Below are positions 1 to 64,000 of a stretch of DNA of 64,000 nucleotides, in pieces. The translations under genes were made by a program, and so were the position numbers. Numbering within the stretch: the first letter of the stretch is position 1; each line of letters starts with the position of its first letter. The stretch covers positions 76,074,001 through 76,138,000 of the forward strand of contig NC_092351.1 of assembly GCF_963676685.1 (NCBI RefSeq), written 5' to 3'. The notes under the pieces were generated by a model. It did not search any database. It saw nothing but the letters and a program-made list of their open reading frames with translations, and was not told the DNA's origin. Origin of the DNA: Mytilus edulis. Taxonomy: Eukaryota.

Positions 1-2
1 AA

Positions 3-1211
3 TTGACAGCGCTTTTTGAAACACACAACCAAAAGAAACATATAATTTACGATCGACTTTTTTTCATCGATGCAACAAATCAGAGAGATGAAGAAATAGG
101 TATTCTTAAAGATGCTCTAGTTGAGATTGCATTCCAGCAACCAACATGGGGACAACGAATGCCAGTCGCATGGGTACCACTTGAATATCAAATTTCTGAG
201 CTGCGTAAGAAGGACATTTACCTTATCACAAAAGATATGATTCAAGAGTTAAATAAATCAAATGTTGAATTCATGCTTAGTGAGTTCCTTCTTGACCAGT
301 TTTTAAAACTGCAGCATTCTCTTGGGAAAATTATGTATTTTGATCAACCTGGTCTACAAAAGTTCATAGTTGTACAACCTACAGCAATGGTCAATATTTT
401 GCGGTCTTTCGTCACCGACGAAATGTTTTGGCCAAGGGAACTTGGACTGAGACGAATTCTTGAAACAATGGTTAATACGGGAACGGTTAATAGGAGACAA
501 CTTTTCGAACTGTGGTCACAACCACAATTTAAGGAAATGCTGCCTTCCATTGAACAGAAAGAATACATTGTTCAGGTTCTAGTTCATCTCGATATTCTCG
601 TTGAACCAAAACATGACGACAAATATGATCCAAAGGAAGAAACATATTTGGTGCCATGCCTTGTGAAAAGTGAAATACCAATGAAGTTCCTGAAGTTTGA
701 AGAACAAAAAACAATATGCTTAGCATATCAGTTGACGGAGAGCATTATTCCTTCGGCTTTGACCTTCAAACTGATAGGGGCAGCAGTCTCCACATGGCCA
801 CTTAAACAAATAGAGGGGCGCAATTGTCTTTTTCATCAATCAGCTATTCTTTGTGTGGACGAAGGAAACGAACTTCTTATTCACATCAAAGGTCAGAGGG
901 TGACATTATTTCTTAGTAACAAATATTCAAAACATTTTATACCCCCCGATGTAGCAGCCAGCATCCAAGAATGCTTTACGTTAGCATTGGAAAGAGTTCT
1001 ACTGTTTTATCATGACTGTTTTGGAAGGTTAACAGCAAATTTAAATGTGCTTAGCCTTTTTGAGATAGAGGTTGGAGAATGGTGCAATAACGATGTTTGT
1101 TTATTGCCACTACCCCAAGCAGAAAAATCTCAGTCATGGCGCTGCAAAAATAAACAAAAGCACGAAACCAGATATTGTTTAGACTGGGTTTTTAATAGAC
1201 AAAATGATAGA
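3..1211 (+). CDS. Roco protein large exon: end of ROC GTPase, COR domain, Cys-rich segment (5'-partial)
   Basis: Long ORF with FFIDAT..DEEI..LKD.L, then WGQRMPVAWVPLE (typical COR start), FLKLQHSLGKIMYF and YLVPCLV; donor AGA|GTAAGA at 1211/1212, phase 0. Confidence 0.82.
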
Positions 1212-1688
1212 GTAAGAATAATATTCATACAAATTATCAGAGTTCAGATTTTTTAAATAACTTTTTCTTATCAATTTGTTAAAATAAACGATAAACTTAA
1301 GGTCATTTATTTCAAATAATCGTCATAGGTCTCATAAACAATGTATTTGCAGAAAGAAGAAGAAAAAGGTTTTTATATGTCCATAGTTAAAAAGTATTTT
1401 TTTAGATTCAAGTAAAGAATCGAAAACATCAAACATGTGTTGTCTGATATTATCAAATAAAATGTTGTTAAACCATTCACATTTACACCAATGATAAACA
1501 AAAAAGTGCAACACCAACAAAATTAGGATACAATGACAGGTAAACAGATCTTCTGGATGGGAAATCCTAAAAGCATAACCAAATTAAACCGAAGGCAGAC
1601 CTATCAATTATTTACATTATAAAGAGAAATGACAAGTAGATAAGTTAGAGTTTATAAAACATTGCAAAAAAAACTACAATAACCTCAA

Positions 1689-1995
1689 CATAGGTACCAG
1701 GATTTAAATTTAGTATTTACACCAGACGCGCGTTTCGTCTACAACAGACTCATCAGTGACGCCCGAATCTTAAAAAAGTTTAAAACGCCAAATAAAGTAC
1801 GAGGTTGAAGAGCATTGAGGACCAAAATTCCTAAAAGTTTTGCAAAATACATCTTAGGTAATTTAATCTTGAGGTAGAAGTTTTTTTGAACAGTTAAATT
1901 ATGAATATGATCATATCAATGATAATCCATGTCAGCACCAGCAGTAACATCGACCCAGTGGTTGCAAATGAATTCATCATAGATACCAAAATTTA
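1689..1995 (-). mobile_element. Retrozyme-like or Penelope-derived repeat monomer (~300 nt) carrying a hammerhead ribozyme
   Basis: Short direct repeat catagRtacca at both ends and an internal hammerhead on the - strand. Confidence 0.65.
1720..1761 (-). ncRNA. Minimal type I hammerhead ribozyme
   Basis: - strand CGUCA-CUGAUGA-GUCU(GUUGU)AGAC-GAAA-CGCGCG-UC^UGGUG: intact core, stems I and II, palindromic stem III, GUC cleavage triplet. Confidence 0.85.
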
Positions 1996-2328
1996 AGTAT
2001 AAACTAGTTGAAATGTCTCGTTCAGTGAACTTGAAATTGATGAGAACAATACGAGATTATGCATACTATGATTAAAGCGCATCCGTTTTTATCTGTGACA
2101 CAGATACTTTCATAACGGTTTGAAAATTCTGATTGCATTCGTGAAAATTTTCAGCAATTACTTTGTCTTCAATACGAAATATTCTAAATATTACATATTG
2201 ATATTTGCTTATTTTTGTGAATTTTCGCATTTTCATATCCATACAATTTTTCTATGATTTGTAAACTTCAGATATAGCGTATCATTAGTGATTTCAATAT
2301 ATATATATATATATATTGTTCATTACAG

Positions 2329-2359
2329 CACATCAAATCATGCGATACGAAATGTATTG
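2329..2359 (+). CDS. Roco gene small linker exon (HIKSCDTKCI)
   Basis: cattacag|CAC...ATTG|gtaagt; 31 nt, phase 0 to 1. Confidence 0.7.
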
Positions 2360-2904
2360 GTAAGTGTTTTAATTATATAAATATATATCAATTATTGTTT
2401 GGAATAAAGAAAATAACGATGTTGTAAAATCTTGGAAGATTAACAATGAGACATATTTCAAGCAGAGACTAGATGACGTAGATGTTAGCAAATTTATGTC
2501 AACTGTGCATAATTCAACAAATGACCAAATCCTTACTAAATAACAGGCTGCAAAATGCAAACATGTACAAATCAAACAAGAAACAAATTAGTTAGCGACG
2601 GACAAAAAACTTAATTCCAGGCTCTCGACTTGGGATAGACACATACTGAATGTGGGGGTGTTGATCATGTTTGCAATCGCCAAAGCCTTCCCCTATCCCG
2701 GATCAGTGATTCAACAGCCCAAAATGAGAATACACTATTAAAATCAATTTACGAAGGGCTAGAAAAGTAAAAACGATACGATGAACGACTTTAAAATCAA
2801 AACGAAGACGCAAAGAACCGATATAAGAGTACTCGCAGGCTCTGATACCTTTATCTTGCATCATATGTCTCGTTGTCTTTCGCATTGTGTTATATGTTTT
2901 GCTG

Positions 2905-3125
2905 TTACAAAATGTTAGAAATTATTATAAATTAAGGAATGTATCTCCCTCATGCAAAGCTCTGATTCCTTTCACGGATTTGGCTATACTTTTTGGACCT
3001 TTTGGATTACAGCTCTTCATCTTTTATATAAGCTTTGGATTTCTAATAGTTTGGCCACGAGCATCACTGAAGAGACATGTATTGTCGAAATACGCATCTG
3101 GTGCAGGAAACTTGGTCCGTTAATG
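2905..3125 (+). mobile_element. Second retrozyme-like repeat family, partial copy
   Basis: Contains a hammerhead; a related decayed inverted copy lies at ~4670-4920. Confidence 0.55.
3061..3104 (+). ncRNA. Minimal type I hammerhead ribozyme (sense, Roco intron 2)
   Basis: GCAUCA-CUGAAGA-GACA(UGUAU)UGUC-GAAA-UACGCA-UC^UGGUGC. Confidence 0.8.
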
Positions 3126-3264
3126 TTATTATTGATGTTTTTTTTATATGATGTAACCTTGTGGGCTTTTTTATTGGTGTACTTAAAAGCTAAACTTGTA
3201 ATAAAAAAAACTTTTCATTATTGAAATCTGCATGTCGATCTCTTTGTGTCTACCTTTTTTTCAT

Positions 3265-3472
3265 ATTGTTGGATTACAGGTTAATTAACGTTTATCCTAC
3301 ACCTTTCCTGAGAGGCTGCGGTGGCCGAGTTATTAAAGTGTACGGAATTCGAACTCACAACATCAATAATGAGAGGCTTGTGATAAGTAGTTGGACTACT
3401 TTAATAACTCGGCCTCCGAAGCCTCTCAAAAAAGATGTAGGATAAACGTTAATTAACTTGTAACCCAACAAT
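3265..3472. mobile_element. Foldback or MITE-like element with ~75-bp inverted arms
   Basis: 3265-3339 is the near reverse complement of 3397-3472. Confidence 0.75.
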
Positions 3473-4085
3473 CAATTGTGTATCAATTATGTATCTAATA
3501 TGTACTCCGCTTTAATTATTGATTCAGTAAATTAAACTTTATAAAATCATATCTATTGATAAATTGATTTTGAATATAAAGGTTGTCGTGTATAACTGCC
3601 TGTTTTTGAACTTTGCAGATCTTAGTTAGACAATGTTTGGTTCATTTACTTTTTTACTGGAATTGGTCTTGGTTTTAAGTTTTATGTTGTATATAAATCT
3701 GTTGATTTTTTAATCAGTATATTTATTGCCCTTTATTTAAATATATTGGTTTTTGTGTTGATTTGTTTCTGTTGCATAAACATATATCTGACATCATTCT
3801 AAAAATATTTTCTACGCAAAAAAAGTTGAACCGATAAGTTTGTATACAATAAAAACATCCTTTTTGCAGTTCTTAAAGCAAAACCATCGTTATCAAACAT
3901 CAAAAGATGCTCTCAACAAGATTGTTTGCACTGTATTTGTCAGAACAAAATAGTCTTGTCTCTTCCTAAATTTTGAAGGAAAAATATATGCATTTAACTA
4001 AATCTTCTCTTTATATGATAAAATCAAAACAGATTCACAGATTGGTAGTTCATATCATCAAGTCATTTGAGATTGTATTTTATAG

Positions 4086-4358
4086 ACCTTGCTAAGAAAA
4101 CTTTAGACGTTGAACCAACTGACCAACACCTAGTGCGAATAGCTAAACAACTAGGTATCAATGTTTTACCAGTTCTTCATTTATCTTGGTATGACAAGTG
4201 ACGAATGGGAAGAGATTGAACATCGTTTTATGCAGAACGATATAATGTGCAGAAAATTAATGGCATTGTACAAGTGGAGGAAGAAAACTACACCACGCAG
4301 ACTACATGATTTGTTAGATGCTCTACATAATATAAATCGACCCCAATGTCCTTGTCAG
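4086..4358 (+). CDS. Death domain 1 exon, frameshifted near 4160-4164
   Basis: ttatag|AC...CAG|gtaaaa; reads LAKKTLDVEPTDQHLVRIAKQLGIN in one frame, then FYQFFIYLGMTSDEWEEIEH...LMALYKWR...LHDLLDAL in another. Confidence 0.75.
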
Positions 4359-4669
4359 GTAAAACTAATGATAATTTGAAAATCTGTTATACTTTAATTC
4401 TTTTTCATTATTAACAGTTTGTAATGCAATAGATATATGTCGGTAAAGTATTTATATAGAAAAAGGAATAGAAAGCAACCCTTCATACTTCCTTTTTACA
4501 AATTAATTTTTTTCGCATCAGAATAAGAATTCTTTTTGATAGCTATGGAAGCTCTTCATAAGACCTTTGTCAAATGATTTTTAAATAAATAAGAGTACAC
4601 AGGGATTATGATCAAGTTTCTTTCATACATAAATGATTTAGTAAATTTGCTGTCTGAAACTAAGATATT

Positions 4670-4920
4670 CAGCTCCTAATGTGCATTTCGACAATAAATG
4701 TTTCTTCAGTCATGTTCGCGCCAAAACATTTGAGAATCTAAACTCTAGTAACAGAGTGAAGAGCTCATAAACTAAAAGGATAATTAGTCAAAGCCTGGCC
4801 AGAACTTTGCATGAGGGAGATGTGTTCCTTAATTCAAGATAATTTCCTAAATTTTGTGACAGTTACTTTTAGTGTTATAATATCATGTCAGTACCAAAAT
4901 TAATATGGCTACTGGACTGG
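4670..4920 (-). repeat. Decayed retrozyme-like copy with mutated hammerhead
   Basis: - strand CUGAAGA-aaca(uuuau)uguc-GAAA-ugcaca-UU, similar to 3061-3104. Confidence 0.5.
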
Positions 4921-5040
4921 TCTAACAGGCCTTTAGCAAACGTATAAACCAAATGGCAGTCATAACATTAACAGTACCAATTTTCTTTTTAAACCCAACA
5001 TTGCTTAATGCAGGTGTAAGGCTGTTTGGGAAACGTTTTT

Positions 5041-5180
5041 TTACCCTAACTATTCTTAACCCTAAACCTTACCCTAAACCATAACCAAACCTAACACTAG
5101 CCCTAACCCTAAAACCGAACCCTAACCTAAAACATCCCCTAACACCTAACCATAACCATAAATGAACCTTAACTCTAAAG
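5041..5180. repeat. Degenerate telomere-like (CCCTAA/CCTAA)n tract
   Basis: Repeated taaccc, cctaac and ccataa units. Confidence 0.7.
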
Positions 5181-6258
5181 TATAGGAACCTTTAAAGTAA
5201 AAGAAGGCCCTATTTATTATCTAAATTATGTAATGCCCATGAAAACTGCTTTCTATTAAAATGAAGCGCTGACCTTGTTTTTGACAGTTATTGTTCCAGT
5301 TCAAAAGATAACAGTTCTTTCGAAAACTTGTAGTCCTACATTATTTTCACTCCAGGTTGCAATTCTGTAAAAGAAAAATGTAATTTCCCATAGGAACTCC
5401 CTTTGCGGCTAAAAATGTGTCGCTTTTACTATGAAGTTTTGTGAAAAATAGTATCCAAGAACGTAAACTTGTTATGCACTACTATTTATTCAAAAGACAA
5501 AATATAGGGCTGTAAGGCATATTTTGAACATGTATATGCCCTGAACTTCTAAGAGTTTAAACTTATACATGTGTTATACTAAAATTCTATACAACTCCTA
5601 TTTCCACTTTGGACCTCCAAAGAATTAAAATGTAGGCGCTACCATGTTTTTATACTGGTAACATTTCCAGGTTATGCCTTTATAAGATTAAACACATAGA
5701 TTACAACTGGGAACAGTACTTTAACAGATACGATATCTATTAGTATTTTATATCTCCCCAAAAGAGGCGTGGCTTGTGAAAAGCTAAATTTACAAAGTGC
5801 AACCTCCAAGTTCATCCGTCTTTGCTCTGATTCCAAAATGGCACGCTTATAGCTGAATATAAGAAATGCCAGTGTTTAAGGCTGGCCTGGTTTGACCCGT
5901 TTATGGGTGTAATACCTAACCTCCGATAATGTGGGCGTGAATGCACATTCGTCACTGCTGTCTGGCGTACTAAATTGTAATCCTGGTACCTTGGATAACT
6001 ATTTTAGACCAATATGCCAGATAAGTCATTAATTAATTATAATAATCTTGATTTTAGTGTTTTGAGATTATTAACGTATATATTGGGCTGATGTTTATTT
6101 CAAATAAACCATATCTAATAAAACATAATTTTTATATATTTCAAACGAATTGAACTTATTTATAAAAAAAATTATTCCTCGACTCGCTTGTATACCTATA
6201 TCAACCTAACAAAATATTGATTAGGTGTGACCTCAATATAGTATTTGCAATATTTCAG

Positions 6259-6286
6259 ATTGTCAGAGGGGACAGCAATGTGTGTG
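6259..6286 (+). CDS. Roco gene small linker exon (IVRGDSNVC)
   Basis: atttcag|ATT...TGTG|gtgagt; 28 nt, phase 0 to 1. Confidence 0.7.
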
Positions 6287-6405
6287 GTGAGTAAACCTTA
6301 AATACTATTAAAAACAAAGTATAAGTAGACAGGTACATACGTTTTACCATATATGTACATTTCAGCAGGAGAATAACTTAAACATACTAATAGGTATACT
6401 TTATA

Positions 6406-6558
6406 GATAATGATTAAGGTTTTTCTTGTCGAGGAACACCCCGAGGGGTGTCAGGATTGATCAGATGAAAATCCGACCGTAGGGAGGTCTTTCTGTCTGC
6501 AATATTGACACCTCGAGGTGTGTTCTACGACAAGAAAAACCTTAAAATATGCATTATC
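6406..6558. repeat. Long imperfect hairpin, part of an interspersed element
   Basis: ttaaggtttttcttgtcg...gtgtca pairs with tgacac...cgacaagaaaaaccttaa around a ccgtagg apex. Confidence 0.7.
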
Positions 6559-7527
6559 TGACTTATATACCGTCCAAATTTAATGAAAAATAATTTTTTA
6601 TAAAGATTTGTAAAATTTAATATCATATTTTACCGACCACACTAAAGTGGGATATTCCTTTCTAATGCGTTCAGGTTTTAATACGCTCTACAGCTCATTT
6701 AGAATGTGAAATAAAACTCACTAATTAATCAAGATATATAAACCTTAAAAATTATTATCCATACGCAATAAATAAAAATATTACTGTAACTGCATGAAGA
6801 AAGACACAAATTAATTGTTACCATCCTACGGTGTATGACAAATACAAGACAAATTGTAAGTAATATATTGTACCAACTTAGTTTATGGAAAAGGGGGAGG
6901 GAGTTTTGTTTTTTTTCTATTTGTAATGACATTTCTATCGTAGAATGGCTGTCGGAATATTGGTTATTTTTTTCAACAATTTTAATTGAATCGAATGAAA
7001 TATTCAGAAAGATTGTCTTTTGAAAATCAAATTTGTTAACAGATAATCAGGATATAACTATATACCCTCCACACCCGACCCTTTTGTGAGTAACGTGAAT
7101 GTTAGTCAATAAAATATAAGAATATCTTATTAGTTGATTATCTGATAGAGTAAAAGGTATACATAAATTTTAAAAAGTAAAGAACTGACACGAAGACGAA
7201 TATATATACATGTAGCTAGGTCACAGTAGGATTTCTATTCAGTGTGTATCGTCCTGAACATGCATGCAATATTTGTCTCTGGAAGTTAAGCAAATAATCA
7301 AATATCAATCAATCTATTCATTGTGAAATAAATAAATTTGATGTATTTACTGTCTTCTGATTGGTTAAAATTATTAGTTTTATTTTCAATGTTGTCAATT
7401 TTTATGGCGACACGCCCACTCTGACGTTGTGTATTCATACGCCAACATGTGTGTACGTTGTTATTGTTAATATAAATAAATTATATAATAAGCTCTTCGA
7501 GCTTTATTTGTGATAGAAATTTATTTA

Positions 7528-7686
7528 TAATGAATGGCAATAATTTATTTTGAATTTAATGAACCATAAAATTAATTTTTGACTCTTCACATTTTACATA
7601 ATCCGCTTCGCGGATTATTCAATGTGAAGAATCAAAAATTAATTTTATGGTTCAATAAATTCAAAATAAACAATAGCCATTCATTA
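7528..7686. repeat. Long near-perfect hairpin (~78-bp arms)
   Basis: taatgaatggc...ataatccgc TTC gcggattat...gccattcatta. Confidence 0.8.
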
Positions 7687-9055
7687 ATCAATTAAATTCT
7701 CAAAATTTTATACACGAATATGTTTAATCTGGCTTTTTATAAAAGTCTACATTAAAATTCATTTCACATATATGATAATGTTTCTGTATTGTAGCGATAA
7801 ATTAACAAAACTTCACGTTATTTGTTTCTAAAATTAAAATGCGGGCAATGACCATTTCTCTTACACCGATTGAACTTTAAAAAATAAATTCCCATATCGG
7901 CAACAAAAAACTATCAGACGAATATAATTTTGAAGTAAATTATAGATTGTATTTTTATCAAGGAAAATAATGACCTCACACAGTATCGTCCGGTATCGTC
8001 CGGGTTGATTCTGAAACAGAATAACCTATTGTTTTGAAAGAAAAATAACTCTATTTAGGTATATAATTATCAATAGGTAAAGCAAATTTAAATAAATATA
8101 TAAAAAGGGCGATTTGATCTACAACAATCTGATAAAAGATATAAAGTGAATGGACAACGGAATTGATATAAATCGGAACATTCGATTACATGGTTTTTGA
8201 ATACGGACAGAAATTTTAACGAATGATAGGTTTAGATGCTTTTGGTTTATATTCAATTACATGTCGAATTTGTTTTGAAATCACAAAGGTTGTGGAGATG
8301 TAGATCGTAACTAGAAATCTATAATGCGCTTTAGAGTCAATCCATTTAATAATTATCTCCCGGTTCCCAAACTATGGTTTTTTTTACATGAACGAAGGTT
8401 GTAATATTTTAATTCAAAATTGACTGTTTGTGGTAATACCTTTATTGTTTAGACAGATTTGCAGCTTTATACATGTTTATTGTAATGACTTCTCAGACTC
8501 TGTTTCTTTTACACCACGGAATAATCATACATAAAACATGTTTAAATGATAACTAATGCGGCTTTTTTTTTTACATCAACCTATGAGCCACTTATTTGGT
8601 ACTGAGTTTTCATAGATCAATTCTTTTGTAATATGATTATAAATAAATAGTATAATTGTACCAAAAATAAGTTTAAGATACTGTTATTTTACAATTTGTA
8701 CGTGTTCATACCATATTAAAATTTGACGAAACCAGAGCTGATAAAGTCAATTGTAAGTACCTGATATCATAACTTAATATAGCGTTATGTTTTATTAATT
8801 AGATTTTTTTTAACACATGTTTATTAGAAATATTATTTTTTTTACTATTTCTGGTTTCTCTAGATTTGATTAAACACGTAATTTCATACAATAATTACTT
8901 TATACAGCTTGCGTTTAATAATGCAGCGAAAATTTCATTTTTTGATAACATGTAAGCATTATAATACATACCTAGAAATAGTTTGATAAAATTGTTTCTT
9001 TTGATTCATATTAACAATACATTATATAAAAATAATCTGTATATATAAATCACAG

Positions 9056-9345
9056 GCATTGCTGAAGGTCGATTGCGATTAACCCCATCAGATGAAGTTT
9101 TAGAAGAATTGTCTCACCGCCTAGGAAACTGTGTTATTCAGCTCGGTATTGAACTAGGTATTAGCTTCAACAGTATTGAAGAAACCATGTACAGATTTCC
9201 AAAAGATATGTATGGTCAGCTTTATGACATACTGAATAAATGGAAATGCCAACGAAATGAGAAGCCAACAATTCATAGACTTATTATGGCACTTCAGCGA
9301 GTAGAGTGTGGAGGGCTTATTTTTCTGCAGGACCAATACAAATAG
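9056..9345 (+). CDS. Death domain 2, terminal exon
   Basis: cacag|GC, phase 1; PSDEVLEELSHRLGNCVIQLGIELG...IEETMY...QLYDILNKWK...PTIHRLIMALQRV fits the death-fold pattern; TAG ends at 9345. Confidence 0.85.
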
Positions 9346-12300
9346 GCATGCAGCAAATATGTCAATTTCATATATCATAAACATTGAATGTTATTGTAAA
9401 TAATTCTGTCCAGCACTCATAAACAAATTATATAACCCATATTTGATCCTTATGTTTACAAAAATTGTGTTATCTTCATAAAAAGCAGACATAGCTAATT
9501 TTAATCATAGTTCGCTCATGTAAATTAACATTGATCAATTATCTCTAGTACTTATGATTATGTAATACTAAATGGAAACATTATAATCCTGCTGGTAGAG
9601 GCACATACGAATGTATATAGCATATGCTGTTTCGTCAGCGATGAAATCGTTAGGTTGTCGGCAAAGGAATCTTGTTTGGAAAATTACAATTTGAAAAGGA
9701 AACAAAGTAAAAACAAAATAAACGATACAACATAGATAGTTCGCCTATTGCTGGAACTTGTAAACATTTTTACTGCATATAATAAATATTTCCGAACAGA
9801 CTTAAAACAAAAAGATTATCTTTACTTTTTGTTTGTCAGTGTTAATGCGTAGAATGAAAAACGATTATTCTTGGGTAAGCAGAATTATATGTATCAGATA
9901 TCCATAGTCTCTAGAAAAGGTAAAAAGTAAAATCAAAAAGATACTGAACTCCGAGGAAAATTCAAAAAAGGAAAGTCCCCAATCAAATGGCAAAATCAAA
10001 AGTTCAAACACATCAAACGAATGGATAACAACTGTCATATTCCTGACTTGATACAGGCATTTTCTTATAAAGAAGATGGTGGATTGAACCTGGTTTTATG
10101 GCTAGCTAAACCTCTCACTTGTATGACAGTCGCATCAAATTCCATTATATTGTCAACAAAAGAATGTGTTGTTATCCTGGTACCTTTGATAACTATTGTA
10201 AGATCCAAGTGATGAATGCCTAACAATACTATTTTTTATTCCAACAAGAGGCCTATAGAAGACATCGAAAGGCTCAAAGGGTGAAATTTCAACGTTTTTA
10301 TTTTTTATGTTGTTCTTGTTCTTCAGTCATTAGTTTTCAATATTTGTTTGCTATTTGTCTTTTGATCGTTTCTCTTTTCATCTGCTTTTGCATTGTCATT
10401 TTCTTTTCGACATAGGAGTTTGATAATGACTTTGATATCTTTCCCAATTCTTTAAACGGGTATAAACATCAACTTTCGACCTGATAATTAGCAATCCTTG
10501 TAATCGGAGCTAATACACCTAGATACGAGCGAGGCTCGTTCTCACATAACCTTGGTATTTTCAAATAAAAGACAAAAGGAAAAATACTTGATTCGGGGAT
10601 GCAAACTGTGACACTATATGATTGGAATATCAAAATTGGTGGTACTGGTATTATATCTTCTTGTCTTTTGTAGCTTAGAGAAAGTGACGAATATTTTAGA
10701 CTCTGCTTTTCGACGTAGAAGCAGTCATGGTCATCGTTTGCAACTATTATCGTTCAATTTGCAATGAATAGGTTCCTTACCCAACCCTGTATTCTGGCAA
10801 TTAGTCTCCAATGTAACAATAATTGTCCATGAATAATTATTGTTACATTTCCATGTAACCGTAGCCAGTGCCTACTCGAAAATTCCTCCTAATTTCAGAG
10901 ATCAGTATATACCTATTTTATCTTTTACCTATACAAAATCAATTGATACTGGAATTTTAACACGATCTTAACATCGACGACTTGTGTAATCCGACTTGCC
11001 GCATTATTACCTACCATGAAAATTGCTAATAACACTTATATGTGAAATGTGCTTTGCAAAGCCCAAAAATAACGTGAGCTTAAATTTATCAGTTTGAAGA
11101 TCAACTTTAAAATACGGATTAATTCAGTCTAGGAGTATGCCAAAAAATGTGTTAAACGCAAAAATGAAGACGCACAGATACTTTTTTCTCGAATGGCCAT
11201 GGGTTATGGCTGAAAGGTGGTTTACACAAATTAGAATAAAAATATGAATGGTCTATTAATGCACAAGCTTCGTCGATCTTCAGAGACCCTTATAGGCATC
11301 TGTCTAATCTTCTAAACCAATTATATTATTGTAAAATGAAAATGAGGAATGTGTCAAAGAGACAACAACCCCACTAAAGATCAGAAAACAGCATAGGCTA
11401 CAAATGGGTCTTCAACAAAGCGTGAAAATCCCGCACCCGGAGTCTTGCTTCAGCTGGTCCCTTACTAAAAAAAATGTGCACCAATTCAGTTTAACGGACG
11501 TCATACTAAACTCAGAAATACATAAATGAACCAAAATTTAAAAATCATATAAGCCCAACAGGGGCTTCTGACGCGGGACAGGCGTAAAAATGAGGCAGGG
11601 TTAAACATGTTTTGTGATATCTCAACCTTCCCCCTAAACCTCTAGCCAATATAGAAAAATAACTCAGTAATAGGTCCCCACAAAAAAAAAACATCGGTCT
11701 TGTGTGTAAATCACGTTATATAAACTGCTTTATAAAGTAATTATTATAAAACAATTCACTTGGAAACTCATCATATAGCTCAACGACACTTTACAAAGAG
11801 GAAATCCAGAATAATCTGAAGCTTATCCTATTTTCCTTCTGAATTTCAACCAAATTTGAAGAACTGGATTCATCATGCAATAGGCAAATATTGGTTTTTT
11901 TAGTTAGACAATAAATTGTGTGTATACTTTTTCATTTGTACATGCTATTACTTGATTTATTTCACTTGTCTGGACGGAGTTTTACCCGTTGACTCATTAT
12001 AGACAAGTCCATCTACAAACAGGTGTTTTGGGATAAACTCATCAATGAAGTGTCCAGTTACGGTCATTGATCCGGTTGAAATATGTAAACATAACATGTG
12101 TATTCGCTAAATAAATAATGCGACACAGTCGTTGATTTTCTTGTTAAGGCGAGTTCAAGAACATGCAAAAAATGTCACATTTTGGAATTAGTGGATATGA
12201 AAGTAAAACTATATCGACAGCAGTTTAAAAATATGTGGTTATTGGTTATTCTATAATGTTTTGATGATACTGATAGGTGACTAGAAATCAGTAGATAACA

Positions 12301-12399
12301 TAACGGCAATCATCCATATCACACACATCCTCAAATAGACTGCCATTACGCTAATTAAAAAGTAAGCTCCTCCCGATCATTTGAAAACACATTGGTAAT

Positions 12400-14098
12400 A
12401 CAATATATATAAAACAAAATAAAGCTTTAAATTCTGGAAAAGAAGTAAATATTTTAAGTTTTGCAAAAAAAAGTCCAATTGAAAAATTACACTTGCAATT
12501 TTGGAAATTTCTACTAGGAACTAGAAAGAATGCATCTAATCTTGCAACTAGAGCTGAATTGGGGAAACTTCCTATAAAAGATAAAAGATACTACAGTTAC
12601 AGTTAAGTCGGCCTCATATCTTGACTTACATCTAGAAATTGACAATGAGGGTCGGTTGAAAACAAAACTTTACGACAAAAGAGATGATTTCAGCTTTCCA
12701 ATTATGAACTTTCCATTTCTTAGTAGCACCATTCCAGCAGCACCTGCATACGGGATATATATCTCCCAATTAATACGATATTCCTTAGTTTGCATTTCTT
12801 ATCATGATTTTCTTGATAGAGGGTTGCTGCTCACATGGAAGCTGTAAAACCAAGACTTCCAAATGGTGAAGTTGAAATCATCCCTTCGTAAATTTTACGG
12901 ACGCCATCACGAGTTGGATGACCGTTATGGAATAACCGTTTCACAAATGATATCGGATATGTTCCTTACGTCGTAATTACAATCCCTTTCATGAATGTGA
13001 CCTACCGAATTAGACTATTTATCGGATTTGTTATCACAAAAACAACACGACGGGTGCCACATGTGGAGCAGGATCTGCTTACCCTTCCGGAGCACCTGAG
13101 ATCACCCCTAGTTTTTGGTGGGGTTCGTGTTGTTTATTCTTTAGTTTTCTATGCTGTGTCATGTGTACTATTGTTTGTCTGTTTGTCTATTTCATTTTTA
13201 GCCTTGGCGTTGTCAGTTTATTTTAGATTTACGAGTTTGACTGTCCCTTTGATATCTTTCGTCCCTCTTTTCCTATAGAATTTAATATTAATCACAAACT
13301 TTATTATATTTAAAGAGATTTGAATGATGTAAGTTAAATCCTCTTTTGAAAGAAGCTTACACTCTTAGTAAGAATTTAGACTCAGAAGGAGTATACTCCT
13401 GGTTTACCTTTGTAAAAATATTTTAGGTGAACTTAATTTAGATATAGCACAAATTCAACGAAATACAAGTTCAGACAAAAAAAATAATTCATTTAAAGTT
13501 TATATAAAAACAAGCTCTAAAAACTACTTTGAAAATTTGATACATAATAAGATGCAAAACATCGATGAAAAAAGTAAACTTTATCTATATAAGAACCTTA
13601 AACAAAATTTATGTTTTGAAGACTATTTAAGAACATCAAACTTTACTTATAGAAAATTAATAACAAAACTAAGAATTAGTGACCATAATTTAAATATAGA
13701 AAAAGGCAGAAATTATAATATTCCTAGAGAGCAGAGATTATGCCTTATATGTAAAACATTAGAAAACGAAAAACATTTTATATTAGATTGTAAATTAAAT
13801 ATGGAATTTAGAAACAACTTTTTTAACAATTTGGAATTTAATTTTTCTCTTCAAGATTTATCTGATGAAGAAAAGTTGATTTCTATACTCAATCCATAAA
13901 CACCATCACAAGTAAATAAATTGGGGTCCGACATCAAAAGGTCATTAGAACTGAGGACAGGGGACACTGGAATATTTACTGTAATTGAATGATTGTGTAT
14001 ATATATATGTATGAATTATAGTTATATTGTTTACTTATTTTGTATGTCACAAACTTAATGTTTAAAGTTTATTTGGCAATAATATTTGAATTGAAATT
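12400..14098 (+). mobile_element. 3' fragment of a non-LTR retrotransposon (CR1/L2/RTEX-like ORF2 C-terminus), interrupted by a Penelope-like insertion
   Basis: KFLLGTRKNASNLATRAELGKLPI|EFNI joins across the insertion; ORF 13537-13899 has KLRISDHNLNIEKGR...RLCLIC...ENEKHFILDC; ttgaa-type tail near 14086-14098. Confidence 0.75.
12577..13269 (+). mobile_element. 5'-truncated Penelope-like retroelement (RT C-terminus plus 3' region)
   Basis: SASYLDLHLEIDNEGRLKTKLYDKRDDFSFPIMNFPFLSSTIPAAPAYGIYISQLIRY; flanked by TTCCTATA at 12569-12576 and 13270-13277. Confidence 0.75.
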
Positions 14099-14559
14099 AT
14101 ATAAAGAAGTTGGCTAAATCCAAATGTCGGAATATTACAATTACAGCAATCTCTTTGTCTCAAATCAGGATTAACAAAAAGGTACTAGTATATGTGACGA
14201 GAGAGGAATTGCTTAAACAAAATATTTTTGGAAACTTTAATTTAAATTTTAAGTTGAATTCATGATATTATGCAACGTTTACTAATTAACGTGTAAATGA
14301 CATATGGGGTGTTAATACAAAATATTTATGAGTTGAATATTCAATAAACTTATCAATAAAAGAAAATTGATTATCAGAGCTGAGCCTTACCAAGGCACAG
14401 ATTTTACTCTAAAGTAATTTTGAAACTTCCTACTCTAGGGGTGAATCAGATGTGAATACTTAAAATTCGAAATATCTGCTGCGAGTACATACCATCCTAG
14501 ATTCTTGTTTTATCCTATATACAAGTATTCCCCATTCCAAACCTAAAGACAAATTTTAA

Positions 14560-15640
14560 GAATTGTTCCTGCTTCACAAAAGAATGCCCAAAGTAGATAC
14601 GAATAACTTATCTTAGGGAGATCAATAGTAATTTCTACAAATAATTAAAAAAAAAATCTCTGAAACTGACATTATCAAGGTGTTTCATTTCTCGATTTAC
14701 AACATATTTGTTACGTTTAGATGTTTTTTAACAATCAATTGCCATTCCCATGGGAGCAAAGTGTGCTCATCTTCTCCACTTGTTCCTCTTTTCACGAGGC
14801 TGTCTTCATATATAAGCTTCTCATGATAGAACAATAGCTAACATTATCCTTTAATTAAATACTTCAAAGTCTTCCGACTATGTTGAATGCATCAGTGTTT
14901 TTCATTTGCAATTCAGTCCACCATCTGGTGTATTTTTGAACTAATGCATGGTGCAGAAAAATCAATATACAATGCCGTTAAAAATGGCATGTACAATTAA
15001 AGTAGAGCAGACAGTTCTGAACACATCTTTGTCTTCTGCAACTCACACTCGAATGTCCCATCTAACATGAAATAAAAGATACAACAGATACAGTTTAGTC
15101 TACCTCATATTTTGACTTACATCTAGGAATCAACAATGAGAGTCGGTTCAACCTCCTAATTGAACATTCCATTTTTATGTAGCAACATTCCAGCAGGACC
15201 TGTACATGGAGTTTATATCACCCTGCTGAAACAGAGCTTGCATTTCTATCATAGTTTCATTGATAGATGGTTGCTGCTTAAAAGGAAGCTATTGAATAGA
15301 GCTGACAGTAATGAAGTTGAAATCATCTCTTCTAAATTTATTGACGCCATTACAGGTTAGTTGAGCATTATAGAATATCTGTCATATACAATAATGGATA
15401 TGTTAAATTGATGTTACCACAATCCCAAACTAAAGAATTAGACTCATCAACGGGTATGTACTTACATAAGCAACACATCAGGTGTAATATGTGCAGCAGG
15501 ATCTGCTTACACTTCCAGAACACATGAGATAACCCTTGTTTTGGTCGAGATCATGTTGACCAAAGTTTTGTTTTCTATGTTGTGTTTTGTGTACATTTGT
15601 CTTATATTTGTTTGTTTTTTGCTTTTGCCATTACATTTTA
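14560..15640 (+). mobile_element. Older, degraded copy of the same Penelope-like RT element
   Basis: 15070-15620 parallels 12580-13210 (NIPFLCSNIPAGPVHGVYIT); upstream decayed IPMGA..A motif near 14743; many stops and indels. Confidence 0.65.
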
Positions 15641-15703
15641 CTTTTAAATGCTTCCCGTTTAACTGACCTAACTATTAACTGATCAATGAAGTGCCAGAGA
15701 ATA

Positions 15704-16048
15704 CACCTTATCGCTATTTAGTCCAATCCGGGAAAAACAGTCATTTACACAACTTCCTGTTTGGGTCATGCCGCCGAAAATAGAGGTCATAAGTAGTGAG
15801 CTGAGGGAGGAAAAATTTTAGAAAGCGACCATTAAAAATGTTTGATAGAATATGATCCACTTTTTTCGAAATTAAAATTGAAGTAAAAAAATATTTTGTA
15901 TGGTGTATTTACGGTAGTTTAAACAGGTCCCATTAAAAAGTACCTTGCATGGTGCATTGTTTAAACAGGGTCCCAGATAGTTTCAACTGAATGAAAAAGT
16001 TGAGTAATTTTAGAACTTATCCGGAATGGAATAAATAGCGATTAAGTG
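15704..16048. mobile_element. MITE with ~30-bp TIRs and TA target duplication
   Basis: ta|caccttatcgctattta...taaatagcgattaagtg|ta. Confidence 0.65.
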
Positions 16049-16099
16049 TATATCAATGGATATGATATGTGACAATATTAAGTAGAAATAAACTAATTT

Positions 16100-18805
16100 T
16101 TCTGTAGTGAAACTTTTTAATGAAGCTCAATGTATAATCACAACAAACTATAACACAAAACTTTTAAAATTCTGATCTCACAATGTAAAAAATAAACTAT
16201 ACATTGATTATAAATGTGGTTCGTGTATATAAATAACATTGGTCATACACATATAACAATTTGTGTTTACAACAATTTGATTAACTTTGATTAATCATTG
16301 ATTTAAGAGATTAACAATGTCAATAATCACCGTTTCCTAAATGTAAAACATTTCCCATATCAAAAAGGTGGAAAGAAATATTCGGAACATATGCACTATC
16401 TTCAAGTGAAATAATACAATGAAAACAACTTAAACAAAAACTTTATAATATTTCAAGGCATTATTTAATTTCATACATGTACAAGAAATAATTAGATTTT
16501 CTTACTTATTCATTCCCCAAATGACATCCAATTTTTTTTTACTATATGTTTCAGTGTAGAAACTCAAAGGTAGAGATTTGAATCTTTACTCCATCAAATT
16601 TTGTGTTTGTACCTAGAATAGTTGTCTGGAAAGTTTTTTTTATTTATCTATTTTAATTGGTGGGAGGTTGGTTTGGGGTGGTATTATACCGCCCAAATTG
16701 GTTCAATTAGTTTTGTTGATTCCTTTTTTCTTTTTCTTTTTACCAAATAATACCACCATATTTCTGTTAACACTCTCATTTGAATTCACACCAAATCTCA
16801 ACCTAAATAAAATTTCCAACCAACAACATTCAATTATTAGGTCCAACTTCACTAAATTATCAACCATCTTTGTAGCTACTGAAAATATGGTTTTAGATAT
16901 ACATTCTCAACCTAAAATCAATTTCAATTGATCTGATTGTTACTTGACATCTCATTCTGATGCTTAGTGTGAACAAGGCTGTCCATGTAAATCTGACCTC
17001 ACAGCATTGAACAAATAAAAATATTCTAACATCATTTCTCATACAATATAACATTTTTTTTCTCTAGAAAAATTAAATTTCAATCAATTTGCCTTCACTA
17101 TGAGACAAAAATGGTATTCAAAAACATTTCATAGTCAGCAAAAGTTTACTCAAACAATTTCTTAGAACAGCATTTGATATATACTTTTTTGGTACATGTC
17201 TTAATATTCTATTTGATAATGTCAATATCTTGTTAATGAATTTCACTACAAAAAAACTCTTTTTGAAAGCTTGTAGACAATGTTTGTTAACATTAACTAT
17301 TAACATTTAATTTTTTACTTGTTTTAATATTTCTAGAAACTTTAACTAACTTGACAATGTTGATTTTATTTGTTCAAACATTACAAATAACTATTCTTTA
17401 AACTAGAAATGTTCCGTAGCCTAAAAATTACAAATTTAAACACTTGTTTTGCCAATTATCACTAAATGCAATGATACAGACAAAAGAGACAACTCTTGCA
17501 CATACATAAATGGGCAACAATTTTTGCAAATTTGTTCCCATACAACCATTTTTTCAAGTAAAAAATCTATATCAATTCTAACATCTTAGATGTAATAAGA
17601 AAATGAATACTGTACAGACTTACAAAGCACTTATGTATAAGTTGTACAAGAGATGTAATTATAATATGAATATGTCTATAAACAGCAAGAGTCCCATGAA
17701 TGCAGTATAAACTTACAAAGCACGTATGTATAAGATGTACAATAGATGTCATTAGAATATGTCTACGTCTTTTAACAGCAAGAGTTCCTTATGACAATAT
17801 ATTTTTTTCTATGGAGCCCTCAGAAGCCCTACCTCTTGAAATCTATAAAGCACTTATGTATAAAATGTACAATCAAAGTCATGAGATAGATACATACGGG
17901 ACATATTTTGATTTTTCATCATTACAGCTAATTTACTCAAGTATGTGCACAGAACAATGAGGTTAAAGTGACCTATTTGCAAGATAAACCATCCAAAAAA
18001 ATTATATTTTTTACTTGCTTAAAGAGTAACAAAAGTTTTTACAAGTCGTTCAAATCACAGAATATGTTACAACAGAATGACCAAGAAATCTGCCTCGTTA
18101 TGTACAATAGCAATCTTTTTAGACATTGTAGTTCCATCTTACAAATGTCAAGTTAACTTAACTTTCATGTTTTAAGTACACACTCAATTAGTTCAGCTGT
18201 AAGCGTCTATCCTTAAATCTAAAAACAACCAATGAATTAGGGCTATTCCCTGAAAAAAATATATGCTTGATTGCATGTCACTTGAAATGTATAAATGGGT
18301 AGAGAAAGGTCAAAAATTATAAATTGTAAGCAAAGTAAAATGCATTTGTAGAGGTGATGACCATAAAAAGGAACCTACCCCATCCCTCCCCCTCCCCACT
18401 TATTGTTTTTCTTTTTCTGGAATAGCCCTGATTACAATATTTACTAAATCTAAATAAAGATTTCTCTGGTAAATTCAATAACATCCATTTGGAAGAATTG
18501 CTCCCAAGAAAGATTTTAAAACAAATCAAATTGGATGCGTGAAATATGTGTACAGACACGCAAGGAACCTTCACAAAAATCACTACCAAGATTCATTTTT
18601 AGAGCAAATCCTCATAGATAAATTATTCCTAACAAATTGACTTGTACATGTATGAACCTATCACATTACTTTAATTGTACATATTAAAATGGAATTCAGT
18701 AACTATATAATTAACATAATTTAACAGCTGTCTGATATGGTTCGTTTTCCTGGTCTATATCACACATTCTAAGGAATATAAATATATATCATCTGTATCT
18801 CTGTA
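16100..18805 (-). other. PCM1: Probable PCM1 3' UTR (distal end uncertain)
   Basis: Mostly unique AT-rich sequence downstream of the stop; poly(A) site cannot be fixed from sequence. Confidence 0.4.
18240..18428. mobile_element. PIF/Harbinger-type MITE, diverged
   Basis: gggctattcc...ggaatagccc TIRs; same family as 49802 and 51943. Confidence 0.65.
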
Positions 18806-18825
18806 TTATTCCATCTTCAACTCAT
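18806..18825 (-). CDS. PCM1: PCM1 terminal coding exon (DELKME-stop)
   Basis: ttttgcag|AT GAG TTG AAG ATG GAA TAA, phase 1. Confidence 0.7.
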
Positions 18826-19521
18826 CTGCAAAACAAATTATTTAATCAGAAATTGAAAGGAAAAGGGAAAGTGCAGAAATAGAAAATTTAGCAATTTTTC
18901 CATTTAATAATAAGTAACACAACTCTGTGTAATAAGGCACACAAATTCATTCTTTATTTGTCTTTGTAGGTCATAAGCTTTTGTAAGAGTTTCATTACAT
19001 TTGACTTAGACAAACTAAATTTTTAGTGTAAAAACAGCAAATATAAGCAATGATTTTTTTATTCATTTTTACATAGCTCAAAAATGGTGAAACCCAACTT
19101 TGAACTTCATCTGTGTTTGGTGGCAAGTTTATAAAAATTCCAGGTGGATAAAAATTTCTGAAAGCCAAATTTATGCTACTGTGGATTCATTTATTTTTGT
19201 GGAAAATCAGTTTTGTATCTTCTTGGATATTAGATTTTATGGTTTTGCCATAGTATGCACAGAAAAAATGTGTTCTGAATAAAAAAACTAGAGGCTCTCA
19301 AGAGCCTGTGTCGCTCCCCTGTTACTGTATTTACTGATGTCGACCATCTTGGTTGGTAGGCGGGGTCATTAGACACTTTTTTTAAATAGATACCCTAGTA
19401 ATGATTGTGTCCAAGTTTGGTTAAATTTGGTCCATAGTTTTAGAAAAGAAGATTTCTGTAAAAGTTACAAAAATGACGAAAAGTTGTTCAATATTGACTA
19501 TAAAGGACAATAACTCCTTAA

Positions 19522-20781
19522 GGGTATACGATACAGTTACAGGGGAGGTAATGACGTTGCTAACGTAAAATGTTATTTTTGCGACGTCAAACTGTGACAT
19601 ATTGGGAAAAGATGCATTTTTCGACTGATCTTTATCATTCAGACTGACTTAATTTGAAAACGAGTGCATGGACCCCTATTTTTTAAAACGACATTTTGTT
19701 TCATTTTGCAGGGAGATTATGGAAACCAAATTTTATAAAACTGTAAATAGTGCAATTTTTTTAATGTTTATAAATATGCAGCAAAAAATTACGTTTTTTT
19801 CTCAATTCATGACCATTTAATAAATATGCGTTATTTCTGAATAAAAAATGCATAAGTTTTTAGGATACTTATAAATTACAGAAATAACAAATTATTTAAC
19901 AAAAAACAATTTGTGTTTATCTTTTAAAACAAAAAAGTTATGGATTTCTTTCGAAAGAAAATACGGCCACAAATCTGAATTTTGAGCAAATATACCAAAT
20001 TTCAACCTCCTTTAACTCAAAAAGTAGCACATGAAGGTATATTTTTTATTACATATTTGATTTAAAGGGGTACTAGCTGTCAAATTCGTGGTCACCGATT
20101 TGACTCAAATTCTCATGTTTTGATTTATAACAATGTAAAACATTTATCCAACTATCAAACGTCTAAAATAAACAGTTTACAGAGCATGGGGTAGATAATA
20201 TATAGGTTCGTTTCGTGTGTTTTTTAGTCCAGACGCCATCTAATTAACTATCGATTTGACCTCAGATGACCATATAAGTGATGTAAATATAAATAAAGTT
20301 ATGAATAGATTAAACCAACACGTGCAATTGGATTTTTATAGGTCTGTTTGATTTTATTTTATAGATAAAAAATAGATGTTTCTCATTGTTTTTAACCGTA
20401 TAGGATTTACCGTAGTTTCACTTTCATTGTTGACATTCTTTTTTTTTAAATAACCAGTACACATAAAATACATGCGTTGTCAATCTCTAGCTAGGGGTTA
20501 AATTGAAGTTCACATGAATACGGATTTAAAGAGGTCGACTCATTCACTTGCAAGTGAATAATTTATTGTCAATGTTTCTTAGCGAATTTGACAAAATTGA
20601 ACCTTTTTAGCTGCAAAAAGTGAATTTTTATTTCACTATTTCACTTTCATTATTGATTGAACAGAAAAAAATAAAACTTTAGATTTTTTATATATCTAGA
20701 AGCTAGTGCCCCTTTAATCAGGCAAAATATGGAAATTTTCATCAAACTGTAAATACAGGATCAAAACTGTATCGTATGCCC
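19522..20781. mobile_element. TTAA-targeting non-autonomous DNA transposon (Kolobok-like, GG termini)
   Basis: ttaa|gggtatacgatacagtt...aactgtatcgtatgccc|ttaa. Confidence 0.75.
20066..20713. mobile_element. TTAA-targeting non-autonomous DNA transposon (Kolobok-like, AG termini), nested
   Basis: ttaa|aggggtactagct...agctagtgcccct|ttaa. Confidence 0.75.
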
Positions 20782-21370
20782 TTAAGGGGTTCTCTGACAA
20801 TTTTGGTCATGTTGACTTGTTTGTAGATCTTACTTTGCTGAACATTATTGCTGTTTACAGTTTATCTTTATCTATAATAGTATTTAAGATAATAACCAAA
20901 AACTGCAAAATTTCCTTAAAATTACCAATTTTAGGGCAGCAACACAACAAAGGGTTGTAGGATTCATCTGAAAATTTGTGAGGGGATAGATCTTATTCTG
21001 ATGGACATTTAAATCTTGAAAGATTTGCCCTAAATGTCTTAGTTTAAAAGATATGAAGCAAAAACTGCATTTTACCACTATGTTCAAATTTTAGCCATGT
21101 TGGCCATTTTGTTTTCAGGTCAGGTGAGCTAAAAATTAAATCAAACCTTTACCCACAAAACGATTAATACAGAATCCACAGTATATAATTATTTAAATCA
21201 TTTAATTTTAACACGTTTTAATAAGGCTTAAGTTTGCCTATTCACACTTCTTTTTATTTGAGAATGGAAATGTAGCCTGATGTCTAAAAGACCTTGAAAT
21301 TTTCTGGACGGTTTCAAACAAACCTTCCTGGTAGAGCATTTTGAGTGTCTTTACCTTGAAAATTATGTAC

Positions 21371-21491
21371 CTGGTTCTTTAAGAAACAGTCCATCCCCTG
21401 CCAGTTCCTGTTCTGTTTCCATGGTAGCCAGAACAGCAGCAGTACCAGAGTTATTTACCTGTTCTTGTTGAACTAGTTGTTGAATACCACC
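21371..21491 (-). CDS. PCM1: PCM1 exon
   Basis: GGIQQLVQQEQ...ELAGDGLFLKEP; phase 0/1. Confidence 0.88.
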
Positions 21492-22098
21492 CTGAAAAAA
21501 AACAAAAAACAATTAATGACTTTTAACTCAAAGTTGTCTTTTCCTTGGTTGCCATGGCATGTGCTGTTGTTTGTATTTCACACTGATAAGACCCCTGCCT
21601 GACTTTAAATTTTAACATTTGATTTTTATTTGTTTACTTTTTGTCCATCTAGATTTTCTTTATATTTAGTCTGACACCAATTTCTAAACTACAAATTAAG
21701 ATGTTCAAAGAAGTGCCAATGATCAAATATGAATGTTTGTTTGCCAACCACAAAATCAAATAATCACTAAAATACAATTCCTTCATCCAAGAAAATTGGT
21801 AATCAGGGAAGTTAATGAATCCACGGTTTATTGGGAAATAACGCAACATGTTCTTTTAACTATCCGAAAAACAAATGTTAATTTTTGAGTCAACAAAGTC
21901 ATTTATCTAGGTCAAAATCATCAAATTTAAAGTGATATTTCTATGGTCATCTACATCTTTTATAGATTTCACTATTATGAAGTTGTTATATTAACACTTA
22001 ATCAAGCTAACTTACAGACTGATAAGGATAATTGAGTTTCTTTTTGTTATACTTTTCTTTTTTTCTAAAGTAATAGTGAATTAACTAAAGTATAGTAC

Positions 22099-22158
22099 CT
22101 GACAGATATCTAGTGATGGTGGAAGGTCATCAATTGAAATTTCTCCATTCATTAAAAC
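22099..22158 (-). CDS. PCM1: PCM1 exon
   Basis: VLMNGEISIDDLPPSLDICQ; phase 0/0. Confidence 0.85.
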
Positions 22159-22337
22159 CTGAAATAAAAATGAAATTTGAGCATTTTCATATTTTATTGG
22201 AAGTACATTTATGCTGAATGAAGTTTTAACATATTTTTTAATAACAGACTAAACCATCAGTTGGTTATATTAAATTTTCAGCTTGATAGCCACAAAAGTA
22301 ACAAATTTCCAATTAAATGTCAAAACTATGAAATTAA

Positions 22338-22818
22338 GGTGGTACCCAACACTTTCACTAAAATTAATTTGGCTCGTTAAATTTTCATAAAATTTTGACA
22401 ATGTCTTAACTTTGACCCTTTAACAAAAATATAAAAATTTCAAAAATTTTGAACCAACCGTTTTGTCAGAAAAATTACACTGGTTATATAGTAGTTTGAC
22501 AAACACCAATTTTGATCATTGAGAAGCTTAATACTGTAAATTCAGAAATTAATGCGAGGTTTTTATTATTGCGAAAAATGCGACGGAGTTGTAAACGCAA
22601 TAATTTAAACTCGCATTTTGAAATATTTTATATGAATTTAACAGGATTTTTCTCAAAATCGTAAAAATTAAAATCGCATTTAAGTCTTAAATGACAAAAT
22701 CGCAATAATAAATGCACGCAATAATTTCTGAATTTACAGTATTCCCTTTACAACACAAAGTGATTAAAACGTTGAGCTGATTTTACAGAGTTATCTCCCT
22801 GTAGTGTTAGGTACCACC
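22338..22818. mobile_element. ~273-bp TTAA MITE (GGTGGTACC termini) with nested TA MITE at 22534-22739
   Basis: TTAA TSDs; inner ta|ctgtaaattcagaaatta...taatttctgaatttacag|ta, whose removal restores the family sequence. Confidence 0.8.
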
Positions 22819-23127
22819 TTAAGTATCAATGGCAACACCATTTTTGGTCAATCCCCTACAATCAACACCAACAAAATAATCCATTCACAGTATTTGTCCT
22901 CCTTGTTTGACATGAACCCTACATCCAGTATTCACTCTGAACCACATGCCCAACAGTCCAGGCTTGTAAATTTGCTCTCAGGCCTGTAAAAATCATCTCT
23001 ATAGGCCAACAGAATCTAACTTAAAATTTCCAAAAATTGAGTTTTGGGCCTAACAATTTAAAAGTTTATTACCAAGACTGTACATTTCCTTTTTTGTTTT
23101 GAGCAAGTATCATTTATAATAACTAAC

Positions 23128-23362
23128 CTCTCCATTACACTGCGTCTCTGATGACTTGCTGTCTTTTGATGTATTAGCTCCTTGGTCTGCGTCTTCCTTA
23201 CTGATCTTGACAAAAGAATCTTCATCAGGCATTCCGTCAGTGGTCCCGTCATCATTGTCAAGTGACCTTTCCATCATGGCGTCCCTCGACACGGCAGTCT
23301 CTGATGGATCATCAGCGCTCTGGGATTCTGATGCATCCTCGTCATCTTCATCACTGCCGATT
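23128..23362 (-). CDS. PCM1: PCM1 exon (acidic, LIR-like motif)
   Basis: IGSDEDDEDA...DEDSFVKI...CNGE; phase 2/0. Confidence 0.9.
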
Positions 23363-23561
23363 CTATAAATAGATTTAATAAAGATTTTTATGAACAACAT
23401 TCAAATTTAATCACATTACCCTAACAAAGGAAAGCATTTTACACATTCATTTCTTTTACTTTTAAATCTTACATAGTGCAGAAAAATCTATTTTCTGTTG
23501 ATGTAACTTTTGTGGGTTTTTTACCTTCTTGATGAACAGAAATAGAATGTTGTATCAAAAC

Positions 23562-24616
23562 TAGTGTTGTCAACGGTTAACCGGTTAACCGGTCGAACGA
23601 CCAAATACCGAATACCAAAAACGCTAACCAGTTAACCAGACTTTTTTTTAAATTTTGATAGATTTTATATAAATTTGAATTGAAATCATTAAAAAGTTAG
23701 GTTTTATTTTAAAAATGTCGTCGTGGTAATTAATTTGACAGATCAGTTGTCAAGTAAATTGATTGCTATTGTTAATCCTATAAACATAAAATTAATTAGA
23801 ACTTGTCTCTCAGCTCGGGGCAGGATCTTAAAGAAACATAATTAGTATACATGTTTTTTTAGCAGTAACTCTAAATCAGTAATGGGATTAAATTTTACGA
23901 TTTACTTCATTATTTCGTTTCTAATCTAATATTGTGTAAACATACATCTAAATGTGCAACCTCCGTCGTGCAAGGCTTAGTCTTACTTTAAACGAAATGT
24001 TAACTCAAAAGTTTTGAAATGCAAACCAATGTGAATGTACTCAATGTATACGTGATAGTACGAGTAACATGCAAACAAAGTAAAGAAACGGCCGTACAGT
24101 GACCTATAGTTGTTAATATCTGTGTCATTTTGAACTCTTGTGGAGAATTGTCTCATTGGCAATCATACCACATCTTCTTTTTTTATAATAAATCACTCAA
24201 AATGAAACACTCCACATCATTTTCGGAGACAACAAGTGAAAAGGAAAGAATAATTAGTTTCAGACATATTCAATTCTACGAGATCAAGAAGTTTTTTTAT
24301 ATTATTTTTCAATCTGAAGTTGGTACAAACGCTATAGTTGATACGGTGTAGTTGATTATTAAAAGTCAAACTTCGCCAGGAAACCTCACAGACAAGCCTG
24401 ATAATGCCAGAGGACAAACTTCAATTCTAAAAGCGTAAATTTGTGACTTGGATGAAAGGTTGTCAAATTGACACTCATACCACATCTTATATATATGTGT
24501 AGGGTACTTTTGATAAGTCTTGCAAACACCAACTCAAACTACCGGTTAACCGGTTAATCGGTCGAACGATTATCCGAGTAACCGGTTAGTCAAAAGTGTA
24601 CGATTTGACAACACTA
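23562..24616. mobile_element. Non-autonomous hAT-like element
   Basis: TIR tagtgttgtcaa/ttgacaacacta; 8-bp TSD ATCAAAAC; subterminal taaccggtta repeats. Confidence 0.82.
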
Positions 24617-24664
24617 ATCAAAACAGTCTTCAAATTCCCCATTTTTTTTTTCAATTGTTGCAAT

Positions 24665-25722
24665 ACAACAGCAGAGGCTTGAGTGTGTGTATTCATGTCT
24701 TTTCTTCCTGTGCTGTTCATTTTAGAATGTTCAACTTTCCAGCCAGTTCCTGATGTGACTTGATGTGACTTGATGCAAAATGTCTTGAAATGGCTATCTC
24801 TCACCAACATAACTGAACCTTTCTTGATGTTAGAACCAGGTGCTCCGCAGGGTGCAGCTTTATACGACACCAGTGGTCGAACCCTGAACAGTTGGGGCAA
24901 ATTTGGTCACAATATTCAAGCTTGATACTGTCTGAATTTTGATTGTGATCAAATTTTTGACATAATATAGGTTTTTGCCACAAAATTAATGATCTAACAC
25001 ATCTATTGCACAATACTGTGCAATTGAATATTTCTTATTGAAACCCCCCCCCCCCCCCCCCTTGAAGCAATAACCCTTAAACTCAATCCCATGCTTTCCT
25101 TTGTAATATTGAACCTTGTAGTACGATTTCAGAGAGATCCATACACTTGAACACAAGTTATTGTCATGATTGTTTGGAAACTAGAAACATGCTTCTTTTT
25201 GGCCCTTAATTCCTACATATTTTGGGCAATTGACCCAAAACTTAATCCCAGCCTCCCCTTTGTTATATGGTACATTGTGGTACAATTTCAGAGAGATCCA
25301 TGCAATTACACACAAGGTATTGTCTGGAAACTAGAAAATGCTTGTTTTGGCCCCTTTTTGGCCCGTAATTCCTAAACTTTGGCCCCATAACCCCTTTAAT
25401 GAATCCAAACCTTCTACTTGTGACTTTAAACATTGCAGTATACTTTCAGAACAATTGAAATACTGGTAAACAAGTTATTATCCTGAAACTAGAAAAATGC
25501 TTGTTTTGGCCCCTTTTGGGCAACTAATTCCTAAACGGTTCGGACCATCATCCCCAAAATAAATCCCAACCTTCCTTTTGTGGTATTGAACCTTCTGAAA
25601 AAATTTCATTAAGATCTATTCACTTAAACTAAAGTTATTATCCCGAAACCAAAGTGTCTTCGGACGACGACGACATCATACCATTATACGAACCAAAATT
25701 TTTTTTGGGGTCGTATAAAAAC
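24665..25722. mobile_element. HINE-like element with internal ~140-bp tandem repeats
   Basis: Repeated gaaactagaa...ttttggcccc units at 25060-25650, (gac)n tract and terminal tatacga...tcgtata hairpin. Confidence 0.55.
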
Positions 25723-25952
25723 AGTTGTCAAAATTCTAGATTTTCCTAACATCTCGCTTCTTGTTGTTTTGTGTTATCTCATGTCCAAATTTTTTCTTTC
25801 CTGCTTTGAAAAGAAGGGTCGAAACCCTGACAATAACAGTACATTGGAATTGGTTCGACTTGAGGCAACCAGCTCTATTTTGTCAGGGATAGAGTAACTT
25901 ATGATTTGTTTTGTTACTGACATAGCGATCTCTATTAACAGTGACCCAGTAC

Positions 25953-26086
25953 CTTGTGAATGGTTTAGTTTCTGACACAGCCAGCTCTATCTGTACTGGA
26001 GATCTTTTATATGGAGATTCAGTGTCTTCGTCTTTGTCTTCAGAATCTTTTACTTGTACCTCATTAGCAAAGTCGTCATCTCTGCT
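25953..26086 (-). CDS. PCM1: PCM1 exon
   Basis: SRDDDFANE...SPVQIELAVSETKPFT; phase 0/2. Confidence 0.9.
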
Positions 26087-26610
26087 CTGTATACAACACA
26101 AAATTCACTCATTTAATTTAATTTTTTATTGTCTGGACAATTTAAAGTTTGACATATTGTATAGATACTGATTGTGAATTAAACATAAGTACAGCAGTGA
26201 TTGCCATACATGTTGGACAGTAAATCAAATGATTTTGTCTTTGGAATGCTTTCTCATTAGTGTAAAAAAATCTGTATTTGATAATCATTAAAACAACAAA
26301 GGTGACAATGGATAATTTACATTTGTATGCTCACTGACTTTTGCAACTACTAAAGCTTAGAATAAAGCTACCTGTTACATGTATATCGAACATGTTAATC
26401 AACACAATGGTGTGGTTAAATCTTTTATTCAAACATGTCAACAATTAAACTTCAATTCATTGTCCTCTGTGACAAATTAACTAGAACACCTATTAAAAAT
26501 TATTCAAAGGGAAGTAATCACATCTAAGAAAATGACAAAGCCCAAGTCATTGAATCTCAATCAGGTTATGATTTAAAACTTTGTAAATCTGAGATAACTT
26601 GAAGTCTGAC

Positions 26611-26775
26611 CTTGCCTAACTCCTCCTCCTCATTTTCAGCCATCTTGATAGAGGTATTGATGGCTTGTTCCTCAGCAGTAGAGGAAGTAGTTTCTGTATC
26701 TGATTCCTGAGTCTGATCTGTTTCTTCTTCTTCATCATCATCCTCCTCATCATCATCCTGTTCAACTTCTTGTGT
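26611..26775 (-). CDS. PCM1: PCM1 acidic exon
   Basis: TQEVEQDDDEEDDDEEEE...EEEELGK; phase 0/0. Confidence 0.88.
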
Positions 26776-26919
26776 CTAAAAATAGAAAAATATGACTTCA
26801 TACAAAATAAATTCATACTTGTTTGGTAATACTATTATCAAACATGCAATGAATTTGGTCAATAGCGAAATGTTTTCCACTGTTTTGTAACAGGGCATTT
26901 TAAAAGTCTGAAGAGTTAA

Positions 26920-27152
26920 GGTGGTACATAACACTACAGGGAGATAACTCGGTAAAATCATCTAAACATTCTAATAACGTTGTGTTGTTAAGGGAATATT
27001 AAGCTGCTCAATGATTAAAATTAGTGTTTGTCAAACTGCTAAATAACCAGTGTAATTTTTCTGATAAATTGCTTGGTTCAAATTTCAGGAATTTTTTATA
27101 TTTTTGTCAAAGGTTCAAAGTAAATACTTTCAAAATTTTATGAAAATTAAAC
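26920..27152. mobile_element. Truncated GGTGGTACC TTAA MITE
   Basis: Matches 29664-29936. Confidence 0.7.
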
Positions 27153-27373
27153 TCCTAAATTATTTAAAATATATTTTAAAAAAGTATATGTGCTGCATGT
27201 TTTAATCCTCAGATTGCCTGTCTTGAGATATTTAGTGTACAAAATTGTGAGTATTCAGGTATCAGATCAAATAACTCTCTAGAGAGAAAATCTTCTACAA
27301 ATCAGGAATTTTACAGGTCTGAAACAGTAGTGACGGATAAAAACAAACTGAGGGATTTGAGAACAAAATATAC

Positions 27374-27527
27374 CTGTGTCCCTGATGATTTGAATGGAGA
27401 AGTCTGCTGTGATTGGTCAGATGTTGAGGGAACATCCACAATTCCTTGCATCAATTTGAAGAAAGCCAACTCATTAAATAAAACTTCTGACATGTCTACT
27501 AACAAATCTTCACCGCAATCTCTCATT
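27374..27527 (-). CDS. PCM1: PCM1 exon (C-terminal domain)
   Basis: MRDCGEDLLVDMSEVLFNELAFFKLMQ; phase 2/0. Confidence 0.95.
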
Positions 27528-27944
27528 CTGTAATATATGTTCAAATGATTAAAAGGTGGACACACACAAATGTCATTTGAATCAAAATGAAAGAAGCTAA
27601 TTCATTGAAAAAAAATTCTGACAAAGTCATGCAGAATATTTAAGAATACCATTCCATAGTATAAAATTTTCAAGAATACAGAATCCATGGCAAAAACAAC
27701 AATTTGTTAAAACTATTCTCATGCAAACACAAACCTTATATAATAATGACAAGATTAAATGTTTATTTTTTTCCTATGGGTGATTCCATTGGTTGAATAA
27801 TCCATGTCACTACAATAAAGATATAAAGGTCGAACAAATCAACATTTATGCGAAAATGATATAAAGTAATATAACATCTACAAATCAACAACTTACAATG
27901 TACTTAAAAATCATGTCAATTCTATCAATAAAAAAGTAACTTAC

Positions 27945-28177
27945 TTCCTGCCTTCAAACTTTGACAGAGTATCCTGCAGTGATGATCCCAACTGGGTATG
28001 GTAGAACCTGGAGTACTGACTCCCATCACGTTGTCGTGTCAATGATAGAACTAATCTCTTGATATATGTTAGTAGTTCTGAGGAGCACACGTTATCCATG
28101 TGTTGTTTGATCACGGGTATGATTTCTGTCATAATGCTTTTAATCTGGCGATCCACCTGCTGGGTGTCTATTTTGGG
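27945..28177 (-). CDS. PCM1: PCM1 exon (C-terminal domain)
   Basis: PKIDTQQVDRQIKSIMTEIIP...QLGSSLQDTLSKFEGR; phase 0/2. Confidence 0.95.
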
Positions 28178-28218
28178 CTGTAAAGATAAATTCTGGAGTT
28201 CAATTATAAGAACAGATA

Positions 28219-28426
28219 CTGTGGATTCATTTATTTTCGTGGGTACCAATTTTCGTGGATTGCTGAAAACTTGCATAATCGTGGATATTTGATTTCGTGG
28301 TTTTTCCAATCTCTGTATACAAAGCCTATTGAAATATGTTATTCGTTGAACATTTGAATTCGTGGTTCACTTGTACCCACGAAATCCACGAAAATTGGTA
28401 TCCAACGAATAATAATGAATCCACAG
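28219..28426. mobile_element. TA-flanked MITE (ctgtggattcat TIR); relatives at ~19179, ~40783, ~44119
   Basis: ta|ctgtggattcatt...aatgaatccacag|ta. Confidence 0.78.
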
Positions 28427-28959
28427 TACTGTAAATTATTAGGAAAATGCCTTCAGTACATGGACAAGTAAATTTATCACTATGAACAAAGTCAATGTTC
28501 TCCGTTTAAATTTAAAATGCTATAAATTAAAATAGTTGTGCTTGTATTTATTATTTTGCGATTCTGCAACAATAATAAATAAAAATGCTAGAATCAGTAT
28601 TTAGATTTCAGAGCATACAAATTATGCTATCAAATAAAATTAAAAGGGTTTTTATGTTTTGTGAATCCAGTTTTCGAAACAATAAAAACATCATAAAAGT
28701 TTTTGAATTTACAGTTCAAATATCCTCCTGGTGAAGAGAGAATTTTAAATGTGTTTCTTGCAGCACATTTATTCACATGCAAATCTGAAGAGAATGGAAC
28801 ATGAAAAAAATTAACAAAATGGTTTACTTGAACTTTTAACATAGCAAAGAATATCAAAATGTGCACTGGTTGTCTGTTAAATCTTTTAAAGGTTGAGAAT
28901 GTCTGAAATGCACAGAATGGGTGCTTGATAACCCTATAAAATGACAGAGAATGCCCAAT

Positions 28960-29103
28960 CATAGGCGGATCCAGGGGGGGGCCCTGGGGGGCCCGGGCCC
29001 CCCCCCCCCCTTTCATGGGAAAAATTTGGTTGATTATATAGGGAATCATTGAAGCATGACTGGAGCGGGCCCCCCCTTAGGAAAAGTTCTGGATCCGCCA
29101 CTG
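28960..29103. mobile_element. GC-rich MITE (ggcggatccag TIR)
   Basis: cataggcggatccag...ctggatccgccactg; second copy at 61121-61281. Confidence 0.72.
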
Positions 29104-29663
29104 TCAATATCCAAACTGGTTTCCTGTTAACTCTTCATTTGCTACAAAATGTCTAAAATATAGACTGGTTGTCTCTTAACTGTGAGTGAGGTAATGCAAG
29201 CCTAGAGAGTGTAGATCATTTATATTTGTGCAGTGAAAAGAATGGAAATGTGTCAGCTTGTCAAACCTCATGACTGGGTTTTGTCCCTTTGAGGAAATTT
29301 CTATTACTTGAGATTCAGGAAGCTTTTTTTCTAAACTAATATATAACTGTTTTTATTAAAAATATTTAATTTTTCTTTTTAAGGTAGATGTTATATTTCT
29401 TTTAAAAATATTTGCATTTCTCTTTTTCAACCAGGCAAAATTATTCAAAATAAATAATATTCAAAGAAGCAGCAAAATGGAGACAATCCTCATATGTGGG
29501 AAATTGGAACTTCAAAACTGAAGTCTTCACAGGGAGGTTTCCTATTTTTTTTTCTAAGTAATGGAAAATTTCCAACAATAAAGGGAAAGTTGACAATATC
29601 AGAATGAGTATGTGAATGTAAAATGAAAGATAAGTTAGATGTTTTATTGTTACATGCATTTAA

Positions 29664-29936
29664 GGTGGTACCTAACACTACAGGGAGATAACTCTGTAAA
29701 ATCAGCTAAACGTTTTAATTACGTTGTGTTGTTAAGGGAGTATTAAGCTTCTCAATGATCAAAATAAGTGTTTGTCAAACTGCTATATAACCAGTGTAAT
29801 TTTTCTGATAAAACGGTTGGTTCAAATTTTTTCAAATTTTTATATTTTTGTAAAAGGGTCAAAGTAAATACTTTGTAAAGATTTTATGAAAATTAAACAA
29901 GCCAATTTAATTTTAGTTAAAGTGTTGGGTACCACC
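29664..29936. mobile_element. Full-length GGTGGTACC TTAA MITE
   Basis: ttaa|ggtggtacctaacac...gtgttgggtaccacc|ttaa. Confidence 0.85.
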
Positions 29937-30238
29937 TTAACTATTGTGGAGCTATCGGTATTTTCATTTGTAGGATAGGAATTTTTGTGGATGCAGGTGA
30001 ATCACAAAATAAAATGTTCAACAAGTACAAATTTTATATATTCTAGTATGCAGAAATCCAAGATTTTTTCTTTTCTTTTATCCACACTTAGGTACCCAGG
30101 AAAATAAATGAACAGTAAGTGATTACCTGTTAAAATAATTAATGTGGCAGAGTAAAAAGCTGTGCATGCTGTCTGTTAACTTCAAACTGGTGAGTAACAG
30201 TGAGAGTGCAACATGCCTAGAATATTACCCCTGGTTAC

Positions 30239-30412
30239 CTGTTGACTTACTGATAATGATGATACTGAACTTTCTTTATCACTTCCTTGGTCAACAGCAG
30301 AGCTACTGTATTGTTCTGACAGCTCACGATTCTGTCGTGCACTCTCTAAACTCTTCACCTTGGCCTCCTCTGACGCCATCTTCTTTTCACATTCTCTCAT
30401 TTTTTGTAATGC
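30239..30412 (-). CDS. PCM1: PCM1 exon (alternative donor possible at 30251)
   Basis: ALQKMRECEKK...SSVSSLS(VSQQ); phase 0/0. Confidence 0.88.
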
Positions 30413-30860
30413 CTGTAGATTGAAAATATATTAATTTAATATGATGTGATAAAATACATACATGTACAAATGGAAAGTAAAACATAACTGAATATATATT
30501 GCGAACTCATGATTCTACATTTGGTCAACTAGATACAAGAATATGTGGTACGAGTGCCAATGAGACAACTCTATATCCAACTGTTGATTCTTATTGTATT
30601 AAGCACTGCAAAAGTTCATGCATTTCTCAGACTATCTACAACATCTTTACTCTAAATTTGTTATATGGGGAAACACAAGTTGTTTAATAGTTGTAATGGC
30701 TTTGAACTAGCTTTCAGTAACTGTGAGTGTTCTTGTTTTTTCATTTAAATTATTAACTTTTTTTTTACTTTTTTTCTTTTTTTTCCAGAAGAAAGCTTTT
30801 ACTACTTTATTTTTCTGTGCAGCAACCCTTTCCTCATAAAAAATATCAGATAAGTCTTAA

Positions 30861-32691
30861 GGCCAAAAAAAAAAATAGGTGTGTTTCCTGTTGCATGCCC
30901 CAAAAAATTAGGGTCGGTAGGCAGACTTGGGGTCAATTACATTGGAATGTAATTAATTAAATTACACATTACATTGCAAAAATGGTCAATTACACTAATT
31001 ACACATTACACAGTTTTTGAAATGTAATTAATTAAATTACAATTACTTTACTAAAGTAATTAATTAAATTACACATTACATTTCATCATGATATTTTTTA
31101 ACAATATTTTACATGTTTATATAATGCATGTGTAAAATATTCAAGTAAGCATAGTTAAAGCCTTGCATTTGATAAACATTTAATATAGTTATTTTAATGT
31201 TTGGTCAAATAGTCTGAATATCTAGTCTGAAAACAGCAATTGTAAATAGTCTTTCGGCAGGAGCTAATGTTGTGCAAGATATTACTTGATCAGGACATGG
31301 AAATTTTATGATTAGAAGATCATTATATTGATAGGAGAGGGAATTTGTTCCTATTAACTTGCCAATACATCAAGGGGTATTTTGACATCTCAGAAATGAA
31401 CTCATTTGAATTAAACATAACATGAATAAAGAAATTATAGATGAATTTAAAAAAAAAATTTATTTTACTTTAAAAATATTAAAAAGTGTGCTCGTCACAA
31501 TATTGAAAATAATTTTCAGTACAAACAATGTATATGTTGTGTACAAGTTATCATTTTGTACAAATTATAATTTGTATTTTGACTTTGTACAAATTGTGAT
31601 TTGTACAAAAAGTGCTTGTACAAATTACAATTTGTACAAAAACGGGCACAAAATCACTTATAACTTGTACAATAATTTATCATATGGATTTTTGTGAAAA
31701 AAACATTGATACAAATTAATGAATTGCTATTAAATGATCTCACAGTACATTTAAGTTTCAAAATTCAAAAATAGTTCTTTATCATTCGTTTAAGCAGGTG
31801 ATGTAGTGATTTATGGAATCGGGTATTACACAACATTTTTTGACTCTCTTTTACAATTTATATTATTAAACACAAATCCTTAACTGTAACACCATAAAAG
31901 GTACATGTAATTGAAATGTAATTCAAAAGTAATTGAGCATTACATGCTTTTTTCAATGTAATTAATTAAATTACCATTACATGTAATTAAAAAAATGCTC
32001 AATTACACATTACATTCAATTACATGGAAAATTGTAATGCATTACACTTAATTACCATTACATTTTTAATTACCCCATCCCTGTCGGTAGGTAGGCATTT
32101 TTTTTTTTTTTTTTTTTTTTTTTACTGGCCTGCTTCGGTTGTTTTTTGTGTATTCAAAAGTTCAAAAGTGTCAGATTCTGGAACAACACACTTGAATTTA
32201 AAGTCCCTCACATTAAAAAGCTGCACAACTTCCCCAACTGTCAATGTGGGAGATATTTCATGGTTTTTTCCAGTCACAGTAAATTCATTGTTCTTTAATC
32301 CAAAGTCATGATACTGATTGATTGAATATATCAATAAAGGTGGTAGAATTAGAAAATGGGGCTATTATACTTTTTTTCTCGTTCCTGTGTGGACACTCAT
32401 CGATTGTTATTGATAACACACTTTGACTGATGGCCATAGCAGAAGCCATGCCGTTGTTTGACTTCAATCTGTATCACACAAATGCTTACTGTATTAAAAT
32501 TTTATTTGAAATCATACGTTTAAAAGATGCCATTCAAAGGCTATACTAAACAAAAACCGTTTCCGGAAAAAAAAGAAAAAAATCCGGATTTTTTTTTTTT
32601 TTTTTTTTTTCTGGGAAAAAAAAGTTAGGGTCGGCGCCAAAAAATTAGGGTCGGTCGGGCGACCGGAAACATACCTATTTTTTTTTTGGCC
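30861..32691. mobile_element. PIF/Harbinger-type non-autonomous element
   Basis: taa|ggccaaaaaaaaaaatagg...cctattttttttttggcc|taa. Confidence 0.78.
30922..32083. mobile_element. Nested hAT-like non-autonomous element with (ATTAC) subterminal repeats
   Basis: 8-bp TSD TCGGTAGG; CAG...CTG termini. Confidence 0.78.
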
Positions 32692-32789
32692 TAACTGGTC
32701 ACTTATCATTACTGTTAGTAAAACAGTAATTTTAGGAATGAATTTGCAGATAGACAGAAATATGAATAACCTTTATTCAATTGACTTAC

Positions 32790-32981
32790 TTTATTTAAGT
32801 TAATAGCAGTATCACCAAGGGAATCCTGTGCAAATGGGTTCTCCCAGTAACTGTTTGACGGTGTTGACAGGGAGCTGTCATTGTCAGCGTTCTCTATGTA
32901 ATCAAAGGCATCATTAGCTATAGATCCTCCCCGTAATAACATGTTATTCTGTAACTGTGTCCGTCGTCCCTGGGGAACATC
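32790..32981 (-). CDS. PCM1: PCM1 exon
   Basis: DVPQGRR...FDYIENAD...ENPFAQDSLGDTAINLNK; phase 0/0. Confidence 0.92.
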
Positions 32982-33390
32982 CTGTAACAGGGATACATGT
33001 AAATGATTTAAAGTATTATCAACATTAAAGCCAAAATTATTCTGAGACAATCATTCATTTCTTGATAAACTGACCATGAGTTATTCTCCTTTATTGGATT
33101 AAAAACTGTAAAGATGAGTGCTATTCAAGAATTAACTTTTGGGGCATTGGATGCACAATATTTAGACTCCACTTACAATGTAAAATGTTCATTTTAATTA
33201 GAATAAATACATATTTCTAAGGAAAATGCAATCACTCAATTTTTTTTCAATTAAATATAACAAGAGTTATCTCCCATTGGCAGAATTTTCAAAAAAAAAA
33301 AACTGTATGATCTAAATAACACTTGGTTCAGTTGACAACTACTAATAATGTAAAATGTTCGTTTTAATTAGAATTATTACATATATTTAA

Positions 33391-36300
33391 CACTTTCACT
33401 ACTGATTTTATTTTTTCCGCGGGTTTCTGTGGCCGAGGCAAATTTGCACGCTCAGATTCCCCAGCCTGAATTAATTTCGTGACCGGCACTTCAAGAAAAG
33501 TTGCATATTGAAAAACGTGCTGTAACTCGAGAACGCAGTCTCGGATCGCCTAAACAAGTGATACAGAAGTTCAAAAGGTTGCTCTGTACAAGATTTTCCT
33601 AGTGAATTAAAATTAAAACAAAGAATAATGTCTTTACAATGCTTGGAAGATCGATTTTTGTTACCTTGTTAGCTCAATGTTGCCAAAATGTCGACATTCG
33701 GATGTACTTGTTTACGTTAAAAATGTGTTTAAACGGATAATATTCAGCAAATCATTATTACCGAGTCTTCTTATTTATCTTATCACCCGTTTTTGTCATT
33801 TAAACATCATGTATAGCAAAACCGAAGCTTTTTATCTCTCATAAATTGACCGTTTGACTTTTCGTTTCCGACCGCCATTTGTATTGATGAAAAGACAACT
33901 CTGTCAATCGACGAACGACTACTCGTTTTCAAAGTGATAGATCATGATACGATTATATACGATTACCACGGATACGTTGTTGATATTGTAAACACTGGTA
34001 TTAAAGAGTGTTATTAAACAAACAAGATATGTTTCATTTTCCCTGGTAAACATTACAATACTTTATAAAAAAAAAAAAAAAAAAAAAAAATCTGCTAAAA
34101 AAAATATTTTTCTGTCTATGCTGCCTATTTTAGAAGAATAAAAAAGCAGAATATAGTCATTATCTTTTATAAGTCGATAAAAAAAAATAGACTAATTAAT
34201 TTACCAGGGTCAACCATATATACAAGTACTTTTGTAGTTGGTCTATTTTTCAAAGGTTTGGTGTTTTTTCAACTTCCTCTATTACCAATATGCAACAGCT
34301 TTGTTCTAGATTTTCTGATTGTGTAATTTGAAAAACTTTTAATCACTAAGTATATAAAATATATTAAATTACTATTTTAATTATGATAGATACTTTAGTT
34401 ATCATATATATACATGTACATTGTAATCATGCGAAGAATAATCACTTACACAATGAATTTCTACTCTCATTACACATGAACACATATCTGTCATATGTTT
34501 CATCCTTTCTTGATAATTCAGTGCAGTTTCATTTTTCCCATATCAAGTCACAAAACTTTAGATTTTGATAAAAAATTAAGCAATATCTTCCCATTTATAT
34601 AATCAGTATTACAATTAACTAAGAGAATTTGATAACTAAAGTATGAACGTTCAACAATAAAATTTTAACAAACAACAAGAACAAATTAAATACATCAAAC
34701 TTGACTTCTCTCTTTTTTGTTCCAGTTTGAAGGCATGTGTGTAAACTTATGTCTAGTAATGGCCTTCCCCTGCTCACCCCAGCACAAAATATCTATTTAT
34801 CAATCCTTTTTACCAGCAAACAAGAAAACTGAAGAAATTTTAGGTTGGATGAATGGTAAATATGAAGGTATTACAAATTTACCTGTCCCAACTAAAATGA
34901 AACATACTTTTTGAGCCATTGCATTTTTTTTTGATAATAACAATAATACTAGATGTATTGGTCAGCCACCACATTTGAAGTGTAGTCAACAATGGCAGAG
35001 GGGTAGTTTAACCTCTTATCTTGCGAACTGGCCAACATTTAACATGACCAAAATATATATATTATATTAACAAGATTGATACATTTGTTTTGTTCTTCAG
35101 AGTTTCAACTAATGAAACAACAGGTTTAATATTACCGAAAGGATCAACATGATGGTCAGAGAAATGAAGGTACCATAAAATATGGGTATACCTGTCCCTA
35201 ATCATTGTACAAGAAAATATTGAGGTGACCATTATTGGATCTGTTAACCAATACAACTTAGTAAATGGTATGCAAGACCAAGAAATGCTTTCATTTCTTA
35301 TTTGTAGCTCCAAGGCATTTTGTTGTCATTTTGCCTTTGCCTTTGTAGTGAATATGAAAATAGGGAGATAAGGTATGATTGCCAATAAGACAACTATCCA
35401 CCAAAGTTCAAATACAGTGGATGTAAGCAATTATAGGCAACCATATGGCCTTCATCAATGAGAAAAACGCATAATGTAATGTCAGCTATAAAAGGCCCGC
35501 CAGACATGGGAAATATTAAACAATTCGACTGAGAAAACTAACTGCCTATATGTATAGCTACATGTACTTGATTACAAAACAATTAATCTTAAATGAAAAT
35601 GACAGGCATGAACCAACAACAACCAGTTAACTACATGCTCCTGATTTGGGACAGGCACATAAGATTAGTGTGGCAGGGTTAAACATGTTTGTGAGCGCTC
35701 AACCTTTCCCCCTTATCTGGGATAGTGGCATAACAGCACCTATAAAAATCAGTGGAAAGCTTAAAGTTATCAGTTTTGTTGATTTAAATGCATTCAAGAA
35801 AAGGATTGTCCATATAAAGTTGCCCGAAATCTGACACCTCCTTTTCAGCACCCATGACATGACTTAGCCCAGTATTCCCACAAGGGGCAAATATATGTGT
35901 AGACCTTTTTCAACACTACTAATCTCATTGTAATGTTTGTGCCACCAATCACCACCATCTCCTCACCAATTAATATTAACCTCCTGCTCCCCTATGGCTT
36001 CCTCATTATAGCCCTCACTGTCATCTTTCCCCTGCCAATTCTGACCATTTCGTAACCTTTCCTCATTAAGTAAGACCTCGTGTCCGGCATTAATTACATC
36101 AGTTTCACCAGAGACATATAATACAATATGTCTCTGGTTTCACTGAACATGCAAATTCTACATCAGTTTTGTCTGACGACATTTTCACACTGCAATAGTA
36201 GCAGACGAAGTTTCACTTTCCAAACTACTTTCAATTTCGTGCATTGTTCTCCCGTACATTCACAGCCCTATCCGCTTATTTCACCCGATACTCAATCAAA

Positions 36301-36900
36301 GTGTATGTGTCAACCGAGTACCAGCTTTTCAAAGCCATATTTCTGTTCCCTCGAAATCGAGAATTGTTTTTGTAGCAAAGCCATGAACGCGAAAAAACTT
36401 ACTTGTCTAGTTCCGATTTTTGTGGGAAGCAAAGGCTTTAAAAAGATCGCTATCATATTTATTGAAGACATATTGAACCATTTATTTTTATTATATAGTT
36501 AAAACTACCTAAGAATTATAAAGGGCTTCATCAAAACACAGAAAACAGCTGTACTTCCACTCCTCGTTATCGAGAGGAGCCATTTTGAAACCCCACATGA
36601 CCTCAAAACGTGTTTCCGGTTCTAATTTTAGAAAATAAAATTTTCCGATTTGATTTATTTACCTTTCACGATGTTTTTAATGCTGTTGAAGAACTGAAAT
36701 AATACCCTCAGATATCGTAGATTTTAAATGAAACATTGATTTCAACTGTTAAGAACGGCAAATAGCGTAAAACTGCGGCTTTTATTGGGACAATATTTAT
36801 GTATCCTGAAAGATACACTCGCCCTGCGCATCGTGTATCCTCAAGGATACATCCGCCCTGCGCATTGTGTATCCTCAAGGATACACTCGCCGCGAAAGGG
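33391..36900 (-). mobile_element. Decayed piggyBac transposon
   Basis: TTAA at both ends; termini cactttc and gaaaggg; - strand transposase remnants EMKAFLGL, YWLTDPIMVTSIFSCTMIRDRYTHILWYLHFSD...IKP and PSAIVDY...DQYI. Confidence 0.8.
34440..36120 (-). pseudogene. piggyBac (DDE_Tnp_1_7-type) transposase pseudogene
   Basis: Acidic N-terminus, DF.QLYMD...I..KTDNF, YW...MxRxRY..IL..LHF and P.AIVDY motifs in correct order, with stops and a large internal deletion. Confidence 0.75.
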
Positions 36901-37103
36901 TTAAGGAAAATACAATCACTAAATTTTGTTTCAATCAAATAGAACCAGAGTTATCTCCCATTGACAGAATTTTCAAAAATACTGGATGGTCTAAATAACA
37001 CTTGGTTTAGTTGATAATCACTATTTAGTGATCAAAACAGAATTTTCTGCACAATGTAATAAATCAGTCGAAGAAAAAAAATAAATAAGATTATTTAATT
37101 TAC

Positions 37104-37208
37104 CGCAATTTCATCCATATCTGTTGTAACAATACTTTCACTGGGTGTAGAGTCGTCTGTATCAGATACTTGATTGATAGCATCTGTGTTTATCCAGGCT
37201 GGAGCTGG
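37104..37208 (-). CDS. PCM1: PCM1 exon
   Basis: PAPAWINTD...TPSESIVTTDMDEIA; phase 0/0. Confidence 0.9.
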
Positions 37209-37578
37209 CTGTAATTAAAATATACAAGAATTGAATGTAAAAACAAATCTTAGACTATTCATCAAACAAGAAAACATGCAGTATTGGTAAAATTTGTACA
37301 TTTAAGTCCACAGAAATCGATAATTTTTTTATGAAAAAAGTATAAATTGATGATCTACACCTGAAATTTCATGGTCAAATGATAATGCAATCATCGATCT
37401 TGTTGCAGCATTCTTAACAGATTATAAATGTTAACTCTTCATTGAACTGATCATATTTTCATGAAAATGGTATATATAATTGACAGTCTCAACCTTCACA
37501 TGCATTTTCTCTCATTTATCCAACTTTATTCTAAATGTTCCTATTCATTAAAGATGAAATACTTCTTTAATTACTTAC

Positions 37579-37813
37579 TGCAGAAACCGATGTATCATTA
37601 TTTTGTTCTGTGAGGAACTTTGACCCCACATCTCTGATGGCATACAACGCTCTTTGTCTTAGGTAATCTGTGTTTAATTTCTGTAATTCTCGAAACAATT
37701 CTATGAGGAAGTGTGGTCGGTTTTCATTCTGTGATATCAAAGTAGCTACTTCAGCATATATACCCTCTCTCAGTGCTTCAAATAAGGATAAATCTACTCC
37801 ATCTTCTGAATCT
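37579..37813 (-). CDS. PCM1: PCM1 most conserved exon
   Basis: LFEALREGIYAEVATLISQNENRPHFLIELFRELQKLNTDYLRQRALYAIRD; phase 2/0. Confidence 0.97.
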
Positions 37814-37918
37814 CTGAAATAAATAAAGACGATTTTTTTTTATCATTGACTCATATTGAATAAAATATGCAAAACTAGAACAGGTCTACTCAATCGTCTG
37901 ATTTTATGTAATAAAGAA

Positions 37919-38220
37919 AACAAGAATGTGTCCTCAGTACACGAATGCCCCACTCGCACTATCATTTTCTATGTTCAGTGGACCGTGAAATTGGGGTAAA
38001 ATCTCTAATTTGGCATTAAAATTAGAAAGATCATATCATAGGGAACATGTGTACCAAGTTTGAAGTCGATTGGACTTCAACTTCATCAAAAACTACCTCG
38101 ACCAAAAACTTTAACCTGAAGCGGGACAGACGGACGAACGGACGAACGAACAGACGGACGAACGGACGCACAGACCAGAAAACATAATGCCCCTCTACTA
38201 TCGTAGGTGGGGCATAAAAA
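37919..38220. mobile_element. HINE-like element with (GGAC/GAAC)n microsatellite and 3' hairpin
   Basis: aacaagaatgtgtcctcagtacacg...atgcccc...ggggcataaaaa; near-identical copy at 53130-53407. Confidence 0.75.
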
Positions 38221-38783
38221 GTGTTATCCATTGATTTATCAGAAATAAATAAACAAAAGTTTATGTTGTTTTGCTAAGGTATATATGAGGGGAAATGCCA
38301 AAACCATCAAACTCAAACCTGTATTTTAAGAAATTTTTTAAACTGCGTTTGATGATTAAATAAAGTTATTTATGAAGTTGTATTGAGTAAACCCCTTTCA
38401 TTCTAGTTCTGATCAACCACAGCTATGGTCATGACTAAAAACAGAGTTCTCAAAAATTGGAGGTCCAAACCTTTGTTTTTCAAAGGACCAACACATTTTT
38501 GGTATTTTACAAGAGAAAATTATAGTGAAGACCAGCATATTTTCTTCCAGACCACCTTGAAAAGAAAGATTTAAAGAACTCTGTTAAAAAGTCAATTGAA
38601 GAAAATTAAGTTTGAATTCAAAGGTAATTTTCGATTCAACTCTATTTGTGAGATAATAAGGTTTTCACAAGAGAATAAATTGGGTAAAGATGAACTATGA
38701 ATGAAGATATTTAACTAAATACAGATATCCTATTTTCTCTAGATCTGAAACATGTCTCACTTATGCCAGCACTTAGTTCTTAC

Positions 38784-38964
38784 CTAGTATCTTTACCAGG
38801 ACTCTCCTGTGCTTGTGACATAGTACTAGCAATGCTGATATTTTCCCTGAAGCCTGCCCCACTGATTCCAGCACTAAGGCCTGGTCTATACATATCTTCT
38901 AGCAGCTGCCGAGCTCTCAAGGACAGACCTTGTCTTCTGGCTTCTTCTTCTCTATCTGGTCTCT
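38784..38964 (-). CDS. PCM1: PCM1 exon
   Basis: RPDREEEARRQG...ENISIASTMSQAQESPGKDT; phase 1/2. Confidence 0.88.
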
Positions 38965-39340
38965 CTACAAAATAAAAAATGACTTTTATTCAAGTTTCAC
39001 CGATGAGCCTTTTGTAGACGAAAGTGTGTCTTGCACAAATACAAAATTTCAATCCTGGTATCTATGATTTGTTTATCTACTCTAGAAATTTCCTCCATTT
39101 TACTTTTCCAATTTCAATTTTTTCAAGAAAAAAGTAGCATAACTCTAGAACAGTAAAAGTGAAAACAAGAAAATTAAACATAATTGTCTTTAGTTGTCCA
39201 AAATATACATTAAAATTTCAATTAATTTCCAAAAAGCAGTTCCCTACTTTTCATCTGGCAGCCAAAAGTTTGACGAACAGATGATGTGATAAATGGACAT
39301 GAGGGTTCCTTAATACCCAGAGTCTGTAAGGTAGTGATGT

Positions 39341-39926
39341 AACTGGAGGCTCTAAAGAGCCTGTGTCGCTCACCTTGGTCTATGTGCATAACAAACAAAA
39401 GACACTGATGGATCCAGCAACCCAACAACCAGTTGTCTAATTCATTTGAAAATTTCAGGGCATATAGATATTGACTTGATAAACAATATAAGACCATGTC
39501 AGATTTGCTCTAAATGCTTTGGTTTCAGAGTTTTAAGCCAAAATCTATATTTTACCTCTATTTTCTATTTTTAGCCATGGTGGCCATCTTGGTTAGTTGG
39601 CTGGGTCACCGTACACATTTTTTAAACTAGAAACCCTAATAATGATTGTGGCTAAGTTTGGTTAAATTTGGCCCTTTAGTTTCAGAGGAGAATATTTTTG
39701 TAAAACATTACAAAATTTACAAGCCATGGCCGCCATCTTTGTTGGTTGGCCAGGTCACCGGACACATTTTCTAAACTAGATAACCCAATTATGATTGTGG
39801 CCAAGTTTGGTTAAATTTGGCCCATTAGTTTCAGAAGAAGATTTTTGTAAAAGTTAAGGACAACGGACAACGAACGACAAGTGATGAGAAAAACTCACTT
39901 GGTCCTTTGGGCCAGGTGAGCTAAAA
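39341..39926. mobile_element. HINE-like element with internal tandem units
   Basis: Same termini as 19286-21137; duplicated agccatgg...ttttgtaaaa unit. Confidence 0.65.
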
Positions 39927-39936
39927 ATCAACTGAC

Positions 39937-39998
39937 CTGATCCGTGTTTACTATCAGATGCTAATGAGGCTGTTGACCAATCTTTTCCTGCATTCATC
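39937..39998 (-). CDS. PCM1: PCM1 exon
   Basis: MNAGKDWSTASLASDSKHGS; phase 2/1. Confidence 0.82.
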
Positions 39999-41271
39999 CT
40001 AAAAATAATTAAAAATACTGTAACAAAGGATAAAACATGTGTCACACAGTTATATTTCATCAGATCATAAATGTCTCAGACTTTTATAAAACTGAGTAAT
40101 GCTATGTGTTTGTTTATTCTTCATCGGCTAGAGGTAATGGGGGAGGGCCGAGATCTCACAAAACATGTTTAACCCCGTGGCATATTTCCTCCTGTCCATG
40201 TCAGGAGCCTCTGGTAGTCTCTAATTTTAGTTCATTTATACCGTACAGCGGGTCATTTTTCACGGGGTGTAAATTTTCACATATTTTCGCGGATAGAACG
40301 AAATCACCAAAATAAATTTTGCAAATTTAAAACTGCACTTGCAAAGGAATCAAGTAAAAAGTTTTGAATCCACCAAAATAATGACCGTCCAAATATTTCA
40401 TACACTTTATTTAATGAAAATCGTGAAATTTTACACCTGCAAAAATAACTCACTATAAGATACGTTTAGGAGTTAATTATGGCATTAATTTTCACTGAAC
40501 TAATATATGTTTGTTTAGGGGGCCTGCCTCCAAGTGCAGGATTTTCTCGATGTGTTGAAGTCCCATTAGTGGCCTTCGACACATTTCCCTTTTCCGCTCT
40601 CAAATTTATAATGTCCTTTGAAAAGTGAACAGTACCTGATGACATGGTTAGCAAACCAAAATATATATGATACTCAGTACAAATGAACAAACAAATAGAC
40701 ATGATAGATGAATGGCTAGATCAGTGAACCAGAATTTTCTTTTTACTCTAATGTTAAAAAGATCTTTTTTAAATCTATAATACTGTGGATTCCTTATTAT
40801 TATTCATTGGTTTCTGACTTTTTGTGGATTTTGTGGGTACAGAAATTAAAGTTTAAACGAATAACACATTTTCTTAAGAGTTTAAGGGAAATAACTCTTA
40901 AAATCATCAGTACGTTTGTGTCAACCATTTTCAAAAATATATTCTAAGCTTCTAGGTTACATAGACTATTTTCAATCTGTTTCATGTAAATGCTTAAAAT
41001 ACATTGATGAACTTGACTTTTACAAACGCTTAACTGATTTAAAGAGTAATCTCCCTGAACCAAAGTCTGACCCCCTAATGCAGACTTCAACAAAACCACA
41101 AAATTAAATATCCACAACATCTAAGTTTTCTTTAATCCAAGAAATTAGTACCCACAAAAACAAATACATTCATGTACATGTAGTATATGTATCATTTGCA
41201 TATTGAGTTGCCAAATTCAGAAAAATTTACCGATTTCAAGATTTTTCCTACTATCAGACAACAACACTTAC

Positions 41272-41791
41272 TTTCGTCTATTTCTTTGTTCATCAAAATT
41301 TAACAATGGCATTGGTGTATCTTGGAATTCTTGACTTCTTTCTTGTACATTTTTCTGTGACTTTTCCTTTTTCTCAGAAGAATAATATTGTTCATAATTG
41401 TTCTTACTCCTACCACTAGACGCTTTCTTCCCACTACCCTGACCGTACGTTGACCGATTCACCAACAAGCCTTCATTGTTCATTTGAGGAGAGCTATCAT
41501 TACTTTGCCTATTGCCATAGTAACTACTAGGGAATTGAGGAACTTGAACACTAAAAGGTTGCTGTCGAGATTCAAGATTAGGCGACATGTTACGACTGTC
41601 TGTAGGAAGAGACTGTAAAGATCGTAGCCGCATGTCGCCACCGTAGGGGTCGGTGAAGATGTTGAGTTGCCGTTGGAGATTCTGTAATTCCATCTGTTGC
41701 ATACACATTTGTTGTAGACACTGATTCATCATCAAACTTTGCTGCTGTTGGAATTGTTGTTGTATGTCTGGATTCTGCTGGTACCCATAGC
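41272..41791 (-). CDS. PCM1: PCM1 large Gln-rich exon
   Basis: GYGYQQNPDIQQQFQQQQSLMMNQCLQQ...NFDEQRNRR; phase 1/2; its acceptor is the lowest-coordinate unit of the tandem array. Confidence 0.9.
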
Positions 41792-44114
41792 CTGAAAATG
41801 TAACAAAGAGCAGCTCATTACAAGATCAAAGTCTTGATTCTACTGGTACCCATAGCCTGAAAATGTAACAAAGAGCAGCTCATTACAAGATCAAAGTCTT
41901 GATTCTACTGGTACCCATAGCCTGAAAATGTAACAAAGAGCAGCTCATTACAAGATCAAAGTCTTGATTCTGCTGGTACCCATAGCCTGAAAAAAAAACA
42001 AGAGAGCTATACTACATGAGATACTACAAGATAGGTCTTGATTCTGCTGGTACCCATAACCTGAAAATATAACAAGAGAGCTATACTACATGAGATACTA
42101 CAAGATAGGTCTTGATTCTGCTGGTACCCATAGCCTGAAAATATAACAAAGACCAGCTCATTACAAGATCAAAGTCTTGATTCTGCTGGTACCCATAACC
42201 TGAAAAAAAACAAGAGAGCTATACTACACGAGATACTACAAGATAGGTCTTGATTCTGCTGGTACCCATAACCTGAAAAAAAACAAGAGAGCTATACTAC
42301 ACGAGATACTACAAGATAGGTCTTGATTCTGCTGGTACCCATAGCCTGAAAATATAACAAGAGAGCTATACTACATGAGATACTACAAGATAGGTCTTGA
42401 TTCTGCTTGTACCCATAGCCTGAAAAAAAAAACAAGAGAGCTATACAACATGAGATACTACAAGATAGGTCTTGATTCTGCTTGTACCCATTGCCTGAAA
42501 AAAACCAAGAGAGCTATACTACATGAGATACTACAAGATAGGTCTTGATTCTGCTTGTACCCATAGCCTGAAAAAAACAAGAGAGCTATACTACATGAGA
42601 TACTACAAGATAGGTCTTGATTCTGCTTGTACCATAGCCTGAAAAAAAACAAGAGCTATACTACATGAGATACTACAAGATAGGTCTTGATTCTGCTTGT
42701 ACCCATAGCCTGAAAAAAAACAAGAGAGCTATACTACATGAGATACTACAAGATAGGTCTTGATTCTGCTTGTACCATAGCCTGAAAAAAAACAATAGAG
42801 CTATACTACATGAGATACTACAAGATAGGTCTTGATTCTGCTTGTACCCATAGCCTGAAAAAAAGCAAGGGGACTTACTACATGAGATACTACAAGATAG
42901 GTCTTGATTCTGCTTGTACCCATAACCTGAAAAAAAACAAGAGAGCTATACTACATGAGATACTACAAGATAGGTCTTGATTCTGCTTGTACCCATAGCC
43001 TGAAAAAAAACAAGAGAGCTATACAACATGAGATACTACAAGATAGGTCTTGATTCTGCTTGTACCCATAGCCTGAAAAAAAACAAGAGAGCTATACTAC
43101 ATGAGATACTACAAGATAGGTCTTGATTCTGCTTGTACCCATAGCCTGAAAAAAAGCAAGGGGACTTACTACATGAGATACTACAAGATAGGTCTTGATT
43201 CTGCTTGTACCCATAACCTGAAAAAAAACAAGAGAGCTATACTACATGAGATACTACAAGATAGGTCTTGATTCTGCTTGTACCCATAGCCTGAAAAAAA
43301 ACAAGAGAGCTATACTACATGAGATACTACAAGATAGGTCTTGATTCTGCTTGTACCCATAGCCTGAAAAAAAACAAGAGAGCTATACTACATGAGATAC
43401 TACAAGATAGGTCTTGATTCTGCTTGTACCCATAACCTGAAAAAAAACAAGAGAGCTATACTACATGAGATACTACAAGATAGGTCTTGATTCTGCTTGT
43501 ACCCATAGCCTGAAAAAAAAAACAAGAGAGCTATACTACATGAGATACTACAAGATAGGTCTTGATTCTGCTTGTACCCATAGCCTGAAAAAAAAACAAG
43601 AGAGTTATACTACATGAGATACTACAAGATAGGTCTTGATTCTGCTTGTACCATAGCCTGAAAAAAAACAATAGAGCTATACAACATGAGATACTACAAG
43701 ATATGTCTTGATTCTGCTGGTACCCATAGCCTGAAAAAAAAGAGAGCTATACTACATGAGATACTACAAGATAGGTCTTGATTCTGCTTGTACCCATAGC
43801 CTGAAAAAAAAGAGAGCTATACTACATGAGATACTACAAGATAGGTCTTGATTCTGCTTGTACCCATAGCCTGAAAAAAAAGAGAGCTATACTACATGAG
43901 ATACTACAAGATAGGTCTTGATTCTGCTTGTACCCATAGCCTGAAAAAAAACAAGAGAGCTATACTACATGAGATACTACAAGATATGTCTTGATTCTGC
44001 TGGTACCCATAGCCTGAAAAAAAAGAGAGCTATACTACATGAGATACTACAAGATAGGTCTTGATTCTGCTTGTACCCATAGCCTGAAAAAAACCAAGGG
44101 GACTTACTACATGA
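41771..44114. repeat. Minisatellite of 33 units (65-75 bp) made from the PCM1 intron/exon boundary
   Basis: Unit on + strand: gattctgc(t/g)tgtacccatagcctg(a)n caagagagctatactacatgagatactacaagataggtctt; 65-bp variant beside the exon. Confidence 0.95.
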
Positions 44115-44118
44115 TTGA

Positions 44119-44329
44119 CTGTGGTTTCATTATTATTTGTTGGATACCAATTTTCGTTGGTTTCACGGTTAGAGGTGAACCACGAATTCAAATGTTTAAC
44201 GAATAACATATTTTTCAATAGGCTCTGTATACAGGAATTGGCAAAACCACGAAAAACAAATATCCACGAAAATGCAAGTTTTCAGCAATCCACGAAATTT
44301 GATACCCACGAAAATGAATGAATCAACAG
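44119..44329. mobile_element. TA-type MITE, inverted relative of 28219-28426
   Basis: ctgtggtttcatt...aatgaatcaacag. Confidence 0.7.
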
Positions 44330-44589
44330 TATAGAGAATATAAAAATAAGAATGTCTGGGTTCTGCTGGTACCCATAGCCTGATAATATAACACAGAGTG
44401 CATCATTGCAGTGTCATAGGCGGAGTTCGGCTGAATATCATGAGGTCTGGTTTTCACTTGAACCAATTTTTCATGATCTCTGCTGAATCGATGTTTGTTA
44501 ATTTTTTGTGTTTTGTTGACATATACCTCTCTCTCCTCCTACAGACATTTAATGGTAAGTTATTCTATTTTAATAGTTCAGTAACTTAC

Positions 44590-44728
44590 CTGCAGGAGAC
44601 TGTTGCATTATGGGACCAGGTGTGTCTCTCTGTAACAGAGACTGACATAAGTTTGTTAGTCTGTCAATCTGTTGTTGTAGGGATGCTGGCTCATCATCCT
44701 GAATAATATCCTCTGCTGATCGGAAATT
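44590..44728 (-). CDS. PCM1: PCM1 exon
   Basis: NFRSAEDII...LQQQIDRLTNLCQSLLQ...SPA; phase 0/1. Confidence 0.9.
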
Positions 44729-45151
44729 CTGAAATCAAATGGGAACATCATTTCTTTTTATATCAAAATCATAAATCAAACAAGTTGTTATAAAATTTTA
44801 GTTTGAATTTGAGAATTGAGTTGGTTTTTTTTTTTTACTTTTTTTTTTTGTGTTCCTGCCCTTTGGTTTTTACAAGCATGTTCAGTACTCTCATTTTGTG
44901 TTTTGAGAACTATTAACACCAACCTTTCTTTTCCATTATTCTGGGTAACTTTGTGTACTTGAACTACATGTTATGGGCATATAGGCTCTTATGAAAAAAA
45001 ACACTTCATCATGTCTATTTTCTGTCATTTCAATTAGAATTCTGTCAACTGCATTTTACAAAATTGATAAAAAAAATCCCTTTATAGACTAAAATCTGTT
45101 AAAGTCAATTCCTAAAAAAACTTAATTCAACATCGATCTCACCCTACAAAC

Positions 45152-45216
45152 CTCTTGTCTTTGTCTGCTTTTCTTTTGTTTCTTTGAAAAATTTCTTTGC
45201 TTTGGACGAGCCCCAC
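45152..45216 (-). CDS. PCM1: PCM1 exon
   Basis: GARPKQRNFSKKQKKSRQRQE; phase 1/0. Confidence 0.82.
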
Positions 45217-45384
45217 CTGAAATATTGAAAATAAATTTTGATTGAAATTACAAAAAACTCAATTTTCTTGAAAACAAGCAGTCTTGTTGGTTCTGAGCAA
45301 AAACAAACAAGCAGGATTGCAGTGTTGATCCTGTTTTACTCATGTTTGCTGTGGTTTAATTTTTCTCTGGAAATTAGTTATTAA

Positions 45385-45653
45385 GGTAGTACATAACACT
45401 ACAGGGAGATAACTCTGTAAAACCAGCTGAACGTTTTAACCAAATTCTATTGTTAAGAAAATATTAAGCTTCTCAATAATCAAAATGAGAGTTTGTCAAA
45501 CTGCTATAAATCCAACCATTTTTTTCAAATGTGTCTGGTTCAAGTTTTTTTAAATTTTGATATTTTTGTCAAAGGGTCAAAGTCAATATTTTTCAAAATT
45601 TTATGAAAATTAAACGAGCCGAATTAATTTTAGTCAAGGTGTTAGGTACCAAC
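45385..45653. mobile_element. Diverged GGTGGTACC TTAA MITE
   Basis: Similar to 29664-29936. Confidence 0.72.
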
Positions 45654-46110
45654 TTAAATGTTGCCGTAGATTTCAGGAACTCTGATATTTGACTGACATT
45701 CAATGCAATTAAACAGACAAAATGTTGACACATTGAAAACTTCTTTCTGCATGGGGAAGCACACTTCTGCTCAGATAAACTGAACTTCAGATTTGGTTTA
45801 TAAAAACTTGATGATTTTAAAAATTGAGCTCTTTTTTAAGAGATACTTCATGCTTGGATTTTTGTAGAATAGAAATATTTAAATAATAGAAATATGTTCC
45901 CAATTGGAATTTTTAAAAGTAAAGAAATATTAATGGTAAGTCTACTTTAAAGGAAAAGTGTCCAGACCTGTTTTTTTGCTCTTTCAATGTTCACTCTTAA
46001 CCATGGAAAGGTGAATTTGACAAAAATCGTTCAGCTGTAATTTAGATTCTTTCACTGCCTTTATATGTCCTTGACCTACATTTTACATCCTAGGACAGTT
46101 TAGCACCTAC

Positions 46111-46266
46111 CTTTAGGTTCAGTACGAGACCGGGGATAAGTCCTCTGTTTGGTTTTGCCTGCTCTAGCCATTCTTCGCTGACGTACATCATTTTCTATTG
46201 TGTAAGTTTCATTGTCAAATTCCTCCTCTTCTTCTTCCACCTGTACAATACCATCACTGGGATATC
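46111..46266 (-). CDS. PCM1: PCM1 exon
   Basis: YPSDGIVQVEEEEEEFD...TEPK; phase 1/1. Confidence 0.9.
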
Positions 46267-46361
46267 CTACAAATATGTCAGTCATCCCATGCTTTAAATA
46301 GTTCTGACAAAACAAAATTCGTTTCCATTCCAACAAGATCAGTATTTTCTGCTAACCATAA

Positions 46362-46630
46362 GGTGGTACCTAACACTACAGGGAGATAACTGTAAAATCA
46401 GCTAAACGTTTTAATTACGTTGTGTTGTTAAGGGAATATTAAGCTTCTCAATGATCAAAATAAGTGTTTGTCAAACTGCTATATAACCAGTGTAATTTTT
46501 CTGATAAAACGGTTGGTTCAAATTTTTTTTAATTTTTATATTTGTAAAAGGGTTAAAGTAAATACTTTGTCAAAATTTTAAGAAAATTAAACGAGCCAAA
46601 TTAATTTTAGTTAAAGTGTTGGGTACCACC
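46362..46630. mobile_element. GGTGGTACC TTAA MITE
   Basis: Near-identical to 29664-29936. Confidence 0.82.
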
Positions 46631-47009
46631 TTAAATACCTGCCATAAGGTGAATAGGTTATTCAAGGTTAAAGGATTGAGGGAAGTTTTATGTAAGAAAT
46701 ATTAAAATCTACCATTTGTCTTGTCTTGGGTGTACTGGATATCAAAATTAAGTTGCCATAATAAATCACAAAAATATCTCATACCAAAGGCTGACTGCAA
46801 GTTGTGATAAATTGTTCGTTACTTGTTCATTTATTTTTGTTTGCCAATAAATTCTAGTCTTTCACTCAAGCATGTTTAATTCTTCTATACTGTCCCCTAC
46901 TACAAAACTTTATCTAACATCTTCATTTCTAGCTTTTTACCCCTCTTCTATTCATACTTTTGACATGTTGTCTACTGAAACCTTTTGACCATGTCCCTGT
47001 TCTACTTAC

Positions 47010-47134
47010 CATCATCCACTTCATCATTATCACTAGCCTGGTTCCCGTCTACACCATCCTCTGTGATGCTCTCCATGTTGTCTACTGTGGACCCTCCCCA
47101 GGTTGCCATGGTGGCATCAGCACTAGCAGCTCCA
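47010..47134 (-). CDS. PCM1: PCM1 exon
   Basis: GAASADATMATWGGSTVDNMES; phase 2/1. Confidence 0.93.
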
Positions 47135-47639
47135 CTGTAAATATAAAAAATATACACTTTAAATGATATCATTATTTTCTTTGTAAAAATAAGTAGTTTT
47201 ATACCACAGATACACTTTACAGCCTGTACAACAATGAAAGTACACCTATACCATATAGTTGGCTAAAAAAAGCCCCCACATGAAAAATATGATTTATTAA
47301 ATTCAAAATGAGAAAATTAATGGCCTAATTTATAACAAAATAATTTGGGAAAACAAATATGACAGACCTGAATCAATAACACCCAATCTTTGGTTATTTC
47401 TGTAAAGTGACATAAATGAGAGAAATATAGATTCTACCATTACATTTACTGAGATAAAGTATTTCTCTGTTCTTCATTTTTTTCGTGTTGTTAGGAATCT
47501 ACCACATAAACTTCTGTCCTACTTTTAATAATACTTCTTCACTATCCCCACTACAATTTAACTTAAAAAATGGAAATTCTAATAAATAATTTCATAACAC
47601 TATTAAATTTTGAATCTGAAGAAAATAAGACAATCTTAA

Positions 47640-48310
47640 CCCTTTCACCGATTGCTGCCCAGATTGAAGCTACTCTGAGACGATGGCTTCCCTGGCTACT
47701 ATTACTTAAGTGGGAGATCTTCATAATAAATGTCAATAAAAACTTGTTTGTAGTTATTTGTGTATTTATTTCATTCACTAACATTATGTTCACAGTTTTG
47801 TTCATGTTTTGATAATTTTTTCATCATAAAATAACCAAATTTTCAAATTTTCGGCATTATCTAGGTGAAATTCTCAAAATTCTGCTCTTTGACCCCAAAT
47901 CATAATTTTTTAACCCAAAACGGCAAAATTTTGAAAAATTTTACGAGGTTGTACAAATTCCTCACACTGAACGATGTCCATTCCAAGTGTTTTGTACAAA
48001 AAACGACATTTTATGTCAAAAAAGTATACTAGTTTGACTTCAATTCTTCCATATTCTTTCAAAAAAAATGTTCCCTCATTTCAAATTCTCGTAAATTCCA
48101 TAAATTTCCTCTGATTTTGACACGGTTTTCAACAACCGGAAGCGCCATGTTTACACTTTCATCCGGGTATTCGTCAAAGAAAGATAACTCATGTTTGCAC
48201 GGTTATGAGCGGGAAATATAAAAGAGGTATTCCGATCCCGGTAAAACGGGACTCCTCGTCAGCTGTCTGAAGCGTGAATCCCGGTAAACCGGGACTCATC
48301 GGCGAAAGGG
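47640..48310. mobile_element. Non-autonomous piggyBac-type element
   Basis: ttaa|ccctttcaccgat...atcggcgaaaggg|ttaa; subterminal tcccggtaaa-cggga palindromes. Confidence 0.8.
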
Positions 48311-48352
48311 TTAATATAAATACACATAATACAACAGTATGGCAGTATTTAC

Positions 48353-48530
48353 CCAAATGCATCTGTTGAGAAAGAAACTGTGTCACTCTGAGCGTCCTGA
48401 TTTTTTCCATAATTTTTCCTTGAGCCATCTTTCTTCATAATAGCTTCTACTTCTCTCTTTTTCTGTCGTAGTTCTTCTCTCAGCATCCTCTGTCTTCTCA
48501 TCTTGTCATAAACTTCATCATTTGAGGAAA
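48353..48530 (-). CDS. PCM1: PCM1 exon
   Basis: SSNDEVYDKMRRQRMLREELRQKKREVEAIMKK; phase 1/2. Confidence 0.93.
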
Positions 48531-48983
48531 CTGAAATTACATTGAGAAATAATTTTAACACAGTTGTACATTCTTCCAAATTGTAAAATATACTTAGCTT
48601 AAGTTACTAGCTTCTTTGTTATTTGGTCTTTTGTTGACAATCATACCAAATCTATCTAGTTCACATTATGCAGTTGCAATCAACAGAAATCAACAGGATG
48701 AGGTATCCAAAGAAAAATATGACCTCTTTACATGTTTTCACTAATCCTCAGACAAAGAAGCAATTTATTATCTTATAAAGACAGATATCCCCAATAAAAG
48801 TGAGAGGAGCCCCCACGAGTAACAACTAGTACTACACTGCAATCTTTTGACATGTAACATTTAGATGAGCTAAACCAATGCCTCTCTCATACCCCTGATT
48901 TGAGTAAAGTTTGCAAAAAGAAGTGCATCTAGACAGCAATTGGTGTGATACAATTACTATCATGTCACAGGTACTACACTTAC

Positions 48984-49107
48984 ATGTGACTACAGGTGCC
49001 CTATCACTACCCTCCACCTCAGGTTCATCAGGAATCTGTTTAGATTGTTTGTGTCTTTTATGAGTTGGTTCTGCATCTCTTTCCTGGTCTCCTTCTGCAA
49101 CCTCTGA
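48984..49107 (-). CDS. PCM1: PCM1 exon
   Basis: SEVAEGDQERDAEP...RAPVVT; phase 0/1. Confidence 0.85.
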
Positions 49108-49532
49108 CTGGAATAGAGATTTAAATTATTCATAGATAAATGTACTCAATTAATTATTTTCCATTACTGCAGGTGCTGAAGAGTTTTTTTTAAATAAGGT
49201 GACTTTGCATCTCAATTATTTTATTTTATTCTAATCATTTTAAAACAAAGTTCACAATTAATTTTTCAATTTATTTGAAAATACTTTTTCTGACATGTTG
49301 TTTTTGGGTTGTTTTTTTTTGGCTTTTTATTTGAAATGGCAAAGAAATGTTGAGTGTTTTAAATATAGAAAGTGATCTTTCATTTGGAGAATAGTGTATG
49401 AAGGGAAAATCTTTTTTAAAGTCTATGTTAAATTTATTCATTAACTTAACATGTTAATGTCATATGTTAAGGAGTCCCTAGAAGAGCTTGTTTTTCAATC
49501 TAGTTCTCAATCAGATATTACATCAAACTTAC

Positions 49533-49653
49533 AGGAAATCTAGCATTTAACGTCTGTAATTCTTGTTGTATGTTCAGTAACCTCTGACGTTCAGATTTCA
49601 GTTCATCTAACTCATCCATCTGTTCCTGCATCTTAGCTGCATAAAATGTATCT
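49533..49653 (-). CDS. PCM1: PCM1 exon
   Basis: DTFYAAKMQEQMDELDELKSERQRLLNIQQELQTL; phase 2/0. Confidence 0.92.
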
Positions 49654-49801
49654 CTGAAATGTTATATATTTGATTAAACTAAGGCAAAGCATATCTAATG
49701 TAAATTCAATCACTTCACTCCACTCCATGGCAATGATATTCTAATTTACAGATATGAAGAGAATTGATGAATGTAATTTTTGTTGATCCTGACTGTCTTA
49801 A

Positions 49802-49979
49802 GGGCTATTCCAGAAAAAAATGTATGGGGGGTTGGAAGGTACATTATATTAATATTACATGGGTGATGGGTATCAGAGCAACTTTTCACACTATAATTCT
49901 CAATTACAATTGTCTGAGTGGTGGGTGCTGACAAAAACTGCCTTTTAACCCCCCCATACATTTTTTCCCGGAATAGCCC
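49802..49979. mobile_element. PIF/Harbinger-type MITE
   Basis: taa|gggctattcc...ggaatagccc|taa. Confidence 0.82.
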
Positions 49980-50487
49980 TAAACTTAAAAGTGGATAATT
50001 CTGATTCTGAAATTCTGATAATTATTTGGCTGGCAGGGGCATAACAGTTCTAATAGTGAACATCCATAATATAGACTTGAATAATTGAGTGGTCAAATAA
50101 TGTTGATACATAAACGCATGAAAATTGTCAATTAATCTTTTAGATAAGCTCAGGATTTACCTGTCTCAATAACATAAAGTAATCAGCTCATTGGTTCATT
50201 CGAAAAAGAGAGCTCCAATCAAATTCCTGGAATTATTACATGTTTTTACTGTTTAAAGAGTTTGATCCCTTGCAAGTCCATCACAATGAGGGAATGACTT
50301 ATTCAAGGTAATCATAATATAATCTTCACAATAAACGACAAGCTCACCAGTCAAAGCTTGTAAAATAGCTTTCACACGTCTAAAATCTTTTGCCAACAGA
50401 ATCAAACTAATTTTTTTGTATAACTGAAGTTCAGACTGTGGATTTAAAAGTTTGTAAAGACTGATATGAAACACTATTTGCCCTTAC

Positions 50488-50694
50488 CTTTCTTCCTCCT
50501 GATCATTTGCTATTTCTCCCTCACTGAGTTCTGTCCCTTTGTCCATCACCTCTGCATACTCCCCGTCATCTAGACTTCCTGCCAGCTCCATTAAGTTATC
50601 TGGTAACGACAGCTGGGCAGCGTCAGGAGAATGTTGTACCATGGACACCAGATCTTGTAACTGTTTTAGTTTGTCTTTTGCTGCCTTTAATTTC
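50488..50694 (-). CDS. PCM1: PCM1 exon
   Basis: KLKAAKDKLKQLQDLVSMVQ...; phase 2/2. Confidence 0.93.
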
Positions 50695-51312
50695 CTACAA
50701 TATAGAGACAATAATGGATGTTCAAATATCTATTTGGTAGGGGTATAGGAAGCAATATAATTTCATAAAGATGGTTGCCTTTTCCTCAGAATTTTTGGAA
50801 GAATATTAAAATGTTTGATGTCTACAAAATGAACCTACCTACCACCTCTCTGTGTTTAATTCTAGAACAGCTGTAAGAATGCTTAACAGTGACAAACGTA
50901 AGTTTTTACCGATCTTGACTGGCTATACAGACCTTGCAAGGTCGGCCAATATGCATAATAATGGATTTATTTGGTTTCATATCATTTGGGTTGCTGTCTA
51001 ATTGAGTTCATTTTACATCTTCTTTATTTATATTCATAGTTAAAACTGTCATTGCAATAATATGTAAGTAGGGAATTTTGTGTTAAAGGCTTACTTCAGA
51101 AAGTCTCTGTAAAATTTGAAAATAGCTTTCTAATAATTTGGGGAGACTTGTAGGTCGACTTTATTTATGAACCAGTCTGATTTAGAACACTAAATATGCC
51201 TTTTATTTTTAGTGTTGTTTGAATGTTGTCTCCTTGACAGAAACCTTCATAATCTACTAGTATAATGAATATTTCAAAGATGCAGATATGTCCATTTGTT
51301 TCCTATACATAC

Positions 51313-51471
51313 TTGACTTTCTCCTGTATTTCTGGGTCATCGCCCCAGGGACCAAGACTAGAGAGATGAGATTCTGTCCCCTCCTCAGCAGAGCTACTTT
51401 CAGATTCATTATCATCATCAGATCTTGTCTCCACAGCACGTCCAGCACGAATTATTTCTACTGGTACCTCA
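51313..51471 (-). CDS. PCM1: PCM1 exon
   Basis: EVPVEIIRAG...SLGPWGDDPEIQEKV; phase 2/2. Confidence 0.9.
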
Positions 51472-51696
51472 CTGAAATTAAATACAGTAATTAAATCTCC
51501 ACACCATATCCAGAGTAAACCATACAAAAGTACAAAAATAAGTGTAAGAGTAGAATTGAAAAATGTCAGCAGTCATTTATGATGCTGCTGTGAAATGTAA
51601 AAACATATATTATCTAGAAACTGTTTTAAAAATTATACTGACAAGAGCTGTTTCATGATTTTCAAAACATTTCAATCTTTTAATTTCTTGACTCAC

Positions 51697-51852
51697 GTTA
51701 ACTGTTCATTGTTGACAGGTATTGACCCTTGCTCTAGACGACCTTGATAAGCCGCTCTCTCATCATTTTCATTCCCATCTTCCTCAGCTGTCTGGTAGTA
51801 CGACATCAATGATTTCAGCTGATTCAATCTCTCTTTCACCTCTTTCAATTTC
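51697..51852 (-). CDS. PCM1: PCM1 exon
   Basis: KLKEVKERLNQLKSLMSYYQT; phase 2/2. Confidence 0.92.
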
Positions 51853-51942
51853 CTGAAGAAAAGTCAAGTTACGATATCATTATTTTAGTGTTGATACTCA
51901 AAGATGATCAATATGATATAAATAAAGATAAAAAAATTCTTA

Positions 51943-52133
51943 GGGCTATTCCAGAAAAAAATGTATGGGGGGGGGTTGGAAGGCAGTTTTTGTCAGCACC
52001 CGCCACCCAGACAATTGTAATTGAGAATTATAGTGCATTATAGTGTGAAAAGTTGCTCTGATACCCATCACCCATGTATTATTGATATAATGTGCCTTCC
52101 AACCCCCCCATACATTTTTTTCTGGAATAGCCC
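51943..52133. mobile_element. PIF/Harbinger-type MITE, inverted relative to 49802
   Basis: tta|gggctattccagaaaaaa...ttctggaatagccc|tta. Confidence 0.82.
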
Positions 52134-52580
52134 TTATTCAAATCTGTGTAAAACTTTATTTATAGCAATTGATTAACATCCACAATCTAATACTTCTTTT
52201 CACTCCTACCTTATGAAGAAATATTGTCACTTTCTATAATAACAACACATATCTAGGAGACTATAGCTACAAATTCATGTTTTTTTTTTTCTTTCCTTAG
52301 ATTAATATAAACACAAATTGCTGTACTGCAATACTTCCACAATTTCCACAAGAACTTCAAACTTAAATGTTAAAGATGGAATTGCTGCCCGTTATTACTT
52401 TAGATTAGCAAAATATTGTATTCTTCTTGAAAGAACATTGACCCCACATCATTTAATTGAAATTTTGAAATGCAAATTACAGTCTACATGATCAAGATTT
52501 TGAAAGAAAAAAAAACGATAAAAAACAAGACCAGAATAGGTCTGAAACTTTATTTTCAATTTAATTTGATGTGTCCTTAC

Positions 52581-52716
52581 CTAAATTTTTCTTCAGCCTC
52601 CAACATTTTGAGGACATCTTCAGCATCATGTTCAGTGGCTTCAGCATGTTGTGATGCAGCTTCAGAGGAAGATATTTTCATCTGGGAGTTTGTTCTAGGT
52701 ACAGCTGCACTGGTAC
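52581..52716 (-). CDS. PCM1: PCM1 exon
   Basis: TSAAVPRTNSQ...VLKMLEAEEKF; phase 1/2. Confidence 0.88.
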
Positions 52717-53129
52717 CTTAAATAGGAAATCAAAACTTAAAACAGGGTCTAATATAAACAATCATCCAATGGCATATCTGGGCCATTATATGGAAATTAC
52801 ACAGCTTATGACTGTAGTTTCCTGGTCAGCAAAATCGAAACAAAATGTATTCAAATATATTAAGCTAATGTCACTGCTTACTTATTTATTTCATCAAAAT
52901 AAGTGTCAAAGAACTTGTTAAATGACAAATTGTAGATGCCAAATTTCAGGTAAAGTAATATCTATAGTAATCCAGAACCTGACTCAGTGAAAACATGATA
53001 TTTTCAAGATTGTGACCCAAAAAATAAATCAAAACACATTTCTAACAGTTTTAGAAATTACAAGAACAAATAAAAAATATCAAAGGAATATTCAAATAAG
53101 TTCAGATAAGATAATAATAATACTTCATT

Positions 53130-53407
53130 AACAAGAATGTGTCCTCAGTACACGAATGCCCCACTCGCACCATCATTTTCCATGTTCAGTGGACCGTGAA
53201 ATTGGGGTAAAAACTTTAATTTGGCATTAAAATTAGAAAGATCATATCATAGGGAACATGTGTACTAAGTGTGAAGTCGATTGGACTTCAACTTCATCAA
53301 AAACTACCTTGACCAAAAACTTTAACCTGGAGCGGGACAGACGGACGAACGGACGCACAGACCAGAAAACATAATGCCCCTCTACTATCGTAGGTGGGGC
53401 ATAAAAA
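53130..53407. mobile_element. HINE-like element
   Basis: Near-identical to 37919-38220. Confidence 0.75.
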
Positions 53408-53694
53408 TATACAAATACTTTTTAGCAATTTTCTGTCTTAGATACAGAATATAACAAAGACATTCCATACACAAGTATTAGTGAATTTTCTTGTTTCAGA
53501 TAAATTTATTCTATGTGAACATTTCACTGTTTCAATACATTGAAAAATCCCATAAAACATGAATTTTAAACACAGGCAAAGTTAAAACTATCCAAAAGGA
53601 AAATAATTTAACAAAACTTAATGCAAAAACAACCCATATGGCCATATATACAGTATAACAATCTAAATCAGCTGCCCTCAATTTAAGTACTTAC

Positions 53695-53911
53695 TATTAT
53701 TATCCTGTAGTCCATTGTTCATGATATCTTCTACCCTTTCCGATCGTAGGATTTGTAACTCCTGTAGTAATTGATCCATCTTCTGTTTTTTCTCGTGTAA
53801 CTCCTCTAGTTTGTTCTGTAACTGTGAACGATTGTCATCTAATGCAGCTGCAGCTTCATTGGCCGCAGCTTCTACAGCGGGATTACTCTGTCGAGTCCTA
53901 TCGTCTTTTTT
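53695..53911 (-). CDS. PCM1: PCM1 exon
   Basis: QLQNKLEELHEKKQKMDQLLQELQILR; phase 0/1. Confidence 0.93.
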
Positions 53912-54138
53912 CTAAAAAGAAAATCACTTAAATTTATATAATTGGTTAAATATTAATGGCTTAAATATTCATTGAGTTACAAGAATGTACATTTTCTTCA
54001 ATGTTAAGACTAAATAAACAATCATCAGTACTGCAGTCTTATATGATTTTTCTTAAATCTGCAAGAGTGAATTTTTCTTGTGTGTTAATACCCAATAAAT
54101 TTTATTGAACGTTACTGTCTACAAAACTTATGATTTAA

Positions 54139-54474
54139 GGTGGTACCAAAAACCTTCGCATAAATTAATTTGGCTCGTTTAATTTTCACAAAATTTTGAC
54201 AAAATGTTCACTTTGACTATATGACAAAAATATATAAGAATTTCAAAAAACTTTATCCGTTATCGGTAAATTTTCGTTGGACAAATAGCAGTTTGACCAA
54301 CACCAATTTTGAGAAGCTTAATATTTCCAAAACAATAGAATGTTATTAAGAGGTTCAGTTGATTTTTACAGAGTTATCTCCCTGTAGTGTTATCTACCAC
54401 CTGACAGAGTTATCTCCCTGTAGTGTTATCTACCACCTCACAGAGTTATCTCCCTGTAGTGTTATCTACCACCT
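54139..54474. mobile_element. GGTGGTACC MITE with triplicated 36-bp end
   Basis: acagagttatctccctgtagtgttatctaccacct occurs three times. Confidence 0.72.
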
Positions 54475-54713
54475 GAATTCAATCTTTAATCTGTTGTTTC
54501 TACCTCACTGACACCCATCAAATTTCATAAAATGCTTCTTGCGGAATCCTGACCACACATTTTGAATAATGGAACAGCCCTAAGTGTTAACTGTTACCAT
54601 TTACATTGTCTATATTGATATTGAACACTGGTTATACTGTATGCCCTCTTTTTTGTTGATTGCTTAAAATATATGTAAACCAAAACCGCTAAAAATTAAT
54701 ACATTATTCATAC

Positions 54714-54895
54714 TTCCACTTTTCTAGAACCAGCACTGACTGTCTCCTTCAGCTCGTTCCTCAGTAGGTTAAAATGTTGTCTAATGTCCTGTAGAGAACT
54801 AGGTGTACCATCAGACTCCATGTTGGCAAAAATATTGTCAGCAGCTGGCCGATTCTGACGTTGAGGCTGCTGTCCTCCTAGACTGTTCATGGAGG
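54714..54895 (-). CDS. PCM1: PCM1 exon
   Basis: SMNSLGGQQPQ...LQDIRQHFNLLRNEL...KVE; phase 1/0. Confidence 0.88.
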
Positions 54896-55588
54896 CTGTT
54901 AATAAAGGGTTAGAGATTATTCAAATTTTGAATGGTAAAATTAACATACCCAGAACTTACTTTATCTTTGCAAGCAGCAAGAAAACAAAGCAAACAAGCT
55001 GTTCCTGAGAGCCTGGGTGGCTCACCTGGAATTTTTTGCACAGATCTTGAATCAATGATTTTTTTGCTGTTTAATGTATATTAATGCATGTTTATATGTG
55101 CCATTTATCATGGTTTCTGCCACTACTTTTAAATTGAGTAAAATCATCTTTTGTAAAATAATGGGCAATAACTCTTTTTAAAAGGATATAGGTGAAAAGA
55201 CAAGTTTAGTTATTTGTCTTATATGTAGGTCCTACTAGCTAAACATATGACTCATGAATATTTACTCTCTATATCTATCATAGTTTGTGTACAAAACTTT
55301 TTGTTATACAAGTCATCTTTCAAGGGCAATAACTCTTTACACTTATTAGTAGATCTTACTTTGCTGAAATTTTTCCTGTTTGCTTTTTCTATAATTGCTT
55401 ACAAGATAATAACAGAAAACAGGGAAATTTCATAATAAAAACTCCAAATGGAATTGTCTGATTAATCTGAAAGATATCTATCAAATACATCTTGACCTGT
55501 TGATCTTTTGACACCCCTCCTCATCACTTTTTCCCCAAAACTTTTTAAAAAAATAATGTGTCACCAAGAGTAATAAAATTATCTTCAC

Positions 55589-55688
55589 CTTCTCTCCTAC
55601 CTTCATACGCTCTAGCTTCATTAAGTTTGGCTTCAGCATCTTTCTGCAGAGCTATCAAAGATCTTTGTCTTTCCTTTAATGCTGTCAT
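55589..55688 (-). CDS. PCM1: PCM1 exon (alternative donor possible at 55601)
   Basis: MTALKERQRSLIALQKDAEAKL; phase 0/1. Confidence 0.88.
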
Positions 55689-56411
55689 CTGTAAATATAA
55701 AGATAACTCTTATATAACTTATTTCATTATCTCCCTTGGTTTGATTTGTATTGGACTGATATTGTCACTGATAATCTATCTTAATAATAGATTATTCTAA
55801 TATCATAAATAAAGATAATTGAAAAAAAGTTGCACTGATTCAAGGTTTAATATAAATATGAATCTTCAATTTATTTTGGTGATGGTTCTTTTATATCAAG
55901 TATTGCCAACCAAACGAAACTTTTCCACAGACTTATCTCCTATTGGTCAATCTATCTTAACTTTTTTAAGTTCTAGTGGCTCATTGAATAAATACAATAG
56001 CTATTGTTTTCTGTGTGGTTTAATCACTGGTGAAATCCATTAATCAAATAATCCAAATTCTAATGCAATATCTTTGAAGCCTTCATTTTGATTGGAAACC
56101 TCACCAATTTTCATGACATCAATTATGGTTATGAAAATGTATGTGCAAGATTTTTAATGTATGATTTGATGTTAGTTTTCTGTCAGTTTTCAATAGAATG
56201 GAGACAAATATATTGTATTTAAAGCTCAAACGACATCAATTGGTAATTTGATGGTTGCAAATAGTTGGTTCTGGCACCACTAAGAGTGTTGCCTGTAAAC
56301 TTAATTTGGGACCATCAAATCACCAATTAATGCTGTTAGAGATTAAAATACAGTTATCTCCTTAATACATTGCAACACCAAGGCAAATTGATATTTCTTG
56401 TTATCTCTCAC

Positions 56412-56507
56412 TTGTTCTTTCTGTTGTAATAGTTTCTGGAGTAATTCTTGTTGCTGTCGCAGTGCCATTAAATCACCTTCTGGATCACCCTCATCAACAT
56501 CATTATC
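56412..56507 (-). CDS. PCM1: PCM1 exon
   Basis: DLMALRQQQELLQKLLQQKEQ; phase 0/0. Confidence 0.9.
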
Positions 56508-57518
56508 CTTTTAAGTAGAGTAAATATTTATATGAAATAAGGTTTAGGTGACCAAAGTTGTACTGCTAATTATATAACTAGATGAACAAGAAGTCAGAAA
56601 AACTATATTAATACTTTTCATTGCATCATTACAAACTAGCTAGTCTTTGTAACCATTAATCACCAGCAGGAATTTACTGTTTTCATGACTTGTCAATTAA
56701 TAATTGATCACTAATGAAAATAAGCTTGCCTTAATATAAATAGCATACTCGAATCTTTAACCTTCTAACTTATTCCTAAAAGAATAAGTTTTAGACATAT
56801 CAAGCAAATATTGAACATTGTGAAGACCACAACATTATTTCTGCTAGTTTCAACAAGTGTTTAAACCTAATTTAAACAGATAAAATAAACAGAAATAAAT
56901 AAAACCACAAAACATATACAACAAAATACATTAAAGAAAAAACAAAAGCAGTTTATCATAAAACATTGACAGATTTGCAGCATATAATTAATTGAGCTTG
57001 TTTAGTTTATTCACAACAAACAATTTCAGTATTAACCAGTACCACAAGTTTAATAAATTCCATATAGAGGTGTTCCTATTCACGTCAGGCTGAGACACAG
57101 AAGAAGAATTAATGACTTAATCCTCTGGAATATTCCATTGTTTTTATAATTTTATGAGTAAAGGAAAAAGTTGTTATATTATTTGTAAATGGCCTTCTCA
57201 CTTTCTCCCCTTCATCCGATCAATGCATCAATAAAGAGAAAAAACAACTTATTCTTAATACAATGTTTTAGATTGTTTTATTGCCATTGAAGAAAAAACA
57301 AACTTCTTGTTAAATTATAGCAGTATGTTAAAGTAAATCCTATACACTTAACATATCCTACAAAGACACTATCTATATCAAACTTTTCAAAAATACCACT
57401 CATTTAGTACGCCAGACAAATATTTCATCAACTTTACTCATCAGTGGTGCTTGAATAAGTTGGACTACCTTAACCTATAACCCTATCCAATTTGCATATA
57501 CTAATAGTATTTGGTGGG

Positions 57519-58430
57519 CAGGGGTGTGGAAATGCTATGCCCGACTCGCCCGACTCGTACATTTGAACAACCGGACAAGTAATTATTTTTGTCTTGGTTG
57601 CCCGTTGACAAGTAAAAAAATATACAAGACAAAGTTCAAATCCAACAAAAACATAAAATTAATTTCAAAATGTATAAAAATGTTTAATTCATGTAAAATA
57701 AAACAATGTTCAGCAAGTGAAAACATCAATGTTCATGACGATAAATATTACATGATACTGGTAATAGATCAATTACCAAAATAAATAAAAATAGGTAGGC
57801 GAACCAGAGTCGCGTAACATTGCATTGGCTTTGTCATTTACTGGAAGTGTCATTTCTTTAAATTTTGTATCGAGATTCAGATTGATAAATTAAGTTTTTG
57901 TCTTATCTATAGATGAAAGGTCAACATTATTTGTTGTCAAACTGACAAATGGAAGGGACGCTTTAATTGCACATCAAGACAATAAATAAATAATCAAGAA
58001 AAAACAAGTGTCAGTTGAGAGAAACACCACAAAATCAATAGTTAATCTATTATTTAGTTTACATTTCTTCAATCACTGTCCTCAAATTAATTATAATCAT
58101 TATGTACCTACTGGCTACAATTGTTATTCCAAAACTGCTGCAAAATTGTTCTTTACATGTCATTTCATTGGTTGGTTTGCTGTTAGGTTTCTGTCCCATT
58201 GATGTTAACCCATTTCCTACTTTTCTAAATTTTTTACACATATAAACAAATGGATTTCATTTGTTTGTGATGCACAATAGTGCTAAGTAAGAATCATATA
58301 TTAGCTAACAAGAAATACTTCAATATTTATTGGGATCATCAGGGCAAGTAAAAAAATTTCCGGACAAGTTAAATTTTTAGTTTTACTTGCCCAGGGACAA
58401 GTGCTCATAACAAATATTTCCACACCCCTG
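57519..58430. mobile_element. Non-autonomous DNA transposon with CAGGGGTGTGGAAAT TIRs
   Basis: 15-bp perfect TIR; GTGGG on both flanks; subterminal ggacaagt repeats. Confidence 0.78.
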
Positions 58431-58441
58431 GTGGGTCATAC

Positions 58442-58576
58442 CTGGTCATAGTTTCGACTTGGTATTAGTGTTCTGTCATTAGAGAATGGAGAAGTGCCGT
58501 CATCTAAATCCTCGTCTTCAGACATACCAAGTTTATCTTCAATTCTTGGCCGAGATGATGCACTAGGACTGCGCTC
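58442..58576 (-). CDS. PCM1: PCM1 exon
   Basis: ERSPSASSRPRIEDKLG...RNYDQ; phase 0/0. Confidence 0.85.
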
Positions 58577-59146
58577 CTTAAAAGGAAACTCATCCATGTA
58601 CATACAAGAGCTCTTTTCATACCTCTTTTTGTAAGAGTTACATTCTTAGAACAAGTATTTCAATGCAGATTCTAATATAGTGTAATGCAAATTTTAGTCA
58701 ATTGAAAAAATTTCTATTCAATTTGAGTTCATCAATAAGAAATTTTTTTGTTAAAAAGATACTTTGCAGAATTTATTCATCGAAATACTTGCCCACAAGA
58801 ACAGTAACTCTTGCAAAACTAAGCAAAGGGGAAGATTGTTACAGAAAAGAACAGAGGGAAATTTACCTATTTTCATAAATATTTTTTTGTTTGTGAAATG
58901 TATCATTTTATCTATGTACTCATGATTCCCTACTGCTAGGAAATGACCATTGTAAAATTTTGATTGGTTTAGTGAGAAATTTGTATAAAGTTTCATAATC
59001 AACAAAATGAGGGAAAAGTCAAGACTAAACTGATAGCAGAATATAAAATTCAGTAAACTACATTCTTTTTAAAAAGATAACCATTTATGGCAATATCAAT
59101 TTGGCCAATGAATTTTTTCCAATATTAACTTATATAAAGTTAACTT

Positions 59147-59326
59147 GTTGAGAAATGCACGGTGTGAACTTTTTTATTAAAAGGGTTTATCTATAAAAAC
59201 ATCAGACAGGAAATGGTTGATTGACTGAATATTTCAGTTGAGAAATGCATAGTGTGTACTTTTTTATTAAAAGGGTTTATCTATAAAAACATCAGACAGG
59301 AAATGGTTGATTGATTGAATATTTCA
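59147..59326. repeat. Tandem duplication, 2 x 90 bp
   Basis: gttgagaaatgca...gaatatttca occurs twice. Confidence 0.85.
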
Positions 59327-59879
59327 TAATATAAAATGCTAGTTGATTTTTAGTTGTTGAATTTGGTAACTACAGTATTTTTTTATTCCCGTAATCACAA
59401 TCAGAGATTACAATATTAAGCACAATAAAAAAAGATATAAAGAGTAATATGTTAAAGTAATTATTCCATTACAACATTTTTTCATAAATTTTAATTTATT
59501 ATTTTGTTGTCTAAAGAATTTTATATTTTTAATTTTTAATATCCGAGACAAATTCAATAATTTCTATTTCGATCCAAACATTTTTTCAAAGATTATATTT
59601 AAGGTTTAAATTTTTTCAAATGTAAATAATTTACATGTATGTTGTAATGGAACTAAATATAAGTCAAAAACCAAACAAATCAAAGAGAACATTTAAAAAT
59701 TAAAATGATTAGTGCAAAACACAAATTATCAAACTGCAGCAGTCATAGAACCACTATCATCTTGAAAACCAACAGAGTTCAATCAAGACAAATATTGAGC
59801 CAGAACAGTAATCAAACCATTTGTTCTTCATGTCCCTCCCCCATCCAAAACAAATCCTCCTCCAAGAGTTAGAACTTAC

Positions 59880-59999
59880 TGTAGCTGTTTCGTCAGACTC
59901 TGATTTAACATCTATGTCAACAGACTGTCTGTCCTCTGCTGAATCAGGGCAGGGCACATCATCTCTACCGTCCACAGCAGTATTTTCTACCTTCATTGT
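59880..59999 (-). CDS. PCM1: PCM1 exon
   Basis: TMKVENTAVDG...QSVDIDVKSESDETAT; phase 0/0. Confidence 0.88.
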
Positions 60000-60917
60000 C
60001 TGAAATAAAACAACTCATTAATACTTTAAGTACGTTTTTATAAACTGAGTGTCACTGTAAATTCCTAATGTACTTAATGCAATTCAGCTGATTGAGAAAA
60101 AAAAAATGTTTAAACCGAAACAGACGCTAATAAATGTGCATGTCTTGGCTCATAATCTCTTCTTGTTCATTGTTAATATACATTTATTTTTTTTATTTTT
60201 ATTTTTTTTTTGGGGGGGGGGTGGTGAGGGTTGTCCATTCAAAAACTTAATGTATGTGATGATAACAAATATTTGTAAGTTTGTAACTTTTATATTATTT
60301 CAATACTTTATAGAATACCCATGAAATATTTGCTCAAAAATGACAACTCAAATAATTACATATGTTTAAAAAAAAATTACCTTTTTTAACATGGAAAAAA
60401 GTTTATTTTTTAATGAAGAACTCCACCTTTGAATTTCAGTGTCAATAATAGGAAATACCTTATGCTATTCAAATGGGCATGTTAAAATGATATTTCATGC
60501 AGTATGTACATTTTGTAATCTAATAAGAAGAATAAATCTAAATATGCATAATTATAGGAGTGTGCAGGTTAATTTACTATTGTCAAAACCTTCAATGAAT
60601 CAATCAAGAAACATATATCAGCAATAAAATTTACTGTTTTTTTAGTATGATTGTCATATTGATTCTATTTTAAATGGAAGTGGTCTCCAAGCCTGTATTT
60701 TACTGAGCTCACAACTACAGATGAAGCAATGGAGGAAAATCACGACTTCTTCAAACAATGAGCTACTAGGCCCTTGCACTTTCCATCCCTATTATACATA
60801 AATGTAGGATAAAATCCTAAAAGACAAGCCTTCTGTGTACTCACCAGGAATATGAATAGATATATGAGTGTGTATACAAAGGAACTAGGCTAAATTCCTG
60901 CTGGAAAACCTACTTAC

Positions 60918-61013
60918 CAAGGCCTGCTGAAGAAGGCCCAAATAACTATTTTCTTGTTCTTGAAGGCTATCTGCAAGTTTTCTTAATTTTCCTAGGTCCT
61001 CCCTATGAGCTTG
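60918..61013 (-). CDS. PCM1: PCM1 exon, copy B of duplicated pair
   Basis: QAHREDLGKLRKLADSLQEQENSYLGLLQQAL; phase 0/0. Confidence 0.88.
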
Positions 61014-61120
61014 CTGTAGTAAGGAAAACAAAATTCACAAATCATGCTAACACCTTAAACCAAGGATTACATTGTAAAATTTGTCAGTATGGCTCCTCAG
61101 AAACACAATGTCATATACTT

Positions 61121-61281
61121 CATAGGCGGATCCAGGGGGGGCCCTGGGGGGCCCCGGCCCCCCCTTTCGCGGGGAAAATTTGGTTGATTATATAGGGGAT
61201 CACTGAAGCATGACTGGAGCGGGCCCCCCCTTAGGTCAGTCAGCGGGCCCCCCCTTATGAAAAGTTCTGGATCCACCACTG
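61121..61281. mobile_element. GC-rich MITE
   Basis: Same family as 28960-29103. Confidence 0.72.
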
Positions 61282-61422
61282 TCCTTGTACTGATTATCAG
61301 GTTTTTATGATAGTACTGTAAACTATTTCTTGCAAGTCTTTGTGGCAAGTGAATACAACAAACAAGCTGAACAAATACTGAATGAGCATTAAAGAGTATC
61401 AGCTTATGAAATCTTTGGCTGA

Positions 61423-61670
61423 GGCCATAAAAAAGAATAGATTTGTTTGCCCAAACGCTACATACCCAGAAAAAAGCTGCCTACTCAAAATCTTTTATTG
61501 TCCTGATTTGAAGAAGTTTTTTTTTAATCAGATAGGCATGAAAACTAATAAACACCCGATACTTCAATTTCTCTTTTTCAAAAAAAAAAAAAGAAAATGC
61601 CTACCTACCTACCCACTGTCTCAACCTTTGGGTAGGGTTTGGGCAAACCAAAATGTTTTTAATTGTGGCC
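61423..61670. mobile_element. PIF/Harbinger-type MITE
   Basis: tga|ggcca...tggcc|tga with internal tttgccc/gggcaaa. Confidence 0.65.
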
Positions 61671-61973
61671 TGAGGCAAGAGAAAATATGCATGGTACAAA
61701 TGATAGTATTTCTGAGGACCACACTGACAATTTCTACATATAACCATGTAATTTAATGCTGGAATTTGAACATACAAATGTCCGAATTCTTGATCTATGC
61801 AGGGAGGTATTTTAGAGTGATTCACCCACAATCACAAGCCTTCACTGTGAAAAACCACCAGCAAGAGTGATTTTTCACCAAGTCACTTTGTTTGAACTTT
61901 TTGGTATCACTTGTTCAAATTCCAGCATAAAACTTCTATTACAGTAAATAATATATTAAAACGCATCACTAAC

Positions 61974-62066
61974 CCAGCGTTCTTCTAGATTATCAAGCAA
62001 ATTTTTCTCTTGTTCCTTCAATGAGGCAACCACTTGGGCTAATTTACCCATTTTTCTGTGTTCAGT
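61974..62066 (-). CDS. PCM1: PCM1 exon, copy A of duplicated pair
   Basis: TEHRKMGKLAQVVASLKEQEKNLLDNLEERW; ttttag|...|gttagt; phase 0/0. Confidence 0.7.
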
Positions 62067-62580
62067 CTAAAATAGCATAAAATGCAACAATCACAGTGAT
62101 TTTGAAGTCCTCAAATTTTTTGCTAGAAGTAAATTTGGTCCAGTAAACATTTAGTCCTTACGCAACTAATCAGATTTATCGGGCTTTCCCAGATAAAATT
62201 CTAAATTGTTTTTTTTGTCAGTCAGTTTTATGGTTTAATGAGATTTTTACTCAACCACATGTCAAAAGTACTAAATACTGTCACAAAAATAACTTCTGTA
62301 TTTTTTAATGCATTCTTTGTATCCAGTTATTCTTCAAATCGTAATCATTAAACTCACTTATTTTGGGTTTTTTTACAATTAAATATTACAATAAATGCAA
62401 ATAAAAAATTGAACAGTATATACAGTGAGATAAAGTAAACATTTAATCAAATCAACTGATGCTTGTCCATTACCATTGTCATTTACTCGGCTCACATATT
62501 GAGTAAACCATTAGTCCTCCATTTCTAGCAAAGATTAGTTACAATAGGTAACATGGGATTTGATTATACCCCAAACTTAC

Positions 62581-62679
62581 CGGGTTCCCAGACTTGTTCA
62601 GTGCATCTATCATCACATTAGCCTGTTTTATATAGTCTCTTATCTGCATCAATCTTCCTACAATCTCTCCTTGGTTGGG
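62581..62679 (-). CDS. PCM1: PCM1 exon
   Basis: PNQGEIVGRLMQIRDYIKQANVMIDAL; phase 0/0. Confidence 0.93.
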
Positions 62680-63064
62680 CTGGAAAATTAAGTAACAATT
62701 ATAGTCAAGTATTCGGTATGCGTTTGTTTTTTTCATTGTTGAAGACTGTATGGTTGCCTATATAAACTGCTTACAACCACTTCATTGAAATATGTTTGAT
62801 AGTTGTTTCATTGGCAATAAAACCACATCTATTTATTTTTATATCAAAACAAGAAGTTACATTTGTTTAGACTTGTAAATGTTGCAGAAAGCAGGAAGAA
62901 GAACTCTAACAGATCAGAGCTTGCTAAAATTCATCACAGTGGAGCTGCTGACCAAATTTTTCATCATTTGGTTTATTTCTACTGGGCAAATGTGGGATGA
63001 AAATATTAAGATTATTCAAGTAAAATTAAAAGTATCAGAAAATATTATCATGATTAAGTAGGTG

Positions 63065-63200
63065 TCTGAGCCCTCTATAGCTTGCTGTTCGGTGTGAGCC
63101 AAGGCTCTGTGTTCTTTGACCTATTATGGTGAACTGTTTAGAAATTGTGACTTGGATGGAGAGTTGTCTCATTGGCACTCATACCACATCTTCTTTTATC
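63065..63200 (+). repeat. SINE-like 3' fragment; relatives at ~24095, ~24440, ~62740 and (inverted) ~30530, ~35360
   Basis: Shared gagagttgtctcattggca.tcataccacatctt tail. Confidence 0.5.
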
Positions 63201-63223
63201 TATTAACACTTCTGATATCATAC

Positions 63224-63409
63224 CCCAGCTTCAGAAAAGAAGTCATCTACATTATTTGGACTGGCCATATTTCTACCCCTCTGTTGTGACACATCATTTC
63301 TAGGCCCTGCCCCCTCAGTACTGGATGTATCTTGTCTTGTGAAGTTTGGAGGACGTCCACGACGGATTGGAACACTTCTTTCATTGTTTCTCTCACCATC
63401 AAGACTAGC
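63224..63409 (-). CDS. PCM1: PCM1 exon (most 5' in window)
   Basis: ASLDGERNNERSVP...DDFFSEAG; phase 0/0. Confidence 0.85.
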
Positions 63410-64000
63410 CTGAAAAAAAGTAGAAAAGATCATAAATTGTATAGGTAGTGCTAGTAGATATAGGCAATATAATTATAAACCATTAGACTATTAACTTGAA
63501 TCCTCAAATACAAATTAGATACATACAATCATTGGTGTGTGTGTGTTGAGTTGCTGTCTCATTGACATATACAGGTACCTACTGTAGAAACACTAAATTT
63601 CGTGGTTTTGTCTCCTACTCTCTACCAAAAATTTCATGGGGATTTAATTTTGTAGTTTCGAAAAAATGGAAGTGATATTATATAAAAGTTATATTTTATA
63701 ATATAAAATTGATATTATATAATATAAAAGTGATATTATATAAAAGTTAGATTTTCGTGGGGGTTTATTTTCTTTCCACGAAAAAAACGAAATTGAATCC
63801 TCCACAAAAAAAAGAAATAGAATCCTGCACGAAAAAAACGATATTGAATCCTCCATGAAAAAAATTCTGCTTTTAGTCTACTCTGTTGCATTTATTCTTT
63901 CATTTATACTAGTGAGGTTTAAAATGTTGCCTGTTCCTTTGCTATTTGTGTATATTAATTAACTTCATGTACTGATTTTGTGTCATGGATGGATAGGATA

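What the first reader, a model, noticed from the sequence alone, without database searches (positions are those of the whole stretch)
1689..1995. Intact minimal hammerhead ribozyme in a ~300-nt retrozyme-like monomer
Seen: - strand 1761-1720 has the full core CUGAUGA...GAAA, a 4-bp stem II, a 5-bp stem I, palindromic stem III (ACGCGCGU) and a GUC cut site at 1725. The unit begins and ends with the same short sequence, as expected for an integrated permuted monomer. Established: minimal type I hammerheads with palindromic stem III typify Penelope-like elements and metazoan non-LTR retrozymes, which cleave as dimers and can form circRNAs. Here it is antisense in Roco intron 1.
Basis: partly seen in the sequence, partly recalled or inferred. 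Interest (0 to 1): 0.7.

Follow-up and report, generated by a model that had tools for sequence, protein, structure and literature searches.

The report
Dead mussel retrozyme missing Naiad hairpin
This is a real hammerhead (self-cutting RNA) motif inside one damaged, likely inactive copy of a very abundant small mobile element of a kind already described in mussels; healthy copies carry an RNA hairpin shared with Naiad jumping genes, which likely marks the enzyme that copies them, and this copy has lost half of it.

Summary
The hammerhead is real (- strand 1762-1719, cut after C1725; Rfam RF00163, 30.5 bits, below the cut-off of 34). It is canonical in build (helices of 6, 4 and 2 bp), not the 'minimal' Penelope type. 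It belongs to a family with 3,666 exact core copies and a 361-370-nt monomer, matching the published mussel retrozyme. This copy (1678-~2004) is not a 300-nt monomer: it has private deletions of 52, ~25 and 5 nt, is 87% identical to its family, has one ribozyme (two are needed to release a circle) and showed no reads of its own in two RNA runs. Family level: 67 of 76 copies end 43-52 nt past the cut, 5' ends scatter with no stop at the cut, no target duplications. Just past that fixed end lies a hairpin also found, with three compensatory pair changes and at the same offset from the 3' end, at the start of Naiad retroelements (19 of 22 copies), so Naiad is the likely helper. The 52-nt deletion removes the hairpin's 3' arm. 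This scan noted the Naiad link before on other DNA of this genome; I took the lead from there and confirmed it.

The parts
1678..2004 (-). Whole retrozyme copy, about 1.1 monomer, internally deleted. The 5' edge is uncertain: 2001-2004, or 1988 if the AT-rich 13-nt match is chance.
   Evidence: Pairwise alignment to four family copies; blastn; 245 of 281 aligned letters match the family majority
1719..1762 (-). Type I hammerhead of canonical build; predicted cut between C1725 and U1724. Two changes from the family majority: loop 2 U to G at 1745, and helix I G-C to G-U at 1721.
   Evidence: this double variant occurs 3 times in G000
1726..1733 (-). Palindromic helix III (2 bp plus tetraloop); could also pair between two molecules
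   Evidence: Sequence; computed duplex -14.7 versus hairpin +1.7 kcal/mol
1678..1718 (-). 3' tail ending at the family's fixed 3' end, about 47 nt past the cut site
1967..2001 (-). Upstream repeat of the tail (terminal redundancy), 74% alike to 1678-1712, with a 5-nt deletion at 1988/1989
1948..1959 (-). Surviving 5' arm of the hairpin shared with Naiad elements
1935..1939 (-). Junction of a private 52-nt deletion (short microhomology) that removes the hairpin's 3' arm
   Evidence: the junction 18-mer occurs once in G000; contigs of run X4 cross it without differences
1879..1892 (-). Second deletion of about 24-26 nt relative to the family
1..1211 (+). Host coding exon with a COR domain (Roco-type gene), open at the window's start
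1212..2328 (+). Host intron (GT..AG) that holds the copy antisense; predicted from sequence, no spliced reads seen

Best explanation
This is a single, decayed and likely inactive copy of an abundant ~365-nt hammerhead retrozyme family, inserted antisense in an intron of a COR-domain gene, and it was likely written into the genome by a borrowed Naiad (Penelope-like) reverse transcriptase copying a circular or uncut RNA from one fixed start point. Shown here: the motif, the copy number, the monomer period, the private deletions, the fixed 3' and scattered 5' ends, the lack of target duplications, family RNA with head-to-tail joints, and a hairpin shared with one Naiad family at the same distance from the 3' end. 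From print, not tested here: tandem copies are transcribed, cut by two hammerheads and ligated into circles. Inferred: the Naiad protein binds the hairpin, starts DNA synthesis 5-6 nt upstream of it, crosses the sealed cut site after ~47 nt and falls off at random; here it ran a little over one lap. The copy then lost the hairpin's 3' arm and has only one ribozyme, so it would neither release a circle nor be recognised again; at most it would cut an antisense read-through RNA once. Odds: dead copy of the known class about 0.9; Naiad as helper through this hairpin about 0.6.
For: 3,666 exact cores of this subfamily and 16,073 with a free 9-nt helix II/loop stretch; reversed controls 0. Period 361-370 nt in 35 of 38 spacings; print gives 350-390 bp and two similar ribozyme families. 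3' ends at +43..+52 in 67 of 76 anchored copies (80 examined), 74 mapped 5' ends scattered; shared words of 7 nt or more at both flanks in 7 of 59 against 4.05 expected. No stop at the upstream cut: 5 of 56 at risk, the same rate per base as elsewhere. Between families A/B and C, 4 of 12 hammerhead pairs change on both sides and 72 of 72 cells pair. Family reads in 4 of 4 RNA runs (3,129-7,550 laid), with head-to-tail joints and no pile-up of ends at the cut. Naiad link: 19 of 22 copies with an intact start context score 42-51 against the retrozyme stretch, versus at most 22 in ORF windows and 30.5 in 2,000 shuffles. The hairpin descriptor fits 49 of 60 family A loci, 17 of 29 family C loci and 20 of 30 Naiad loci (one a chance fit), 1 of 20 loci of a second Naiad family, and 0 places in the window. 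6 of 7 free Naiad 3' ends stop 5-6 nt before the hairpin. This copy: 87% identity against a median of 92%; folding penalty 12.7 against 7.7-10.3 kcal/mol in 15 family copies; no depth on its flanks or the host exons, and reads over the ribozyme carry family letters at 1745 (49 of 58 and 48 of 49).
Against: No cleavage, circle or priming assay was run. Head-to-tail RNA joints also arise from tandem-array transcripts. Only 6% and 18% of two RNA runs were read, and the host gene was silent in both. Within family A just 1 double change was seen in 43 copies, and only 10 of 43 keep the core and all 12 pairs; the between-family covariation is one lineage split, and the count of changed pairs does not beat the shuffles (153 of 500). 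The copy keeps a full catalytic core, which fits activity too. The hairpin was found clearly in one Naiad family only; in a second family 1 of 20 copies gave a weak match inside the shuffle range. A shared hairpin may reflect descent or a promoter rather than enzyme binding. The copy samples come from the first places listed on contig C1, were picked on exact words and include a few duplicated loci. Identity with the published circRNA clones could not be checked.
Confidence: 0.75

Rival explanations
1. The copy is a dead retrozyme as above, but the helper is a hammerhead-bearing Penelope, Neptune or Poseidon element from whose terminal repeat the retrozyme derives; the Naiad hairpin is a relic or has another job, such as promoter or translation signal.
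For: In Xenopus 24 of 57 retrozyme families match known elements, 21 of these 22 elements being Penelope-like, at their terminal repeats (10.64898/2026.07.22.740005). C-terminal GIY-YIG elements with hammerhead-like 3' motifs exist in G000. In Naiad the hairpin sits just before the first ATG.
Against: In the 50 GIY-YIG loci inspected (30, part of the output cut; 20) the visible 3' regions did not resemble the retrozyme's end; one loose motif hit lay 824 nt downstream of a stop codon. The hairpin has the same offset from the free 3' end in both element types.
Confidence: 0.17
2. This copy is still an active ribozyme that cuts antisense transcripts of the Roco intron, alone or paired with another copy, and may have been kept by the host.
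For: Full core and all 12 pairs are kept, which only 10 of 43 sampled copies manage. The insertion is present in both DNA runs laid, from two studies. Helix III is palindromic.
Against: No reads of this copy. Both changes in the motif are of the neutral kind, one a CpG decay that weakens helix I, and predicted folding is the worst of 16 copies tested. Two or fewer changes in 44 nt at 13% divergence has a chance of about 0.07 (my arithmetic) before allowing for inherited subfamily differences.
Confidence: 0.06
3. The unit is a distinct ~290-300-nt monomer of a short subfamily that forms its own circles.
For: Terminal repeats are spaced 289 nt apart.
Against: The deletion junction occurs once in 1.37 Gb; the best other copies align only with gaps there; there is only one ribozyme.
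Confidence: 0.02

Closest known systems
Mytilus galloprovincialis non-LTR retrozyme (Cervera and de la Pena 2020, PMC7229834; parts 1-4 of 6 read, supplement not readable)
   Same: Type I hammerhead in 350-390-bp low-GC repeats; thousands of copies; two similar ribozyme families; RNA expressed; no LTR.
   Different: This copy is solo, deleted and has one ribozyme. G000 holds at least 16,073 cores against about 5,000 reported. The parts read describe no fixed 3' end, no hairpin and no named helper. Sequence identity with the deposited clones was not testable.
Rfam RF00163 Hammerhead_1 (type I)
   Same: All 45 model positions matched; core, three helices and GUC triplet present.
   Different: 30.5 bits, below the gathering score of 34, as are typical family copies.
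Minimal hammerheads of Penelope-like elements (Cervera and de la Pena 2014, PMC4209133; parts 1-2 of 4 read)
   Same: Type I topology, palindromic helix III region, possible dimer.
   Different: Minimal motifs have a short helix I, a longer helix II, an extra base between positions 9 and 10.1 and little or no helix III; this one has the 6/4/2-bp canonical build and no extra base.
Naiad retroelements (Craig et al. 2021, PMC8557442; passages read)
   Same: Fixed 3' end, 5' truncation, partial tandems; the family found here shares a hairpin with the retrozyme just past the 3' end.
   Different: Naiads are 3.4-4.4 kb, encode GIY-YIG plus reverse transcriptase and lack canonical hammerheads; the words hairpin and stem-loop do not occur in the paper's main text.
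Xenopus non-LTR retrozymes as non-autonomous Penelope-like elements (Li et al., 10.64898/2026.07.22.740005; parts 1-3 of 5 read)
   Same: Solo monomers are common, often intronic, and regarded as unable to move; Penelope-type helpers are proposed.
   Different: The link there is sequence likeness to terminal repeats of known elements in frogs; no mollusc was sampled; here the link is a structured signal shared with a hammerhead-free Naiad.

Membership tests
Type I hammerhead ribozyme | Conserved core CUGANGA / GAAA / NUH with three helices, helix I open | tested here: met
Type I hammerhead ribozyme | Rfam RF00163 gathering score (34 bits) | tested here: not met
   30.5 bits; family copies 29.7-32.5
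Type I hammerhead ribozyme | Covariation of the helices among relatives | tested here: inconclusive
   4 of 12 pairs change on both sides between families, one lineage split; 1 double change in 43 copies within family A
Type I hammerhead ribozyme | Self-cleavage of the RNA | not testable with these tools
   No pile-up of read ends at the cut in fragmented libraries; needs an in vitro assay
Minimal (Penelope-type) hammerhead | Short helix I, enlarged helix II, extra base between 9 and 10.1, reduced helix III | tested here: not met
   6/4/2 bp and no extra base against the definition
Metazoan non-LTR retrozyme (family level) | Short low-GC non-coding repeats of 150-450 nt, one type I hammerhead per unit, tandem and dispersed | tested here: met
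Metazoan non-LTR retrozyme (family level) | Expressed as RNA | tested here: met
   4 of 4 runs from 2 studies
Metazoan non-LTR retrozyme (family level) | Accumulates as covalent circles | tested here: inconclusive
   Head-to-tail joints fit circles or tandem transcripts
Active retrozyme locus | Two or more intact hammerheads in tandem | tested here: not met
   One core in this copy
Mytilus galloprovincialis retrozyme as published | Sequence identity with the published clones | not testable with these tools
   Supplement not readable; size and two-family pattern agree
Naiad (for the proposed helper, loci L214, L251, L278-L307) | N-terminal GIY-YIG before the reverse transcriptase, CxC and DKA motifs, no canonical hammerhead | tested here: met
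   GIY-YIG at residues 70-160 of a 944-aa stretch; CxC, GxKF, DKA, YIDD in that order and no core in 1.2 kb of 3' region; features from PMC8557442 passages

The most novel reading that the evidence does not exclude
Mussel retrozymes parasitise hammerhead-free Naiad elements: a bulged RNA hairpin that Naiad uses to fix where copying starts has been built into the retrozyme circle, so the Naiad enzyme starts 5-6 nt upstream of it and rolls round the ligated circle. This would name the helper and the cis signal for an animal retrozyme, and reveal a start signal of Naiad reverse transcriptase that lies outside the finished insertion.
Probability: 0.6. Interest if true: 0.65.

Novelty: new member of a known kind. 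Interest (0 to 1): 0.42.

Why it matters
The locus itself matters little: it is one of thousands of copies and is broken. The family evidence matters more. A 2020 review says metazoan retrozymes show no conserved motif that points to their autonomous partner (PMC7761336, passage). A hairpin with compensatory changes, shared with Naiad and placed at a fixed distance from where both elements end, makes that open question testable with one protein and one short RNA. It would also bear on how Penelope-type enzymes, relatives of telomerase, choose their start point. In five searches of the held library I found no paper that states the link; only two distinct works hold both 'Naiad' and 'retrozyme', and their supplements were not seen.

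Tried and rejected
Short ~289-nt subfamily: rejected, junction unique. Target-site duplication: a 6-nt word occurs at both flanks of this copy, but shared words of 6 nt or more occur in about 23% of unrelated flank pairs and the family shows no excess. Linear cut RNA as template: rejected, no pile-up of 5' ends at the cut. Empty-site allele: none among the joints shown for X4 and X13 (13 rows not shown). Expression of this copy or splicing of the host gene: no reads in X21 or X24. Shared 3'-terminal word among families A, B and C as the helper signal: looked for downstream of C-terminal GIY-YIG elements and not found at their ends. Hairpin in the second Naiad family: not supported. Free-energy folding does not predict the hammerhead for this copy or helix III for any copy, so only relative penalties were used. 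One search had one N too many and counted a longer-loop variant (136); one search is the count used. Search of earlier findings by sequence gave an unrelated hit. Dropped rows: 4 of 80 loci for 3' ends and 6 of 80 for 5' ends, 1 of 74, 17 of 60, 8 of 30 Naiad loci without the start context.

Full report
Observation. The - strand of window 1762-1719 holds a complete type I hammerhead: helix I of 6 bp (three G-U), the core CUGAUGA, helix II of 4 bp with a 5-nt loop, GAA, helix III of 2 bp closed by a GCGC loop, and GUC with C17 at 1725. Rfam RF00163 aligns over all 45 positions at 30.5 bits, E 2.1e-05, under its gathering score of 34; family copies score 29.7-32.5. By the definitions in PMC4209133 (parts 1-2 of 4 read) helices of 6, 4 and 1-2 bp with a palindromic loop are the canonical metazoan build. 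The minimal Penelope type has a short helix I, a long helix II and an extra base before position 10.1. The label 'minimal' is therefore wrong.

Host context. The copy lies antisense in a GT..AG intron, 1212-2328, predicted from sequence. The exon before it matches COR-A (E 1.8e-08, 34.8 bits against a cut-off of 35.3) and later exons match Death domains. That exon begins mid-protein, so this is unlikely to be the gene's first intron (inference). G000 is 1.37 Gb with 14 large contigs. That it is a Mytilus-like mussel is my inference from the repeat and from a recalled chromosome number.

The family. The 32-nt core with one free letter occurs 3,666 times; with the 9 letters of helix II and its loop left free, 16,073 times; reversed patterns give 0. 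Adjacent cores lie 361-370 nt apart in 35 of 38 spacings, 28 of them distinct sequences. PMC7229834 (parts 1-4 of 6 read; supplement not readable) describes about 5,000 type I motifs in two similar families in 350-390-bp repeats of Mytilus galloprovincialis, cleavage of a cloned repeat at about 0.1 per min, and abundant circles. Size and the two-family pattern agree; sequence identity could not be checked. A third family (C, 350-nt period) differs at 4 of 12 hammerhead pairs on both sides while all 72 cells still pair. That is one lineage split, and the pair count alone does not beat shuffles (153 of 500). In 43 of 60 copies picked on a word 300 nt away, non-CpG hammerhead sites diverge less than the body (0.041 against 0.085; sites not independent), but only 10 of 43 keep the core and all pairs and one double change was seen. 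A typical monomer collects 3,129-7,550 reads in 4 of 4 RNA runs from 2 studies, with head-to-tail joints, more first mates on the - strand in three runs (ribozyme-strand RNA if the libraries are of the usual stranded kind), and no pile-up of ends at the cut. Many of these reads belong to the sister family B.

This copy. It aligns from about 2004 to 1678, a little over one monomer, with deletions of 5, 52 and about 25 nt. The 52-nt junction occurs once in G000, and contigs of an independent DNA run cross the deleted sites without differences, so the deletions are real and private. Identity to the family majority is 245 of 281 (87%) against a median of 92%. The ribozyme has two changes, one in loop 2 and one CpG decay that turns a G-C of helix I into G-U. 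The computed cost of adopting the active fold is 12.7 kcal/mol against 7.7-10.3 in 15 family copies; only the comparison is meaningful. It has one ribozyme, whereas release of a monomer needs two. In 6% and 18% of two RNA runs there was no depth on the flanks or host exons, and reads over the ribozyme carried the family letter at 1745 in 49 of 58 and 48 of 49 cases.

How copies are made. Among the first 80 separate places of 100 listed on contig C1, 67 of 76 anchored 3' ends fall 43-52 nt past the cut (54 at 45-48), while 74 mapped 5' ends scatter; 16 of 71 span two or more cut sites; flank duplications are at chance level, 7 of 59 against 4.05. This copy ends at the same point. Among 73 of 74 copies longer than one lap, 5 of 56 at risk stop within 12 nt downstream to 6 nt upstream of the previous cut, the same rate per base as further up. 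So the template was continuous across the cut site: a ligated circle or an uncut multimer. A fixed 3' end with random 5' truncation is the pattern of target-primed reverse transcription (established knowledge).

The helper. I first looked for the retrozyme's 3' end behind C-terminal GIY-YIG elements and did not find it. Earlier notes of this scan on other pieces of this genome pointed to a hairpin shared with Naiad elements, so I tested that. A 1,053-aa element with N-terminal GIY-YIG, CxC, GxKF, DKA and YIDD motifs and no canonical hammerhead core in its 3' region fits Naiad (PMC8557442 passages). Just before its first ATG lies a stretch that aligns with retrozyme positions +45 to +102: 19 of 22 copies with an intact start context score 42-51, against at most 22 for ORF windows and 30.5 for 2,000 shuffles; 8 of 30 loci lacked the context. 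Both fold into a 7-bp outer stem, a bulged C, a 4-bp stem and a 4-nt bulge. The outer stem differs at three pairs on both sides and one pair on one side, and stays fully paired. The descriptor fits 49 of 60 family A loci, 17 of 29 family C loci (some overlapping), 20 of 30 Naiad loci (one by chance), 1 of 20 loci of a second Naiad family and no place in the 64-kb window. Of 12 distinct Naiad 3' ends in hand, 5 run on into the hairpin as tandem copies and 6 of the 7 free ends stop 5-6 nt before it. The retrozyme hairpin starts at +54, so ends at +47 or +48 are the same 5-6 nt before it. The simplest reading is that the Naiad protein binds this hairpin and starts copying just upstream. That step is inferred; descent or a promoter role are not excluded, and the second Naiad family gave only one weak match. 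In this copy the 5' arm survives at 1959-1948 and the 52-nt deletion removes the 3' arm.

Print. A review states that metazoan retrozymes show no motif pointing to their partner (PMC7761336, passages). A 2026 preprint links frog retrozymes to terminal repeats of Penelope-like elements, treats solo monomers as offspring that cannot move, and finds 42-44% of copies in introns (parts 1-3 of 5 read). PMC10886601 (passages) adds nothing. Searches found no statement of the Naiad link; supplements of these papers were not seen and may bear on this.

Verdict. A real hammerhead in a decayed, likely inactive copy of a known kind of element. The locus is ordinary. The family-level link to Naiad holds up on sequence and structure, is untested at the bench, and was noted before by this scan on other DNA. 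Interest 0.42.

Noticed in passing
window 2898-3131 (+), hammerhead 3061-3104: A 5'-truncated copy of a third retrozyme family (C, 350-nt period, about 97% identical to relatives) in the next intron, this time on the host gene's sense strand; a G to A change at 3092 breaks the helix III palindrome.
   Followed up: partly
window 4679-4986 (-), 38997-39080 (+), about 57400-57450 (-): Three more decayed hammerhead-repeat remnants: one like family C (67%), one family A 3' fragment, one like family B.
   Followed up: partly
window 4162: The Death-domain exon is frameshifted in the window; contigs of both DNA runs X4 and X13 have two more letters here, so the break may be an allele or an assembly error.
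   Followed up: partly
L112:109-491 (-), about 9.5 kb upstream of the window: A better-kept family A copy of just over one monomer, 91% identical to a typical unit.
   Followed up: no
L112:6181-7139 (-) and L258-L277: A very abundant second Naiad-like family (21,393 first-look candidates) with DKA motif; 17 of 20 copies fetched have an in-frame TGA at one fixed place after DKA, as in the selenocysteine Naiads reported for clams and spiders. The copies were mostly chosen for a 480-aa frame, so the count is biased; no SECIS search was run.
   Followed up: partly
L177:2937-3001 (+): SECIS-like Rfam match (30.9 bits, below gathering, E 0.0043).
   Followed up: no
L205-L254: Several C-terminal GIY-YIG Penelope-like families carry hammerhead-like motifs 90-840 nt after the stop codon, some starting UUGA instead of CUGA, and often end in TA repeats.
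   Followed up: no
L115-L174: Slight excess of 5' ends at +31 to +47, that is at about one full lap (11 of 73; 0.0089 per base against 0.003-0.006 elsewhere); may be an alignment edge effect.
   Followed up: no
window 1678-1700 and families A, B, C: All three retrozyme families share a short word 19-22 nt before their fixed 3' end and end in TATT.
   Followed up: partly

What the first reader, a model, noticed from the sequence alone, without database searches (positions are those of the whole stretch)
41771..44381. A PCM1 3' splice site amplified about 33-fold: minisatellite of decoy acceptors ahead of the real exon
Seen: on the sense (-) strand almost every 65-75 bp unit reads pyrimidine tract-CAG|G(C/T)TATGGGTAC(C/A)AGCAGAATC, which is the acceptor plus the first ~21 nt (GYGYQQN) of exon 41272-41791. 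I count 33 units including the real one. An orphan copy (AG at 44380-44381, reading GYGYQQNPDI) lies only 210 nt from the upstream donor at 44589. The functional acceptor is the most distal, and most decoys have a longer U-tract (up to T10-CAG) than the real site (gttacattttcag). The orphan and the three nearest decoys give frameshifts or stops. Inference: exon definition or branch-point differences must silence over 30 competing sites, or the array acts as a copy-number-dependent modulator of productive splicing versus NMD.
Basis: partly seen in the sequence, partly recalled or inferred. Interest (0 to 1): 0.85.

Follow-up and report, generated by a model that had tools for sequence, protein, structure and literature searches.

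The report
Splice-acceptor minisatellite in mussel PCM1 intron
An intron of a mussel PCM1-like gene ends in about 33 tandem copies of its own 3' splice site plus the first 27 bases of the next exon; the available RNA uses only the last, genuine copy, so this is a large example of the known 'mirage' kind of repeat.

Summary
On the minus strand, 41792-44114 is a tandem array of 65-75 bp units. Each unit is a polypyrimidine tract, CAG, and the first ~27 nt of exon 41791-41272. There are 32 decoy acceptors, the real one, and an older orphan copy at 44380.

The gene is PCM1-like. A public 1800-aa protein maps exon by exon onto the window and joins 44590 to 41791. A 4.1-kb PacBio transcript contig shows the same junction.

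Two raw RNA-seq runs and the PacBio run give essentially no depth over the array (0 to 0.22), against 9-22 in the exon. All 33 other acceptors would meet a stop within 5-84 codons. By a matrix built from 27 other acceptors of this gene, 22 of 32 decoys score above the real site.

This is a 'mirage' minisatellite, a tandem repeat spanning an exon-intron boundary. The kind is known from amphioxus Adh3 and globin genes and mirrored by the human F7 intron-7 VNTR of silent donor sites. The scan found the same kind before on other DNA of this genome (three follow-ups).

A copy-number-dependent splicing/NMD rheostat has no support, but it is not excluded. The RNA runs carry another organism label, NMD could hide products, and array length in other individuals could not be measured.

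The parts
44590..44728 (-). Upstream exon C of the PCM1-like gene. It ends ...CCTGCAG, with donor GT at 44589-44588 (CAG|GTAAGT), and leaves a phase-1 intron.
   Evidence: Junction mapping of public protein P0004. RNA depth and PacBio contig record 9.
44352..44419 (-). Orphan unit: a diverged older copy of the junction segment. It has about 40 nt of intron-like sequence, AG at 44381-44380, and 28 nt of exon-like sequence reading GYGYQQNPD.
   Evidence: aligns to the 65-bp class-A unit. It keeps AAC CCA where all array decoys have AAT CAA.
44118..44331 (.). Dispersed repeat (transposable-element-like, TTTCGTGG motifs) lying between the orphan and the array.
   Evidence: In the DNA run, word depth is about 3x10^5 against about 103 for single-copy sequence. 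Read loose ends fall at 44118 and 44314-44331, and RNA lies on both strands. A related copy sits in the next intron.
42201..44114 (-). Distal array: 27 decoy acceptor units of 70-75 bp (class B), mostly T7-T10 then CAG|GCTATGGGTACAAGCAGAATCAAGAC. Organised in a 291-bp, 4-unit higher-order repeat.
   Evidence: Two 219-bp blocks, 42855-43073 and 43146-43364, are about 100% identical.
41792..42200 (-). Proximal array: a mix of 65-bp class-A and 73-74-bp class-B units. It holds 5 decoys (AG G at 42135, 42061, 41987, 41922, 41857) and the intronic half of the genuine unit. The two nearest decoys are identical to the real site over the 38 intronic nt and carry CAG>TAG.
41792..41793 (-). Genuine 3' splice site AG, preceded by ...gttacattttc.
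   Evidence: It is the only solution for the P0004 junction. PacBio transcript contig record 9 joins 44589/90 to 41790/91.
41272..41791 (-). Exon D (520 nt, GYGYQQNPDIQQQ...). Donor GT at 41271-41270 (AAA|GTAAGT).
43170..43217 (-). Candidate 48-nt in-frame cassette inside the array: acceptor CAG|GTTATG, donor GTA|GTAAGT at 43169. Not used in the available RNA.
   Evidence: Donor scores 7.5 bits, about the gene median of 7.7. The frame is open. RNA depth is 0 and it is absent from P0004.
42879..42926 (-). Second candidate 48-nt in-frame cassette, with donor GTAAGT at 42878. Not used in the available RNA.

Best explanation
This is a locus-specific intronic minisatellite of the 'mirage' kind.

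Origin (inferred from the sequence). A segment of about 65 bp, made of the last ~38 nt of the intron and the first ~27 nt of exon D of a PCM1-like gene, was duplicated in tandem. One upstream copy acquired CCA>CAA. That copy, and later a 73-bp derivative with an internal insertion, expanded by unequal exchange or replication slippage to 32 copies. A 291-bp, 4-unit higher-order repeat is still duplicating.

Why the last copy is the real site. Only the last copy is continuous with the remaining 490 nt of the exon and its strong donor, so it remains the functional acceptor.

Effect on splicing. In the available RNA the spliceosome joins 44590 to 41791 and nothing from the array reaches steady-state mRNA (shown). 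The silence of the decoys is most likely due to exon definition, because a decoy lacks an exon body and a nearby donor. Any leaky use would be removed by NMD, since every decoy leads to a premature stop. Both of these last steps are inferred. The array is probably neutral or slightly deleterious, not a regulator.
For: - Array anatomy.
- Single locus in the genome.
- PCM1 identity: PCM1_C at 81.6 bits for exon 37567-37740. Public 1800-aa protein P0004 matches exon D at 100% and maps to about 33 exons of the window.
- Junction: 44589/41792 is the only solution for the P0004 junction. P0004 reads ...MQQSPA|GYGYQQNPDI. PacBio RNA contig record 9 has 45152-45218, 44589-44728 and 41271-41790 adjacent in the record.
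- RNA depth over 41845-44068: 0 in X22, at most 0.22 in X23 and 0 in X19, against 9-22 in exon D. Reads are stranded as expected for a minus-strand gene.
- All 33 alternative acceptors meet a stop within 5-84 codons.
- All 32 decoys share AATCAAGAC. The real site has AATCCAGAC and the orphan AACCCAGAC, which points to one founder copy and an excluded boundary unit.
- About 100% identical 219-bp blocks show recent higher-order duplication.
- DNA run X1: a contig with 0 differences stops at 41799, where repeated words begin. Array bins carry raised word depth, summing to roughly 2-3 kb of single-copy equivalents against 2.3 kb assembled (my arithmetic).
- Precedent: mirages do not disturb regular splicing (PMC3087553). 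The F7 VNTR pseudo-sites are functional but unused, and the exon-adjacent site wins (PMC1557585).
Against: - The RNA runs are labelled organism C or mollusc metagenome, whereas the best DNA holder, which is identical to the window in the flanks, is organism A. The RNA differs from the window at several exonic sites. It is not shown that the animals sampled for RNA carry the array.
- Exon depth is only about 10-20, so decoy use below roughly 5-10% would be missed. NMD could hide more.
- The raw-read joints across this intron were not printed, because the joints table was filled by transposable-element noise.
- By motif score 22 of 32 decoys beat the real site, so their silence is asserted from RNA, not predicted.
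- The exon-definition and NMD steps are inference.
- X1 may be the sample the assembly was made from, so it is not independent proof of copy number.
Confidence: 0.8

Rival explanations
1. The array is a copy-number-dependent attenuator. A fraction of transcripts splice to a decoy, acquire a premature stop and are degraded by NMD, so longer alleles give less PCM1.
For: - Decoys have full signals and mostly outscore the real site.
- They are transcribed before the real site.
- Every decoy gives a premature stop far upstream of later junctions.
- NMD would hide the products from steady-state RNA-seq.
Against: - No array depth in two raw RNA-seq runs or one PacBio run.
- The public gene model has only the genuine junction.
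- Described mirages and the F7 VNTR splice normally.
- No copy-number data exist.
Confidence: 0.1
2. The array is a nursery of new exons or of recursive splice sites. Two 48-nt in-frame cassettes (43217-43170 and 42926-42879) could be included. Alternatively, six CAG|GTTATG units could act as zero-length ratchet sites that let a decoy splice be followed by re-splicing.
For: - GTAAGT donors at 43169 and 42878 score 7.5 bits, about the gene median.
- CAG|GTTATG scores 4.6 bits, inside the range of real donors of this gene, whose minimum is 3.0.
- The cassette frame is open.
- Ebner et al. proposed mirages as a source of new exons and introns.
Against: - RNA depth is 0 over both cassettes, and they are absent from P0004.
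- GTTATG departs from the recursive-site consensus at positions +3, +5 and +6.
- The intron is only 2.8 kb.
- No lariat or intermediate data are available.
Confidence: 0.05
3. Assembly artefact: the true locus has one or a few units, and the assembler inflated the array.
For: - Tandem repeats are error-prone in assemblies. Ebner et al. noted a mis-assembled mirage in the amphioxus draft.
- No spanning long DNA read could be inspected.
Against: - The units are not identical. There are several subfamilies, a 4-unit higher-order pattern and a proximal-distal gradient.
- X1 contigs cover array bins at 1-5 times single-copy depth and break exactly at the array edge.
- A 2.3-kb array is well within the length of the long reads presumably behind this chromosome-scale contig (my assumption; the window lies at 76 Mb on it).
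Confidence: 0.05

Closest known systems
'Mirage' minisatellites of amphioxus (Adh3: Canestro et al. 2002, cited in PMC3087553; globin genes BflGb6 and BflGb9: Ebner et al. 2010, PMC3087553)
   Same: - Tandem, minisatellite-size repeats whose unit spans an intron-exon boundary. BflGb6 involves the 3' end of an intron plus the 5' part of the exon, as here.
- Many units keep AG/GT signals.
- Regular splicing is not disturbed.
- Evolution is concerted inside the array and the boundary unit is excluded.
   Different: - The host is a mollusc, not a cephalochordate.
- There are 33 units, against 3-6 in BflGb6.
- The unit is 65-75 bp, against 150-160 bp.
- Length polymorphism and somatic instability, shown for amphioxus, could not be tested here.
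Human F7 intron 7 37-bp VNTR of 5' pseudo-splice sites (Borensztajn et al. 2006, PMC1557585)
   Same: - A minisatellite whose terminal element contains the authentic splice junction, so several near-identical sites compete.
- Only the site continuous with the exon is used.
- The pseudo-sites are silent although intact.
   Different: - F7 repeats the donor, 5-9 times, and the first element is the real one. Here the acceptor is repeated 33 times and the last element is the real one.
- In F7 the pseudo-sites were shown by mutagenesis to be functional. Nothing of that kind has been done here.
Engineered tandem duplications of splice sites (globin constructs summarised in PMC1557585) and introns born from tandem arrays (Zhuo et al. 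2007, seen only in reference lists)
   Same: Cis-competition between duplicated 3' splice sites, and tandem repeats that carry splice signals.
   Different: - This is a natural array with far more copies.
- The donor-distal acceptor is used, which does not fit a simple 5'-to-3' 'first acceptor' scan.
- No new intron or exon has formed.

Membership tests
Mirage minisatellite (tandem repeat spanning an exon-intron boundary) | Head-to-tail array of minisatellite-size units | tested here: met
   Periods 65 and 73, together about 33 units, 88-95% matches.
Mirage minisatellite (tandem repeat spanning an exon-intron boundary) | The unit contains both intron end and exon start, and the terminal unit is the authentic junction | tested here: met
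   Unit alignment. The authentic junction was fixed by P0004 mapping and an RNA contig.
Mirage minisatellite (tandem repeat spanning an exon-intron boundary) | Regular splicing is not disturbed although the units keep splice signals | tested here: met
   Only the genuine junction appears in the PacBio contig and the public protein, and array RNA depth is about 0. Caveat: the RNA comes from animals not shown to carry the array.
Mirage minisatellite (tandem repeat spanning an exon-intron boundary) | Concerted evolution within the array, with the boundary unit excluded | tested here: met
   All 32 decoys share CAA where the real exon has CCA. About 100% identical 219-bp blocks are present.
Mirage minisatellite (tandem repeat spanning an exon-intron boundary) | Length polymorphism or instability between haplotypes | not testable with these tools
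   There is one assembly and no second copy in the genome. Read laying is capped at one call, and short-read contigs collapse the array.
F7-type VNTR of silent pseudo-splice sites | The repeat's first element spans the exon-intron (donor) boundary | tested here: not met
   Here the last element spans the intron-exon (acceptor) boundary. It is a mirror image, not a member.
F7-type VNTR of silent pseudo-splice sites | Pseudo-sites become active when the authentic site is inactivated | not testable with these tools
   Needs minigene mutagenesis.
Recursive splice site (juxtaposed AG|GTRAGT) | A 3' splice site directly followed by a consensus 5' splice site | tested here: not met
   Six units read CAG|GTTATG (4.6 bits; the gene's real donors have median 7.7 and minimum 3.0). 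None reads GTRAGT at the junction.
Regulated unproductive splicing (poison exon or NMD switch) | A detectable alternative isoform carrying the premature stop | tested here: not met
   No reads over the array in X22, X23 or X19. The sensitivity limit is about 5-10%, without NMD inhibition.

The most novel reading that the evidence does not exclude
The 32 strong upstream acceptors are used at a low rate on array-bearing alleles and their products are removed by NMD. Array length, a fast-mutating VNTR, would then tune PCM1 output between individuals. More broadly, splice junctions in this mussel genome would be preferred seeds of minisatellites through a mechanism linked to splicing or to the pyrimidine tract. 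Earlier follow-ups of the scan report several such arrays elsewhere in this genome.
Probability: 0.1. Interest if true: 0.7.

Novelty: new member of a known kind. Interest (0 to 1): 0.35.

Why it matters
This is a natural cis-competition experiment at a 3' splice site. Thirty-two intact acceptors lie upstream of the real one and are transcribed before it. Most have longer U-tracts, and two are identical to the real site across the whole intronic signal. Yet the distal site is chosen.

That choice argues for the exon body, rather than the linear motif or first-come order, as the deciding factor. The locus could serve for acceptors as the F7 VNTR served for donors. It also adds an acceptor-side example, with RNA evidence, to the mirage repeats that this scan has found repeatedly in the same mussel genome.

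For PCM1 biology it probably changes nothing.

Tried and rejected
- The search for related loci with P0003 in metagenome contigs found no relative.
- An exact 37-nt unit pattern in metagenome contigs gave 0 matches.
- The search for homologous proteins with exon D gave only three ORF fragments at 65-67% identity. They show the conserved exon start (AYGYQQNPDI, GFGFQQNPDL) but give no DNA.
- RNA structure masking the decoys was rejected. Three distal units and the proximal units plus the exon start fold no better than shuffles (z +1.19 and +1.45).
- A dispersed satellite or a second gene copy was rejected.
- Other junction-spanning repeats in this gene: none of 100 TRF rows touches any other of the 56 mapped splice sites in the window.
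- Use of the orphan acceptor. Six X22 molecules 'begin' at 44354, exactly where the orphan and the real exon sequences diverge. The RNA animals' exon start reads AAC CCC, closer to the orphan's AAC CCA than to the window's real AAT CCA. I read these as genuine-junction reads mislaid on the orphan, not as orphan use. This is not proven.
- The raw-read joints for 44590>41791 were not among the rows printed, and read laying could not be repeated because of its cap.
Exon D was searched alone by reference. The junction mapping assembled only the split codon at each candidate junction inside the script.
Full report
**What is there**

Tandem Repeats Finder reports an array at 41766-44114. It has a proximal part of period 65 (8.7 copies), a distal part of period 73 (26.8 copies, 95% matches) and a 291-bp higher-order period.

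Read on the minus strand, each unit has four parts:
- an intron-like stretch;
- a T-run;
- CAG;
- about 27 nt that copy the start of the exon beginning at 41791.

A pattern count finds 34 such sites:
- an isolated 'orphan', with the G of its AG at 44380;
- 32 decoys, from 44084 to 41857;
- the genuine acceptor at 41792.

Spacing between sites is 65-75 bp. T-runs are 7-10 long in 27 of 32 decoys and 4 at the genuine site.

The unit is found nowhere else in the 1.37-Gb genome: all 16 matches fall inside this array. The exon itself is single-copy.

**The gene**

- The minus-strand exon at 37567-37740 matches Pfam PCM1_C at 81.6 bits, E 7e-23.
- A search of 1.8 billion representative proteins with exon D alone returned an 1800-aa protein, P0004, 100% identical over all 173 residues.
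- P0004 maps onto the window's minus strand from 63409 to 21372 in about 33 pieces.
- For 28 introns one exact GT...AG solution reproduces the protein.
- For this intron the only solution is donor G at 44589 and acceptor G at 41792, phase 1. The protein reads ...MQQSPA|GYGYQQNPDI.
Exon D was searched by reference on its own.

**RNA**

One call of read laying laid four runs on 41150-45300:
- X22 and X23, two raw stranded RNA-seq runs;
- X19, the contigs of a PacBio transcriptome run;
- X1, the contigs of the best DNA holder.

The results were:
- A 4148-nt PacBio contig (record 9, depth 14) has 45152-45218, 44589-44728 and 41271-41790 at adjacent record positions. It therefore carries the genuine junctions.
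- Depth in exon D is 9-22 in the raw runs, all in the orientation expected for a minus-strand RNA.
- In the sixteen bins from 41845 to 44068, depth is 0 in X22, at most 0.22 in X23 and 0 in X19.
- If a decoy were used, everything from that decoy down to 41272 would be exonic, so the array would show depth. It does not.
- The same holds for the two 48-nt candidate cassettes described below.
- The joints table was filled with transposable-element noise, so the raw-read joints for this intron were not printed.
- Six X22 molecules begin at 44354, where the orphan and the real exon sequences diverge. The RNA animals' exon start (AAC CCC, from the differences at 41772 and 41769) is closer to the orphan (AAC CCA) than to the window's real exon (AAT CCA). 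I take these as genuine-junction reads mislaid on the orphan.

**The main caveat**

- The RNA runs carry the label organism C, or 'mollusc metagenome'.
- The DNA run that matches the window without a single difference in the flanks is organism A.
- X22 differs from the window at four fixed sites in exon D and five in exon C. X23 shows both alleles at most of these sites.
- These could be the same species, since bivalves are highly polymorphic, or a close relative.
- It is not shown that the RNA animals carry the array.
- The share-of-words figures cannot settle this. By my count only 38% of the distinct 31-mers of the stretch lie in the array.

**DNA support for the array**

- In X1 a contig with no differences runs from 41150 and stops at 41799. 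That is the point where words become repeated, as expected if the repeat exists in that sample.
- Array bins carry word depths of 15-565 against about 103 for the flanking single-copy contig.
- Summed over bins this is roughly 2-3 kb of single-copy equivalents, against 2.3 kb assembled (my arithmetic, rough).
- X1 may be the assembly's own sample, so it speaks against assembler inflation but is not independent biological replication.
- The internal variety of the array also argues against an artefact.

**Anatomy and history**

There are two unit classes.
- Class A is 65 bp. It comprises the genuine unit and the decoys at 41857, 41922 and 42135.
- Class B is 70-75 bp and makes up the rest. It is class A with an internal insertion and a T-run where class A has TTACATTTT.

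The history can be read from shared changes.
- All 32 decoys read AATCAAGAC. The genuine exon reads AATCCAGAC and the orphan AACCCAGAC.
- The array therefore grew from one already mutated upstream copy, and the genuine boundary unit has not been homogenised with it.
- Proximal units keep ACCAGC like the exon, while most distal ones have ACAAGC.
- Blocks 42855-43073 and 43146-43364 are about 100% identical, which marks a recent duplication of the 4-unit higher-order repeat.
- The orphan aligns to a class-A unit over both its intronic and its exonic part.
- The orphan is separated from the array by about 214 bp of a dispersed repeat, whose word depth is about 3x10^5.
- The first duplication is therefore older than the expansion.

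**Would the decoys work?**

- A position matrix built from the 27 other mapped acceptors of this gene (positions -20 to +3) gives the genuine site 11.3 bits.
- The decoys have a median of 12.5 bits (range 9.5-15.6), and 22 of 32 lie above the genuine site.
- The gene's own acceptors have a leave-one-out median of 8.2.
- The two nearest decoys are identical to the genuine site over the whole 38-nt intronic part. Branch point and pyrimidine tract therefore cannot explain their silence.
- They differ from the genuine site only downstream of the AG.
- Class-B units have GTAGT where class A has the branch-like GTAAT, but they offer CTCAT at a suitable distance. This is my reading of the sequence and is untested.
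- RNA folding gives no sign of masking (z +1.19 and +1.45).
- Every one of the 33 non-genuine acceptors leads to a stop within 5-84 codons, far upstream of later junctions. Any product would be an NMD substrate.
- Three GTAAGT donors lie in the array, with G at 44107, 43169 and 42878 (7.5 bits; gene median 7.7).
- Two of these donors close 48-nt open, frame-keeping candidate exons at 43217-43170 and 42926-42879. There is no RNA over them, and they are absent from P0004.
- Six units read CAG|GTTATG (4.6 bits), a weak donor directly at the acceptor.

**Most likely explanation**

This is a junction-spanning minisatellite that arose by tandem duplication and grew by unequal exchange or slippage. 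It has no visible effect on the mature mRNA.

The genuine site probably wins because only it is followed by an exon body and a strong donor 520 nt downstream, that is, by exon definition. NMD would clear any leakage. The duplication history and the normal junction are shown. The reason for the silence is inferred.

**Comparison with what is known**

- A literature search led to Ebner et al. 2010 (PMC3087553). [quoted passage not shown]
  - One of these involves the 3' end of an intron plus the 5' part of an exon.
  - They cite Canestro et al. 2002 for the name 'mirages' at Adh3.
  - They report that regular splicing is not disturbed, that haplotypes differ in copy number, and that boundary units escape homogenisation.
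- The search also led to Borensztajn et al. 2006 (PMC1557585) on the human F7 intron-7 VNTR. Its first 37-bp element spans the exon-intron boundary, so that 5-9 identical donors compete and only the exon-adjacent one is used.
- The present array meets every testable mirage criterion. Only length polymorphism could not be tested.
- It is the mirror image of F7, not a member of that case.
- After reaching this classification I found three earlier follow-ups of this scan in the same genome: s1-832272, s1-832278 and s1-832277. They also file junction repeats as mirages and say they are frequent in this mussel. I did not test that frequency.
- Within this window no other of the 56 mapped splice sites is touched by a tandem repeat.

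**Verdict**

The locus is a new, unusually large, acceptor-side member of a known kind. Interest is moderate. It would make a good natural model for 3' splice-site choice, but it is probably neutral for the gene.

Noticed in passing
window 44118-44331 (also about 40780-41175 and 63775-63864): A dispersed repeat of about 214 bp with recurring TTTCGTGG motifs. It has about 3x10^5 word depth in the DNA run against about 103 for single-copy sequence, so it is present in thousands of copies. It is transcribed on both strands. A related copy lies in the next intron, and a 26-bp tandem repeat with the reverse motif lies near 63800.
   Followed up: partly
window 41831-41856 and 41896-41921: The two decoys nearest the real exon are identical to the real site over the 38 intronic nt. 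Both carry CAG>TAG, which puts a stop at the fifth codon (GYGYQ*).
   Followed up: partly
window 41769, 41772 and 44612-44648: The RNA runs differ from the window at synonymous sites in the first codons of exon D (AAT CCA in the window, AAC CCC in the RNA) and at five sites in exon C. X23 carries both alleles. This means either high polymorphism or a closely related species behind the 'organism C' label.
   Followed up: no
window 56457-55572, 32987-27944 and the pieces at 51476-51249, 48540-48316, 38965-38696: Four junctions of the public protein P0004 could not be placed exactly. About 14 residues (235-248) have no match, which suggests a missing micro-exon. Several pieces align at only 71-89%, which points to alternative exons or differences between the public model and this assembly.
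   Followed up: no
window 45410-45500 and 46370-46470; 54368-54476: A repeated intronic element shares the motif GTTATCTCCCTGTAGTGTTA. One copy is expanded into a 36-bp x 3 tandem repeat.
   Followed up: no
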